64,000 nt of DNA, taken from the NCBI RefSeq assembly GCF_002854065.1, contig NZ_CP024147.1. One strand, written 5' to 3'. Every line of letters starts with the position of its first letter. Positions within the stretch are counted from its first letter, which is position 1. The notes below the pieces were generated by a model. It ran no database searches, was not told the DNA's origin, and was given only the letters and a program-made list of their open reading frames with translations. The stretch comes from Escherichia coli (GTDB taxonomy: Bacteria > Pseudomonadota > Gammaproteobacteria > Enterobacterales > Enterobacteriaceae). The position numbers were made by a program, and so were the translations under genes. Shown here piece after piece: positions 1-64,000 of this stretch.

Positions 1-330
1 ACATTATCCGGTGGTAACCAGCAAAAAATCCTGATTGCCAAATGCCTGGAAGCTTCGCCGCAAGTATTGATTGTCGATGAGCCGACGCGCGGCGTGGATG
101 TCTCGGCGCGTAATGATATCTACCAACTGTTGCGCAGCATCGCCGCACAGAATGTGGCTGTGCTGCTTATCTCCTCTGATCTGGAAGAGATCGAACTGAT
201 GGCAGATCGTGTGTATGTGATGCATCAGGGCGAAATTACCCACTCTGCACTGACCGGGCGCGATATTAATGTCGAGACTATTATGCGCGTTGCCTTCGGC
301 GATAGTCAGCGTCAGGAGGCGTCATGCTGA
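1..330 (+). CDS. lsrA: AI-2 ABC transporter ATP-binding subunit, 3' portion only (gene begins upstream of window)
   Basis: Frame 1 is open from base 1; translation begins [33 protein letters not shown] (ABC signature and Walker B); stop TGA 328-330 overlaps the next start; followed by the lsrCDBFG gene order. Confidence 0.85.
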
Positions 331-1352
331 AGTTTATTCAGAACAACCGTGAAATCACGGCACTGCTGGCGGTGGTGCTGCTGTTTGTATTACCCGGTTT
401 TCTCGACCGCCAGTATTTAAGTGTGCAAACGCTGACCATGGTTTATAGCAGCGCGCAAATCCTGATCCTGCTGGCAATGGGCGCGACGCTGGTAATGCTT
501 ACGCGCAATATTGATGTTTCAGTGGGTTCGATTACCGGAATGTGCGCGGTGCTGTTGGGGATGTTACTGAACGCAGGATATTCACTACCTGTTGCCTGTG
601 TCGCGACTTTACTGCTTGGTTTGCTCGCGGGATTTTTCAACGGTGTCCTGGTCGCGTGGCTAAAGATCCCTGCCATTGTTGCCACCCTTGGCACGTTAGG
701 GTTGTACAGAGGCATCATGTTGCTGTGGACTGGCGGTAAATGGATTGAAGGGTTACCCGCCGAACTGAAACAACTCTCCGCCCCGCTACTGTTTGGCGTT
801 TCCGCGATTGGTTGGTTGACGATAATTCTGGTGGCATTTATTGCCTGGCTGCTGGCAAAGACGGCGTTTGGACGCAGTTTTTATGCCACAGGCGATAATT
901 TACAGGGCGCTCGTCAACTGGGCGTTCGTACGGAAGCCATTCGCATTGTGGCATTTTCGTTGAACGGCTGCATGGCGGCACTGGCGGGAATTGTGTTTGC
1001 TTCGCAGATTGGTTTTATCCCCAACCAGACCGGTACCGGGCTGGAGATGAAAGCAATTGCAGCCTGCGTGCTGGGCGGCATTAGTTTGCTCGGCGGTTCC
1101 GGTGCGATCATCGGTGCGGTACTCGGCGCATGGTTCCTGACGCAGATCGATAGTGTACTGGTGCTGTTGCGCATTCCGGCATGGTGGAACGATTTTATCG
1201 CGGGCCTCGTGCTGCTGGCGGTGCTGGTGTTTGATGGACGCCTGCGTTGCGCGCTGGAACGTAATCTGCGGCGGCAAAAATATGCCCGCTTTATGACGCC
1301 ACCGCCATCCGTTAAACCCGCTTCGTCAGGTAAAAAACGGGAGGCTGCATAA
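324..1352 (+). CDS. lsrC: AI-2 ABC transporter permease
   Basis: 342-aa polytopic membrane ORF; ATG overlaps the lsrA stop (ATGCTGA); position in lsr operon. Confidence 0.9.
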
Positions 1353-2344
1353 TGCGTATTCGCTACGGTTGGGAACTGGCTCTTGCCGCACTGCTCGTAA
1401 TTGAGATTGTCGCATTTGGTGCAACTAACCCGCGGATGTTAGACCTCAATATGTTGCTGTTCAGCACCAGTGATTTTATCTGCATTGGCATTGTCGCCCT
1501 ACCGTTGACGATGGTGATTGTCAGTGGCGGGATCGATATTTCGTTTGGTTCGACCATCGGCCTCTGCGCCATTGCATTGGGCGTGCTGTTTCAAAGTGGT
1601 GTGCCGATGCCGCTGGCGATTCTTCTGACCTTACTGCTCGGCGCATTGTGCGGGCTGATCAACGCCGGATTAATTATCTATACCAAAGTTAACCCGCTGG
1701 TGATTACGCTTGGCACGCTGTATCTGTTTGCCGGAAGCGCCCTGCTGCTTTCCGGGATGGCCGGAGCGACGGGGTACGAAGGTATTGGTGGATTCCCGAT
1801 GGCGTTTACAGATTTCGCTAACCTGGATGTGTTGGGGCTCCCCGTTCCGCTGATTATCTTCCTGATATGTCTCCTCGTTTTCTGGCTCTGGCTGCATAAA
1901 ACCCATGCCGGACGTAATGTGTTTTTGATTGGGCAAAGCCCGCGCGTGGCGCTTTATAGCGCGATTCCAGTTAACCGCACCTTATGTGCGCTCTATGCCA
2001 TGACGGGGCTGGCGTCTGCGGTCGCCGCTGTGCTGCTGGTGTCGTATTTTGGTTCAGCACGTTCCGATCTCGGTGCGTCGTTTCTGATGCCCGCCATCAC
2101 CGCCGTGGTGCTTGGCGGTGCCAATATTTATGGTGGTTCCGGTTCCATTATCGGCACCGCCATTGCGGTTTTATTAGTGGGATATTTGCAACAAGGTTTG
2201 CAAATGGCAGGAGTGCCAAATCAGGTGTCCAGCGCCCTTTCCGGTGCGCTACTTATCGTCGTTGTCGTAGGTCGTTCCGTTAGCCTGCATCGCCAGCAAA
2301 TTAAAGAGTGGCTGGCGCGTCGGGCCAATAACCCATTGCCATAA
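1352..2344 (+). CDS. lsrD: AI-2 ABC transporter permease
   Basis: 330-aa membrane ORF; start overlaps lsrC stop by 1 nt (TAATG), consistent with translational coupling. Confidence 0.9.
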
Positions 2345-2355
2345 AGGATATCTTC

Positions 2356-3378
2356 ATGACACTTCATCGCTTTAAGAAAATCGCCTTACTTAGCGCTCTT
2401 GGCATTGCCGCAATCTCTATGAATGTGCAGGCCGCAGAGCGTATTGCATTTATTCCCAAACTGGTTGGCGTGGGATTTTTTACCAGCGGTGGCAACGGCG
2501 CACAACAAGCGGGTAAAGAGCTGGGCGTTGATGTGACCTACGACGGGCCGACAGAACCCAGTGTTTCTAGTCAGGTACAGTTGATTAATAACTTCGTCAA
2601 TCAAGGTTATAACGCCATTATCGTTTCTGCGGTTTCGCCTGATGGCTTGTGTCCGGCACTGAAACGCGCCATGCAACGTGGTGTGAGAGTGCTGACCTGG
2701 GACTCTGATACTAAACCGGAGTGCCGCTCTTACTACATTAATCAGGGAACTCCCGCCCAGTTGGGAGGTATGTTGGTGGATATGGCGGCGCGTCAGGTGA
2801 ATAAAGACAAAGCCAAAGTCGCGTTTTTCTACTCAAGCCCCACCGTTACGGACCAAAACCAGTGGGTGAAAGAAGCGAAAGCGAAAATCGCCAAAGAGCA
2901 TCCTGGCTGGGAAATTGTCACTACGCAGTTTGGCTATAACGATGCCACTAAATCGTTACAAACCGCAGAAGGAATATTAAAAGCGTATAGCGATCTCGAC
3001 GCCATTATCGCCCCCGATGCCAATGCCCTGCCCGCTGCCGCACAAGCCGCAGAAAACCTGAAAAATGACAAAGTTGCGATTGTCGGATTCAGTACGCCAA
3101 ACGTGATGCGTCCATATGTGGAACGCGGCACGGTGAAAGAATTTGGCCTGTGGGATGTGGTTCAGCAAGGCAAAATTTCAGTTTATGTCGCGGATGCATT
3201 ATTGAAAAAAGGATCAATGAAAACGGGCGACAAGCTGGATATTCAGGGCGTAGGTCAGGTGGAAGTCTCGCCAAACAGCGTCCAGGGCTATGACTACGAA
3301 GCGGATGGTAATGGCATCGTACTGTTACCGGAGCGCGTGATATTCAACAAAGAGAATATCGGCAAATACGATTTCTGA
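2356..3378 (+). CDS. lsrB: AI-2 periplasmic binding protein
   Basis: 340-aa ORF with N-terminal signal peptide ([26 protein letters not shown]) and periplasmic sugar-binding-like fold. Confidence 0.9.
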
Positions 3379-3404
3379 TGTGCATTACTTAACCGGAGTA
3401 AGTT

Positions 3405-4280
3405 ATGGCAGATTTAGACGATATTAAAGATGGTAAAGATTTTCGTACCGATCAACCGCAAAAAAATATCCCTTTTACCCTGAAAGGTTGCGGTGCGCTG
3501 GATTGGGGAATGCAGTCACGCTTATCGCGGATATTTAATCCGAAAACGGGTAAAACCGTGATGCTGGCTTTTGACCATGGTTATTTTCAGGGACCGACTA
3601 CCGGACTTGAACGCATTGATATAAATATCGCCCCGCTGTTTGAACATGCCGATGTATTAATGTGTACGCGCGGCATTTTGCGCAGCGTAGTTCCCCCTGC
3701 GACCAATAGGCCGGTGGTACTGCGGGCGTCAGGTGCGAACTCTATTCTGGCGGAATTAAGTAATGAAGCCGTGGCGTTATCGATGGATGACGCCGTGCGC
3801 CTGAACAGTTGCGCGGTGGCGGCGCAGGTTTATATCGGAAGCGAATATGAACATCAGTCGATCAAAAATATTATTCAGCTGGTCGATGCCGGAATGAAAG
3901 TGGGAATGCCGACCATGGCCGTGACAGGCGTGGGCAAAGATATGGTGCGCGATCAGCGTTATTTCTCGCTCGCGACTCGAATAGCCGCTGAAATGGGGGC
4001 GCTAATTATCAAAACCTATTATGTCGAAAAAGGTTTTGAACGGATTGTTGCCGGATGTCCGGTACCCATTGTTATTGCTGGCGGTAAAAAATTACCGGAG
4101 CGCGAGGCGCTGGAAATGTGCTGGCAGGCTATCGATCAGGGCGCTTCTGGTGTGGATATGGGGCGTAATATTTTCCAGTCTGACCATCCGGTGGCAATGA
4201 TGAAAGCCGTACAGGCGGTGGTACACCATAACGAAACGGCTGATCGGGCATATGAACTCTATCTGAGTGAAAAACAGTAA
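3405..4280 (+). CDS. lsrF: aldolase-family enzyme of AI-2 processing (3-hydroxy-2,4-pentadione 5-phosphate thiolase)
   Basis: 291-aa ORF, class I aldolase-like; operon position. Confidence 0.85.
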
Positions 4281-4303
4281 CTGCGGATTTAAGGAGAAGA
4301 ATT

Positions 4304-4594
4304 ATGCACGTCACACTGGTTGAAATTAACGTTCATGAAGACAAGGTTGACGAGTTTATCGAAGTTTTTCGCCAGAACCACCTGGGCTCTGTACAGGAAG
4401 AAGGCAATTTGCGCTTCGATGTCTTACAGGACCCGGAAGTGAATTCGCGCTTTTATATCTACGAAGCCTATAAAGATGAAGACGCAGTGGCATTCCATAA
4501 AACCACGCCTCACTACAAAACCTGTGTCGCGAAACTGGAATCTTTAATGACCGGGCCGCGTAAAAAACGTCTGTTCAATGGGTTGATGCCGTGA
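4304..4594 (+). CDS. lsrG: phospho-AI-2 isomerase, small antibiotic-biosynthesis-monooxygenase-like protein
   Basis: 96-aa ORF with SD-like AAGGAGAA upstream; last gene of lsr cluster. Confidence 0.85.
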
Positions 4595-4650
4595 GGCGAA
4601 TTTATCAGTTTTATCTACAATTGGGGTAACGCGCTGACGGGAGTAAATAA

Positions 4651-5409
4651 ATGTCTGACTGGAACCCCTCTTTATATCTGCACTTTGCCGCTGAACGATC
4701 GCGTCCGGCGGTGGAGCTGCTTGCCAGAGTGCCGCTGGAGAATATCGAATACGTTGCCGATCTTGGCTGTGGCCCAGGTAACAGCACCGCCCTTCTACAA
4801 CAACGTTGGCCTGCTGCCAGGATAACGGGCATCGACTCGTCTCCGGCGATGATTGCCGAAGCGCGCAGTGCTTTGCCAGACTGCCAGTTTGTGGAAGCAG
4901 ATATCCGCAACTGGCAACCGGAACAGACACTCGATCTGATTTTTGCTAATGCCTCACTGCAATGGCTGCCCGACCACTACGAATTGTTTCCTCACTTGGT
5001 TTCTTTACTTAATCCGCAGGGCGTGCTGGCAGTACAGATGCCAGATAACTGGCTGGAGCCGACCCATGTGCTCATGCGCGAAGTTGCCTGGGAACAAAAC
5101 TACCCGGATCGCGGGCGTGAGCCGTTGGCTGGCGTTCATGCTTACTACGATATTTTGAGCGAAGCCGGATGTGAGGTCGATATCTGGCGAACCACCTACT
5201 ATCACCAGATGCCGTCGCACCAGGCGATTATCGATTGGGTGACCGCCACTGGATTACGTCCGTGGTTACAGGATCTGACCGAGAGCGAACAGCAGCTTTT
5301 TCTTACGCGCTACCATCAGATGTTGGAAGAGCAGTATCCACTGCAAGAGAACGGACAGATACTGCTGGCATTTCCGCGTCTGTTTATTGTTGCCCGACGT
5401 ACGGAGTAA
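4651..5409 (+). CDS. tam: trans-aconitate 2-methyltransferase (SAM-dependent)
   Basis: 252-aa ORF with SAM-binding motif [12 protein letters not shown]. Confidence 0.85.
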
Positions 5410-5412
5410 ATA

Positions 5413-6327
5413 TCACGTCAGTTGGTAATGGCGATCGGGAAGAATTTTTGCTGGAATTTCGGCTTCATCGTTCATCTGTAAGAGGTCAATTTCAATAGCG
5501 TTGCAGATGGCATCCAGTGGTAAATCATTGTTTTCAGTACCGAACGGATCTTCCAGTTCTTCCGCCAGACAATCCAGCGAAATAAAAGTGTAGGAAATCA
5601 GCACAGAGATAAAAGGCGTCATGTAATGCAGGTCCACGACCAGTGCGAACGGCAGCATGATACAAAACAGATAAACGGTACGATGCAAAATCAGGGTGTA
5701 GGCAAAGGGAATTGGCGTGTAGGCAATGCGCTCGCAGCCTGCCAGAACCGCTGAAATATCGTTAAGCCGATCGTTGAGGCTAATAAACAGGATATCTGAA
5801 AGCTGTCCATTGCGGCGCTGAACCGCCAACCATTCTCCCATTATTAACAAGATACGGTTAGCTGGAGAGTTCGAAGCCAGTACACGCTGAAGATCTTCAG
5901 TCTTGAGATAATGAGCCAGCACTTCCGCCTGTGGCTGTTTGCGTAATGTCATGCGTAAACAGTGAGCGAAGGCGATTTGCAGCCGGGCAAACTCCCTTAC
6001 ACTTGCCGAATCCGGCAATGTCGTTTTTACCTCGCGCAGTAACGACCGCGAGGCAATCATCAACTGCCCCCAAAGTTTTCGCGCTTCAACGTAACGGGCG
6101 TAACCGGCATTATTACGAAAACCAAGAAAAATGGCGATGGCGACACCGAGAATGCTGAACGGTGCGAGGGTGAATTTAATGCCCAAATGCGTGTACCAGG
6201 GCAGCATGAAAATAACAGCGATAGAAAAGAGAAAATTGAGTAGTAAGCGCGAGGATATCTTGGATAATACTGAACCGTGCCAGACAAAAATACGGCGCAG
6301 CCAGTGTTGTTGTGGACGAACAATCAT
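5413..6327 (-). CDS. yneE: bestrophin-like membrane protein (UPF0187)
   Basis: ORF track gives 321 aa to 6378; I favour the internal ATG at 6327 (MIVRPQQHW..., ~304 aa). Confidence 0.75.
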   Translation of the reverse strand: MIVRPQQHWLRRIFVWHGSVLSKISSRLLLNFLFSIAVIFMLPWYTHLGIKFTLAPFSILGVAIAIFLGFRNNAGYARYVEARKLWGQLMIASRSLLREVKTTLPDSASVREFARLQIAFAHCLRMTLRKQPQAEVLAHYLKTEDLQRVLASNSPANRILLIMGEWLAVQRRNGQLSDILFISLNDRLNDISAVLAGCERIAYTPIPFAYTLILHRTVYLFCIMLPFALVVDLHYMTPFISVLISYTFISLDCLAEELEDPFGTENNDLPLDAICNAIEIDLLQMNDEAEIPAKILPDRHYQLT

Positions 6328-6495
6328 GGTTATCTTCAGGCGTGGAAAAGTCGCCCTATTAAACGTGATTACGATCACATTCTCAAGACGCTACTTACAA
6401 ATCACCTACAAAATTACAACATTAACAGGCGCTGCATGTGGCACCTGTTAATGATAAAGGCTCATAGGATGTTGTAACTAATATAATGAAATAAG

Positions 6496-6517
6496 AAACC
6501 CGGTCGAAACCGGGTTC
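6496..6517. terminator. GC-rich hairpin (AAACCCGGTCGAAACCGGGTT) in the yneE-uxaB intergenic region, likely the intrinsic terminator downstream of uxaB
   Basis: Perfect 8-bp stem around a short loop, T-rich run following on the minus strand. Confidence 0.55.
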
Positions 6518-6523
6518 AGAGTA

Positions 6524-7975
6524 TTAGCACAACGGACGTACAGCTTCGCGCATCCCTTTTTCAAGAATCGCATCCAGGTCATTAGCAACCTGCTCGACCA
6601 GACCAGGCACTTGCGTCAGGTCCTGCTCCCAGTGGTCTTTTTCTGCCAACACAATCGCAACCAGTTCCTGGGTACCGATAACACGGTCACGATGCTGGCT
6701 CCAGAGTTGCTGATAACGTTCCAGCCAGTGTGCATCGTCCTGTACCGGATATGTTTCTCCGTTACGCTCACCGCGATAGAACGCAATCAATGCCGCTAAT
6801 GCGAAAGTAAGGCGCGCCGGAAGTGTGCCGTTTGCCTTCTGCCCTGCCAGTAGCTGCGGCAGGATGCGGGTACGGAACTTGGTCATACCGTTGAGCGCGA
6901 TAGACAGCAGCTGATGCTTGATGTACGGGTTACGGAAACGCCCGGTGACTGCACTGGCGAAAGACTCCAGTTCATCGCGAGGCAAATCCAGAACCGGAAT
7001 AATTTCTTCGTAGATGGCTTTTTCAACGAATGCGCAAATTTCAGCATCGTTCATCGCTTCACCTACGGTATCCAGCCCTGCCTGGAACGCCACCGGCACC
7101 AACGCGGTGTGTGCACCGTTGAGTATTGCCACTTTGCGTTCTTTATACGGTTTAATATCGTCAACAATCAGCACGTTGAGCGGATATTTGTCCAGACGCA
7201 GCTCGGTCGCTAAGGATTTCGGTCCCTGAATCACAAACAGGTAAAAGTGTTCAGCGGTGTCGAGGAAACCATCGTGATAACCCAGTTCTTCTTCCAGTTT
7301 AGCCACTTCATCACGCGGATAACCGGTAACGATACGGTCCACCAGCGTAGAACAGAAGCTGTTAGCCTGATCCAGCCATTGAATAAATGCTTCTGGCAGT
7401 GCCCACTCTTGCGCATAGCGCAGCACCAGTTCACGCAACGCGTCGCCATTGTAGTCGATCAACTCACACGGGATGATGATCCAACCTTTATCCAGCGCAC
7501 CGTTGAAATGGCTAAAACGTTCGAACAGCAGACGGGTCAGTTTTGCCGGATAACTTACCGCTGGCGCGTCATCGAATTTATCGCCCGCATGGTAGCTGAT
7601 ACCCGCTTCGGTGGTGTTAGAGAAAACAAAGCGCATTTCCGGGTTGTGCGCCAGTTTCAGGAATTCATCGTATTCACTGTAGACGCTGATTTCACGATTA
7701 ACAGAGCGAATCAGACGCGCGTCGCTGACCGCTTCCCCCTTTTCATTCAGGCCACGGATAATGGTGGTGTACAGACCATCCTGCGTGCTCAGTGACGGCG
7801 GGAATGAAGTTTCAATCGGACGAACAACGACCACACCAGAATTCAGATCGGTGTGCTCATTCAGGAGATCTATTTGCCAGTCAACAAAGGCGCGCAGGAA
7901 GTTACCTTCACCAAACTGAATGATACGTTCTGGATACTGTGCACCGGGAAAATCGCGACGATTTAGTGTTTTCAC
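6524..7975 (-). CDS. uxaB: altronate oxidoreductase (tagaturonate reductase)
   Basis: 483-aa ORF of the mannitol dehydrogenase family; hexuronate gene context. Confidence 0.9.
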
Positions 7976-8201
7976 AATGGGTTCCCTTCTGATTAGTCAT
8001 ACAACCTGTTTGAATTGGTACGACAGGTTAGCAAACTTTAATACGCCGAACCCCTGTTTTGATCAACTCCTGATGATTAATGAGCAGTTTTATGAGAAAA
8101 GTGTGGCGCGGATCATGGTTTAATCGAGGAAATACGCCTTTTCCTGGATCATAAAGTGGTAGAACACATTGCATTCAAATCGCTCTGAATGAATAAAGAT
8201 G

Positions 8202-9461
8202 TCAGACAACTTCCTCACCGTAACGCATAGTGCTGGTACGGTTGCGCCCATCTTTCTTCGAGCGATACAGACACGTATCGGCTTCGACCATCAATTTATT
8301 AAAGTCATCGGTCAGCGTTCGGTACGATGCGCGACCACTACCGACGCCAATACTTACCGTGAGATAAAGCGTTTTTTGTTGCCAGGTGAATGGTTGCAGT
8401 TCAACGCCTTTACGGATTTTTTCCGCCATTAGCAGACCATCGACAGGATTCACCGACGGCACTGCAACAGCAAATTCTTCGCCGCCCATTCGCGCCACCA
8501 GCCCCTTATCACCGACAATCTTCTGGATATGCCGGGCAAACACGCTTAACACTTTATCGCCACATTCATGTCCATAGTTATCGTTAATACTTTTGAAATA
8601 GTCGATATCAAGCAGCATGACAGTCAGATGTTGTGTCTGTTTCAGCGATGGACTTTTCAGCGCCTCATAAAGACCGGACCGTGAGTAAACCTGAGTCAGA
8701 AAATCAAAGTCGGCTCGCAGCGCAACTTGCTTCATTAGCGAATTGATCGCTGCCACGCTAAAAGAAACCATAATTGGGCATATCGCCATCGTGGCAATAC
8801 CGAGACGTGCGGAGAACATTTCCGGAATGGAGAACGGCGAACCGACCGAGATATCAATCACCGAATTAGCCACCAGTACGATTTCCACCGCACCGGTGAC
8901 AAAGGTCAACAGACATGTTACCTGCGGCGTATAGCGCACTGCACACCAGATTAATGCAGGCAGCGGGAACGCCAGACTCCCCGCTCCACCAATGACTACC
9001 GAGGCAATAACCGACACAATAAGCGCGATGGCGGGCATCATCTGTTCTGCTTTAAAGCGCGGCAGCACTCCAGGAATAGCCAACGTCAGCATACAAGGCA
9101 CGATCAACACGCCCGTTGAGAATTGCTCACTGAACCAGTCCGCAAGCAAAGGCCAGAAATCCAGACTATCAATACTGACCGAACCAATCGCCCCGACAAT
9201 AGCGCATAATAATGCGGCAATCAGACAGTAATTAAATAGCCGTAAGGCACTTACTGGCTCATACTTATTTTTCCCCAGACGCTTATCCCGCACGACCAGT
9301 AAGGCGACGGTAACAATAAACATCATATTGGAGAAATTGATAGCCAGTGAAACCAGTCCCCATTCGGTGGTTATGGCATCATAAACCAGCATCGCCACAT
9401 AACTGATCGCGTAGTAATGCAGTCGATTAAGCCAGACATAGCGGGCAAACACCCCCGCCAT
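8202..9461 (-). CDS. dgcF: membrane-anchored diguanylate cyclase (GGDEF domain)
   Basis: 419-aa ORF; multi-helix hydrophobic N-terminal region followed by a GGDEF domain with RMGGEEF active-site motif; the true start is uncertain (see finding). Confidence 0.8.
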   Translation of the reverse strand: MAGVFARYVWLNRLHYYAISYVAMLVYDAITTEWGLVSLAINFSNMMFIVTVALLVVRDKRLGKNKYEPVSALRLFNYCLIAALLCAIVGAIGSVSIDSLDFWPLLADWFSEQFSTGVLIVPCMLTLAIPGVLPRFKAEQMMPAIALIVSVIASVVIGGAGSLAFPLPALIWCAVRYTPQVTCLLTFVTGAVEIVLVANSVIDISVGSPFSIPEMFSARLGIATMAICPIMVSFSVAAINSLMKQVALRADFDFLTQVYSRSGLYEALKSPSLKQTQHLTVMLLDIDYFKSINDNYGHECGDKVLSVFARHIQKIVGDKGLVARMGGEEFAVAVPSVNPVDGLLMAEKIRKGVELQPFTWQQKTLYLTVSIGVGSGRASYRTLTDDFNKLMVEADTCLYRSKKDGRNRTSTMRYGEEVV

Positions 9462-9757
9462 TACGCCATTCAGGGCCAGAAAAGAGAAAGTTCGTGAACC
9501 AGCCGTAACTCTGCACCAATAAAATAGAACAGCGTGGTTAGCGCAAAAATAGCGATGCTATTACGTAGCAGATGACCTTCCTGGAACAAACGGAAAGTTG
9601 AAATGGGGTGTACATGCATTAATTATCTGTCCATACAATTGCGGGTGGCAATTATCTCAACGTAATAAGTAAATTCTCATAAAGGATAGCATGTTCGCTG
9701 ACAGCGGCGGCAAATAAAGGTACCCTGGGAATGCTATTTTATCGTTTTCCGCAATTC

Positions 9758-10117
9758 TCATAGCTGATTCATCTGTACAACCAGCCAGTGATAGATTACC
9801 GCCACGATATAACGTTGTTGTTCTTCGCTTAACGAAACACCCTGCGGAATGTTATGCCACTTAGCCAGACAACCGCGACAGCAGGTCGCGGTGGCGTGCT
9901 GAGCGATAAACACCGGATGCCCGCGCATGGGGGTTTGCTTACCGTCATTAGCCGGTAATGCCGGAGCAAGACGTTTAGCGACAAAATCCGCCGCATGTTG
10001 TTCGATGACTGGCGCGCCTTTCTCCAGACAATACTGACGCTCTTTCATGCCCAAACGAAAGCGAGATCGAAATTTTGAACGGGATAAACGCGCGAAGAGT
10101 GGATCGAGAGACTGCAT
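9758..10117 (-). CDS. yneG: small conserved protein (DUF4186 family)
   Basis: 119-aa ORF; its ATG overlaps the glsB stop (TTAATG), suggesting translational coupling. Confidence 0.8.
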   Translation of the reverse strand: MQSLDPLFARLSRSKFRSRFRLGMKERQYCLEKGAPVIEQHAADFVAKRLAPALPANDGKQTPMRGHPVFIAQHATATCCRGCLAKWHNIPQGVSLSEEQQRYIVAVIYHWLVVQMNQL

Positions 10118-11043
10118 TAATAAACCGAACGCCCTAACTGTTTCGTCAATTGTTCAAGGACGGCAATGCCCGCAAGCGAGTTACCTGCATCATCCAGTTC
10201 CGGACTCCAGACTGCGATGGCCATTTCATGCGGAACAATCGCCACAATACCGCCCCCAACGCCAGATTTCGCCGGTAGTCCCACCCGCCAGGCAAACTCC
10301 CCCGCGTTCTGGTACATACCACTGGTCGCCATCAGCGCGTTAATTTGCCGCGCCTGCATTGGCGTCACCACTGGTTCATCAATATGAATAGCTTTCCCCT
10401 GATTAGCCAGAAAGACAAACGTCCGGGCCAGCTCTACACAGCTCATTTTCAGAGCGCAGTAATGAAAGTAGTTTTGCAGAACGGTTGTCACGTCATGATG
10501 GAAATTGCCAAACGACTTCATCAGCCAGGCGATAGCCGCATTTCGCGCGGAATGTTCAAATTCGGAACGCGCTACCACCGTATCGTAGGAAATATCAGAC
10601 ACACCGCTTAAGCCGCGCACGACTTCCAGCATACGTTGCCGTGGTGCGCTTAATCGCCCTTGCAACATATCGCAGACCACCAGCGCACCGGCATTAATAA
10701 ACGGATTACGCGGAATACCCTGCTCCATTTCCAGTTGCACTAAAGAATTGAACGGTGATCCAGACGGATCTTTGCCGACGCGTTGCCAGATTTCCTCTTC
10801 GGAGTAATGACGCATGGCGACAACGAGACTCAGCACTTTAGAAATAGACTGAATGGAAAAACGTTCTTGCGCGTCTCCGGCCTGAAAAAGCTGTCCGTCA
10901 ACGGTACAGATAGCAATGCCCAATCGGGAACCGTCTACCGTAGCCAGCGCTGGGATATAATCCGCGACTTTACCCTGACCAATGAGCGGCCGGACTTGCC
11001 GCAAGATGTTTTCTAAAATTGCATTATCCATGGCGACTGCCAC
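10117..11043 (-). CDS. glsB: glutaminase 2
   Basis: 308-aa ORF with serine-dependent glutaminase-type motifs (SISKVLS). Confidence 0.9.
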
Positions 11044-11106
11044 TTTCTACTCCTGGACCGCAGGTCTGAAAAGACCTGCGAGTATATCAGAGCTGAATAT
11101 GTCGCG

Positions 11107-12495
11107 TCAGATCCGGTCTTTCCACACCGTCTGGATATTACAGAATTCGTGTAAGCCGAAATGGGAAAGCTCACGACCAAAGCCACTCTTTTTCACGCCA
11201 CCAAAGGCCACTCGCGCGTCGCTGGCACAATAACCATTGATAAACACCCCACCGCATTCCAGACGTGCCGCCATCTGTCTGGCCTGTGTTTCGTCGGTGG
11301 TAAAAATGGTCGCTGAAAGGCCGAACTCACTATCATTAGCCAGTGCCAGCGCATGTTCTGCATCTTTCGCAATGGTGATTGCCGCAACGGGGCCAAACAT
11401 TTCTTCCCGAAACGCGGTCATTTCTGGGGTAACATTCGCCAGAACCGTTGGCGGATAGTAGTTACCTGCCCCAGCCATCTTTTCCCCGCCCAGTAACAAA
11501 CGCGCACCTTGCGCCAGGGTTTTCTCCACCTGATGATGCAGCTCATCACGTAAATCGAAACGAGCCATTGGTCCGAGAGCGTTATCTTCGTCACGGGGAT
11601 CGCCCATTTTCAAGGCTGCCGCAGCTGCCACAAAACGTTCGGTAAATGCCGAAGCAATTCCCTCTTCGATAATAAAGCGTTTTGCCGCTGCACAAACCTG
11701 TCCGGTATTCTGATAACGTCCGGCTACCGCCGCTTTAACCGCCAGTTCCAGATCGGCATCGTTAAGCACAATAAATGGATCCGAACCGCCCAGTTCCAGT
11801 ACGCATTTTTTCAGTGCCGCTCCAGCCTGTGCACCAATAGCCGCTCCCGCACGAACACTTCCGGTCACCGTGACAGCAGCAATGCGCGAGTCTTTAATCA
11901 TCTGACTGACACCGTCGTTGTGGGCATTCAGCCAGCCATATACGCCTTGTGGGATTCCCGCATCTTTAAACACCTGGGCAATGAGCTGAGCACAGCCCAT
12001 CACATTCGGCGCATGTTTAAGTAAGTAACCGTTACCAGCAAGAATGATGGGAACAGCGCCACGCATCACCTGCCATAACGGAAAATTCCACGGCATAATC
12101 GCCAGAATCGTCCCCAACGGTCGATACTCAATAACTGCCTGCTGATTTTCCACCAGCGTAGGTTCCGCCTTCAGCATTGCCGGACCATGTTCTGCATACC
12201 AGTCACACAAATTCGCCGATTTCGCCACTTCAGCGCGCGCCTGGTTGATTGGTTTGCCCATTTCGCGGGTGATCATTTGCGCCATTTCTTCGCTACGGGC
12301 GCGCAGAGCCTTACCGATATCACGCAGTTTTTCAGCACGATAATCTATATTTGTCTCGCGCCAGTCACGAAAGCCTGCTGCCGCCAGCTGAAGTGCGTTT
12401 TCGATATCATCAGCGCCAGCCCACGGCAACACAGAAAGTTGTTCACCCGTGGCAGGATTTATCGAAATTGCATGAGTTGCCGGAGTAATGGTCAT
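11107..12495 (-). CDS. sad: NAD-dependent succinate-semialdehyde dehydrogenase
   Basis: Aldehyde dehydrogenase motifs ([16 protein letters not shown]); ATG at 12495 gives ~462 aa (ORF track extends 8 codons upstream). Confidence 0.9.
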
Positions 12496-12595
12496 CGGGG
12501 TATCTCCTTTATGAGTCATGGTATGAAGATACGCAGATTTACTCTTGCTTTAAAATGAATAATATTAAGCCACTTATTCACGAATCGAGAATATT

Positions 12596-13477
12596 ATGGA
12601 TCTGACCCAACTGGAGATGTTCAACGCGGTTGCCGAAGCTGGCAGCATTACGCAGGCTGCAGCAATAGTGCATCGCGTGCCGTCGAATCTCACTACCCGT
12701 CTACGCCAGCTGGAAACAGAACTGGGGGTAGATCTGTTTATTCGCGAGAATCAGCGTTTACGTCTATCTCCTGCCGGGCATAACTTTTTACGCTATAGCC
12801 AACAAATTCTCGCGTTAGTGGATGAAGCGCGGAGCGTTGTCGCTGGCGATGAGCCGCAAGGTTTATTTTCTCTGGGTTCGCTGGAAAGCACCGCAGCAGT
12901 TCGCATTCCGGCCACGCTGGCGGAATTCAACCGTCGTTATCCCAAAATTCAGTTTTCACTTTCCACCGGCCCTTCCGGCACTATGCTGGAAGGTGTGCTG
13001 GAGGGAAAACTTAATGCGGCGTTTATTGATGGACCCATTAACCATACTGCCATTGACGGGATACCGGTATACCGCGAGGAGCTGATGATCGTCACGCCAC
13101 AAGGTCATGCGCCAGTAATCCGTGCCAGTCAGGTTAATGGCAGTAACATTTATGCCTTCCGCGCCAATTGTTCGTATCGTCGCCACTTCGAGAGCTGGTT
13201 TCATGCTGACGGTGCCGCTCCGGGAACTATCCATGAGATGGAGTCTTATCACGGAATGTTGGCCTGTGTGGTCGCAGGAGCAGGTATTGCGCTTATTCCG
13301 CGCTCTATGCTGGAAAGTATGCCGGGGCATCACCAGGTTGAAGCGTGGCCGTTAGCTGAGCAATGGCGTTGGCTAACAACCTGGCTGGTCTGGCGTCGTG
13401 GTGCGAAAACGCGTCCGCTCGAGGCATTTATTCAACTACTGGATGTGCCTGACTCGACAAAACAGGGTTACCAATGA
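12596..13477 (+). CDS. yneJ: LysR-family transcriptional regulator
   Basis: 293-aa ORF with N-terminal LysR HTH; divergent from sad with a 76-bp intergenic region carrying an ATTC-N9-GAAT dyad. Confidence 0.85.
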
Positions 13478-13554
13478 GCTATTTTTGATAGTTCTTGCGG
13501 CTAATATGCTCTATATAGTGATGTTCCGATGACTTATGACTATATGGGGCAAAT

Positions 13555-14670
13555 ATGGTTACGCCAGTAAGCATCAGCAATTACATATCTCTTCCTGATG
13601 ATTTTCCCGTTCGTAATATTGCACCGCAGGTAAAAGAAGTTTTAAAGGATTTTATTGATGCACTTAGTACAATAATATGTAATGAAGAGTGGCGCACGTC
13701 TTTAAACATCAACTCAGCCACAAAAAAGATATTTAATAACCTTGACAACTTATCATATATTCAGAGGACTTCTTTTCGGGGTAACGACACGCTATACAAT
13801 GAAAAGGTTCAGTTTAAACTCACTTATCCCGCCAGGAATGGAAGACACAAAGAAAATATTGAATTTCAGGTAGTAATAAATTTAAGTCCTATTTATTTAG
13901 ATAATTTCCGCCATGATGGAGAAATTAATATTTTTTGCGCTCCCAACCCAAAGCCTGTCACTATGGGGCGCGTATTTCAGACCGGCGTCGAGCGTGTGCT
14001 CTTTCTGTTTCTGAATGATTTTATTGAACAATTTCCAATGATAAACCCTGGCGTTCCCATCAAAAGAGCGCATACACCACATATTGAACCCCTGCCTCCG
14101 GATCACCATACCGCTGCAGATTACTTACGCCAGTTTGATTTGCTTGTCCTGAATTTTATCTCTCGCGGTAATTTTGTTATACTCCCCCGATTATGGAATA
14201 ACTCTGAGGTTCACAGATGGTTCGTCAATAAAGATCCTAACTTGATCACCGCCATTCTCGACATAACGGACAGCGAATTAAAAGAGGATTTATTGCAAAG
14301 CCTGATGGATTCATTAGGTTCTAACAAACATGTACTACCCGAAGTCTGCATCTGCTTTTTATCCCTTTTAGCAGAACAAGAATCTCCTCATTTTCAGGAC
14401 TTGTTTTTATTTTTCGCCAGTATGTTATTGCACTATCACCAATTTATGAATCCCAATGAAAGTGATTTGAATAACGTGTTGATGCCAGCATCATTAAGTG
14501 ATGATAAAATTATCAAACATATGGCGCGCAAGACCCTCAAACTTTTTGTAAAAAATAAAACACCGCCAAAAGTTACTCATGAAGACCTGGTGAAAAACAG
14601 GCCTCGCTCCCCTGTCAGACCACCTATACCCGCAACCTCCAAAACGCCAGACATTCCTGATCGTCATTAA
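13555..14670 (+). CDS. yneK: uncharacterized protein, AT-rich gene
   Basis: 371-aa ORF; noticeably lower G+C than neighbours. Confidence 0.7.
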   Translation: MVTPVSISNYISLPDDFPVRNIAPQVKEVLKDFIDALSTIICNEEWRTSLNINSATKKIFNNLDNLSYIQRTSFRGNDTLYNEKVQFKLTYPARNGRHKENIEFQVVINLSPIYLDNFRHDGEINIFCAPNPKPVTMGRVFQTGVERVLFLFLNDFIEQFPMINPGVPIKRAHTPHIEPLPPDHHTAADYLRQFDLLVLNFISRGNFVILPRLWNNSEVHRWFVNKDPNLITAILDITDSELKEDLLQSLMDSLGSNKHVLPEVCICFLSLLAEQESPHFQDLFLFFASMLLHYHQFMNPNESDLNNVLMPASLSDDKIIKHMARKTLKLFVKNKTPPKVTHEDLVKNRPRSPVRPPIPATSKTPDIPDRH

Positions 14671-14820
14671 ACCGTGATGTTTACCGTCTCTCTGACGCGT
14701 GAAAGAATCAGCGTCAGAGAAACGGAAAACGCGATCCAGATCACAAATGCATTGTATTCACATCATTAACCGTTTTAAGATCATTTCATCACTTTTTCGC
14801 AACTCACCCGATAATCTGTT

Positions 14821-16011
14821 ATGACAACAAACACTGTTTCCCGCAAAGTGGCGTGGCTACGGGTCGTTACGCTGGCAGTCGCCGCCTTCATCTTCAACAC
14901 CACCGAATTTGTCCCTGTTGGCCTACTCTCTGACATTGCGCAAAGTTTTCACATGCAAACCGCTCAGGTCGGCATTATGTTGACCATTTACGCATGGGTA
15001 GTAGCGCTAATGTCATTGCCTTTTATGCTAATGACCAGCCAGGTTGAACGGCGCAAATTACTGATCTGCCTGTTTGTGGTGTTTATTGCCAGCCACGTAC
15101 TGTCGTTTTTATCGTGGAGCTTTACCGTTCTGGTGATCAGTCGCATTGGTGTGGCTTTTGCACATGCGATTTTCTGGTCGATTACGGCGTCCCTGGCGAT
15201 CCGTATGGCTCCGGCCGGGAAGCGAGCACAGGCATTGAGTTTAATTGCCACAGGTACAGCACTGGCAATGGTATTAGGATTACCTCTCGGGCGCATTGTG
15301 GGGCAGTATTTCGGTTGGCGAATGACCTTCTTCGCGATTGGTATCGGGGCGCTTGTTACCCTTTTGTGCCTGATTAAGTTACTTCCCTTACTGCCCAGTG
15401 AGCATTCCGGTTCATTGAAAAGCCTCCCGCTATTGTTCCGCCGCCCGGCATTGATGAGCATTTATTTGTTAACTGTGGTGGTTGTCACCGCCCATTACAC
15501 GGCATACAGCTATATTGAGCCTTTTGTGCAAAACATTGCGGGATTCAGCGCCAACTTTGCCACGGCATTACTGTTATTACTCGGTGGTGCGGGCATTATT
15601 GGCAGCGTGATTTTCGGGAAACTGGGTAATCAGTATGCGTCTGCGTTGGTGAGTACGGCGATTGCGCTGTTGCTGGTGTGTCTGGCACTGCTGCTACCTG
15701 CGGCGAACAGTGAAATACACCTCGGGGTGCTGAGTATTTTCTGGGGGATCGCGATGATGATCATCGGGCTTGGTATGCAGGTTAAAGTGCTGGCGCTGGC
15801 ACCAGATGCCACCGACGTCGCGATGGCGCTATTCTCCGGGATATTTAATATTGGAATCGGGGCGGGTGCGTTGGTAGGTAATCAGGTGAGTCTGCACTGG
15901 TCAATGTCGATGATTGGTTATGTGGGCGCGGTGCCTGCTTTTGCCGCGTTAATATGGTCAATCATTATATTTCGCCGCTGGCCAGTGACACTCGAAGAAC
16001 AGACGCAATAG
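14821..16011 (+). CDS. ydeA: MFS sugar efflux transporter
   Basis: 396-aa ORF with ~12 predicted TM helices. Confidence 0.85.
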
Positions 16012-16012
16012 T

Positions 16013-16040
16013 TGAAAGGCCCATTCGGGCCTTTTTTAAT
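16013..16040. terminator. bidirectional intrinsic terminator between convergent ydeA and marC
   Basis: AAAGGCCCATTCGGGCCTTTTTT: GC stem flanked by an A-run and a T-run. Confidence 0.7.
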
Positions 16041-16701
16041 GGTACGTTTTAATGATTTCCAGGATGCCGTTAATAATAAACTGCACACCCATACATACCA
16101 GCAGGAACCCCATCAGGCGGGAGATCGCTTCAATGCCACCCTTGCCCACCAGCCGCATAATTGCGCCAGAGCTGCGTAGACTTCCCCACAAAATAACCGC
16201 CACCAGGAAAAAGATCAGCGGCGGCGCAACCATCAGTACCCAATCAGCGAAGGTTGAACTCTGACGCACTGTGGACGCCGAGCTAATAATCATCGCAATG
16301 GTTCCCGGACCGGCGGTACTTGGCATTGCCAGTGGTACAAAAGCAATATTGGCGCTGGGTTCATCTTCCAGCTCTTCCGACTTGCTTTTCGCTTCCGGTG
16401 AATCAATCGCTTTCTGTTGCGGAAAGAGCATCCGAAAACCGATAAACGCGACGATTAAGCCGCCTGCAATTCGCAGACCGGGAATCGAAATGCCAAATGT
16501 ATCCATCACCAGTTGCCCGGCGTAATACGCCACCATCATGATGGCAAATACGTACACCGAGGCCATCAACGACTGACGATTACGTTCGGCACTGTTCATG
16601 TTGCCTGCCAGGCCAAGAAATAACGCGACAGTTGTTAATGGGTTAGCTAACGGCAGTAACACCACCAGCCCCAGGCCAATTGCTTTAAACAAATCTAACA
16701 T
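16036..16701 (-). CDS. marC: MarC-family inner membrane protein
   Basis: 221-aa membrane ORF divergent from marRAB. Confidence 0.9.
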
Positions 16702-16814
16702 TGGTGGTTGTTATCCTGTGTATCTGGGTTATCAGCGAAAAGTATAAGGGGTAAACAAGGATAAAGTGTCACTCTTTAGCTAACCTTGCATCGCATTGAC
16801 CAAAACTTGAACCG

Positions 16815-16910
16815 ATTTAGCAAAACGTGGCATCGGTCAATTCATTCATTTGACTTATACTTGCCTGGGCAATATTATCATCTGCAACTAATTACTTGCC
16901 AGGGCAACTA
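16815..16910 (+). promoter_or_regulatory. marO: marRAB promoter/operator: marbox-like site (ATTTAGCAAAACGTGGCATC, ~16815-16834), -35 TTGACT (16850-16855), -10 TATTAT (16873-16878, 17-bp spacing), and two TTGCC-N-GGCAA-type palindromes (MarR operator sites) overlapping the -35/-10 and the RBS
   Basis: Hexamers and palindromes TTGCCTGGGCAA / TTGCCAGGGCAA read directly from the sequence; assignment by established mar locus architecture. Confidence 0.75.
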
Positions 16911-16912
16911 AT

Positions 16913-17347
16913 GTGAAAAGTACCAGCGATCTGTTCAATGAAATTATTCCATTGGGTCGCTTAATCCATATGGTTAATCAGAAGAAAGATCGTCTGCTTA
17001 ACGAGTATCTGTCTCCGCTGGATATTACTGCGGCACAGTTTAAGGTGCTCTGCTCTATCCGCTGCGCGGCGTGTATTACTCCGGTTGAACTGAAAAAAGT
17101 GTTGTCGGTCGACCTGGGAGCACTGACCCGTATGCTGGATCGCCTGGTCTGTAAAGGCTGGGTGGAAAGGTTGCCGAACCCGAATGATAAGCGCGGCGTA
17201 CTGGTAAAACTTACCACCAGCGGCGCGGCAATATGTGAACAATGCCATCAATTAGTTGGCCAGGACCTGCATCAAGAATTAACAAAAAACCTGACGGCGG
17301 ACGAAGTGGCAACACTTGAGCATTTGCTTAAGAAAGTCCTGCCGTAA
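16913..17347 (+). CDS. marR: multiple antibiotic resistance repressor (MarR family)
   Basis: 144-aa ORF with GTG start and winged-helix MarR fold. Confidence 0.95.
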   Translation: MKSTSDLFNEIIPLGRLIHMVNQKKDRLLNEYLSPLDITAAQFKVLCSIRCAACITPVELKKVLSVDLGALTRMLDRLVCKGWVERLPNPNDKRGVLVKLTTSGAAICEQCHQLVGQDLHQELTKNLTADEVATLEHLLKKVLP

Positions 17348-17367
17348 ACAAAAAATGAGGTATGACG

Positions 17368-17751
17368 ATGTCCAGACGCAATACTGACGCTATTACCATT
17401 CATAGCATTTTGGACTGGATCGAGGACAACCTGGAATCGCCACTGTCACTGGAGAAAGTGTCAGAGCGTTCGGGTTACTCCAAATGGCACCTGCAACGGA
17501 TGTTTAAAAAAGAAACCGGTCATTCATTAGGCCAATACATCCGCAGCCGTAAGATGACGGAAATCGCGCAAAAGCTGAAGGAAAGTAACGAGCCGATACT
17601 CTATCTGGCAGAACGATATGGCTTCGAGTCGCAACAAACTCTGACCCGAACCTTCAAAAATTACTTTGATGTTCCGCCGCATAAATACCGGATGACCAAT
17701 ATGCAGGGCGAATCGCGCTTTTTACATCCATTAAACCATTACAACAGCTAG
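17368..17751 (+). CDS. marA: AraC/XylS-family transcriptional activator
   Basis: ~127 aa from the ATG at 17368 (ORF track starts 2 codons earlier at 17362); two HTH motifs. Confidence 0.95.
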
Positions 17752-17782
17752 TTGAAAACGTGACAACGTCACTGAGGCAATT

Positions 17783-18001
17783 ATGAAACCGCTTTTATCC
17801 GCAATAGCAGCTGCGCTTATTCTCTTTTCCGCGCAGGGCATTGCGGAACAAACCCAGCAACCGCTCGTTACTTCCTGTGGCGATGTGGTGGTTGTTCCCC
17901 CATCGCAGGAACAACCACCGTTCGATTTAAATCACATGGGTACAGGCAGTGACAAATCGGATGCGCTGGGCGTGCCCTATTATAACCAACAAGCCATGTA
18001 G
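17783..18001 (+). CDS. marB: small periplasmic protein MarB
   Basis: 72-aa ORF with signal peptide, immediately after marA. Confidence 0.9.
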   Translation: MKPLLSAIAAALILFSAQGIAEQTQQPLVTSCGDVVVVPPSQEQPPFDLNHMGTGSDKSDALGVPYYNQQAM

Positions 18002-18031
18002 TATATTCAGGCCCCGGCATATCGGGGCTTG

Positions 18032-18931
18032 TTAACCTCTTACCTTCACCGCTTTACGCCACTGCAAACCAAATACATTGATATACAGTCCGGCCATAAT
18101 GAGCACAGCCCCTAAGAATTGCAGACCTGTTAAGCGTTCATCCAGCAGTAACGCTGCACTTGCCAGACCGACTACTGGCACCAGTAATGATAATGGTGCG
18201 ACACGCCATGTTTCATAGCGTCCAAGCAGCGTACCCCAAATCCCGTAGCCAACTATCGTCGCTACAAATGCCAGATACATCAACGCCAGAATGGTGGTCA
18301 TGTCGATAGTGACCAGACTGTGAATCATTTTTCCGGAGCCATCGAGAATGAGCGAGGCGACAAAAAACGGAATTATTGGGATTAATGCGCTCCAGACGAC
18401 CAGAGACATTACCGCCGGACGGGATGAATGAGACATGATCTTTTTATTGAAGATGTTGCCACACGCCCAACTAAATGCTGCCGCCAGGGTCAACATAAAG
18501 CCGAGCATCGCCACATGCTGACCGTTCAGACTATCTTCGATTAACACCAGTACGCCAAAAATCGCTAACGCAATCCCCGCCAGTTGCTTACCGTGCAGCC
18601 GTTCGCCAAAAGTAAAAGCACCGAGCACGATAGTAAAAAACGCCTGAGCCTGTAACACCAGCGAAGCCAGTCCAGCAGGCATACCAAAGTTAATGGCGCA
18701 GAAGAGAAAGGCAAACTGTGCAAAACTGATGGTTAATCCATACCCCAGCAGCAAATTCAGTGGTACTTTCGGTCGTGCGACAAAAAAGATGGCCGGAAAA
18801 GCGACCAGCATAAAGCGCAAACCGGCCAGCATCAGCGGTGGCATGTTATGAAGCCCCACTTTGATGACCACAAAATTTAGCCCCCATACGACCACTACCA
18901 GTAGCGCCAACACCCCATCTTTTCGCGACAT
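18032..18931 (-). CDS. eamA: O-acetylserine/cysteine exporter (DMT superfamily)
   Basis: ~299 aa from the ATG at 18931; 10-TM EamA-like duplication. Confidence 0.85.
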   Translation of the reverse strand: MSRKDGVLALLVVVVWGLNFVVIKVGLHNMPPLMLAGLRFMLVAFPAIFFVARPKVPLNLLLGYGLTISFAQFAFLFCAINFGMPAGLASLVLQAQAFFTIVLGAFTFGERLHGKQLAGIALAIFGVLVLIEDSLNGQHVAMLGFMLTLAAAFSWACGNIFNKKIMSHSSRPAVMSLVVWSALIPIIPFFVASLILDGSGKMIHSLVTIDMTTILALMYLAFVATIVGYGIWGTLLGRYETWRVAPLSLLVPVVGLASAALLLDERLTGLQFLGAVLIMAGLYINVFGLQWRKAVKVRG

Positions 18932-19125
18932 TCTACCGCCTCTGAATTTCATCTTTTGTAAGCAATCAACTTAGCTGAATTTACTTTTCTTTAACAGTTG
19001 ATTCGTTAGTCGCCGGTTACGACGGCATTAATGCGCAAATAAGTCGCTATACTTCGGATTTTTGCCATGCTATTTCTTTACATCTCTAAAACAAAACATA
19101 ACGAAACGCACTGCCGGACAGACAA

Positions 19126-20337
19126 ATGAACTTATCCCTACGACGCTCTACCAGCGCCCTTCTTGCCTCGTCGTTGTTATTAACCATCGGACGCGGCGCT
19201 ACGCTGCCGTTTATGACCATTTACTTGAGTCGCCAGTACAGCCTGAGTGTCGATCTAATCGGTTATGCGATGACAATTGCGCTCACTATTGGCGTCGTTT
19301 TTAGCCTCGGTTTTGGTATCCTGGCGGATAAGTTCGACAAGAAACGCTATATGTTACTGGCAATTACCGCCTTCGCCAGCGGTTTTATTGCCATTCCTTT
19401 AGTGAATAACGTAGTGAATAACGTAGTGAATAACGTGACGCTGGTGGTGCTATTTTTTGCCCTTATTAACTGCGCCTATTCCGTTTTTGCTACCGTGCTG
19501 AAAGCCTGGTTTGCCGACAATCTTTCGTCCACCAGCAAAACGAAAATCTTCTCAATCAACTACACCATGCTCAACATTGGCTGGACCATCGGTCCGCCGC
19601 TCGGCACGCTGTTGGTGATGCAGAGCATCAATCTGCCCTTCTGGCTGGCAGCTATCTGTTCCGCGTTTCCCATGCTTTTCATTCAAATTTGGGTAAAGCG
19701 CAGCGAGAAAATCATCGCCACGGAAACAGGCAGTGTCTGGTCGCCGAAAGTTTTATTACAAGATAAAGCACTGTTGTGGTTTACCTGCTCTGGCTTTCTA
19801 GCTTCTTTTGTTAGCGGCGCATTTGCTTCATGCATTTCACAATATGTGATGGTGATTGCTGATGGGGATTTTGCCGAAAAGGTGGTCGCGGTTGTTCTTC
19901 CGGTGAATGCTGCCATGGTGGTTACGTTGCAATATTCCGTGGGCCGCCGACTTAACCCGGCTAACATCCGCGCGCTGATGACAGCAGGCACCCTCTGTTT
20001 CGTCATCGGTCTGGTCGGTTTTATTTTTTCCGGCAACAGCCTGCTATTGTGGGGTATGTCAGCTGCGGTATTTACTGTCGGTGAAATCATTTATGCGCCG
20101 GGCGAGTATATGTTGATTGACCATATTGCGCCGCCAGGAATGAAAGCCAGCTATTTTTCTGCCCAGTCTTTAGGCTGGCTTGGTGCCGCGATTAACCCAT
20201 TAGTGAGCGGCGTAGTGCTAACCAGCCTGCCGCCTTCCTCGCTGTTTATCATCTTAGCGTTGGTGATCATTGCTGCGTGGGTGCTGATGTTAAAAGGGAT
20301 TCGTGCAAAACCGTGGGGGCAGCCCGCGCTTTGTTGA
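19126..20337 (+). CDS. ydeE: MFS transporter
   Basis: 403-aa polytopic ORF; contains an in-frame 12-bp x3 tandem repeat (see repeat feature). Confidence 0.85.
   Translation: MNLSLRRSTSALLASSLLLTIGRGATLPFMTIYLSRQYSLSVDLIGYAMTIALTIGVVFSLGFGILADKFDKKRYMLLAITAFASGFIAIPLVNNVVNNVVNNVTLVVLFFALINCAYSVFATVLKAWFADNLSSTSKTKIFSINYTMLNIGWTIGPPLGTLLVMQSINLPFWLAAICSAFPMLFIQIWVKRSEKIIATETGSVWSPKVLLQDKALLWFTCSGFLASFVSGAFASCISQYVMVIADGDFAEKVVAVVLPVNAAMVVTLQYSVGRRLNPANIRALMTAGTLCFVIGLVGFIFSGNSLLLWGMSAAVFTVGEIIYAPGEYMLIDHIAPPGMKASYFSAQSLGWLGAAINPLVSGVVLTSLPPSSLFIILALVIIAAWVLMLKGIRAKPWGQPALC
19402..19437 (+). repeat. in-frame tandem repeat, 3 copies of a 12-bp unit (GTGAATAACGTA; third copy ends GTG) encoding VNNV x3 within ydeE
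   Basis: Direct reading of 19402-19437; repeat is in the ydeE reading frame. Confidence 0.9.
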
Positions 20338-20463
20338 TTTAAGTCGAACACAATAAAAATTTAATTCAGCCTTCGTTTAGGTTACCTCTGCTAATATCTT
20401 TCTCATTGAGATGAAAATTAAGGTAAGCGAGGAAACACACCACACCATAAACGGAGGCAAATA

Positions 20464-20559
20464 ATGCTGGGTAATATGAATGTTTTTATGGCAGTACTGG
20501 GAATAATTTTATTTTCTGGTTTTCTGGCCGCGTATTTCAGCCACAAATGGGATGACTAA
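20464..20559 (+). CDS. mgtS: 31-aa small inner-membrane protein (MgtS/YneM-type)
   Basis: ATG CTG GGT AAT ... GAT GAC TAA translates to MLGNMNVFMAVLGIILFSGFLAAYFSHKWDD; too short for the ORF track. Confidence 0.8.
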   Translation: MLGNMNVFMAVLGIILFSGFLAAYFSHKWDD

Positions 20560-20586
20560 TGAACGGAGATAATCCCTCACCTAACC

Positions 20587-20625
20587 GGCCCCTTGTTACA
20601 GTTGTGTACAAGGGGCCTGATTTTT
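20587..20625 (+). terminator. intrinsic terminator after mgtS
   Basis: Stem GGCCCCTTGT/ACAAGGGGCC followed by TGATTTTT. Confidence 0.7.
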
Positions 20626-20635
20626 ATGACGGCGA

Positions 20636-20738
20636 AAAAAAACCGCCAGTAAACCGGCGGTGAATGCTTGCATGGATAGATTTGTGTTTTGCTTTTACGC
20701 TAACAGGCATTTTCCTGCACTGATAACGGATCGTTGAC
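20636..20738 (-). ncRNA. mgrR: candidate PhoP-dependent small RNA (MgrR-like), ~100 nt; ends approximate
   Basis: Minus-strand intrinsic terminator at 20635-20662 (CCGCCGGTTTACTGGCGG then U8) lies ~100 nt downstream of a PhoP-box-like direct repeat at 20768-20784; no ORF; location between mgtS and dgcZ matches the known mgrR locus. Ends are inferred, not mapped. Confidence 0.5.
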
Positions 20739-20767
20739 ACAGTAGCATCAGTTTTCTCAATGAATGT

Positions 20768-20784
20768 TAAACGGAGCTTAAACT
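20768..20784 (-). promoter_or_regulatory. PhoP-box-like direct repeat (aGTTTA-N5-cGTTTA) on the minus strand, overlapping the dgcZ stop codon
   Basis: Minus-strand reading of 20784-20768 is AGTTTAAGCTCCGTTTA. Confidence 0.55.
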
Positions 20785-21668
20785 CGGTTAATCACATTTT
20801 GTTCGTCAATAAACATGCAGCGATTTCTTCCGGTTTGCTTACCCTCATACATTGCCCGGTCTGCTCTTCCAATGACCACATCCAGAGGCTCTTCAGGAAA
20901 TGCGCGACTGACACCTGCTGTCACGGTAATGTTGATATGCCCTTCGGAATGTGTGATGGCATGGTTATCGACTAACTGGCAAATTCTGACACCTGCACGA
21001 CATGCTTCTTCATCATTAGCCGCTTTAACAATAATGATAAATTCTTCCCCCCCGTAGCGATAAACCGTTTCGTAATCACGCGTCCAACTGGCTAAGTAAG
21101 TTGCCAGGGTGCGTAATACTACATCGCCGATTAAATGCCCGTAGGTATCATTAACCAATTTAAATCGGTCAATATCCAACAACATTAAATAAAGATTCAG
21201 AGGCTCAGCGTTGCGTAACTGATGATCAAAGGATTCATCAAGAACCCGGCGCCCCGGCAATCCCGTCAAAACATCCATATTGCTACGGATCGTCAGTAAA
21301 TAAATTTTGTAATCGGTTAATGCCGCAGTAAAAGAAAGTAACCCTTCCTGAAAAGCGGCGAAATGCGCGTCCTGCCAGTGATTTTCAACAATAGTCAGCA
21401 TTAATTCCCGACCACAGTTATGCATATGTTGATGGGCAGAATCCATTAGCCGAACGTAAGGTAATTCATCGTTATCGAGTGGCCCCAGATGATCAATCCA
21501 CCGACCAAACTGGCACAGTCCATAAGAATGGTTATCCGTTATTTCTGGCTTACTGGCATCTCTCGCGACCACGCTGTGAAACATACTCACCAGCCACTGG
21601 TAGTGGGCATCGATAGCCTTATTGAGATTTAACAAGATGGCATCAATTTCCGTTGTCTTCTTGATCAT
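20778..21668 (-). CDS. dgcZ: zinc-sensing diguanylate cyclase (CZB + GGDEF)
   Basis: ~296 aa from the ATG at 21668; GGEEF motif (RYGGEEF). Confidence 0.9.
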   Translation of the reverse strand: MIKKTTEIDAILLNLNKAIDAHYQWLVSMFHSVVARDASKPEITDNHSYGLCQFGRWIDHLGPLDNDELPYVRLMDSAHQHMHNCGRELMLTIVENHWQDAHFAAFQEGLLSFTAALTDYKIYLLTIRSNMDVLTGLPGRRVLDESFDHQLRNAEPLNLYLMLLDIDRFKLVNDTYGHLIGDVVLRTLATYLASWTRDYETVYRYGGEEFIIIVKAANDEEACRAGVRICQLVDNHAITHSEGHINITVTAGVSRAFPEEPLDVVIGRADRAMYEGKQTGRNRCMFIDEQNVINRV

Positions 21669-21922
21669 TGCCACTCCTTTTTCACAGTTCCTTGTGCGCG
21701 CTATTCTAACGAGAGAAAAGCAAAATTACGTCAATATTTTCATAGAAATCCGAAGTTATGATTCATCTCTGAGATAACATTGTGATTTAAAACAAAATCA
21801 GCGGATAAAAAATTGTTTAATTCTGTAAATTACCTCTGCATTATCGCAAATGAAAGGATGACAAATAGCATAACCCAGTACCCAAATGGCCCGGTAGTTC
21901 AGGCCATCAGGCTAATTTATTT

Positions 21923-22315
21923 TTATTTCTGCAAATGAGTGACCCGAACGACGGCCGGCGCGCTTTTCTTATCCAGACTGCCGCTAATGTTGATCATCTG
22001 GTCCGGCTGAACTTCTCGACCATCAAAAACGGCCGCAGGAATAACAACATTAATTTCACCGCTCTTATCGCGAAAAACGTAACGGTCATCTCCTTTGTGA
22101 GAAATCAAATTACCGCGTAGTGAAACCGAAGCGCCATCGTGCATGGTTTTTGCGAAATCAACGGTCATTTTTTTTGCATCATCGGTTCCGCGATAGCCAT
22201 CTTCTATTGCATGAGGCGGCGGTGGCGCTGCATCCTGTTTTAAACCGCCCTGGTCATCTGCCAACGCATAAGGCATGACAAGAAAACTTGCTAATACAAT
22301 GGCCTGAAATTTCAT
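21923..22315 (-). CDS. ydeI: periplasmic OB-fold (BOF/YgiW-family) stress protein
   Basis: 130-aa ORF with signal peptide [19 protein letters not shown]. Confidence 0.85.
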
Positions 22316-22590
22316 ACTAACTCCTTAATTGCGTTTGGTTTGACTTATTAAGTCTGGTTGCTATTTTTATAATTGCCAAATAAGAATGCTGCCAATTGTT
22401 ATAAGGCATTTAAAATCAGCCAACTAGCTGTCAAATATTCAGAGAATTTAACTCACTAAAGTTAAGAAGATTGAAGAGTCTTAAACATATTTTCAGAATA
22501 ATCGGATTTATATGTTTGAAAATTATTATATTGGACGAGCATACAGAAAAAGCAAATCACCTTTACATATTAAAGCGTGGACAAAAAACA

Positions 22591-23109
22591 GTGAACATTA
22601 ATAAAGATAAAATTGTACAGCTTGCAGATACCGACACTATTGAAAACCTGACATCCGCGTTGAGTCAAAGACTTATCACGGATCAATTACGCTTAACTAC
22701 CGCCGAATCATGCACCGGCGGTAAGTTGGCTAGCGCCCTGTGTGCAGCTGAAGATACACCCAAATTTTACGGTGCAGGCTTTGTTACTTTCACCGATCAG
22801 GCAAAGATGAAAATCCTCAGCGTAAGCCAGCAATCTCTTGAACGATATTCTGCGGTGAGTGAGAAAGTGGCAGCAGAAATGGCAACCGGTGCCATAGAGC
22901 GTGCGGATGCTGATGTCAGTATTGCCATTACCGGCTACGGCGGACCGGAGGGCGGTGAAGATGGTACGCCAGCGGGTACCGTCTGGTTCGCGTGGCATAT
23001 TAAAGGCCAGAACTACACTGCGGTTATGCATTTTGCTGGCGACTGCGAAACGGTATTAGCTTTAGCGGTGAGGTTTGCCCTCGCCCAGCTGCTGCAGTTA
23101 CTGCTATAA
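22591..23109 (+). CDS. ydeJ: CinA C-terminal-domain protein (putative NMN deamidase-like)
   Basis: ORF track starts at an upstream TTG (212 aa); GTG at 22591 gives ~172 aa covering the conserved domain. Confidence 0.7.
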   Translation: MNINKDKIVQLADTDTIENLTSALSQRLITDQLRLTTAESCTGGKLASALCAAEDTPKFYGAGFVTFTDQAKMKILSVSQQSLERYSAVSEKVAAEMATGAIERADADVSIAITGYGGPEGGEDGTPAGTVWFAWHIKGQNYTAVMHFAGDCETVLALAVRFALAQLLQLLL

Positions 23110-23153
23110 CCAGGCTGGCCTGGCGATATCTCCAGGACAGCCATTGGTGGTGT

Positions 23154-25199
23154 TTATATGTTCAAGCCACGATGTTGCAGCATCGGCATAATCTGAGGAG
23201 CCTTACCGCGCCATTGTCGATACAGGCGTTCCAGATCTTCGCTGTTACCTCTGGAAAGGATCGCCTCGCGAAAACGCAGCCCATTTTCACGCGTTAATCC
23301 GCCCTGCTCAACAAACCACTGGTAACCATCATCGGCCAACATTTGCGTCCACAGATAAGCGTAATAACCTGCGGCATATCCGCCACCAAAAATATGGGCA
23401 AAATAACTGCTGCGATAGCGTGGCGGTATAGCAGGAAGATCCATATTTTCTGCCACCAGCGCCCGCAATTCAAAATCATCGACATCCTGCATTGCTTCGT
23501 TTTCTTCCAGGCAATGCCAGCGCATATCGAGAAGTGCGGCGCTAAGCAGTTCGCTCATCTCATACCCTTTGTTGAACAGGCTGGCATTACGCATTTTCTG
23601 TTGCAGTTCGTCAGGCATTGCTGCCCCGCTCTGATAATGCCGGGCGTAGCGAGCGAATACCTGCGGATGCGTTGCCCAGTGTTCGTTGATTTGCGACGGA
23701 AATTCGACAAAATCACGCGGCGTGTTGGTACCGGAAAGCGTGGCAAAACGCTGGCGGGCAAAAAGGCCGTGCAGCGTATGACCAAATTCATGGAATAAGG
23801 TTATGACATCATCCCAGAGTAACAACGCAGGCTCACCGGCAGCGGGTTTCTGATAATTGCAGACGTTATAAATTACCGGATGCGTTTCATTAAGCGTTGA
23901 TTGCTCAACAAAATTGCCCATCCATGCACCGCCGCTTTTTGAATCACGGGCGAAGAAATCACCGTAAAATAACGCCAGCCCCACGCCATTATGATCAAAA
24001 ATTTCCCACACCCGAACGTCAGGATGGTAGACAGGAATATCAAAACGTTCGACAAACCTAATACCGAAGAGCTGATTCGCGGTCCAGAATACACCTTCAT
24101 TCAACACCGTGTTTAATTCAAAATATGGCTTGAGCTGCGCCTCATCAAGATCAAATTTCTCTCGCCGGACCTGTTCGGCATAAAATGCCCAGTCCCACGG
24201 CTGCGCGCTAAACCCGCCCTGCTGCTTATCAATAACCGCCTGTATGGAGGCTAATTCATCGCTCGCACGTTGACGCGCCGCTGGAACAATTTCCCGCATA
24301 AAGTTGAGTGCTGCTTCAGGTGTTTTTGCCATCTGATCGGCGATTTTCCATGCGGCATAATGAGGAAAACCAAGTAATGTTGCCTGTTGTGCACGGATCT
24401 CCACCAGACGTTGAATGATAGCGCGGGTATCATTGGCATCATTTTTTTCCGCTCGCGTCCAGCCCGCAATAAACAGTTTTTCACGCGTCGCACGATCGCG
24501 CATTTCGGCAAGCGCCGGTTGTTGGGTGGTATTCAGCAGCGGAATCAGCCATTTGTTATCCAGACCTTTCTCGCGAGCCGCCTCTGCCGCCAGCGCAATC
24601 TCTTGCTCACTCATTCCTGCCAGCTGCGCGATATCGTTCACAACCAGACCGCCGGATTTATTTGCTGCCAGTAATCGCTGGTTAAACTGGCTGGTCAGGG
24701 TCGCAGCTTCTGTATTCAGTACTTTTAATTTTGCTTTATCAGCATGCGCAAGCTTGGCTCCGGCAAGGACAAAACGTTGATGAATCTCCTCCACCAGGCG
24801 GATGGATTCACTATCAAGCCCCAGAGATTCACGGCGTTGCCAGACAGCATCTACCCGCGCGAATAATTCACCATTCAGATAGATATCATTAGCCAGTTCC
24901 GCCAGTTCAGCGGAAAACTGCTCGTCAAGACGCTGTAATTCATCATTGGTATGCGCCGCAGTCATCGCAAAAAAGACGCTGGTAACGCGGGTAAGTAATT
25001 CTCCACTTTGTTCCAGTGCCAGAATAGTATTGTTGAAATCAGGTGTTTGCGGGTTAAGCGCGATGGCAGCAATTTCTGCCCGCTTTTGCTGTATTCCCTC
25101 ATCGAATGCCGGGCGATAGTGATGATTGGCAATTTGATCAAAATGAGGAGCCAGATACGGCAGTGTGCTTTGCACAAGGAAAGGATTCATTGTTGTCAT
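23154..25199 (-). CDS. dcp: dipeptidyl carboxypeptidase II (M3 metallopeptidase)
   Basis: HEFGH zinc motif (FHEFGHTLH); ATG at 25199 gives ~681 aa. Confidence 0.95.
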   Translation of the reverse strand: MTTMNPFLVQSTLPYLAPHFDQIANHHYRPAFDEGIQQKRAEIAAIALNPQTPDFNNTILALEQSGELLTRVTSVFFAMTAAHTNDELQRLDEQFSAELAELANDIYLNGELFARVDAVWQRRESLGLDSESIRLVEEIHQRFVLAGAKLAHADKAKLKVLNTEAATLTSQFNQRLLAANKSGGLVVNDIAQLAGMSEQEIALAAEAAREKGLDNKWLIPLLNTTQQPALAEMRDRATREKLFIAGWTRAEKNDANDTRAIIQRLVEIRAQQATLLGFPHYAAWKIADQMAKTPEAALNFMREIVPAARQRASDELASIQAVIDKQQGGFSAQPWDWAFYAEQVRREKFDLDEAQLKPYFELNTVLNEGVFWTANQLFGIRFVERFDIPVYHPDVRVWEIFDHNGVGLALFYGDFFARDSKSGGAWMGNFVEQSTLNETHPVIYNVCNYQKPAAGEPALLLWDDVITLFHEFGHTLHGLFARQRFATLSGTNTPRDFVEFPSQINEHWATHPQVFARYARHYQSGAAMPDELQQKMRNASLFNKGYEMSELLSAALLDMRWHCLEENEAMQDVDDFELRALVAENMDLPAIPPRYRSSYFAHIFGGGYAAGYYAYLWTQMLADDGYQWFVEQGGLTRENGLRFREAILSRGNSEDLERLYRQWRGKAPQIMPMLQHRGLNI

Positions 25200-25335
25200 T
25201 TTCTTCTCCTGAACGCGAGGTGTTCCATAGCGTAGGCTTACTGATAACGGAGTGCAATCTTGCAAACCAGTATTACCCGCTCTTAAGCATCACGTGCTAT
25301 GTTATTGACACACAAAAGCGTTGAGGAACAGTGAG

Positions 25336-26082
25336 ATGATCGTTTTAGTAACTGGAGCAACGGCAGGTTTTGGTGAATGCATTACTCGTCGTTTTATTCA
25401 ACAAGGGCATAAAGTTATCGCCACTGGCCGTCGCCAGGAACGGTTGCAGGAGTTAAAAGACGAACTGGGAGATAATCTGTACATCGCCCAACTGGACGTT
25501 CGCAACCGCGCCGCTATTGAAGAGATGCTGGCATCGCTCCCTGCCGAGTGGAGCAATATTGATATCCTGGTAAATAATGCCGGCCTGGCGTTGGGCATGG
25601 AGCCTGCGCATAAAGCCAGCATTGAAGACTGGGAAACGATGATTGATACCAACAACAAAGGCCTGGTATATATGACGCGCGCCGTCTTACCGGGTATGGT
25701 TGAACGTAATCATGGTCATATTATTAACATTGGCTCAACGGCAGGCAGCTGGCCGTATGCCGGTGGTAACGTTTACGGTGCGACGAAAGCCTTTGTTCGT
25801 CAGTTTAGCCTGAATCTGCGTACGGACCTGCATGGTACGGCGGTGCGCGTCACCGACATCGAACCGGGTCTGGTGGGTGGCACCGAGTTTTCCAATGTCC
25901 GCTTTAAAGGCGATGACGGTAAAGCGGAAAAAACCTATCAAAATACCGTTGCATTAACGCCAGAAGATGTCAGCGAAGCCGTCTGGTGGGTGTCAACGCT
26001 GCCTGCTCACGTCAATATCAATACCCTGGAAATGATGCCGGTTACCCAAAGCTATGCCGGGCTGAATGTCCACCGTCAGTAA
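25336..26082 (+). CDS. ydfG: NADP-dependent short-chain dehydrogenase (3-hydroxy acid/malonic semialdehyde reductase)
   Basis: SDR Rossmann motif VLVTGATAGFG; ~248 aa from the ATG at 25336. Confidence 0.9.
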   Translation: MIVLVTGATAGFGECITRRFIQQGHKVIATGRRQERLQELKDELGDNLYIAQLDVRNRAAIEEMLASLPAEWSNIDILVNNAGLALGMEPAHKASIEDWETMIDTNNKGLVYMTRAVLPGMVERNHGHIINIGSTAGSWPYAGGNVYGATKAFVRQFSLNLRTDLHGTAVRVTDIEPGLVGGTEFSNVRFKGDDGKAEKTYQNTVALTPEDVSEAVWWVSTLPAHVNINTLEMMPVTQSYAGLNVHRQ

Positions 26083-26170
26083 TTTTTATACCCGGCGTAA
26101 CTGCCGGGTTATTGCTTGTCATAAAAAAGTGGTAGACTCATGCAGTTAACTCACTCACAAGCAAGAACGA

Positions 26171-26857
26171 ATGACCGTCGAAACGCAACTTAATCCCACA
26201 CAGCCTGTCAATCAGCAGATTTATCGTATCCTTCGTCGCGACATTGTCCATTGCCTGATTGCCCCAGGCACACCGTTGTCGGAAAAAGAAGTTTCTGTTC
26301 GTTTCAATGTGTCTCGCCAGCCGGTTCGTGAAGCCTTTATTAAACTGGCGGAAAACGGCCTGATTCAAATTCGTCCACAGCGTGGCAGCTACGTCAACAA
26401 AATTTCCATGGCCCAGGTGCGCAACGGCAGTTTTATCCGTCAGGCCATTGAGTGCGCGGTGGCGCGTCGGGCGGCGAGCATGATTACCGAAAGCCAGTGC
26501 TACCAACTGGAACAAAATCTTCACCAGCAACGCATTGCCATTGAGCGCAAGCAACTGGATGATTTTTTTGAACTTGATGACAACTTCCATCAACTCCTGA
26601 CGCAGATTGCCGACTGTCAACTGGCGTGGGATACCATTGAGAACCTGAAAGCGACCGTTGATCGCGTGCGCTATATGAGTTTCGACCACGTTTCTCCACC
26701 AGAAATGCTGTTACGCCAGCATCTTGATATTTTCTCTGCCCTGCAAAAACGTGATGGCGATGCGGTAGAACGTGCAATGACGCAACATTTGCAGGAAATC
26801 AGCGAATCCGTGCGCCAGATCCGCCAGGAAAATAGCGACTGGTTTAGCGAAGAGTAA
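26171..26857 (+). CDS. ydfH: GntR/FadR-family transcriptional regulator
   Basis: 228-aa ORF with N-terminal GntR HTH and FCD-like C-terminal domain. Confidence 0.85.
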
Positions 26858-26866
26858 TTCATTTCC

Positions 26867-26896
26867 TCTCATCCCATCCGGGGTGAGAGTCTTTTC
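26867..26896 (+). terminator. intrinsic terminator after ydfH
   Basis: TCTCATCCC-ATCCG-GGGTGAGA hairpin followed by a T-rich run. Confidence 0.6.
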
Positions 26897-26938
26897 CCCC
26901 GCCTTATGGCTCATGCATGCATCAAAAAAGATGTGAGC

Positions 26939-26952
26939 TTGATCAAAAACAA
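26939..26952 (+). promoter_or_regulatory. FNR-like site (TTGAT-CAAA-AACAA, one mismatch to TTGAT-N4-ATCAA) upstream of ydfZ
   Basis: Pattern match ~85 bp upstream of the ydfZ ATG; -10-like TATTTA ~30 bp downstream. Confidence 0.4.
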
Positions 26953-27033
26953 AAAATATTTCACTCGACAGGAGTATTTATATTGCGCCCGTTACGTGGG
27001 CTTCGACTGTAAATCAGAAAGGAGAAAACACCT

Positions 27034-27237
27034 ATGACGACCTACGATCGTAACCGTAACGCAATCACCACTGGCAGCCGTGTTATGGTTAGCGGCACCG
27101 GTCACACTGGCAAGATCCTGTCGATTGATACTGAAGGTCTGACCGCTGAGCAAATCCGCCGCGGAAAAACCGTAGTTGTTGAAGGTTGTGAAGAGAAACT
27201 GGCACCACTGGACCTGATTCGTCTCGGCATGAACTAA
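27034..27237 (+). CDS. ydfZ: small conserved protein YdfZ (putative selenoprotein-binding)
   Basis: 67-aa ORF with strong SD (AGGAGAAAACACCTATG). Confidence 0.85.
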
Positions 27238-27245
27238 GCGTGTGA

Positions 27246-27276
27246 ATGCCGCCGATGGCGGCATTGCTTTTTTTAC
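27246..27276 (+). terminator. intrinsic terminator after ydfZ, overlapping the 3' end of convergent ydfI
   Basis: AATGCCGCC-GATG-GCGGCATT followed by GCTTTTTTT. Confidence 0.7.
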
Positions 27277-28733
27277 TTCACGGAATATTTTGCCACGGTC
27301 GCTTTCGCGCCATGCGCTAATAAAGACAAGTACGCTTCCGTCACTTTTGCAGTAAACAAGCAATTGTCTGGCAAATCATCACCAAAGATTGCCTTAATCG
27401 CCAGCAATGACTGGACGCGCGCTTTCCCTTCGGCACTACTTTGTACAGCCTTCTGAATAACAGGTAACAGTGGGTCACTGATTTCTATCGGATTTCCCTG
27501 TTCATCAACACCACCGACATAACGCATCCAACCCGCGACGCCCAGCGCCAGCAGATCGAACTTGCTGTCATGCGCCAGATGCCAGCGAACAGAATCCAAC
27601 ATCCGCTGTGGCAATTTCTGGCTGCCATCCATCGCAATCTGCCAGGTTCGATGACGTAACGCCGGGTTGCTATAGCGTGCAATTAATCGGTTAGCGTAAT
27701 CTTGCAAATCAACGCCCTGCACTTTCAGCGTCGGCGCTTGTTCCTGCAACATCAAGCCATACGCCGCATAACGATAATGTTCATCTTCCATACAGTCATT
27801 AATGTGCTGATATCCGGCAAGATAACCCAAATACGCCAGGAATGAATGACTGCCGTTGAGCATGCGCAACTTCATCTCTTCATAAGGCAGTACATCGCTA
27901 ACCAGTTCGGCTCCCGCTTTTTCCCATTCCGGACGTCCGGCAACAAAATTATCTTCGATTACCCACTGGCGGAAAGGTTCACAGGCAACGCCAGCAGGAT
28001 CGCGCACACCGGTAAGCTGTTCGATTTTCGCCAGCGTATCCTCTGCCACTGCGGGCACAATACGGTCCACCATTGTTGATGGGAAAGTCACGTTATCTTC
28101 GATCCATTGTGCCAGTTTTACATCAACGGCTTGCGCGTAGGAAGTGACAACGTCACGCATAACATGACCGTTTTCTGGCATGTTGTCACATGACATGACG
28201 GTAAATGCGGGAAGTCCTGCCGCTTTACGGCGGGCCAGCGCCTCAACAATCACCCCTGTTGCTGTTTTCGGCTGGTGGGGATTTTGCACGTCGGCAGCGA
28301 CCATCGGGTGATCGAGCATTAACTGTCCGGTCGCCGGAGAGTGGAAATACCCTTTTTCGGTGATTGTCAGAGAGACAATCGCGATTTGTGGTTCACACAT
28401 CGCAGCCAACACGGTTTCTAAGCCATCTATCTGTACGTGCAAGGCTTTTTTAACGACGCCAACGACGCGAGCCGTCCACGCATCGGCCGACATTTCCGCA
28501 ACGGTATAAAGATTATCTTGCTGTTGTAAATCGGCAATTTGCTGTTCGCCACCGATTAAGTTGACCTCATAATATCCCCAGTCACTGAAATGTTCTGTAG
28601 CAAGAATATCGGCATACACGCCCTGATGCGCACGGTGAAATGCACCAAAGCCTAAATGAACAATTCTTGGGGCCAGGTTATTACGATCATAAACAGGGAG
28701 TGTCGCTTTTGCTGATAACAAATTATTTCCCAT
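27273..28733 (-). CDS. ydfI: mannitol-dehydrogenase-family oxidoreductase
   Basis: 486-aa ORF with N-terminal Rossmann motif ([11 protein letters not shown]). Confidence 0.9.
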
Positions 28734-28782
28734 AACAATTCCTTAAATATAAATATGGCAAGCTACATGTTTTGTTATATGA

Positions 28783-28815
28783 AGAAAAATCCCCTCTCCG
28801 GTAAGAGAAGGGATT
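28783..28815 (-). terminator. intrinsic terminator downstream of ydfJ'
   Basis: Imperfect stem CCCCTCTC/GAGAAGGG with a T-run on the minus strand. Confidence 0.5.
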
Positions 28816-28821
28816 GAGGAT

Positions 28822-30105
28822 TTACAGACTTCTGGAAGGTTGCGCAGCTCTTACAACACGCGGTTGATCTTCCGCAGCGTCTTCCAGTGCACTTAAATCA
28901 CGGTCTTTCACTTCTGGCATTTTCAGCGCAGAGATTAAACCAATCACTGAATATGCCATGATCATAATGGCGATTGGATACCAGGATTCCGTCATGGTGC
29001 AGAAAATACCTGCCAGGATAGGACCAAAACCGGAAGCGATAAGACCACCAATTTCTTTTGAAATAGCCATCCGGGTAAAGCGGTTTTTACAACCGAACAT
29101 TTCTGCCATGGTAATGTTTTCCAGAGCAAATAATCCCAGCACCGCACAGTTATGAATCACAATCAGTGCAACCATAATCGTGCTCGGGGCATAGCTTTTA
29201 TCTACGATGATAGAAAGCATTGGCCATGCCAGCACAATCGCGGAGGTATTCATAATAATATACGGGATCCGGCGACCAATTTTATCGGATAACCAACCAA
29301 GGAACGGAATGGTCATAAAGCCGAGAATCGAACTAATCATCAATGCATCTGTTGGAATTGCTTTGTTAAACAATAACGTCTGCACTAAATAGCCTGCAAG
29401 GAAAGTCTGAATTAACCCGGAGTTACCCGCCTGACCAAAACGCAGCCCTGTTGCCAGCCAGAAGGATTTGCTCTGGAACATGCTACCAGCAGGTGCAGGT
29501 TTTGCTGTCGGTTGGTTGCTGTCATTAACCTTCTCAAAGACCGGGCTTTCTTTCAGATTCATACGTAACCAGATAGCAAAGACCATCACGACAACGCTCG
29601 CCAGGAACGGTATACGCCATCCCCACGCCAGCAGTTCCTCTTTACTGAGAATGAAGAACATAAAGGCCCAGATTGCCGTTGCGCTCAAGGTTCCGCAGTT
29701 AGTTCCCATAGCTACAAATGAGGAGATAATTCCGCGCTTACCTTTTGGCGCATATTCCACCAGCATCGTACCGGCACCGGAAATTTCCGCACCTGCACCC
29801 AACCCCTGAATAATACGCAGCGTCACCAGCAAGATGGGGGCAAAAACACCAATCTGTGCATAGGTCGGTAACACTCCAATTAAGGTGGTACAGATCCCCA
29901 TCATGGTGATGGTAATAAAGAGCACTTTTTTACGCCCTATTCTGTCGCCCATTTTGCCGAAAATAAATGCTCCGACAATACGCGCCACATAACCTGCACC
30001 GTAGGTTCCCATTGCCAGAATTAACGCCATTGCCGTTGATGATTCAGGAAAAAATATTTCATGAAACACTAACGCTGCGCCGAGCGAATATAACTGGAAA
30101 TCCAT
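28822..30105 (-). pseudogene. ydfJ: MFS transporter gene ydfJ, 3' portion (427 codons); first ~28 codons displaced to 44890-44982 by prophage insertion
   Basis: ORF begins MDFQLYSLGAALVF...; the fragment at 44982-44890 encodes MTIEKHERSTKDLVKAAVSGWLGTALEFMDF, which joins in frame across the att core. Confidence 0.85.
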
Positions 30106-30110
30106 AATTC
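30097..30110. repeat. attL core (host-phage junction inside ydfJ)
   Basis: 14 bp matching the 15-bp copy at 44890-44904 apart from a 1-nt indel. Confidence 0.75.
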
Positions 30111-30706
30111 ACAGGTGTTTTTTCCCATCCTGTGGTTTCCTTGGCGTTTTCTAGGTTTTTTCAGATAGTTGCATTTTTTTAAAAGCATCCTAAGTTCGAT
30201 CTCAGTGTCTATCTGGGGCCTATTTCTGTCCCATATATGCCCCAAAAAACTCCCCAACAGATAAGTAGTTTTTTCATGGATTTACGCGTAAAATCAATAA
30301 CGGCTGGAAATCATTCAATACTCGCACTATCGAAAAATTTACCAGCCAACCGCAGCACGTTCTTGCATAAGGTGTGTCTGCGGTTTTTCAACTATTCAGA
30401 TACATCACTCCCATCACATTCATTCCTCCACATCAAAGGCATATAGGCTATATCACCTTGATATTTTTCTTCTTCAGATAAAAACTGTTATCTATGTATA
30501 CTTTTAAACCCAATCCGTGTAGAGTCTCTGCATAAGATAGTTTGCAGTTGCCACTTCAGATTGCGCCATAAACCGCCTGATTTTTGCCGCCACCTGTTAG
30601 CATTCCTGTATACCTGAAACGACAATGTTTATCTACGAACTTTAAGAACACCCAAGATAAAATTGTCAACTATATCATATATAACACATTACTAATTCGA
30701 GGCTAT

Positions 30707-30820
30707 ATGAACAGCATACTGATAATCACTTCTCTCCTTATCATATTCAGCATTTTTAGTCATGCCCTAATAAAATTAGGGATTGGCATATCCAATAACC
30801 CAGACAAAACCGATGTATAA
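30707..30820 (+). CDS. candidate 37-aa hydrophobic small protein ([37 protein letters not shown])
   Basis: ATG at 30707 preceded by GAGG 4 nt upstream; single predicted TM helix; within a longer track ORF (30584..30820). Confidence 0.3.
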
Positions 30821-30888
30821 GTCAACATATCCTGAATCAGACATACAATATCGCAATGAAAATCAATAATATTTTAAGGAATATCTTC

Positions 30889-31122
30889 ATGAAATCAAAA
30901 GACACCCTAAAGTGGTTCCCTGCGCAGCTTCCTGAAGTAAGAATTATCCTAGGGGATGCTGTAGTGGAAGTAGCAAAACAGGGAAGACCTATCAATACCA
31001 GAACATTGCTTGATTACATTGAAGGAAACATAAAGAAAAAATCATGGCTGGATAACAAAGAATTATTACAAACAGCGATATCAGTTCTTAAAGACAACCA
31101 AAATTTAAATGGTAAAATGTAA
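30889..31122 (+). CDS. ydfK: small prophage protein (YdfK/YnaE family, cold-shock associated)
   Basis: ~77 aa from the ATG at 30889 (MKSKDTLKWFPAQLPEV...). Confidence 0.75.
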   Translation: MKSKDTLKWFPAQLPEVRIILGDAVVEVAKQGRPINTRTLLDYIEGNIKKKSWLDNKELLQTAISVLKDNQNLNGKM

Positions 31123-31438
31123 TATAATAAACTTACTTTTTTATCATTTTTCCACTTTAACAACATTTTGCTCCACTTTTCCACGAGCAAACAACTTGAA
31201 ATCTGGTTAAAATAACACGCAACACTATTCTTCTTCCTTGAGTCCGCCCGGAACTCGAAAAACAAACCGAGTTAAAGCCATTTTTCACAAAATCGATTTT
31301 GGGTCTCACCAAAGTTACGGGGTTGCATACGCATTCGTTTATTTTCGAACGTGTACATACAAATATGCACAAAAATAATCAAAATTATTTTCTGAGATGC
31401 ATTATGATATGAACACCAATTTCGTATAGAGTCTCACT

Positions 31439-32029
31439 ATGTCTCGAATTTTTGCTTACTGTCGGATATCAACGCTGGATCAGACCACCGAAAATCAACG
31501 CCGGGAAATCGAAAGTGCAGGTTTTAAAATCAAACCTCAGCAAATAATCGAAGAACACATTAGCGGCTCAGCAGCAACCAGTGAGCGTCCTGGTTTTAAC
31601 CGGTTGCTTGCTCGCCTGAAATGTGGTGATCAATTGATTGTGACAAAACTGGATCGCCTTGGTTGTAATGCAATGGATATCAGGAAAACAGTGGAACAAC
31701 TGACCGAAACAGGTATCAGAGTGCATTGCTTAGCATTGGGGGGCATTGACCTGACCAGTCCAACAGGAAAAATGATGATGCACGTAATTTCAGCAGTCGC
31801 TGAATTTGAACGAGACCTTTTACTTGAACGCACTCATTCCGGGATAGTAAGAGCCCGCGGCGCAGGGAAACGTTTTGGTCGACCACCTGTGTTAAATGAA
31901 GAACAGAAACAGGTGGTATTCGAACGAATTAAGTCAGGTGTAAGTATAAGTGCCATTGCCCGGGAATTCAAAACCTCGCGGCAAACCATTTTAAGAGCCA
32001 AAGCAAAACTTCAGACACCTGACATATAA
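31439..32029 (+). CDS. pinQ: serine-recombinase DNA invertase (Pin/Gin/Hin family)
   Basis: 196-aa ORF; N-terminal catalytic region YCRISTLDQ with the conserved serine; C-terminal HTH. Confidence 0.9.
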
Positions 32030-32126
32030 AAAATAATCTCGGTGTGAGATGCTTTACGTCTTCCAAGCCCCCTTCCTTGCCGTAAATGGAAAGATACATC
32101 TAATTATAGAATTTATATGTTTTACC

Positions 32127-32702
32127 CTACGGCAGTGCTGGCCATTCAATATCCTGTGCAGTTGACGTATCAACACGGTTCAGCAACACCCGATACTTTT
32201 TCCAGGCTTCCAGCAATGAGGTTTCTTCCTCCGTTGCGATTTCCAGATCTACAGCATCCTGAAGTGGCGCAATATGCTCACTGGCTACCTGCATCAGGCT
32301 GTTTTTTGTTTCTTCCGCCTCCCGGATCCGGAACAGTTTTTCTGCTTCTGCATCTTTCACCCAGGCTGTGCCGTTCCACTTCTGAAACTCCCCTTCCGGC
32401 GATAACCAGGTAACATTTTCCGGTAACGGACCGAGTTCAGAAATAAATAACGCGTCCCCTGACGCTACGTCATAAACCGTTTTACCCCGATGGTCTTCAA
32501 CGAGATGCCACGATGCCTCATCACTGTTGAAAACAGCCACAAAGCCAGCAGGAATATCTGGCGGTGCAATATCGGTACTGTTTGCTGGCAGACCTGTATG
32601 AGGCGGAATATATGCATCACCTTCACCAATAAATTCATTAGTTCCGGCCAGCAGATTATAAATTTTTATGGTCCGTGGTTGTTCACTCATTCTGAATGCC
32701 AT
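32127..32702 (-). CDS. tfaQ: tail fibre assembly protein (Tfa)
   Basis: 191-aa ORF of the lambda Tfa/Mu U type; start overlaps the stop of the upstream tail-fibre fragment. Confidence 0.85.
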
Positions 32703-33271
32703 TATGCAAGCCTCACAATATAGTTAAATGCGATGTTTTTGACGGTGTTTTCCGCGTTACCAGCAGCGTTAACGGTGATGGTGTGTCCATGTGAACCAAT
32801 CGCAACGGAGTGCGTATGAGCACCAATACCGACAGTATGTGCGTGTGCACCTGCGCTTGCAGCAGTGCCGGACAGTGAGTGGGTACTGGTATAATCCCAT
32901 TGAATATTTACACCAGTCGCATAATTTCCGATTGCAACGTAAATATCGTAAGTATCACCAGATGTATTGACCCAGGCAAAATTTGTAAACCCTGCCGATG
33001 TGCGCTGCCATAAAGCACCAGTAATCCCCTTCGGATTACCATTACCTGCACGCAAAACAAGTTCAGATATACCTGCCTGTTGAGGTGAACCGACGTTATA
33101 TCCAGCCCCACCAATCAACGTAATTGAAACAACAGAACTCGCCTGCGGCATGGTTACCGTTGCTAATTTGAACCAACCAGCACCACCGCTGAATGACATT
33201 GTTGTTGAGTTAAGCGTACCAATATCTTTCGGTGTCAGTGTTATATCCGCTGAAAGCGCCTTACCATTCAC
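32702..33271 (-). pseudogene. stfQ: side tail fibre, C-terminal fragment only
   Basis: 189-codon ORF with tail-fibre-tip-like C-terminus ([22 protein letters not shown] repeats); no ATG, in-frame stop 6 codons upstream at 33290-33292. Confidence 0.75.
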
Positions 33272-33275
33272 CTTA

Positions 33276-33401
33276 CGGGCAGAAGGTATTCACGCAGGGA
33301 AAATATCTTTCCCCCTCCGGTGTTCTCACCACGAAGCCGCACGACTCCGCTGGCGCACATCGCCGGGCGTGCGCCAGAATCGCTGATTCTGTCTCTGTCA
33401 T
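33276..33401 (-). pseudogene. N-terminal stub (42 codons) of lambda K-like tail assembly protein
   Basis: Minus-strand translation [38 protein letters not shown] then TFCP-stop; near-identical to the lambda K N-terminus as I recall it, then divergent. Confidence 0.7.
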
Positions 33402-33406
33402 GGGAT

Positions 33407-34105
33407 TCACTGCGAAAGTTTGTTAATGGAAAGGAAGCCGCCAAAGTTGCCGACGTTATTGCGAAACTTACAGCCGCTCAGGCATTTGCTGCATTTATCC
33501 TTCGTGATATCGGACGTCGGCTGATCATATTCATCCGCGACCGCCGGACCGTGATAACCGCACTCATCACCGCGATAGGTCCAGGTGCAGGTGTTGGCCA
33601 GCATGATACGTCCCGGAAAAACGGCACCGTCCGTTTCCGTCGGCGTGGACAGTACAAAAGAGGCACTGACCGCGCTCAGTTCGCTGCACTGCTCGATGCG
33701 CCAGCGGCTGATCACCTCCTGCTCCGGATCGGCGTCACTGTTTCCGTTGACGAAGTTCACCGCATCCAGAAAACGGGCGTAAACCTTACGCCGGACCACC
33801 GTTCCTCCGACCAGACTCTGCAGGTCTTCCGCCATCCCGGTGACCATGCCGTGCAGGTTAGAAACCGTCAGTGTCGGACGGGCAGCACTGCCTTTGCCGT
33901 TCAGTTCAAATCCCGTCCCCTGAATGGGATACGCCTGATACTGTCGCCCCTGCCAGGTGACCGGCTCACCTTTATCGTTCTGCTCATTACAGAAAAAGTA
34001 GCGTTCCCCGCCTACCTCGGTCAGGTCGATTTCCCAGAGCACCACCTGGGCTGACTGAGTGAGGCGTGTCGTCTCATGATGTGTTTCCTGTGGAATATCC
34101 TGCAT
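33407..34105 (-). CDS. minor tail protein L (lambda L homologue)
   Basis: 232 aa, same length as lambda L; position between M and K. Confidence 0.85.
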   Translation of the reverse strand: MQDIPQETHHETTRLTQSAQVVLWEIDLTEVGGERYFFCNEQNDKGEPVTWQGRQYQAYPIQGTGFELNGKGSAARPTLTVSNLHGMVTGMAEDLQSLVGGTVVRRKVYARFLDAVNFVNGNSDADPEQEVISRWRIEQCSELSAVSASFVLSTPTETDGAVFPGRIMLANTCTWTYRGDECGYHGPAVADEYDQPTSDITKDKCSKCLSGCKFRNNVGNFGGFLSINKLSQ

Positions 34106-34114
34106 CAGAGACTC

Positions 34115-34444
34115 CTATGCCACGACCTGTTCAAAATCTGCCGTTATGGTTACCCACAACGCCCCCACGCTTGCCGACCATTTACGACAAACCACCCTGA
34201 TCGGCTTCCAGTCATAAGGTGGCGTCCACTGAAATGCGCGGACGCCACCGTGCCGTTCCAGAAAGGCTTTTAAAGATGGGTGTTCACATTTACGAACACG
34301 TATAGTCACGCTGTAAATCGACAACTGGTTATTCAGTCCCGCCGCACGACGCTGTTCATAACCATCGCCCAGCTTCACTGTCACCACTTTCGGCTCTGAT
34401 ACCACATTCATATCCGGGCGCACTTTCCAGTGAAACGTCTCCAT
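34115..34444 (-). CDS. minor tail protein M (lambda M homologue)
   Basis: 109 aa; METFHWKVRPDMNVVSEPKV... closely resembles lambda M. Confidence 0.85.
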   Translation of the reverse strand: METFHWKVRPDMNVVSEPKVVTVKLGDGYEQRRAAGLNNQLSIYSVTIRVRKCEHPSLKAFLERHGGVRAFQWTPPYDWKPIRVVCRKWSASVGALWVTITADFEQVVA

Positions 34445-36618
34445 TACCGATATGCTCCACTTAACCGACCACCATCACGGGCCTGCTGTTGCATAAAGTC
34501 CGCTGCCGCTTTTTTCCCAAGGTCATAAACCACCTTCAGGGCAGCCGGACCTATCTGCCCGTTCGTGCCATCGTTATTGATCTCGATGTTGTACTGCGGG
34601 GCAAACATCGCCATACCTGAACCACCAATATCCGCCACAACCCCCAGCTTACCGTCAGCACCACGACGCAGTGGCAGAATGGCTTCAGGTCCAGCTTCCC
34701 CCATCACACCCGCGCCTTTTGCAAAAGCAAAAAACGTCGGACGGTTAACCACCGTGCCACTGTAACGACTCAAATCAGCAGACTGATAAATCCCCCCATT
34801 GGCATTCAGGGAAAGGCTGCTGAGATCAAATCCCAGTACACTGCCAATCCCTTTTATCGATTTCATCATGGTTGCCTGCGCCAGGATTTTCGCCATATCT
34901 GACAGCACCGAAGAGGTGAAGGATTTGAAGTTGAGTTTGCCGGTAGTGACAAAAGTTGCCAGGCCATTTCCCATGTTGCTGAAGGCTGATGAGAACACCT
35001 GTTCTGCTGTTCCTGCCGTATTGTCTGCATCCACGGTAAAATCCTGAAATGCACGCAGGACTCCGTTTTTCCAGTTACCCTGCACAACTTCAAGCTGTTG
35101 CCAGTAACGGCGATTCTCATTCAGTTGTCGGTTCAGGCTCTCCGTCAGCGCCTGCTCGGCCTTTCTGTAGTCATCCGTGTTATATGTCCCTTTCTGCTCA
35201 CTATCCCGCCTCAACTGCTCCAGCTGTTGCTGGTATTTCTGGCGAAGACTCAGTTGTACCTGATATCGCTGCCGCTGCTGATCACCCATACCCACCGTGG
35301 CGATATCCAGGTCATGTTGCTGACGCTGAGCGCGCTCTTCTTCAGCCAGTTGACTGGTCAGCTGAATTGTTTTTTTCTTCAGATCGTTGAGTGCCGTCTG
35401 TTTCTGAAGCTCCTGCTGTTTTACATCCAGCAGCGTCAGTGCCTGAATCAGTTCATCTTTACGGGCCAGCACACTCTTTTCATCTGCCGTCAGTTTTTTC
35501 CCGTCCAGATCGCTGATGCGCTGCTGCAGAGCCAGAAGCTGTTTATGCGCTTCTGTCATCTTTTCAGTGGCAATGCCTGCTGACTGTCTTGCAGCAGCAA
35601 TCTGTCCTTCCACCTGTGCCTGTTGCTGACTGTACTGCAGCAATAACCGGGTGGCCTCATCATTACGGGGTTCGCGTGTTTTTTTCTTACCGGATGCCAG
35701 GGCTTTCTCGTAACGTTCATTTTCACGTTGTATCGCCGCATCCCTGACAGCCTGATCGGCGTACTGCATGGCATTAATACGCGCAATTTCACGCTGATGT
35801 CGTGCTGCTTCCGTTTCATTCATCCGGTTCAGTGCAGCATTTTCAGCATTACGGCGTTTCTGTTGCTCCTGATAATTCCGCTCTGCCTGCTCTTTTGCAT
35901 CCTGCAAATCCTTCTGGCGTTTTTTCTCCTGAAGCTCGTTAAGACGCTGCTGATCGTACTCAACCTGAGAAGATGATGCCGTCCAGGGGAGTCTTTTCAC
36001 CCGCGACACTTTCTCCTGTAAAGCGGAAATCTGTTCATCCAGCGAGTCTTCACGACCAATATTCATGGCCGCATCCCAGAAACGACTCCATAAATCAGAC
36101 AGATACTTCAGCGTACTGCCCAGCGCATTGAGGTTATTATCAATATCCGCAGTACGCCGACCGGTTTCCTCTGCCAGTGCAGACATGGCTATCCGTGCCG
36201 CATCACTGGACCGCCCCTGTTCCCCAAGGACGCGTATCTGTTCAAGCTGAGTGGCAGTAAGAAAATGCAGCTCATTGTCCAGAGCCTTCGCGGCATTTAC
36301 AGGATCATCCTTCAGCCGCTTAAACTGATTTATGGTATCGCTGACCGACTGGCCAACCGATCGCTCCATCTGTGCGGCAGCTCTCGCCACCATACGGGAT
36401 GGATCATGAACAGAGTCTGCTGCCTCATGCTTCACACTAAACAGGGCTGGCCCGACATGGTGCAGGGCGTAAACGGGGTTCCCCCTGACAGTCGCAGCCA
36501 CAGGAGTGTTGGCCGCGAGGAGCCGTTTTTTTACTGTGTCCCGGTGAAGCCCAAAGGCCTCAGCGATTTTAAAAACACTCCAGTAATAAGCATCACCGAT
36601 CCCGCTCACATTTGACAT
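34444..36618 (-). CDS. chimeric ORF: Nu1-like terminase small-subunit N-terminal DNA-binding region fused to lambda H-like tail tape measure (central and C-terminal parts)
   Basis: C-terminus INNDGTNGQIGPAALKVVYD...RDGGRLSGAYR matches the lambda H C-terminus; glutamine-rich coiled-coil middle; N-terminal ~100 aa has a Nu1-like winged-HTH pattern; ATG at 36618 has GGAG 6 nt upstream (track ORF extends to 36648). Confidence 0.7.
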   Translation of the reverse strand: MSNVSGIGDAYYWSVFKIAEAFGLHRDTVKKRLLAANTPVAATVRGNPVYALHHVGPALFSVKHEAADSVHDPSRMVARAAAQMERSVGQSVSDTINQFKRLKDDPVNAAKALDNELHFLTATQLEQIRVLGEQGRSSDAARIAMSALAEETGRRTADIDNNLNALGSTLKYLSDLWSRFWDAAMNIGREDSLDEQISALQEKVSRVKRLPWTASSSQVEYDQQRLNELQEKKRQKDLQDAKEQAERNYQEQQKRRNAENAALNRMNETEAARHQREIARINAMQYADQAVRDAAIQRENERYEKALASGKKKTREPRNDEATRLLLQYSQQQAQVEGQIAAARQSAGIATEKMTEAHKQLLALQQRISDLDGKKLTADEKSVLARKDELIQALTLLDVKQQELQKQTALNDLKKKTIQLTSQLAEEERAQRQQHDLDIATVGMGDQQRQRYQVQLSLRQKYQQQLEQLRRDSEQKGTYNTDDYRKAEQALTESLNRQLNENRRYWQQLEVVQGNWKNGVLRAFQDFTVDADNTAGTAEQVFSSAFSNMGNGLATFVTTGKLNFKSFTSSVLSDMAKILAQATMMKSIKGIGSVLGFDLSSLSLNANGGIYQSADLSRYSGTVVNRPTFFAFAKGAGVMGEAGPEAILPLRRGADGKLGVVADIGGSGMAMFAPQYNIEINNDGTNGQIGPAALKVVYDLGKKAAADFMQQQARDGGRLSGAYR

Positions 36619-36798
36619 AAGCAACTCCATCTGGCAGGTGAAAATCATGTTTATTTATATATTTCAATTAATTGCAAACTGGTCTAATGACAGGGAGAAA
36701 AAAATATTGTACAGGTGAAAAGAGAAATAACTTTTAATTATCAATAAATTACCAAACATGCTGCCGCCGCCATGGAAATGCAAAAACTAGCCTTTTTC

Positions 36799-36818
36799 CG
36801 CGACGCTCCCGCCCCGTG
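36799..36818 (-). other. lambda-like cos (cosN-like) sequence ~180 bp upstream of the Nu1-like start
   Basis: Minus strand reads ACGGGGCGGGAGCGTCGCGG, close to the lambda cosN region ACGGGGCGGCGACCTCGCGG as I recall it. Confidence 0.55.
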
Positions 36819-37182
36819 GCAGGGGCCCCCACCGGGAGGACCCGACAGCCTGACAGCCGTGACGAGCATCTGATACAGCGCTTTACATAATGGCATAGGA
36901 ATAATTCAGAAGGACATCACAGCATGCCCACACAAATTAGTGTGAGTGTCCTGTTTCTTCCTACGCACAGGACTGACGAGCATGAGGGGAAAATATGCGA
37001 ACCATAAATGCCTCATCTTCAGCAATGCAGCCGGCATCCGAACAGGACGATATTGTAAATTCACCTAATTACGAGGACATTGCAGTAGTTGAATTGCAGC
37101 TCTGTATTAGCCTGACAGTGACAGAATGCGATACTGACTCTGTCACAGGTGAAATAGTTTGAATGATTAGCAGTTATGGTGC

Positions 37183-37389
37183 TCAGTCAACCACCAGGGA
37201 ATAATCCTTCGAATTCTTATCGTGCTTCACCAACGCTGCCTCAATTGCCCTGAATGCTTCCAGAGACACCTGATGTTCTATACATGCAATTACAACATCC
37301 GGGTAACTCATAGAAATGGTGCTATTAAGCATATTTTTTACACGAATCAGATCCAACGAGAGTTCATCAGCAGATTGTTCTTTATTCAT
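37183..37389 (-). CDS. small uncharacterized prophage protein
   Basis: 68-aa ORF in the AT-rich moron region divergent from ydfO. Confidence 0.5.
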
Positions 37390-37689
37390 TTTGTCGCTCC
37401 ATGCGTTTGCTCGTCATCTAGCGGTTAAAATATTACTTCAAATCTTTCTGCATAAAAGAGGAAAAGTATGAAAGTTTGAGTACATCGACCTTACATACAT
37501 CTGTCGGTTGCATATCCCTCCTGGATGCCAGCAAGGCTCAACTTTGTTACGCAATCAACACTATTCATTAAAAACAGGCTTAATATTTGACATAAATCAT
37601 CAACAAAACACAAAGAGGTCAGACCAGATTGAAACAATAAACACGATAATGCAAACTACGCGCCATCGTATCACATGGAAGGTTAACCA

Positions 37690-38100
37690 ATGGCTCAGGC
37701 TGCCATTTTTAAAGAAATATTCGATCAAGTGCGTAAAGATTTAAACTGTGAATTATTTTATTCTGAGCTAAAACGTCACAATGTCTCACTTTATATTTAC
37801 TATTTAGCCACAGATAATATTCACATTGTGTTAGAAAACGACAACATAGTGTTAGTAAAAGGACTCAAAAAGGTTGTAAATGTTAAATTCTCCAGAAACA
37901 AACATCTTATAGAGACCTCCTATAATAAGTTGAAATCAAAAGAAATCACATTTCAACAATACAGGGATAATCTTGCTAAAGCAGGAGTTTTCCGATGGGT
38001 TACAAATATCCAGGAACACCAAAGATATTACTATGCCTTTGATAACTCATTACTATTTACTGAAAGCATCCAGAAAACTACACAGATCTTACCACGCTAA
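37690..38100 (+). CDS. ydfO: uncharacterized prophage protein (DUF1398, YdfO-like)
   Basis: 136-aa ORF. Confidence 0.7.
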
Positions 38101-38251
38101 ACCATAACGTCCGGCTTCTCTCACTCCTGAGCCGGACTGCATTGGTTTAATAAAAACCATCAACAATTGTGATTTAGATATTCGGAACCATTCAAATATA
38201 ACAAAACCCCGTAAAAACGAGGTTTATGGATAAATTTTATTATTGAATACA

Positions 38252-38425
38252 TCAGATTAAATTAATCTTGACATCATAGCTTTCAAGACCCGTCATTTTT
38301 TCCCGTGCGGTAAACTGAATACTGGTAACTTCTTTCCCGGTCTTTTTCTTAAGTTCAATAATTTTTTTTGTTATATATTCAGAAATATCTGCTTCTGCTT
38401 TTGTTTTTAAGTCTTCAATATTCAT
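38252..38425 (-). CDS. gnsB: 57-aa GnsA/GnsB-family small protein
   Basis: Minus-strand translation MNIEDLKTKAEADISEYITKKIIELKKKTGKEVTSIQFTAREKMTGLESYDVKINLI; too short for the ORF track. Confidence 0.75.
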   Translation of the reverse strand: MNIEDLKTKAEADISEYITKKIIELKKKTGKEVTSIQFTAREKMTGLESYDVKINLI

Positions 38426-38596
38426 CATTTCCTCTTTTAGTCTGTTATGACTTTCCAGTTACACAGTAAATCGATTATATGGTGCAAACGTGTAAAAGAT
38501 AAGATGAAAAATCGCAATAATCAACATACGATAGTCTAAATTTTACACAAACAGACAAAGAGAATTTTCCTGAATTATCAATGCAATAGCATCAAA

Positions 38597-38752
38597 TCAA
38601 CTCAAGAGCCTTATTGCTGCTTCCAGAATTTCTTCTGAAGTAACATGTCGATCCGCGGCTACATAAATGACTTTATGATCTCCGGTCAGAGATGGAAACC
38701 CTGCGGCCATTACAGTAAGGTGTGTTTTTTCGCCATTTGGATATTCACGCAT
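38597..38752 (-). CDS. ynfN: small prophage protein (YnfN-like); start uncertain
   Basis: 51 aa from MREYPNGEK...; the same frame stays open upstream to 38869. Confidence 0.6.
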   Translation of the reverse strand: MREYPNGEKTHLTVMAAGFPSLTGDHKVIYVAADRHVTSEEILEAAIRLLS

Positions 38753-38870
38753 GATGGTGTTAACTCCAGTCATCGCTGGCACTACCACTGCTGGTTCAGA
38801 GTTAAAAAAAACTATGATTTTTTTCATGATGTTACCGTAGTATGTGAGTATCCATCGAATAGACACCAAG

Positions 38871-38905
38871 CAAAAAAGCTCCCGAAGGAGCCTTCATTTT
38901 CACTT
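38871..38905. terminator. bidirectional-looking hairpin (GCTCC-CGAA-GGAGC) flanked by A-run and T-run, ~200 bp downstream of cspI
   Basis: AAAAAAGCTCCCGAAGGAGCCTTCATTTTCACTTTTTT. Confidence 0.55.
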
Positions 38906-39098
38906 TTTTAAATCCAACGACAGACGGCTGGCATTTAAGTATTGTGAAATATTATCAAATGTAATCATCATTGATTTACAAAAGATACATTTTGCCCCGA
39001 AAGGATTCATGTCAGAAACATCAAAAGATGATGTTCTATACTGGGAACCATGACAACACGGGCATCTAAAGTGAATATGGTTTGTAATATTGTCTACC

Positions 39099-39311
39099 TC
39101 AAAGCGCCACTACATGAACAGCGGCAGGACCTTTAGGTCCGTTCTCAATACCAAATTCAACTTCCTGATTCTCAGTTAATGTTTTGAAATCGTTGCTCTG
39201 AATTGCTGAGAAATGGACAAACACATCTTTGCTGCCATCTTTCGGCGTGATGAAACCAAAACCTTTTTCAGGGTTAAACCATTTCACTAAACCAGTCATT
39301 TTGTTAGACAT
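39099..39311 (-). CDS. cspI: CspA-family cold shock protein
   Basis: 70 aa, [23 protein letters not shown]... with RNP1/RNP2 motifs. Confidence 0.9.
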
Positions 39312-39673
39312 AATTATTACCTTTTGAAGAAATTAGCCCTTGGGCAGAATGGTCCGAAAAAAAATATCAGAGAGAAAAACCAACAAGGAAATCCCAAGAG
39401 GTACAAATAATAAAATTATAACAATGACTGCTTCAGATAAATTTGTAACAAACCAGAACACCATTAACGCATGATTAACCACCCATAGCAAGGATTACTT
39501 TTGTAAAGAAAAACACAGCAATGAAAGAATAGCTTTATTTATTAATAAAACGTGTCATTCTGATTAAGACCTTTTATCTTACCCTTAAGATTTCAGGAAT
39601 TTTGGCTCATGGAAGAGTCCTTTTTATTTAAATTTTACATTCCGCGATGTAAATGTTCCGATTTAATATTACC

Positions 39674-40698
<1,025 letters not shown>

Positions 40699-40702
<4 letters not shown>

Positions 40703-41010
40703 AGATATTTATGATGAGGACGCTCGTGCTTATTGGCAGGATTTTCAATCTTAAAGGAGTACTGATGCTGCAGATAAGACTCAACTTTTTCTGACAATTT
40801 TTCTGCTACTTCCAGGAAGACTTGCCGGACGCTCCTTCTGGCTGCTGCCTCATAAAACTCCAGCGCAGCTCCTTCAACACGGTCCATGGCGACATCCAGG
40901 TCAAAAATTTCACCGTCAAAGCGTTCTTTGTCCTGTAAGGCTACAGTTACCGTAACTTTGTTCTCAAAATTACGGACTCCTTTCACAACCAGTTCATAGT
41001 CTTGAGTCAT
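40699..41010 (-). CDS. ydfR: uncharacterized protein encoded between holin and endolysin
   Basis: 103-aa ORF overlapping the endolysin start by 4 nt (ATGA). Confidence 0.7.
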
Positions 41011-41014
41011 TGGA

Positions 41015-41230
41015 TTACTCTCCTCTCGCAGCCTTACGCCTGTCTTCTTTAATCTTGAAATAAAGATTTGTCAGATACGTCAGCAGGCCAAAAACCAGGC
41101 TACCCAGCACACCGATTGCAGCCCACTGTGACGGAGTTACTTTATCGAGTAACTGCAATGCCCAGAAACCAGCATTACCCGCCGATGTGCCATAGGCAAC
41201 ACCTGTTGTTAACTTATCCATTGATTTCAT
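41015..41230 (-). CDS. essQ: S21-type holin (pinholin)
   Basis: 71 aa from [28 protein letters not shown]... with two TM segments; track ORF extends upstream to 41305. Confidence 0.85.
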
Positions 41231-41449
41231 ATCCTCACCCCGATGTACACGGATGGTGCAATATGTTTGAAAAGATCGGAGTCTACGGGGTAGTTTTGAC
41301 AGCACACGCTGTTCTCAACGGCGCTAAAGAAACATACACATTAAAAATGTGAGTAATTATTTTGAAAGAAAGTCATATATAAAATAATAATACGAGAAAT
41401 GTTTTCATATTTAGTGTACTGTATACGGCCATTTATACAGGAAAAGCCT

Positions 41450-41620
41450 ATGTCAGAACGTAAAGACTCAAAATCACGCCGTAATTATCTCGTTAAATGT
41501 TCCTGCCCAAACTGCACCCAAGAGTCAGAACACAGTTTTTCAAGAGTACAAAAAGGTGCCCTTTTGATCTGCCCTCATTGCAACAAAGTATTCCAGACAA
41601 ATCTTAAAGCTGCAGCCTGA
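41450..41620 (+). CDS. 56-aa zinc-ribbon small protein (CPNC-x17-CPHC)
   Basis: ATG at 41450 with AGGAAAAG upstream; two CxxC pairs. Confidence 0.6.
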   Translation: MSERKDSKSRRNYLVKCSCPNCTQESEHSFSRVQKGALLICPHCNKVFQTNLKAAA

Positions 41621-41677
41621 TTGATTTTATTAGTAACAAGTATTTTTTATATTTTAATAATATATTTAAAGTAGATA

Positions 41678-41703
41678 ATAAAAAACCCGCCTGAGCGGGT
41701 TTG
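41678..41703 (-). terminator. minus-strand intrinsic terminator ~280 nt downstream of cspB
   Basis: AACCCGC-CTGA-GCGGGTT with a U-run on the minus strand. Confidence 0.6.
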
Positions 41704-41983
41704 AGATTGTGGTGCTTTTTGTGGGAGTCATCCACTTACGCACTTTGTTTTGCCATGCCAGCAGTTAGCTTCTGCTGTAAAACTATTCATGCCGCAAACC
41801 TGCACTTCACCACAATGGTTAGCATACTTTTCCTGATTAAGATTTTGCCAAATATGCTGGCCATTGTTTCATGTATTGGACCTCCTTAATTTTTATTAAA
41901 GAAATCCAATATTCACTACTCTGTCCGTATCTCTACTCAGGCATCAGCCTTCTTCGTTATCGTATACAGACGAGCGATGAATT

Positions 41984-42199
41984 TTAATCAGTAATGATGA
42001 CATTTGCTGCTGCAGGACCTTTAGCACCACTCTCTATAGAGAAGGTAACCTTTTGACCTTCAAATAAGGTTCGATAATTATCATTCTGAATCGCAGAAAA
42101 ATGCACAAACACATCTTTACTACCATCAACAGGAGAAATAAAGCCGAAACCTTTATCAGCGTTAAACCATTTTACTAAACCAGTCATTTTATTTGACAT
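41984..42199 (-). CDS. cspB: CspA-family cold shock protein
   Basis: 71 aa, [23 protein letters not shown]... Confidence 0.9.
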
Positions 42200-42490
42200 T
42201 CTACATTCCTTAACTTGAGCCTTTCGGCATAAATGGTTTGCATAACAGAAACGACTTCGTACTTAATTGGAGAGACTCAAAGAAGGAATAAGTGAATAAC
42301 ACCTGAAATGAGAACTGCTTTAGTAAACTACTTCGTATATCGTCTGTTCTTCAAACCGACGCAGTCATTAACTCATAGTTGAACATATGAAGCAATGTTT
42401 ATTTTAGACATCCAGCCACCTTCAACCCTATCAAAAAAGTAGTTTTCTCCAGGAACGTGTGTATGGTGCACCAGGTTATCAGTATTAAGG

Positions 42491-42724
42491 AGTTTTTCTG
42501 TCCCCTAAAATGACAGGAATTGTCAAAAACTTTGACTACAAAAGCAGCAAAGGTCTTATATCCCCATCCGATGGCGTATCGATGCCCAGCTTCAGGTTTC
42601 AGCTCTCAATCTTCGAGATGCAGAAGAAATTACCACAGGATTACGCGTGGAATTTTGCCGGATAAATGGTTCGCGTGGACCTTCAACTCCCAATGTTTAT
42701 CCTGGGATGAGATTCAATATCTCT
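42491..42724 (+). pseudogene. cspF: cspF-like cold-shock gene, apparently frameshifted
   Basis: Frame A (ATG 42491) encodes [22 protein letters not shown] then leaves the cold-shock-domain pattern; a second frame from ~42556 encodes ...[20 protein letters not shown] (domain C-terminus) and runs on without the expected stop. Confidence 0.5.
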
Positions 42725-42744
42725 ATTGCCCCATTTAAAGCACA

Positions 42745-42777
42745 AAAACCCGCTTATCAGCGGGTTTTCTACTTTTT
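42745..42777 (+). terminator. intrinsic terminator after the cspF-like gene
   Basis: AAACCCGC-TTATCA-GCGGGTTT followed by a T-rich run. Confidence 0.65.
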
Positions 42778-42874
42778 TCTAAACGTCGGATACACAAAGC
42801 CCATCGTTGAGAAAATCTTATCCATGTTTTTTGAAAAATGCAAACATCATGTCGCCATCTTCAGCAAAAATCAT

Positions 42875-44516
<1,642 letters not shown>

Positions 44517-44852
44517 GTTTTTCAACCTGAAGTGTCAGCGAGAGTAAAAAATTATGGTGACCATTTTACCGTTGACTCAATAAGGCAGATGTGGGACGCA
44601 GCGATAAAACGTGCCGGACTCCGCCATTGAAAATCATATCAGTCGAGACATACTTATGCCTGCTGGTCGCTGACAGCTGGTGCTAACCCGGCATTTATAG
44701 CAAACCAGATGGGCCATGCAGATGCGCAAATGGTATTTCAGGTATACGGAAAATGGATGTCTGAAAACAATAATGCACAGGTAGCTTTGTTAAATACACA
44801 GTTAAGCGAGTTTGCCCCAACCATGCCCCATAACGAAGCAATGAAAAATTAA
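44517..44852 (+). pseudogene. intQ: tyrosine integrase C-terminal remnant with an in-frame stop
   Basis: Frame reads ...WDAAIKRAGLRH-stop(TGA 44628-44630)-KSYQSRHTYACWSLTAGANPAFIANQMGHADAQMVFQVYGKWM...; begins at the IS right end, ends 38 bp before attR. Confidence 0.65.
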
Positions 44853-44889
44853 TTTAATATTTATCAAATAGTTGACACGTATGACTCTT

Positions 44890-44904
44890 GAAATCCATAA
44901 ATTC
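44890..44904. repeat. attR core
   Basis: GAAATCCATAAATTC, direct repeat of 30097-30110. Confidence 0.75.
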
Positions 44905-44982
44905 AAGCGCAGTGCCCAGCCATCCCGATACTGCTGCTTTCACCAAATCCTTAGTGCTTCTTTCGTGTTTTTCTATTGTCAT
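44890..44982 (-). pseudogene. ydfJ: ydfJ 5' fragment (first ~28 codons) displaced by the prophage
   Basis: ATG at 44982; MTIEKHERSTKDLVKAAVSGWLGTALEFMDF then phage sequence. Confidence 0.8.
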
Positions 44983-45039
44983 AATGGTTATCTCTAAAAA
45001 AGAGGTAAGATGCGTACTACTTACTCGCCGTTATTGGTA

Positions 45040-46059
45040 TTATTCAGAAAAAGTGAGTAAGACTTTGCAGCAATGTTTTTGATCCTGTTCAAATAAACTA
45101 ATGGCATCAGCAACATGCTGGAAATCAAACGTATGGGTAATTAATTTTTCTGGTTTAATTAACCCTTTACTTAACCAGTCGATAACGACCGGAAATTTAT
45201 TTGCATTTAAGCGTGAAGAGAAAATAGATAGTTCTTTTCCGGTAATTCCTTGCTGAATCACTTCAGAAGGTTCACTGGAGAAGCCCATCAATACAATACG
45301 TGCCGCTGGAGAAGCCAGCGTTACGGCCTCTTTCAGGATAGAAGGATGACAAGCCGCATCAATAATTAATGTCGGCTTTATGCCTTTTTCAGCGAAAATC
45401 TCGCCAAGCGGTGTCTGGCTGTTATTAATCACCCAGTCAGCCCCGCTCTCTTTCGCTTTTTCCAGTCGTTCATCAATGCGATCGGCAACAATCACATTTT
45501 TAACGTTATAGACGCCTTTTAATACCTGAACGATCGTCAGGCCGATTGGACCGGCACCGTAAACCAGAACGGTATCATTTTCAGTCGGTTGACCATGACC
45601 GGTTACGTTAGCCGCAATGGTAAAAGGTTCGATCATCACCGCATATTGATCGGCCACTGCTTCAGGAATTTTCCACGCATTTTTTGCCGGAACCACAGCA
45701 TATTCACTGAAACCACCGTCAGCGTGCACACCTAATACAGCGAGTGTCGTACAAACGTTCGGCTTACCTATAGAGCACGGATAGCAATGACCACAGCTGA
45801 CCACCGGATCGACAGCAACACGTTCACCGACTCTGGCGCTTTCCACACCTTCACCCACCACATCAATGACGCCAAAGAATTCATGTCCAATGACGCGCGG
45901 ATATTTCGCAAAAGGATTATGCCCACGATAAATATGGCTATCTGAACCACAAATTCCGGCAAGTTTCACTTTTACTCGTACTTCACCCGCTGACGGGGTG
46001 GGTATTTCACGTTCGACAATCGCCAGTTGATTCGGTTTTTCAATTAATATGCTTTTCAT
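45040..46059 (-). CDS. rspB: zinc-dependent alcohol-dehydrogenase-family protein (starvation-sensing operon)
   Basis: MDR motifs (GHEFFGVI, GAGPIGL); ~339 aa from the ATG at 46059. Confidence 0.9.
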   Translation of the reverse strand: MKSILIEKPNQLAIVEREIPTPSAGEVRVKVKLAGICGSDSHIYRGHNPFAKYPRVIGHEFFGVIDVVGEGVESARVGERVAVDPVVSCGHCYPCSIGKPNVCTTLAVLGVHADGGFSEYAVVPAKNAWKIPEAVADQYAVMIEPFTIAANVTGHGQPTENDTVLVYGAGPIGLTIVQVLKGVYNVKNVIVADRIDERLEKAKESGADWVINNSQTPLGEIFAEKGIKPTLIIDAACHPSILKEAVTLASPAARIVLMGFSSEPSEVIQQGITGKELSIFSSRLNANKFPVVIDWLSKGLIKPEKLITHTFDFQHVADAISLFEQDQKHCCKVLLTFSE

Positions 46060-46070
46060 TATCTTACTCC

Positions 46071-47285
46071 TTACCAGTTCCACAGCGTGCCATCTTCCAG
46101 ACGTGCGACTGGTAGATAAGCAGGTTCATAGGGATATTTCGCCGCCAGCTTTTCATCGAATTCGATGCCAAGACCCGGTTTGTCTCCCGGATGCATATAG
46201 CCGTTATCGAAAGTCCAGTTGTGCGGGAAGACTTCGAGCATTTGTTCGGAATAACCCATGTATTCCTGGACACCGAAATTGGGGACCCACAGATCAAAGT
46301 GCAGCGCTGCAGCCATGCAGACTGGTGACAAATCGGAAGGACCGTGTGAGCCAGTACGTACCTGATACAGCGAAGCAAAATCGGCAATCCGGCGCATACC
46401 GGTAATTCCGCCTGCATGGGTCAGCGTGGTGCGGATATAATCGATGAGTTGCTCTTCAATCAGTTGTTTGCAGTCCCAGATGCTGTTGAAGACTTCACCC
46501 ACTGCGATGGGTGTGACGGTATGTTGGCGAATGAGACGGAAGCATTCCTGGTTTTCCGCAGGCGTCGGGTCTTCCATCCAGAACATGCGATAATCTTCAA
46601 TGCTTTTACCAAAGCGCGCCGCTTCAATAGGCGTTAAGCGATGGTGCATGTCATGCAGCAAATGTTCATTAAAACCAAACTTGTTACGTACCGCGTCAAA
46701 CAATTTCGGCATGAAATCGAGGTATTTCTCCGTCGACCACAGCTGCTCTTCCGGCCACTGTCCTTTGGTTGCGGGTTCATAAGCCAGACCTTTACCTTTC
46801 GACATGCCGTAGGTGGTTTTCATACCAGGGATTCCGCACTGCACGCGGATGGCTTTGAATCCCAGCTCCTGATGACGGGCATAATCATCCAGAGCTTCAT
46901 CAATACTGTGACCGGTGGTATGGCAATAAACCATCACCCCTTCACGAGACGCGCCGCCGAGTAACTGGTAAAGCGGCATGTTGGCAGCTTTGGCTTTAAT
47001 ATCCCACAGCGCCATATCAACCGCTGAAATAGCCGACATCGTAACCGGACCGCGACGCCAGTAAGCACCTTTATAGAAAAACTGCCAGATATCTTCGATA
47101 CGGTGCGCATCGCGACCAATAAGCTGCGGACAAAGGTGATCCTGCAAATAAGAGGCCACGGAAAGCTCACGTCCATTGAGGGTGGCATCCCCAAGGCCCG
47201 TAATACCGTCCTCAGTGGTGATTTTTAATGTGACGAAATTACGCCCCGGACAGGTAACAAAAACTTCAGCCTTTACGATCTTCAT
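46071..47285 (-). CDS. rspA: enolase-superfamily mannonate-dehydratase-like protein
   Basis: ~404 aa from the ATG at 47285; overlaps or abuts rspB. Confidence 0.9.
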
Positions 47286-47491
47286 GTTCGATTCCTTGCA
47301 TCGCTTGTCGTGATGCATGAAATCTACGCAACTGAGCTACTACCATACAAGTATGAGGATCAAAAAAAGCCGGAGTGATCACAAAAAAAAGGCGTATATT
47401 TTCGCCATGAATGGTTGACAAAAGATGAAATAGAGTACCTTTTATCAGCTGACGCTTCCTCGTATCTTATTGATAAAATAGATTTATGTCC

Positions 47492-47818
47492 TTACGTGCG
47501 CCCCCAGCCGGCAACAATGATCAACATGCCGCAAAGCGCAATCAACGCCCCCGTCCAGTCATAAAGACTCAGTTTCACGCCATCCACAACGCGCAGCCAC
47601 ATCAACGCCGTGCAGACATAAACGCCACCATAAGCCGCGTAAACACGCCCACTCGCCGCAGGATGCAACGTTAACAACCAGACAAACAGCGCCAGTGAAA
47701 TCCCCGCCGGAAGCAACAGCCAGATACTGGCGTTTCGTTTTAACCACAACCAGGGCAGAAAGCATCCAATAATTTCACACAGCGCAGTAGCAAAAAATAG
47801 TAACGTTGTTTTAATCAT
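47492..47818 (-). CDS. ynfA: UPF0060 small membrane protein
   Basis: 108-aa ORF with four predicted TM helices. Confidence 0.85.
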
Positions 47819-47952
47819 CTTTGTCTCTTATTGACATCATGTATAGTTATAGGGCGACATAATATCATCAATATAAACACCCTCCTGGTACGTTTTGCGT
47901 CCGCAGTGGATGGTGTAGAATCACCTTTAATCATTCATACAGGGAATGAATT

Positions 47953-48294
47953 ATGAAAATCACTCTCAGCAAACGAATCGGCCTGCTCGCTTTTCTGCTG
48001 CCTTGCGCACTGGCATTGAGCACAACTGTTCATGCCGAAACTAACAAACTGGTGATTGAGTCTGGCGACAGTGCACAAAGCCGCCAGCACGCCGCTATGG
48101 AAAAAGAGCAATGGAATGACACGCGCAATCTGCGCCAGAAAGTGAATAAACGCACTGAAAAAGAGTGGGATAAAGCCGACGCCGCTTTTGATAACCGCGA
48201 TAAATGTGAGCAAAGCGCCAACATCAATGCCTACTGGGAGCCAAATACTTTGCGCTGCCTGGACCGTCGAACTGGCCGCGTTATTACCCCCTAA
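47953..48294 (+). CDS. ynfB: secreted DUF1283 protein
   Basis: 113-aa ORF with signal peptide. Confidence 0.85.
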
Positions 48295-48328
48295 CCTGTT
48301 ATTGATTTAAGGAATGTAAGGACACGTT

Positions 48329-48889
48329 ATGCCAAGCGCCCACAGTGTTAAGCTACGCCCGCTGGAGCGTGAAGATTTACGCTATGTACATCAACTCGAC
48401 AATAACGCCAGTGTGATGCGTTACTGGTTTGAGGAACCCTACGAAGCCTTTGTTGAACTCTCTGATCTGTATGATAAGCATATTCACGATCAGAGCGAAC
48501 GACGCTTTGTGGTGGAATGTGACGGCGAAAAAGCCGGTCTGGTGGAGTTGGTGGAAATTAACCATGTACATCGCCGCGCAGAATTTCAGATAATTATCTC
48601 CCCGGAGTATCAGGGGAAAGGTCTGGCAACCCGTGCCGCCAAATTAGCAATGGACTATGGCTTCACCGTTCTCAATCTCTATAAGCTGTATCTGATCGTC
48701 GATAAAGAGAATGAAAAAGCGATTCACATTTACCGCAAGCTTGGCTTTACGGTTGAAGGTGAATTGATGCATGAGTTCTTTATTAATGGTCAATATCGTA
48801 ATGCTATTCGCATGTGTATATTCCAGCATCAGTATCTGGCAGAGCACAAAACACCGGGTCAGACTCTCCTGAAGCCGACCGCACAATAG
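48329..48889 (+). CDS. speG: spermidine N1-acetyltransferase (GNAT)
   Basis: 186-aa ORF with GNAT fold motifs. Confidence 0.9.
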
Positions 48890-49174
48890 CATTAATAATA
48901 ATCGATCGTATTTTTGATGGTGTAAACCCGTTCGACGGCGGGTTTTACTCCTTCATCAACAATGATCAGCTGACAGTCCACTGGATTGGCGTGACTGTCA
49001 TATTCACAGCTCTGTTTTACATTACCAACCCGTTGATTGTTCAGTAAAGTAACCGCTGTGTAATCTAATTTTTTGATCGGATCCGTTGATGGCGTGGCGC
49101 TGACAGATAATGTTTTGTCGTTACTTTTCGTGGTTTTACCCAGCGGATACCCCTGATCATCATTGGATTTGCCC

Positions 49175-50080
49175 CTATATTTCCAGACATCTGTTATCAC
49201 TTAACCCATTACAAGCCCGCTGCCGCAGATATTCCCGTGGCGAGCGATAACCCAGCGCACTATGCGGATGCCATTCGTTATAATGCTCGAACGCCTCTGC
49301 AAGGTTCTTTGCTGCCGTTAACCCGTCTGGTTTGGGCATGATACTGATGTAGTCACGCTTTATCGTTTTCACGAAGCTCTCTGCTATTCCGTTACTCTCC
49401 GGACTCCGCACCGCCGTGTTCTTCGGTTCAAGTCCCAACATCCGGGCGAACTGGCGTGTTTCATTAGCCCGGTAGCATGAACCATTATCCGTCAGCCACT
49501 CCACTGGAGACGACGGAAGATCGTTGCCGAAGCGGCGTTCCACCGCTCCCAGCATGACGTCCTGTACTGTTTCACTGTTGAAGCCGCCGGTAGTGACCGC
49601 CCAGTGCAGTGCCTCACGATCACAGCAGTCCAGCGCGAACGTGACACGCAGTCTCTCTCCGTTATCACAGCAGAACTCGAACCCGTCAGAGCACCATCGC
49701 TGATTGCTTTCTTTCACGGCCACTCTGCCTGTATGTGCCCGTTTCGATGGCGGTACAGCAGGTTTTCGCTCAAGCAACAGCGCATTCTGGCGCATGATCC
49801 GGTAAACACGTTTGGCATTGATCGCAGGCATACCATCAAGTTCTGCCTGTCTGCGAAGCAGCGCCCATACCCGACGATAACCATACGTGGGCAGCTCTCC
49901 GATAACATGGTGTATACGGAGAAGCACATCCGTATCATCAGTGTGACGACTGCGGCGGCCATCCATCCAGTCATCGGTTCGTCTGAGAATGACGTGCAAC
50001 TGCGCACGCGACACCCGGAGACAACGGCTGACTAAGCTTACTCCCCATCCCCGGGCAATAAGGGCGCGTGCGCTATCCAC
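49175..50080 (-). CDS. insD: IS2 transposase OrfB (InsD-type)
   Basis: 301-aa DDE transposase ORF overlapping insC. Confidence 0.9.
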
Positions 50081-50403
50081 TTTTTTGCCCGTCCATATTC
50101 AACGGCTTCTTTGAGGAGTTCATTTTCCATCGTTTTCTTGCCGAGCAGGCGCTGGAGTTCTTTAATCTGCTTCATGGCGGCAGCAAGTTCAGAGGCAGGA
50201 ACAACCTGTTCTCCGGCGGCGACAGCAGTAAGACTTCCTTCCTGGTATTGCTTACGCCAGAGAAATAACTGGCTGGCTGCTACACCATGTTGCCGGGCAA
50301 CGAGGGAGACCGTCATCCCCGGTTCAAAGCTCTGCTGAACAATTGCGATCTTTTCCTGTGTGGTACGCCGTCTGCGTTTCTCCGGCCCTAAGACATCAAT
50401 CAT
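50038..50403 (-). CDS. insC: IS2 OrfA (InsC-type)
   Basis: [56 protein letters not shown]... Confidence 0.9.
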
Positions 50404-51045
50404 CTGTTCTCCAATGACTAGTCTAAAAACTAGTATTAAGACTATCACTTATTTAAGTGATATTGGTTGTCTGGAGATTCAGGGGGCCAGTCTAATCATA
50501 GCGATATTCCATCTGCATCTGTTTGCTGCTGGCTTTAATCACGAAGCCATTATCATCGGTTTCCCAACTCACCCCGGCAGAAGGTAATTCTGCTAGCTGG
50601 CATTTTCCCTGTAAACGTACTCTCTTCTCCAGCGTCTCGGCATCACGGTAATAATTGGCGTCCAGTACCAGAGCGACCACGGTATTATTTTCCAGATCCA
50701 GTAATTCGAGTGAATCAAAACAGCCTTCTTCCGACAAAGTCCCCGAAACACGTTTCGTCACTTCACCTTGCTCATCCATTAATGTCTGAGTGAAATCTTT
50801 TACCGGACCACGCAGCGGATCAAAATCGAATTCATTAGAGAAACTGGCCATCTCAGGAGTAAATGAAAGTGTTACCTCTGTGCGGTCACATCCTGTGAGT
50901 AATATCGCGAGTAAGCATGGCAGTAATTTGTATTTCACATCAGTCACCAGAGAGTAGAGATGATTCTCAATCATAGTAGCAAATACAGTACTTTACACGT
51001 TAAATGCTATGCTTAAAGAAGTTATCTTCGCGTAAGGAGCTTATG

Positions 51046-51351
51046 ATGAAACTCTCAACCTGCTGTGCCGCGCTTCTGCTCGCCCTCGCCTCACCCGCGG
51101 TACTCGCCGCGCCGGGATCCTGTGAGTGCATACAGAGCGATATATCACAGCGCATTATCAATAATGGCGTACCCGAAAGCAGCTTCACGTTAAGTATTGC
51201 ACCCAATGACCAGGTTGATCAGCCTGATTCCCAGGTCGTCGGGCATTGTGCTAATGATACGCATAAAATTCTCTACACCCGCACCACCAGCGGTAACGTC
51301 TCTGCTCCCGCGCAGTCTACCCAGGATGGCGCGCCTGCCGAACTGCAGTAA
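51046..51351 (+). CDS. ynfD: secreted DUF1161 protein
   Basis: ~101 aa from the ATG at 51046, signal peptide MKLSTCCAALLLALASPAVLA. Confidence 0.8.
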   Translation: MKLSTCCAALLLALASPAVLAAPGSCECIQSDISQRIINNGVPESSFTLSIAPNDQVDQPDSQVVGHCANDTHKILYTRTTSGNVSAPAQSTQDGAPAELQ

Positions 51352-51435
51352 TACATTATCGACTGAACGCCGGATACGACGCATCCGGCGATTTGAACAT
51401 ATAACATAACCCACCTTATTACTCATACCCTTCTA

Positions 51436-51449
51436 TTGATATGGATTAA
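51436..51449 (+). promoter_or_regulatory. FNR-like site (TTGAT-ATGG-ATTAA) ~100 bp upstream of ynfE
   Basis: One mismatch to TTGAT-N4-ATCAA; fits an anaerobic respiratory operon. Confidence 0.4.
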
Positions 51450-51548
51450 TAATTCTTAACCCAAAATGGGTAGACCCCCTCTATTGTTAGCGCGCTAAAT
51501 ATTCAATATATAAACTTTTATATAACGATAAAGAACAGGGAGTGAGTT

Positions 51549-53975
51549 ATGTCCAAAAATGAACAAATGGTGGGCATCAGCCGCAGAACACTCGTTAAAT
51601 CTACCGCGATAGGTTCTCTGGCGCTGGCTGCAGGCGGTTTTTCTTTACCGTTTACCCTGCACAGTGCAGCAGCAGCGGTACAACAGGCCCGCGAAAAAGT
51701 GGTCTGGGGTGCCTGTTCTGTCAACTGTGGTAGCCGCTGTGCACTTCGTCTACATGTTAAAGATAATGAAGTGACCTGGGTGGAAACTGACAATACCGGC
51801 AGCGATGAGTACGGCAACCATCAGGTACGCGCCTGTTTGCGCGGTCGCTCCATCCGCCGGCGTATTAATCATCCCGATCGCTTGAATTACCCAATGAAAC
51901 GCGTGGGCAAACGCGGCGAAGGCAAATTCGAACGGATTAGCTGGGATGAAGCCCTGGATACTATCGCCAGTAGCCTGAAGAAAACCGTCGAACAATATGG
52001 CAATGAGGCTGTATATATTCAGTACTCTTCGGGGATCGTTGGCGGCAATATGACCCGCTCTTCGCCATCAGCCTCGGCGGTCAAACGCCTGATGAACTGC
52101 TACGGCGGTTCACTCAACCAGTATGGCTCCTACAGCACTGCGCAAATTTCCTGTGCCATGCCCTACACCTACGGCAGTAATGATGGCAACAGCACCACGG
52201 ATATTGAAAACAGCAAGCTGGTCGTGATGTTTGGTAACAACCCGGCAGAAACCCGCATGAGCGGCGGTGGCATCACTTATCTTCTTGAAAAAGCCCGCGA
52301 AAAATCGAACGCAAAAATGATTGTTATCGATCCGCGATATACCGATACGGCTGCCGGTCGTGAAGACGAATGGCTTCCTATTCGCCCGGGCACCGATGCC
52401 GCGCTGGTTGCGGGTATTGCCTGGGTATTGATTAACGAAAATCTCGTTGATCAACCTTTTCTCGATAAATACTGCGTCGGCTATGACGAAAAAACCTTAC
52501 CCGCAGATGCACCCAAAAATGGTCACTATAAAGCCTATATTCTTGGTGAAGGTGACGATAAAACAGCGAAAACGCCGCAGTGGGCTTCGCAAATTACCGG
52601 TATCCCGGTGGACCGTATCATCAAACTGGCGCGTGAAATTGGCACAGCAAAACCCGCTTATATCTGCCAGGGCTGGGGGCCGCAACGCCAGGCAAACGGC
52701 GAGCTGACCGCACGCGCTATTGCTATGTTGCCTATTCTGACGGGCAATGTCGGCATCAGCGGCGGAAATAGTGGCGCGCGTGAATCGACCTATACCATTA
52801 CCATAGAGCGCCTGCCGGTGCTGGATAATCCGGTCAAAACGTCAATTTCCTGCTTCAGCTGGACAGATGCTATCGATCATGGCCCACAAATGACGGCAAT
52901 CCGCGACGGTGTCCGGGGCAAAGATAAACTGGATGTGCCCATTAAGTTCATCTGGAACTACGCGGGAAATACCCTGGTTAATCAGCATTCTGACATCAAC
53001 AAAACGCATGAAATTCTGCAGGACGAATCGAAATGCGAAATGATTGTGGTCATCGAAAACTTTATGACCTCATCGGCAAAATATGCCGACATTCTGCTGC
53101 CAGACCTGATGACCGTTGAGCAGGAAGATATTATTCCTAACGACTACGCCGGTAACATGGGATATCTCATTTTCCTCCAGCCAGTCACCAGCGAAAAATT
53201 CGAACGTAAACCGATTTACTGGATCCTGAGTGAGGTCGCGAAACGTCTTGGACCTGACGTCTATCAAAAGTTCACTGAAGGTCGCACGCAGGAACAATGG
53301 TTACAACATCTGTACGCCAAAATGCTTGCCAAAGATCCGGCGTTACCGTCTTACGACGAACTGAAAAAAATGGGTATCTATAAGCGTAAAGATCCCAATG
53401 GTCATTTTGTCGCCTACAAAGCATTTCGTGACGACCCCGAGGCAAATCCACTTAAAACACCTTCCGGTAAGATTGAAATTTATTCCAGCAAGCTGGCGGA
53501 AATTGCCCGTACCTGGGAACTGGAAAAAGATGAAGTGATAAGCCCACTGCCAGTTTATGCCTCAACCTTTGAAGGCTGGGACTCCCCTGAACGTAGTACC
53601 TTTCCACTGCAACTGTTTGGTTTCCATTACAAATCCCGTACTCACTCGACCTACGGCAATATTGATCTCCTGAAGGCTGCCTGCCGTCAGGAGGTGTGGA
53701 TCAACCCTATAGATGCGCAGAAACGTGGGATTGCCAACGGCGATATGGTGCGGGTGTTTAACCATCGTGGCGAAGTTCGGCTACCAGCCAAAGTGACACC
53801 ACGTATTCTCCCTGGAGTTAGCGCTATGGGCCAGGGAGCCTGGCACGAGGCCAATATGTCTGGCGATAAAATCGACCATGGAGGCTGTGTGAATACGCTA
53901 ACCACTCTGCGCCCTTCACCACTGGCGAAGGGAAACCCGCAGCATACGAATCTGGTCGAGATCGAAAAAATATAA
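51549..53975 (+). CDS. ynfE: molybdopterin oxidoreductase catalytic subunit (DmsA paralogue; putative selenate reductase), Tat-exported
   Basis: 808-aa ORF; twin-arginine signal (SRRTLVKS); CSVNCGSRC FeS motif. Confidence 0.95.
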   Translation: MSKNEQMVGISRRTLVKSTAIGSLALAAGGFSLPFTLHSAAAAVQQAREKVVWGACSVNCGSRCALRLHVKDNEVTWVETDNTGSDEYGNHQVRACLRGRSIRRRINHPDRLNYPMKRVGKRGEGKFERISWDEALDTIASSLKKTVEQYGNEAVYIQYSSGIVGGNMTRSSPSASAVKRLMNCYGGSLNQYGSYSTAQISCAMPYTYGSNDGNSTTDIENSKLVVMFGNNPAETRMSGGGITYLLEKAREKSNAKMIVIDPRYTDTAAGREDEWLPIRPGTDAALVAGIAWVLINENLVDQPFLDKYCVGYDEKTLPADAPKNGHYKAYILGEGDDKTAKTPQWASQITGIPVDRIIKLAREIGTAKPAYICQGWGPQRQANGELTARAIAMLPILTGNVGISGGNSGARESTYTITIERLPVLDNPVKTSISCFSWTDAIDHGPQMTAIRDGVRGKDKLDVPIKFIWNYAGNTLVNQHSDINKTHEILQDESKCEMIVVIENFMTSSAKYADILLPDLMTVEQEDIIPNDYAGNMGYLIFLQPVTSEKFERKPIYWILSEVAKRLGPDVYQKFTEGRTQEQWLQHLYAKMLAKDPALPSYDELKKMGIYKRKDPNGHFVAYKAFRDDPEANPLKTPSGKIEIYSSKLAEIARTWELEKDEVISPLPVYASTFEGWDSPERSTFPLQLFGFHYKSRTHSTYGNIDLLKAACRQEVWINPIDAQKRGIANGDMVRVFNHRGEVRLPAKVTPRILPGVSAMGQGAWHEANMSGDKIDHGGCVNTLTTLRPSPLAKGNPQHTNLVEIEKI

Positions 53976-54032
53976 CCCACTACAACCATAAATTCTGGCA
54001 TGACATTTTGTTTGAAAAGCAATAAGTGAGTA

Positions 54033-56459
54033 ATGATGAAAATCCATACCACAGAGGCGCTCATGAAGGCTGAAATCAGCCGTAGAAGTCTGATGAAAAC
54101 CTCCGCACTTGGCAGTCTTGCGCTGGCAAGCAGTGCTTTCACTCTGCCATTTTCCCAAATGGTCCGGGCGGCAGAGGCTCCGGTAGAAGAGAAAGCGGTC
54201 TGGAGTTCCTGTACCGTTAACTGCGGGAGCCGCTGTCTGTTACGTTTGCATGTGAAAGATGACACCGTGTACTGGGTGGAGTCTGATACGACAGGTGACG
54301 ACGTCTACGGTAATCATCAGGTTCGAGCGTGTTTACGCGGGCGCTCTATCCGCCGACGGATGAATCATCCTGATAGGTTGAAATATCCCATGAAGCGCGT
54401 CGGCAAGCGCGGTGAAGGTAAATTTGAACGGATAAGTTGGGACGAAGCCCTGGATACCATCAGTGATAATCTTCGGCGGATCCTAAAAGATTACGGCAAT
54501 GAGGCTGTACATGTCCTGTACGGAACAGGTGTAGATGGCGGAAACATCACCAACTCAAACGTCCCGTACCGTCTGATGAACTCTTGCGGTGGTTTTCTCA
54601 GTCGCTATGGCAGCTACAGTACCGCACAGATCAGTGCCGCAATGAGTTATATGTTCGGTGCCAATGATGGCAACAGCCCGGATGATATCGCCAATACGAA
54701 ACTGGTCGTTATGTTCGGAAATAACCCGGCAGAAACGCGGATGAGCGGTGGTGGTGTCACTTACTACGTCGAGCAAGCCCGCGAACGTTCAAACGCACGC
54801 ATGATCGTCATCGATCCACGTTATAACGACACAGCTGCCGGGCGTGAAGATGAATGGCTGCCCATTCGCCCTGGCACCGATGGCGCACTGGCCTGTGCGA
54901 TTGCCTGGGTACTGATTACTGAAAACATGGTCGATCAGCCATTTCTCGACAAATATTGTGTTGGTTACGATGAAAAAACGCTGCCCGCCAACGCACCACG
55001 TAACGCGCATTATAAAGCCTATATTCTGGGCGAAGGGCCTGACGGCATAGCTAAAACGCCGGAATGGGCAGCAAAAATCACCTGCATCCCGGCAGAAAAA
55101 ATTATCCAGTTGGCACGAGAGATCGGTTCAGCAAAACCTGCTTATATTTGTCAGGGTTGGGGGCCACAACGACATTCCAACGGCGAGCAAACATCCCGCG
55201 CTATTGCCATGCTTTCCGTTCTCATCGGTAACGTCGGCATAAACGGCGGCAACTCAGGCGTACGCGAAGGTAGCTGGGATCTGGGGGTAGAATGGTTCCC
55301 GATGCTCGAGAATCCTGTTAAAACGCAGATTTCCGTCTTTACATGGACAGATGCCATCGATCATGGTACGGAAATGACCGCGACCCGTGATGGTGTTCGT
55401 GGAAAAGAAAAACTGGATGTCCCCATCAAGTTTTTATGGTGCTACGCCAGTAACACATTGATCAATCAACATGGCGACATCAATCACACCCATGAGGTGC
55501 TTCAGGATGACAGCAAGTGCGAGATGATTGTTGGCATTGACCACTTCATGACGGCCTCGGCTAAGTATTGCGATATCCTGTTGCCCGACCTGATGCCAAC
55601 AGAGCAAGAAGACCTTATCTCTCATGAATCTGCAGGGAATATGGGCTATGTGATCCTCGCCCAACCCGCAACCTCAGCAAAATTTGAACGCAAACCCATC
55701 TACTGGATGCTGAGTGAAGTCGCCAAACGCTTAGGACCGGACGTTTATCAAACCTTTACTGAAGGTCGCAGTCAGCATGAATGGATCAAATATCTCCATG
55801 CGAAAACGAAGGAACGTAACCCTGAGATGCCCGACTACGAGGAGATGAAAACGACCGGGATCTTTAAGAAAAAATGCCCGGAAGAACACTACGTCGCTTT
55901 CCGCGCATTCCGTGAAGATCCACAGGCAAACCCGTTGAAAACACCTTCGGGGAAAATCGAAATTTATTCTGAACGACTGGCGAAGATTGCAGATACCTGG
56001 GAATTGAAAAAAGATGAAGTTATTCATCCCCTTCCAGCTTATACGCCAGGTTTTGATGGCTGGGACGATCCCCTGCGGAAAACCTATCCACTGCAGTTAA
56101 CGGGCTTCCACTACAAAGCGCGTACCCACTCCAGCTACGGCAATATTGATGTGTTACAGCAGGCCTGCCCACAAGAGGTGTGGATCAACCCCATTGATGC
56201 TCAGGCACGCGGTATCCGTCATGGCGATACCGTGCGGGTATTTAACAATAATGGAGAAATGCTGATTGCCGCAAAAGTGACTCCGCGTATTCTGCCTGGC
56301 GTTACCGCCATCGGGCAAGGTGCGTGGCTTAAAGCGGATATGTTTGGTGACCGGGTCGATCACGGCGGCAGTATTAATATTCTGACCTCTCACCGCCCTT
56401 CACCGCTGGCAAAGGGAAACCCGTCGCACAGCAATCTTGTCCAGATCGAAAAGGTTTAA
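54033..56459 (+). CDS. ynfF: molybdopterin oxidoreductase catalytic subunit, tandem paralogue of ynfE, Tat-exported
   Basis: 808-codon ORF (start may be the second ATG at 54036); twin-arginine signal (SRRSLMKT); CTVNCGSRC. Confidence 0.95.
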   Translation: MMKIHTTEALMKAEISRRSLMKTSALGSLALASSAFTLPFSQMVRAAEAPVEEKAVWSSCTVNCGSRCLLRLHVKDDTVYWVESDTTGDDVYGNHQVRACLRGRSIRRRMNHPDRLKYPMKRVGKRGEGKFERISWDEALDTISDNLRRILKDYGNEAVHVLYGTGVDGGNITNSNVPYRLMNSCGGFLSRYGSYSTAQISAAMSYMFGANDGNSPDDIANTKLVVMFGNNPAETRMSGGGVTYYVEQARERSNARMIVIDPRYNDTAAGREDEWLPIRPGTDGALACAIAWVLITENMVDQPFLDKYCVGYDEKTLPANAPRNAHYKAYILGEGPDGIAKTPEWAAKITCIPAEKIIQLAREIGSAKPAYICQGWGPQRHSNGEQTSRAIAMLSVLIGNVGINGGNSGVREGSWDLGVEWFPMLENPVKTQISVFTWTDAIDHGTEMTATRDGVRGKEKLDVPIKFLWCYASNTLINQHGDINHTHEVLQDDSKCEMIVGIDHFMTASAKYCDILLPDLMPTEQEDLISHESAGNMGYVILAQPATSAKFERKPIYWMLSEVAKRLGPDVYQTFTEGRSQHEWIKYLHAKTKERNPEMPDYEEMKTTGIFKKKCPEEHYVAFRAFREDPQANPLKTPSGKIEIYSERLAKIADTWELKKDEVIHPLPAYTPGFDGWDDPLRKTYPLQLTGFHYKARTHSSYGNIDVLQQACPQEVWINPIDAQARGIRHGDTVRVFNNNGEMLIAAKVTPRILPGVTAIGQGAWLKADMFGDRVDHGGSINILTSHRPSPLAKGNPSHSNLVQIEKV

Positions 56460-56469
56460 GGAGTAGCCC

Positions 56470-57087
56470 ATGACCACACAATATGGATTTTTTATCGATT
56501 CCAGCCGCTGTACTGGCTGTAAAACCTGCGAACTGGCGTGCAAAGATTTTAAAGATCTTGGCCCGGAAGTCAGTTTCCGCCGTATTTATGAATATGCTGG
56601 CGGCGACTGGCAGGAAGATAATGGCGTCTGGCACCAGAACGTGTTCGCTTATTATCTCTCCATCTCCTGTAACCATTGCGATGACCCCGCATGTACAAAA
56701 GTCTGCCCCAGCGGCGCAATGCATAAGCGTGAAGATGGCTTTGTGGTGGTTGATGAAGATGTTTGTATCGGCTGCCGCTACTGCCACATGGCTTGTCCGT
56801 ACGGCGCGCCACAGTACAATGCTGAAAAAGGGCACATGACGAAGTGCGATGGTTGTTATTCGCGCGTCGCCGAGGGGAAACAACCCATATGTGTCGAATC
56901 CTGCCCGCTGCGTGCACTTGAGTTCGGTCCAATTGAAGAGCTGCGCCAGAAGCACGGCACTCTGGCTGCCGTCGCGCCACTGCCGCGCGCGCATTTCACA
57001 AAACCCAATATCGTTATCAAACCTAACGCCAACAGCCGCCCGACCGGCGATACCACTGGTTATCTGGCTAATCCGGAGGAAGTTTAA
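56470..57087 (+). CDS. ynfG: 4Fe-4S ferredoxin-type electron-transfer subunit (DmsB-like)
   Basis: 205-aa ORF with four Cys clusters. Confidence 0.95.
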   Translation: MTTQYGFFIDSSRCTGCKTCELACKDFKDLGPEVSFRRIYEYAGGDWQEDNGVWHQNVFAYYLSISCNHCDDPACTKVCPSGAMHKREDGFVVVDEDVCIGCRYCHMACPYGAPQYNAEKGHMTKCDGCYSRVAEGKQPICVESCPLRALEFGPIEELRQKHGTLAAVAPLPRAHFTKPNIVIKPNANSRPTGDTTGYLANPEEV

Positions 57088-57088
57088 A

Positions 57089-57943
57089 ATGGGAAATGGA
57101 TGGCATGAATGGCCACTGGTTATCTTTACCGTATTGGGTCAATGCATAGTAGGCGCGCTGATTGTTAGCGGAATTGGCTGGTTCGCCGCCAAAAATGACG
57201 CAGACCGTCAGCACATTGTTCGTGGCATGTTTTTCCTCTGGCTGTTGATGGGCATCGGGTTTATTGCCTCTGTCATGCACCTGGGATCGCCACTGCGGGC
57301 GTTTAACTCGCTGAATCGAATCGGAGCTTCTGGTCTGAGTAACGAGATTGCTGCCGGTTCCATATTTTTTGCCGTTGGCGGACTATGGTGGCTGGTGGCG
57401 GTCATCGGTAAAATGCCGCAAGCGTTGGGGAAACTCTGGTTACTTGTCAGCATGGCGCTCGGCGTCATTTTCGTCTGGATGATGACCTGCGTGTATCAAA
57501 TCGACACTGTGCCCACCTGGCATAACGGTTACACTACGCTGGCTTTCTTCCTGACGGTATTGTTGAGTGGTCCAATACTTGCTGCCGCAATTCTGCGGGC
57601 AGCCCGCGTTACATTTAATACCACACCATTTGCCATCATTAGCGTTCTAGCGCTGATCGCTTGTGCCGGGGTGATTGTGCTGCAAGGTTTGTCTCTGTCG
57701 TCTATTCACTCATCCGTGCAACAAGCCAGCGCACTAGTACCAGATTACGCCTCCTTACAGGTCTGGCGTGTGGTATTGTTATGCGCAGGTCTAGGATGCT
57801 GGCTTTGTCCGCTCATACGTCGCCGTGAACCTCACGTTGCCGGACTTATTCTGGGGTTAATCCTCATTCTTGGCGGTGAGATGATCGGGCGTGTGCTCTT
57901 TTATGGCCTGCACATGACGGTAGGAATGGCTATTGCAGGTTAA
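57089..57943 (+). CDS. ynfH: membrane anchor subunit (DmsC-like)
   Basis: ATG at 57089 (MGNGWHEWPLVIFTVLG...), ~284 aa, 8 TM helices; track ORF is an upstream extension. Confidence 0.9.
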   Translation: MGNGWHEWPLVIFTVLGQCIVGALIVSGIGWFAAKNDADRQHIVRGMFFLWLLMGIGFIASVMHLGSPLRAFNSLNRIGASGLSNEIAAGSIFFAVGGLWWLVAVIGKMPQALGKLWLLVSMALGVIFVWMMTCVYQIDTVPTWHNGYTTLAFFLTVLLSGPILAAAILRAARVTFNTTPFAIISVLALIACAGVIVLQGLSLSSIHSSVQQASALVPDYASLQVWRVVLLCAGLGCWLCPLIRRREPHVAGLILGLILILGGEMIGRVLFYGLHMTVGMAIAG

Positions 57944-57985
57944 CAAATTGGTGCGGGGCAACCCGCACATTTCAGGATGTTAGGA

Positions 57986-58600
57986 ATGACCCATTTTTCA
58001 CAGCAAGATAATTTTTCTGTCGCGGCGCGCGTGTTGGGCGCGCTGTTTTATTACGCTCCAGAGAGTGCTGAAGCCGCACCTCTGGTTGCGGTACTCACCA
58101 GTGACGGCTGGGAAACTCAGTGGCCTCTACCAGAAGCGTCATTAGCGCCGCTGGTGACGGCTTTTCAGACACAGTGTGAAGAGACTCACGCCCAGGCCTG
58201 GCAGCGTTTGTTTGTCGGCCCGTGGGCACTGCCGTCTCCGCCGTGGGGGTCGGTCTGGCTGGATCGCGAATCTGTGCTGTTTGGCGATTCAACATTGGCA
58301 CTTCGTCAGTGGATGCGCGAGAAAGGCATTCAGTTTGAAATGAAGCAAAACGAACCGGAAGATCATTTTGGTTCACTGCTGTTGATGGCTGCGTGGTTGG
58401 CGGAGAATGGTCGCCAGACAGAATGCGAAGAATTGCTGGCATGGCACCTTTTTCCGTGGTCAACACGTTTTCTTGACGTTTTTATCGAAAAAGCAGAACA
58501 CCCTTTCTACCGCGCACTGGGTGAACTGGCTCGCTTAACGCTGGCGCAATGGCAATCACAACTGTTAATTCCTGTCGCGGTTAAACCGCTGTTTCGATAG
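57986..58600 (+). CDS. dmsD: Tat proofreading chaperone (TorD/DmsD family)
   Basis: ~204 aa from the ATG at 57986. Confidence 0.9.
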   Translation: MTHFSQQDNFSVAARVLGALFYYAPESAEAAPLVAVLTSDGWETQWPLPEASLAPLVTAFQTQCEETHAQAWQRLFVGPWALPSPPWGSVWLDRESVLFGDSTLALRQWMREKGIQFEMKQNEPEDHFGSLLLMAAWLAENGRQTECEELLAWHLFPWSTRFLDVFIEKAEHPFYRALGELARLTLAQWQSQLLIPVAVKPLFR

Positions 58601-58613
58601 GATCACCGTAATA

Positions 58614-58650
58614 TTGCCGGATGGTGACGATTACGCGCAATCCGGCAATA
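58614..58650. repeat. REP-like inverted repeat/hairpin (ATTGCCGGAT ... ATCCGGCAAT) after dmsD
   Basis: 10-bp perfect inverted arms with a 17-nt loop. Confidence 0.5.
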
Positions 58651-58793
58651 ATAGGTTACAGTGTCACGTTTTTTATCTCTTAAAGCACGCACTGCTTTTG
58701 CGGCTGGCCTCTTTTGCCGCAAAATAGTCGCCCGTGTTTCATTGCCCATTTCTGCTCATGCATCATCTACACATCTATCCGGATCTGCGCACT

Positions 58794-60050
58794 ATGTTCC
58801 GCCGTCTGCTTATCGAAACAGTCGTCGGTATTCTCGCGGCCTTTGCCGTTGCCGGGTTTCGTCATGCGATGCTGCTACTGGAGTGGTTGTTCCTCAATAA
58901 TGACTCGGGCAGTCTGGTCAATGCAGCGACAAATCTTTCCCCCTGGCGACGGCTGCTAACTCCGGCGCTCGGCGGACTGGCGGCGGGTTTGTTGTTGATG
59001 GGCTGGCAGAAATTTACCCAGCAACGCCCTCATGCGCCGACCGATTACATGGAAGCGTTGCAAACCGATGGTCAGTTTGATTACGCAGCAAGCCTGGTTA
59101 AATCGCTTGCCTCTCTGCTGGTAGTAACCAGCGGCAGCGCAATTGGTCGCGAAGGTGCGATGATTCTTTTAGCTGCCCTTGCCGCCTCCTGTTTTGCCCA
59201 ACGTTTTACGCCACGCCAGGAGTGGAAATTATGGATCGCCTGTGGGGCCGCGGCGGGAATGGCTGCGGCCTATCGTGCCCCGCTTGCTGGCAGTTTATTT
59301 ATAGCCGAAGTGCTGTTTGGCACTATGATGTTGGCCTCTCTCGGCCCGGTGATTATTTCCGCCGTCGTGGCATTGCTGGTTAGCAATCTGATTAATCATA
59401 GCGACGCGTTACTCTACAGCGTACAACTCTCAGTGACGGTTCAGGCTCGTGACTATGCGCTGATTATCAGTACAGGTGTGCTGGCAGGTCGGTGCGGACC
59501 ACTGTTGTTAACGTTAATGAACGCCTGTCATCGTGGATTTGTGAGTCTCAAACTTGCGCCGCCCTGGCAACTGGCACTAGGCGGGTTGATCGTGGGTCTG
59601 CTTTCCCTGTTCACACCTGCAGTGTGGGGCAACGGCTATAGCACCGTACAATCCTTTTTAACCGCCCCGCCACTGTTAATGATCATTGCCGGGATCTTCC
59701 TTTGTAAACTGTGTGCCGTGCTGGCGAGTAGCGGTTCCGGCGCACCCGGTGGTGTCTTTACACCGACGCTATTTATCGGTCTTGCCATTGGCATGTTGTA
59801 TGGTCGTAGCCTGGGATTATGGTTCCCTGATGGCGAAGAAATTACGCTTTTACTCGGATTGACCGGGATGGCGACACTGTTGGCGGCAACCACGCACGCG
59901 CCGATTATGTCGACGTTGATGATATGTGAAATGACCGGGGAGTATCAGCTACTCCCCGGTTTATTGATTGCCTGCGTAATTGCGTCGGTAATCTCGCGGA
60001 CGTTACACCGTGACTCTATCTACCGCCAGCACACTGCGCAGCATAGCTAA
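58794..60050 (+). CDS. clcB: ClC-family voltage-gated chloride channel
   Basis: ATG at 58794 gives ~418 aa (track ORF starts at GTG 58734); GSAIGREGA selectivity-filter-like motif. Confidence 0.9.
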
Positions 60051-60698
60051 GCGGATGTATTGCCCCAGTTCACGCTGTTCGGCGCGCGGCAGATAAGGCA
60101 GTTCACCAATGAGCGGTGCCGGAAGTTTTTTACCGAGCACATCAATGATTTCCGCATAATGCGCCAGTCCTGGGTTGATTCGGTTAGCCACCCAGCCAAT
60201 GAGCGGCAGCCCGTCGTTGGCAATCGCCTGAGCTGTTAGCAGTGCATGGTTAATGCAACCTTCCTGAATACCGACAACCATCAACACCGGCAGTTGTTCC
60301 TGCACCACCCATTCAGAGAGTGGACGCAAATCATTCATCAGACTACGCCAGCCGCCAGTCCCTTCTACCACGACATGATCGACTTTTTCGGTCAGGTTTG
60401 CCAGGCCGTTTGAAATGAGGGTGTAATTGATTGGGCAACTGTGCGCCACGCTACTTTCTTCTTCGCTTAACGCGATAGGATTAACTGCTTCATAAGGCAG
60501 TTCGATGGTTGAAACACTCTGCAACACCAGGGCATCTTTATTACGCAGCCCTTCGGGTGTCTCTTTGCTCCCCTTCGCTACGGGTTTATATCCCGCAACC
60601 GTTTTTCCCTGGGAGGCTAACGCTTGTAGCAATGCGCGGGAAACCACCGTTTTCCCTACAGAAGTGTCTGTACCGGTAATAAAGAAACGCTTCAGCAT
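60003..60698 (-). CDS. ynfK: dethiobiotin-synthetase paralogue (BioD-like ATPase)
   Basis: P-loop GTDTSVGKT; ~231 aa; 3' end overlaps the clcB 3' end by 48 bp on the opposite strand. Confidence 0.85.
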
Positions 60699-60822
60699 CA
60701 CTAACTCCACCGTTATGCTTCACAAATATAAACCAGGAAAATAATTAACCTTGAAAGTCTAAGTTATGCTTTCCTGGCCCAAATTGAGATAGCGCAAATT
60801 TTGGTAGAACAGTTAAAAAATG

Positions 60823-62043
60823 TTAACCCTGCAACAGACGAATCAACAAAGAACCGTTATACATCGCGTCTTTTACCAGCGCAGCCCCTGCCATCGTGCC
60901 CTGGTTAGAAAACTGAGTACTCTCAACGCTAATGTGCTGACTATACGCAGGAAGGGCCTGCTGACGGATGCTATCTGAGATGACCGGGAAGAGGATATCT
61001 GCCGCTTTACTTAACGGTGAGCCAATCAGTATTTTTTGTGGGTTAAATAAATTCACCATGATGGCAAGAATGCGCCCTACATGCGCGCCCACCCCGGTAA
61101 TGATGTCTTTTGCCAGCAGATCGCCGCGCAATGCCGCCTGACACAATGAGTCCACGGTTAACGGTTGCCCATGTAACATCGAGCTCATGGATTGATTGAG
61201 ACGCAGCTGTGCCAGCTCAAGAATACTGTCCACACTGGCGATGGTTTCGAGGCAGCCGTGGTTCCCGCAATAACAGCGTTTACCATATGGGTCTACCTGT
61301 GTGTGACCTATTTCCACGAGGCTACTGCTGCCTGCGTGTAGCAGATGACCATCGGTAATGACGCCCGCCCCCACGTTGTGATCGATAACCACCTGGATCA
61401 CATCGCGCGCCCCGCGTGAGGCACCAAACAAGGCCTCTGCCATCGTCCATGCGCTGATATCATGCTGAATATAAACCGGAACGCCGGTATGCTGCTCCAG
61501 AGCCTCGCCGAGCGGCATCTCTTTTACATCCTCGTAGAACGGCATGCGATGTACAATGCCATTTTCCGTATCAATAATTCCCGGCAGGGTTATGGCAATC
61601 GAAGTTAGACGCTCAAGTTTTTTCTGGTGGCGGATAAAAAACTGATCGATATGGGAAATGATACGATCCAGCAATGGCGAGTCATCTTTTAACGCCAGTT
61701 CCTGCGACTCTTCCACCACCAGTTTGCTGCTCAGATCGCGCAGAGCAAGGAAAATCTCCCCGCGACTAATGCGCAGAGAAAGATAGTGCCAGGCTTCAGT
61801 TTCAACCACCAGCCCCACCGCCGGACGGCCACGGTTCCCCGCTTCTTTGATTTCCAGCTCTTGTACCAAGTGTGCTTCGAGCATCTCACGGACAATTTTA
61901 GTGATACTGGCAGGAGCCAGCTGCGCCAGACGGGAAAGATCGATACGCGAGACTGGACCAAGCTGATCAATCAGGCGATAAACCGCGCCCGCGTTGGTCT
62001 GCTTTATTTGATCAATGTGCCCAGGCTGGTTTTCAGCAACCAC
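60823..62043 (-). CDS. mlc: ROK-family global regulator of sugar uptake (Mlc/DgsA)
   Basis: 406-aa ORF with N-terminal HTH and ROK sugar-kinase-like domain. Confidence 0.9.
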   Translation of the reverse strand: MVAENQPGHIDQIKQTNAGAVYRLIDQLGPVSRIDLSRLAQLAPASITKIVREMLEAHLVQELEIKEAGNRGRPAVGLVVETEAWHYLSLRISRGEIFLALRDLSSKLVVEESQELALKDDSPLLDRIISHIDQFFIRHQKKLERLTSIAITLPGIIDTENGIVHRMPFYEDVKEMPLGEALEQHTGVPVYIQHDISAWTMAEALFGASRGARDVIQVVIDHNVGAGVITDGHLLHAGSSSLVEIGHTQVDPYGKRCYCGNHGCLETIASVDSILELAQLRLNQSMSSMLHGQPLTVDSLCQAALRGDLLAKDIITGVGAHVGRILAIMVNLFNPQKILIGSPLSKAADILFPVISDSIRQQALPAYSQHISVESTQFSNQGTMAGAALVKDAMYNGSLLIRLLQG

Positions 62044-62177
62044 CGCATACTCCCTATATTTTCGCGCTCCGAAATAATCTGTAGGCTATGGTGAAGCACT
62101 TCAATACGTGTCGTCAAATTTTTACTTAGGCATGTGATTAACAGCACATTTTTCGGGCTTTTTCGCTGAAATTTCCC

Positions 62178-63071
62178 TCACCTGAGAGCATTCAGCAGAT
62201 GAATACGAAAGTTACGCGCAGCTGGACTTTGTTCATGATGTTTCGGCCAGACCAACCACATTTCAGAAACCGCATCCTCTTCAGCAATCGGCACCCAGCG
62301 CATTTCGTTGAGCTGAACACGTTTAAATGACGCAGGCAAAATTGAAACACCCAGACCGGCGGAAACCAGACCGATGATGGTCATTGCCTCGCCCACCTCC
62401 TGAGTGATGACGGGCGTCAAATGGTAACGTCGCATCAGCCCGAGAATATCGTCATACAGCCCTGTCCCGACGTGCGGATCAAAAAAGACAAAGGGTTCTT
62501 TCGCCAGTTCAGCCAGTTTTACACTCGAATTATTTGCCAGGGGATGATCGTGCGGGATCATCGCCATAAGCGGTTCATGGACGATGACTGCGTGTTCAAG
62601 CGTCTCCGGTAACGCTGTGTTACGCAGCAATCCCATATCCAGCGTTCCTTCAATGAGCGGAGCGATTTGCTCGCGAGTGTTCATTTCGCGGGTTTGTAAA
62701 TGGACATCGGGATAATCTCGGCGAAACAGCGATAACGTATCGGACACCGCCCGAATAAAAGGAGCCGACGAAGTAAAACCAATGCGCAACTCCCCCGCTT
62801 CACCCTGATGCAGTCTTTCAGCGCGAGCGGCAGCGTCATCCACCATAGACAGGATTTGCCGACTATCTGCAAGAAACTGTTTTCCTGCTGCCGTCAGCAA
62901 TACACTGCGATTGGTTCGTGCCAGCAGTCGGGCACCAATTTGTTGCTCCAGCGCCTGAATCTGCTGACTTAGCGGCGGTTGCGAAATATTCAGGCGGGCA
63001 GCGGCGCGCCCGAAATGCAGCTCTTCCGCAACAGCAACAAAGTAACGCAGATGACGAAGTTCAATATTCAT
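62178..63071 (-). CDS. ynfL: LysR-family transcriptional regulator
   Basis: 297-aa ORF with LysR HTH (MNIELRHLRYFVAVAEELHFGRAAARLNISQPPLSQQIQALE). Confidence 0.85.
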   Translation of the reverse strand: MNIELRHLRYFVAVAEELHFGRAAARLNISQPPLSQQIQALEQQIGARLLARTNRSVLLTAAGKQFLADSRQILSMVDDAAARAERLHQGEAGELRIGFTSSAPFIRAVSDTLSLFRRDYPDVHLQTREMNTREQIAPLIEGTLDMGLLRNTALPETLEHAVIVHEPLMAMIPHDHPLANNSSVKLAELAKEPFVFFDPHVGTGLYDDILGLMRRYHLTPVITQEVGEAMTIIGLVSAGLGVSILPASFKRVQLNEMRWVPIAEEDAVSEMWLVWPKHHEQSPAARNFRIHLLNALR

Positions 63072-63177
63072 ATTTAAAACATCTTATTTGAGATTATTAA
63101 TATATTAGACAGAACAATTCGATTTTCCTACCCTATGTATAAGCCTGATCCACAGGCATATTTAGCAAGGATTTCAA

Positions 63178-64000
63178 GTGAGCCGTACTACAACTGTTGA
63201 TGGCGCTCCGGCAAGCGACACTGACAAGCAAAGCATTTCTCAGCCAAATCAATTTATTAAACGCGGTACGCCGCAATTTATGCGCGTCACCCTGGCGCTG
63301 TTCTCTGCCGGACTGGCAACATTTGCACTTCTCTATTGTGTGCAGCCTATCCTTCCGGTGCTTTCGCAGGAGTTTGGCTTAACGCCCGCGAACAGTAGTA
63401 TTTCACTGTCCATTTCCACGGCGATGTTGGCTATTGGTTTGCTGTTTACTGGCCCCCTATCCGATGCCATTGGTCGCAAACCAGTGATGGTCACGGCGCT
63501 ACTGTTGGCCTCCATTTGTACGTTACTTTCGACAATGATGACCAGCTGGCACGGCATTTTGATTATGCGCGCCTTGATTGGGCTTTCGTTAAGTGGCGTG
63601 GCAGCTGTTGGCATGACTTATCTTAGCGAGGAAATCCACCCCAGTTTCGTGGCCTTTTCGATGGGGTTGTATATCAGCGGCAACTCAATTGGCGGCATGA
63701 GCGGACGCTTAATTAGTGGTGTCTTCACGGACTTTTTCAACTGGCGAATTGCTCTGGCGGCTATCGGTTGTTTCGCGCTAGCCTCGGCGTTGATGTTCTG
63801 GAAAATCCTCCCGGAATCACGCCATTTTCGCCCGACTTCGCTGCGACCTAAGTCGTTGTTTATCAACTTTCGTCTGCACTGGCGTGACCGGGGATTACCG
63901 TTATTGTTCGCAGAAGGCTTTTTGCTGATGGGGTCGTTCGTCACGCTGTTTAATTACATCGGCTATCGGTTGATGCTCTCCCCCTGGCATGTCAGTCAGG
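63178..64000 (+). CDS. ynfM: MFS transporter, 5' portion (continues beyond window end)
   Basis: GTG start at 63178 (VSRTTTVDGAPASDTDK...), open to the window end; divergent from ynfL; absent from ORF track. Confidence 0.75.
   Translation, partial: MSRTTTVDGAPASDTDKQSISQPNQFIKRGTPQFMRVTLALFSAGLATFALLYCVQPILPVLSQEFGLTPANSSISLSISTAMLAIGLLFTGPLSDAIGRKPVMVTALLLASICTLLSTMMTSWHGILIMRALIGLSLSGVAAVGMTYLSEEIHPSFVAFSMGLYISGNSIGGMSGRLISGVFTDFFNWRIALAAIGCFALASALMFWKILPESRHFRPTSLRPKSLFINFRLHWRDRGLPLLFAEGFLLMGSFVTLFNYIGYRLMLSPWHVSQ

Follow-up and report, generated by a model that had tools for sequence, protein, structure and literature searches.

Conserved convergent overlapping gene pairs in prokaryotes were reportedly surveyed by Rogozin et al. 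in 2002, and Rho-dependent 3' ends in Escherichia coli are said to be trimmed back to a stem-loop (Dar and Sorek 2018). Further surveys describe conserved convergent overlapping pairs in phase 123:321, and long overlaps are commonly real solely in the convergent orientation (PMC2174442, PMC2478687). The overlap between clcB and ynfK (bidA) of E. coli is a textbook-type, ordinary case of this arrangement, and changes little because it is already present, and thus already known, in the reference annotation. Its value is that of a clean worked example, in which a convergent overlap is found family-wide and constraint is seen on both reading frames; genomes that have lost clcB serve as natural controls, as this DNA has switched there from clcB to ynfK evolution. 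The detail new in this analysis is a GC-rich hairpin at 59934-59960, inside clcB. All coordinates refer to the window, a 64,000-nucleotide stretch of contig NZ_CP024147.1.

Results

Geometry and conservation of the overlap

The clcB frame on the plus strand closes with TAA at 60048-60050, and the ynfK frame on the minus strand closes with TAA at 60005-60003 (TTA at 60003-60005 on the plus strand). The earlier note had claimed a 48-bp overlap of the two 3' ends with these stops, and both stops and both frames are read from the sequence as it described. RefSeq agrees, annotating an identical overlap of 48 bp in strain CUWW06 (locus L001: clcB 1859-3151, bioD 3104-3799) and in MG1655 (clcB 1665315-1666571, bidA 1666524-1667219). 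The clcB start chosen by PGAP is 58758; the MG1655 start is 58794. The coding features are as follows.

58794 to 60050, plus strand: clcB coding sequence, CLC-family Cl-/H+ transporter, 418 amino acids with the MG1655 start (ORF, Pfam, ClcA structures, annotation).
60003 to 60698, minus strand: ynfK/bidA coding sequence, 231 amino acids, dethiobiotin synthetase and BioD paralogue (ORF, Pfam, BioD match, annotated bioD/bidA).
60003 to 60050, both strands: dual-coding overlap of 48 bp, ClcB residues 404-418 plus stop and YnfK residues 217-231 plus stop (ORFs, RefSeq, 20 orthologous loci).
60006 to 60038, minus strand: YnfK-specific C-terminal tail, 11 residues past the BioD end (BioD alignment, homologue tails).

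Each gene contributes 15 sense codons and its stop codon to the overlap, and the frames are in exact antisense codon register (phase 123:321, position 1 opposite position 3). Read on the opposite strand, the TTA of clcB Leu404 gives the ynfK stop, and the TTA of ynfK Leu217 gives the clcB TAA. This phase is the most permissive one, since the clcB codons that would stop ynfK are limited to TTA, CTA and TCA, which are rare (4.3% of clcB codons). For the 11-codon run-on of ynfK past the BioD-like end, the probability of remaining open by chance is ~0.6. With about 60% of such antisense runs open by chance, the length of the overlap by itself is unsurprising, and it is the conservation of the overlap, not its length, that exceeds chance.

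An overlap of 45-48 bp is retained in 20 Enterobacteriaceae loci, which represent at least 10 genera (Escherichia, Citrobacter, Salmonella, Cedecea, Klebsiella, Raoultella, Kluyvera, Buttiauxella, Scandinavium and Entomohabitans); the positions of both stops are identical or almost so. Alignment of both C-termini, by which the earlier note had proposed that its claim be checked, revealed no earlier end for either ORF in the 20 loci. The clcB-ynfK pair stays linked although the neighbours on the other side of clcB vary among loci. Within the species, a 136-nt stretch containing the overlap was recovered with at least 90% identity from 5,420 of 5,426 complete E. coli genomes.

ClcB residues 60-402 match Pfam PF00654 (Voltage_CLC, E = 2e-80), and HMMER alignments with ClcA structures stop at ClcB residue 410. 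This residue, Tyr410 (60021-60023), aligns with Tyr445 of Salmonella ClcA, Tyr578 of ClC-1 and Tyr553 of ClC-2, and also stands gap-free opposite Tyr445 of E. coli ClcA. ClcB has the features of the CLC family, a Voltage_CLC domain together with the central tyrosine that coordinates the anion, and the latter belongs to a conserved Ser-Ile-Tyr motif that is included in the overlap; S-[IV]-Y is found in nearly all of ~130 distant representatives. At locus L008, the sole defect of clcB is a stop codon one residue past the conserved tyrosine, and the reading of that copy as a pseudogene was softened on this account. A ClcB that ends after Tyr410 or Arg411 is found naturally in E. coli E69.

YnfK matches Pfam PF13500 (E = 2e-30), and its residues 3-220 align with E. 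coli BioD (PDB 1a82, E = 3e-65), whose end corresponds to YnfK Leu220 (60039-60041). The N-terminal GTDTSVGKT motif is conserved; full-length similarity to BioD, with the P-loop (GxxGxGKT) included, places YnfK in the BioD family as a predicted dethiobiotin synthetase. Most of 120 YnfK homologues have 231 residues and a tail ending in ..DR[VIL]x[AV]. The AlphaFold2 model says little about the structure of this tail because confidence is low there (pLDDT averages 50 over residues 221-230 and falls below 50 at 226-231). A literature search combining bidA with dethiobiotin synthetase gave no match in the set of papers covered. With both ORFs independently homologous to known proteins and both stops conserved in orthologues, the overlap is genuine and ancient, and is formed by two real genes placed tail-to-tail.

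A conserved hairpin and the 3' end of the ynfK transcript

Two further features lie within clcB on the strand of the ynfK transcript.

59934 to 59960, minus strand: perfect 11-bp GC-rich hairpin with a 5-nt loop, in clcB codons 381-389 (T-G-E-Y-Q-L-L-P-G) (fold, recoding, scan, covariation).
59993 (MG1655 1,666,514), minus strand: best-scoring coordinate of a Rho-dependent termination region (PMC7815308, Supplementary file 2).

The hairpin occupies nt 43-69 past the ynfK stop, precedes the clcB stop by 88 nt, and has a folding energy of -21.5 kcal/mol (z = -4.8). On the minus strand its stability exceeds that of synonymous recodings for 19 of 20 species (p <= 0.041), and it is the single outlier of a 900-nt scan (mean z = -3.6 on the minus strand, 12/12 species below -2). 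The plus-strand fold also beats the recoding null, in 15 of 20 species, and the strand preference is modest: 12/12 versus 7/12 species in the scan, and 97% versus 92% of cells paired at the 8 core pairs on the minus and plus strands, respectively. Over the hairpin, 89% of cells are paired, versus 28-46% in slid controls. A compensatory G-C to C-G change occurs at one pair in 4 genera, which is the sole covarying pair and comes from related sequences, and G-U-compatible changes slightly favour the ynfK strand. The hairpin thus combines stability past the coding constraint with covariation, as in a conserved structured RNA, and is conserved past the requirement of the ClcB protein.

On the ynfK strand, the hairpin is a GC-rich stem past the ynfK stop, followed by an invariant CAUUUCAC with 3 U in 8; it lacks a U-tract and departs from the simple intrinsic-terminator consensus. 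On the clcB strand, the tail (UUUAUUGAUU) is U-rich solely in Escherichia and some Citrobacter. A consensus scan for promoters and terminators flagged the hairpin solely on this strand, and found no excess of sites over shuffled sequence (2 versus 1.9). The hairpin is not a clcB terminator stem, because it is situated upstream of the clcB stop. No known RNA family was recovered when 59000-61000 was compared with Rfam at E up to 1; two sub-threshold chance matches were returned, to sraA (23.8 bits, threshold 56) and the SR6 antitoxin (23.2 bits, threshold 55). Compared with a published HusR box (CnGnnnAnnTnnnCnG), the hairpin was no match when judged by eye.

Published data place Rho-dependent termination at the 3' end of ynfK, where bicyclomycin raises read-through. 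Reads upstream/downstream were 85/11 without and 292/159 with bicyclomycin, and the termination region, with a Rho score of 4.2 (p = 1.5e-6), is classed as 'primary: ynfK; antisense: clcB' (PMC7815308). The coordinate, converted via the MG1655 annotation, is coarse because 800-nt windows were used, and at this resolution of ~800 nt it lies upstream of the hairpin on the ynfK transcript. No discrete 3' end for ynfK or clcB is present in the Term-seq data of the same study (PMC7815308, Supplementary files 1 and 3) or in the TERMITe supplements (PMC12207403). The position of the Rho coordinate, the weak U-tract and the missing discrete 3' end speak against a role in ynfK transcript ends; taken with the published Rho termination at the site, the hairpin is nevertheless probably a 3'-end element of the ynfK mRNA. 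With the ynfK transcript ended by Rho antisense to clcB, as published, the hairpin would most likely be its terminal stem-loop and work either as a pause site or as an exonuclease barrier, and ribosomes translating the clcB strand would keep the same sequence unfolded.

The inverted repeat could instead be no RNA element of ynfK: it might result as a by-product from a palindromic peptide (T-G-E...L-P-G), be bound as DNA by a dimeric protein, or act as a structure in the mRNA of clcB. The stem is indeed partly fixed by coding because the motif is part of a conserved helix of CLC proteins, the better U-rich tail is on the clcB strand in E. coli, where it was called terminator-like, the clcB-strand fold exceeds its null in the majority of species noted above, and a weak HusR SELEX peak lies nearby (PMC12844172). 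However, the same peptide recoded synonymously gives only ~-6 to -9 kcal/mol, against the observed -14 to -21, which rules out an origin from coding alone. Conservation is lacking for the U-rich tail of the clcB strand, a terminator there would truncate clcB ahead of its stop codon, and the G-U-compatible changes favour an RNA, slightly that of ynfK. In addition, species without clcB carry a stable hairpin at most ~70 nt past the ynfK stop. We therefore regard these other origins of the repeat as possible but doubtful, and retain the reading as a ynfK 3'-end element.

For the clcB transcript, the first 100 nt past the clcB stop show no unusual fold (z = +0.95), and a scan of 450 nt of ynfK revealed no conserved structure able to end the transcript. 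Given this negative scan, it is presumably Rho or a collision of polymerases that ends the clcB transcript.

Selection on the two frames

Within the overlap, the core segment constrained from both strands is the following.

60015 to 60023, both strands: doubly constrained core, ClcB Ser408-Ile409-Tyr410 (plus) and YnfK Val226-Asp227-Arg228 (minus) (HMMER alignments, codon choice).

When clcB is present, the overlap DNA evolves chiefly as clcB coding sequence: substitutions in the tail at ynfK codon positions 1/2/3 number 804/391/508 with clcB versus 17/14/38 without it. The tail of YnfK evolves far faster than its core (p = 2e-8). At Ser408 (TCT/TCG) and Ile409 (ATC/GTC), clcB almost exclusively uses those synonymous codons that preserve YnfK Arg228 and Asp227, and silent sites inside the overlap are slightly more conserved, at marginal significance (p = 0.02-0.04). 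These observations point to purifying selection on both frames within the overlap, on small samples and with a marginal silent-site effect. The earlier note had stated that the overlap constrains both C-termini; this holds insofar as synonymous choice in clcB keeps Asp227-Arg228 of YnfK and the tail is retained without clcB, and has to be qualified insofar as the region mainly follows clcB coding.

Four lineages without clcB, two of them related, show what becomes of the stretch. YnfK still has 231 residues and a tail ending in ...DR[IV]LA, and substitutions concentrate at ynfK third positions, as counted above. Because the tail is kept and evolves as ynfK coding sequence without clcB, it is YnfK's own. 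The residue before DR is Val/Ile when clcB is present and Ala/Cys when it is absent, a rule derived from the first two clcB-less lineages that held in 4/4 new look-ups. The hairpin downstream of ynfK in these species is intrinsic-terminator-like, follows the stop directly in two of them, and has a U-tract in three of four. After loss of clcB, the stretch evolves as ynfK coding sequence, with a terminator of the canonical kind close behind the ynfK stop.

The two proteins share the segment as follows. The domain cores avoid collision: ClcB needs to reach at least Tyr410, the BioD-like core of YnfK stops at Leu220, and the terminal tail of each protein is opposite the end of the partner's core. 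With clcB present, changes are absorbed by the YnfK tail, yet Asp227-Arg228 is held via the clcB codons for Ser408 and Ile409.

Alternatively, the YnfK tail may be a functionless read-through that arose after loss of a stop codon, the overlap being tolerated and not selected; all that would then preserve the tail is the harm that a new stop in ynfK would do to ClcB. The permissive phase, with a run-on of this length expected in about 60% of cases, is in keeping with such an accident, as are the phase distribution in E. coli, which fits a stop-codon-mutation model (PMC2174442), the fast evolution of the tail relative to the core, the clcB codon-position pattern of the overlap when clcB is present, and the low confidence with which the tail is modelled. 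It is nevertheless unlikely, given that the length and the ..DR[IV]LA ending are retained in all four clcB-less lineages with changes at ynfK third positions, and that Ser408 and Ile409 of clcB use almost only the codons that keep the Arg-Asp of YnfK. We thus favour a tail that is maintained as part of YnfK.

Antisense relation of the two transcripts

The two transcripts were also said by the earlier note to be necessarily antisense at their 3' ends. For full-length mRNAs this follows logically, and it is consistent with a Rho region classed as antisense to clcB (PMC7815308). The junction leaves no room between the genes, so that the signals for the 3' ends fall within the partner.

A more far-reaching proposal, which we consider quite improbable, is that the junction is a selected compact 3' module. 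Codons 381-389 of clcB would double as a ynfK hairpin active on the ynfK strand alone, with ribosomes melting the clcB-strand form, and convergent transcription over the 48-bp segment would couple or mutually limit the expression of a chloride transporter and an anaerobic dethiobiotin synthetase.

Selected antisense regulation, in which clcB and ynfK would inhibit each other by polymerase collision or via RNase III in the manner of an excludon, is very unlikely. The full-length mRNAs are complementary over at least 48 nt, transcription of ynfK enters clcB in antisense, with the downstream signal rising ~4-fold when Rho is inhibited (PMC7815308), the pair stays linked while the other neighbours of clcB change, and a stem-loop has been reported to position polymerase collisions at convergent pairs (bioRxiv 10.1101/2022.10.23.513370). 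On the other side, clcB and ynfK figure in a p19 dsRNA study (PMC7373196) solely in expression tables from aerobic cultures, with apparently low values, antisense read-through is limited by Rho, and clcB has been lost repeatedly with ynfK unchanged, which argues against an obligatory regulatory couple. The expression data consulted gave no evidence of a regulatory effect of the antisense relation or of reciprocal expression.

There is next to no chance that the overlap is an annotation artefact, with YnfK really ending near Leu220 or ClcB near residue 402, even though the overlap consists of 'extra' residues by domain-model boundaries, because the CLC Pfam domain stops at ClcB 402 and BioD at YnfK Leu220, the YnfK tail has low pLDDT, and long convergent overlaps are often mis-annotations from 3' extension (PMC2478687), since zero in-frame stops precede the annotated ones, both stop positions are kept in at least 10 genera, the near-universal CLC tyrosine (ClcB Tyr410) is inside the overlap, and the 231-residue length and DR motif of YnfK survive even without clcB.

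Discussion

The explanation that best accounts for the locus as a whole, and that we hold with considerable confidence, is a real and ancient overlap that evolves as described above, with transcript ends that we in part infer. Where intergenic space is missing, the 3'-end signal of one gene can be written into the codons of its partner. In practice, any recoding, deletion or tag at the 3' end of either gene alters the tail of the partner's protein, and such edits probably also change the 3' end of the ynfK mRNA.

Compared with its structural relatives, YnfK is similar to E. coli BioD (PDB 1a82) over residues 3-220, with 11 extra C-terminal residues. ClcB aligns with ClcA (PDB 1ots, 1kpk) through the helix preceding Tyr445; it ends 8 residues past the tyrosine, whereas ClcA runs for ~28 more.

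At the RNA level, the locus resembles Rho-terminated gene ends (PMC7815308) in its bicyclomycin-sensitive loss of ynfK reads just past the stop, and in a GC-rich hairpin without a good U-tract shortly downstream of ynfK. It differs from them in that the ynfK termination region and hairpin lie within a convergent coding sequence rather than an intergenic 3' UTR. As in bidirectional intrinsic terminators (SEnd-seq, Liu laboratory; bioRxiv 10.1101/2022.10.23.513370), one GC-rich stem-loop is common to the convergent pair, with A-rich sequence on one flank and U-rich sequence on the other in E. coli. Unlike them, the stem-loop has a poor U-tract on the ynfK strand and an unconserved one on the clcB strand, and comes 88 nt before the clcB stop.

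A further close match is to the surveyed convergent overlaps, with which clcB/ynfK has in common two independently homologous genes, a 3' overlap that is a multiple of 3, a codon-aligned antisense phase, and consistency with an origin by stop-codon shift. It stands apart from them in being kept beyond 'very close species', in no fewer than 10 genera of enterobacteria, and in containing a functionally critical residue, the central tyrosine of the CLC family.

Overlap of the clcB and ynfK coding sequences

The region has the E. coli chromosomal gene order ynfGH-dmsD-clcB / ynfK-mlc-ynfL, with the chloride transporter gene clcB on the plus strand converging on the BioD-paralogue gene ynfK on the minus strand. 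From the positions of the two stop codons, 60003-60050 is common to both coding sequences.

Features of the clcB/ynfK junction, in window coordinates
60048-60050, plus strand: clcB stop codon TAA (reading frame)
60005 to 60003, minus strand: ynfK stop codon TAA (reading frame)
60003-60050, both strands: coding segment shared by clcB and ynfK, 48 bp, comprising 15 sense codons and a stop codon of each gene
60021-23, plus strand: codon for ClcB Tyr410, within the overlap
59934-59960, inside clcB: hairpin ACCGGGGAGTA-TCAGC-TACTCCCCGGT, perfect 11-bp stem, -21.5 kcal/mol, z = -4.8

The 48-bp overlap claimed in an earlier note was borne out by both stops as read in the window, and by identical RefSeq annotation of strains CUWW06 (locus L001: clcB 1859-3151, bioD 3104-3799) and MG1655 (clcB 1665315-1666571, bidA 1666524-1667219), both of which match the window; the reference annotation already includes the overlap. 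A 136-nt stretch across it is present in 5,420 of 5,426 complete E. coli genomes, with both genes annotated over the stretch among the genome matches sampled. In NC_000913.3, ynfK (window 60003-60698, MG1655 b1593) has been renamed bidA, 'dethiobiotin synthetase BidA'; a literature search found no paper using this name. The clcB start differs by annotation (MG1655, ATG 58794, 418 aa; PGAP, ATG 58758, 430 aa), and within 58734-58794 the open frame reaches back to a GTG at 58734.

Phase and chance expectation

The frames align exactly, codon for codon, in antisense, with position 1 of one opposite position 3 of the other; clcB Leu404 (TTA) is complementary to the ynfK stop, and the clcB stop (TAA) to ynfK Leu217 (TTA). 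In this phase, ynfK is stopped only by the clcB codons TTA, CTA and TCA, which make up 4.3% of clcB codons and give a mean open run of 23 codons, and the 11-codon extension of YnfK past the end of BioD has a ~60% chance of staying open. Among E. coli convergent overlaps >4 bp, about one in three has the codon-aligned antisense phase, a share that a simple stop-codon-mutation model fits (PMC2174442). Of all annotated overlaps, ~7% are convergent, and only in this orientation do long ones often prove real (PMC2478687). Because of this chance openness and these survey data, neither the length nor the phase of the clcB/ynfK overlap is remarkable, and any significance has to rest on conservation.

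Conservation of the overlap

A ClcB genome scan combined with YnfK homologue look-ups yielded 20 loci carrying both genes, from Escherichia spp., Citrobacter spp., Salmonella arizonae, Cedecea, two 'Enterobacter sp.' isolates, Entomohabitans, Klebsiella, Raoultella, Kluyvera, Buttiauxella and Scandinavium. The overlap is 45 or 48 bp, in identical phase, in all 20, and neither ORF terminates earlier in any of them. In Buttiauxella and Scandinavium, different genes lie on the other side of clcB; since the overlap is kept while these neighbours differ, the clcB-ynfK pair has been kept as one unit.

Across the 20 loci, clcB positions 1/2/3 differed by a pairwise mean of 0.31/0.19/0.40 in the overlap and 0.33/0.19/0.51 in the upstream 100 clcB codons, showing that the overlap evolves like clcB. 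The YnfK tail changes far faster than the core of the protein, which is very conserved (ynfK position 1, 0.40 vs 0.09, p = 2e-8), and within the overlap the silent sites of both genes show somewhat higher conservation (p = 0.04 and 0.02). Dual constraint can be seen at single codons, clcB 408-410: Ser408 is TCT or TCG (ACG in one genus), all giving Arg in YnfK; the Ile/Val409 codon nearly always has a final C, which yields Asp or Glu; and Tyr410 is TAC or TAT, giving Val or Ile. The earlier note's reading, in which the overlap constrains both C-termini and makes the transcripts mutually antisense, is supported, as regards the C-termini in part; the finding is correct but ordinary.

The two C-termini and lineages without clcB

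The Pfam Voltage_CLC match covers ClcB residues 60-402, and alignments to some solved CLC structures extend to residue 410, which aligns with Salmonella ClcA Tyr445, ClC-1 Tyr578 and ClC-2 Tyr553. In the CLC family, this position holds the central anion-coordinating tyrosine. The S-[IV]-Y motif containing its equivalent is almost universal among ~130 distant representatives (27-50% identity), and short CLC relatives without C-terminal domains stop 2-20 residues past it. In E. coli E69 (locus L008, 2737-2784), a TAG replaces clcB Gln412 (..SIYR*; equivalent to window 60027-60029), a change synonymous in ynfK (Leu224). It would leave an overlap of 27 bp and a ClcB ending one residue past the conserved Tyr, resembling the short CLC relatives that end two residues past it.

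YnfK residues 3-220 align with E. coli BioD (PDB 1a82), whose end falls exactly at YnfK Leu220; YnfK therefore has an 11-residue tail. The conserved cores do not collide (ClcB core end, 60023; YnfK core end, 60039), each tail sitting opposite the end of the partner's core. Nearly all of 120 YnfK homologues are 231-232 aa long and end in ..DR[VIL]x[AV]. The AF2 model of the tail is of low confidence, with a helix at 218-226 and pLDDT <50 for residues 226-231.

Kosakonia and Pseudescherichia vulneris have a 231-aa YnfK with the same ..DR[VIL]x[AV] ending and no clcB, and Ala, not Val, precedes DR. This gave the prediction that Val/Ile before DR, as read antisense to a Tyr codon, would indicate that clcB is present, and Ala/Cys that it is absent. 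Four further look-ups agreed: uncultured Enterobacter (..CDRVLA) and Phytobacter (..ADRILA) have no clcB, while Raoultella and Kluyvera have clcB and a 48-bp overlap. Entomohabitans also obeys the rule, Arg replacing Tyr in its divergent ClcB and YnfK having Ala. In Phytobacter (locus L029, downstream of ynfK at 3196), clcB is gone between dmsD and ynfK, and a remnant of its last ~14 codons (LRQNSIRHQHAVRH) persists opposite the ynfK tail, so clcB was lost secondarily there. Tail substitutions in the four clcB-less lineages (11 codons; 17/14/38 at ynfK positions 1/2/3) follow the ynfK coding pattern, and those in clcB-bearing loci (804/391/508) the clcB pattern. The former establish the tail as a real, if weakly constrained, part of YnfK.

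Two Citrobacter loci (L019, 4001-4249; L020, 4001-4312) retain only the last ~100 clcB codons, with internal stops, and an intact, full-length ynfK; clcB thus decays independently of its overlapping partner. It has been lost or degraded repeatedly, with ynfK unchanged.

Transcript ends and an embedded hairpin

As there is no intergenic space, any 3' signal must fall inside the partner gene. DirectRNA-seq with and without bicyclomycin places a Rho termination region at minus-strand position 1,666,514 of MG1655, in the class 'primary: ynfK; antisense: clcB' (PMC7815308, Supplementary file 2). By coordinate conversion this is window 59993, 10 nt past the ynfK stop. Reads fell from 85 upstream to 11 downstream without the drug and from 292 to 159 with it (Rho score 4.2, p = 1.5e-6; coarse resolution; PMC7815308). 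No discrete Term-seq end is listed for ynfK or clcB. FNR directly activates ynfK (PMC3688515), so aerobic data sets probably sample it poorly. The mlc gene (60823-62043) lies 124 bp upstream of ynfK on the same strand (gap 60700-60822); together with FNR activation, this suggests that ynfK transcripts may have two sources, the gene's own promoter and read-through from mlc. For HusR (YnfL), the neighbouring LysR regulator, a weak genomic-SELEX peak is listed at the junction, at about window 60120 (MG1655 version 2 coordinate 1,664,668), with no HusR box given (PMC12844172, Table 1). We found no evidence of antisense regulation between the two genes. Their aerobic expression is weak (PMC7373196).

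The hairpin lies 43-69 nt downstream of the ynfK stop and codes for ClcB residues. Synonymous recodings of its peptide fold at only ~-6 to -9 kcal/mol, ruling out a by-product of the peptide. Its stability exceeds the recoding null on the ynfK strand in 19 of 20 species (p <= 0.041) and on the clcB strand in 15 of 20 (p < 0.05). A codon-register scan in 12 species, taking in ~900 nt on both sides of the overlap, had it as the sole outlier, with mean z -3.6 on the ynfK strand (12/12 species below -2) and -2.8 on the clcB strand (7/12). At its Thr ACC and Pro CCC codons, the synonymous third position never varies among the 20 loci. Where Gln replaces Glu (G to C), as in Klebsiella, Raoultella, Kluyvera and Scandinavium, Leu CTC has become CTG, preserving the stem pair as C-G. 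On the ynfK strand the eight core pairs form in 97% of cells of the comparison, against 92% on the clcB strand. In Entomohabitans teleogrylli (L016, 5189-5236), the sole species not beating the recoding null, the hairpin is degraded and ClcB is only 55% identical, with Arg for the conserved Tyr (..SVRRQ..); its clcB may be losing function.

A role as clcB terminator was rejected, as the hairpin falls in translated sequence, 88 nt before the clcB stop, where ribosomes on the clcB mRNA would presumably unfold it. The four clcB-less lineages carry an intrinsic-terminator-like hairpin within ~70 nt past the ynfK stop; in Kosakonia and uncultured Enterobacter this hairpin is a canonical terminator beginning immediately past the stop codon. 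We infer that the ynfK mRNA has the embedded hairpin as its terminal stem-loop. Its ynfK-strand tail (CAUUUCAC) is a poor U-tract, which would suit a pause site or exonuclease barrier alongside Rho better than an autonomous terminator.

Comparison with known overlaps

Conserved convergent overlaps with codon-aligned phase are a known class, and the clcB/ynfK arrangement is one of them. It is an ordinary, already annotated instance, standing out only by how widely it is conserved, by the inclusion of the central CLC tyrosine in the overlap and by the hairpin embedded in clcB.
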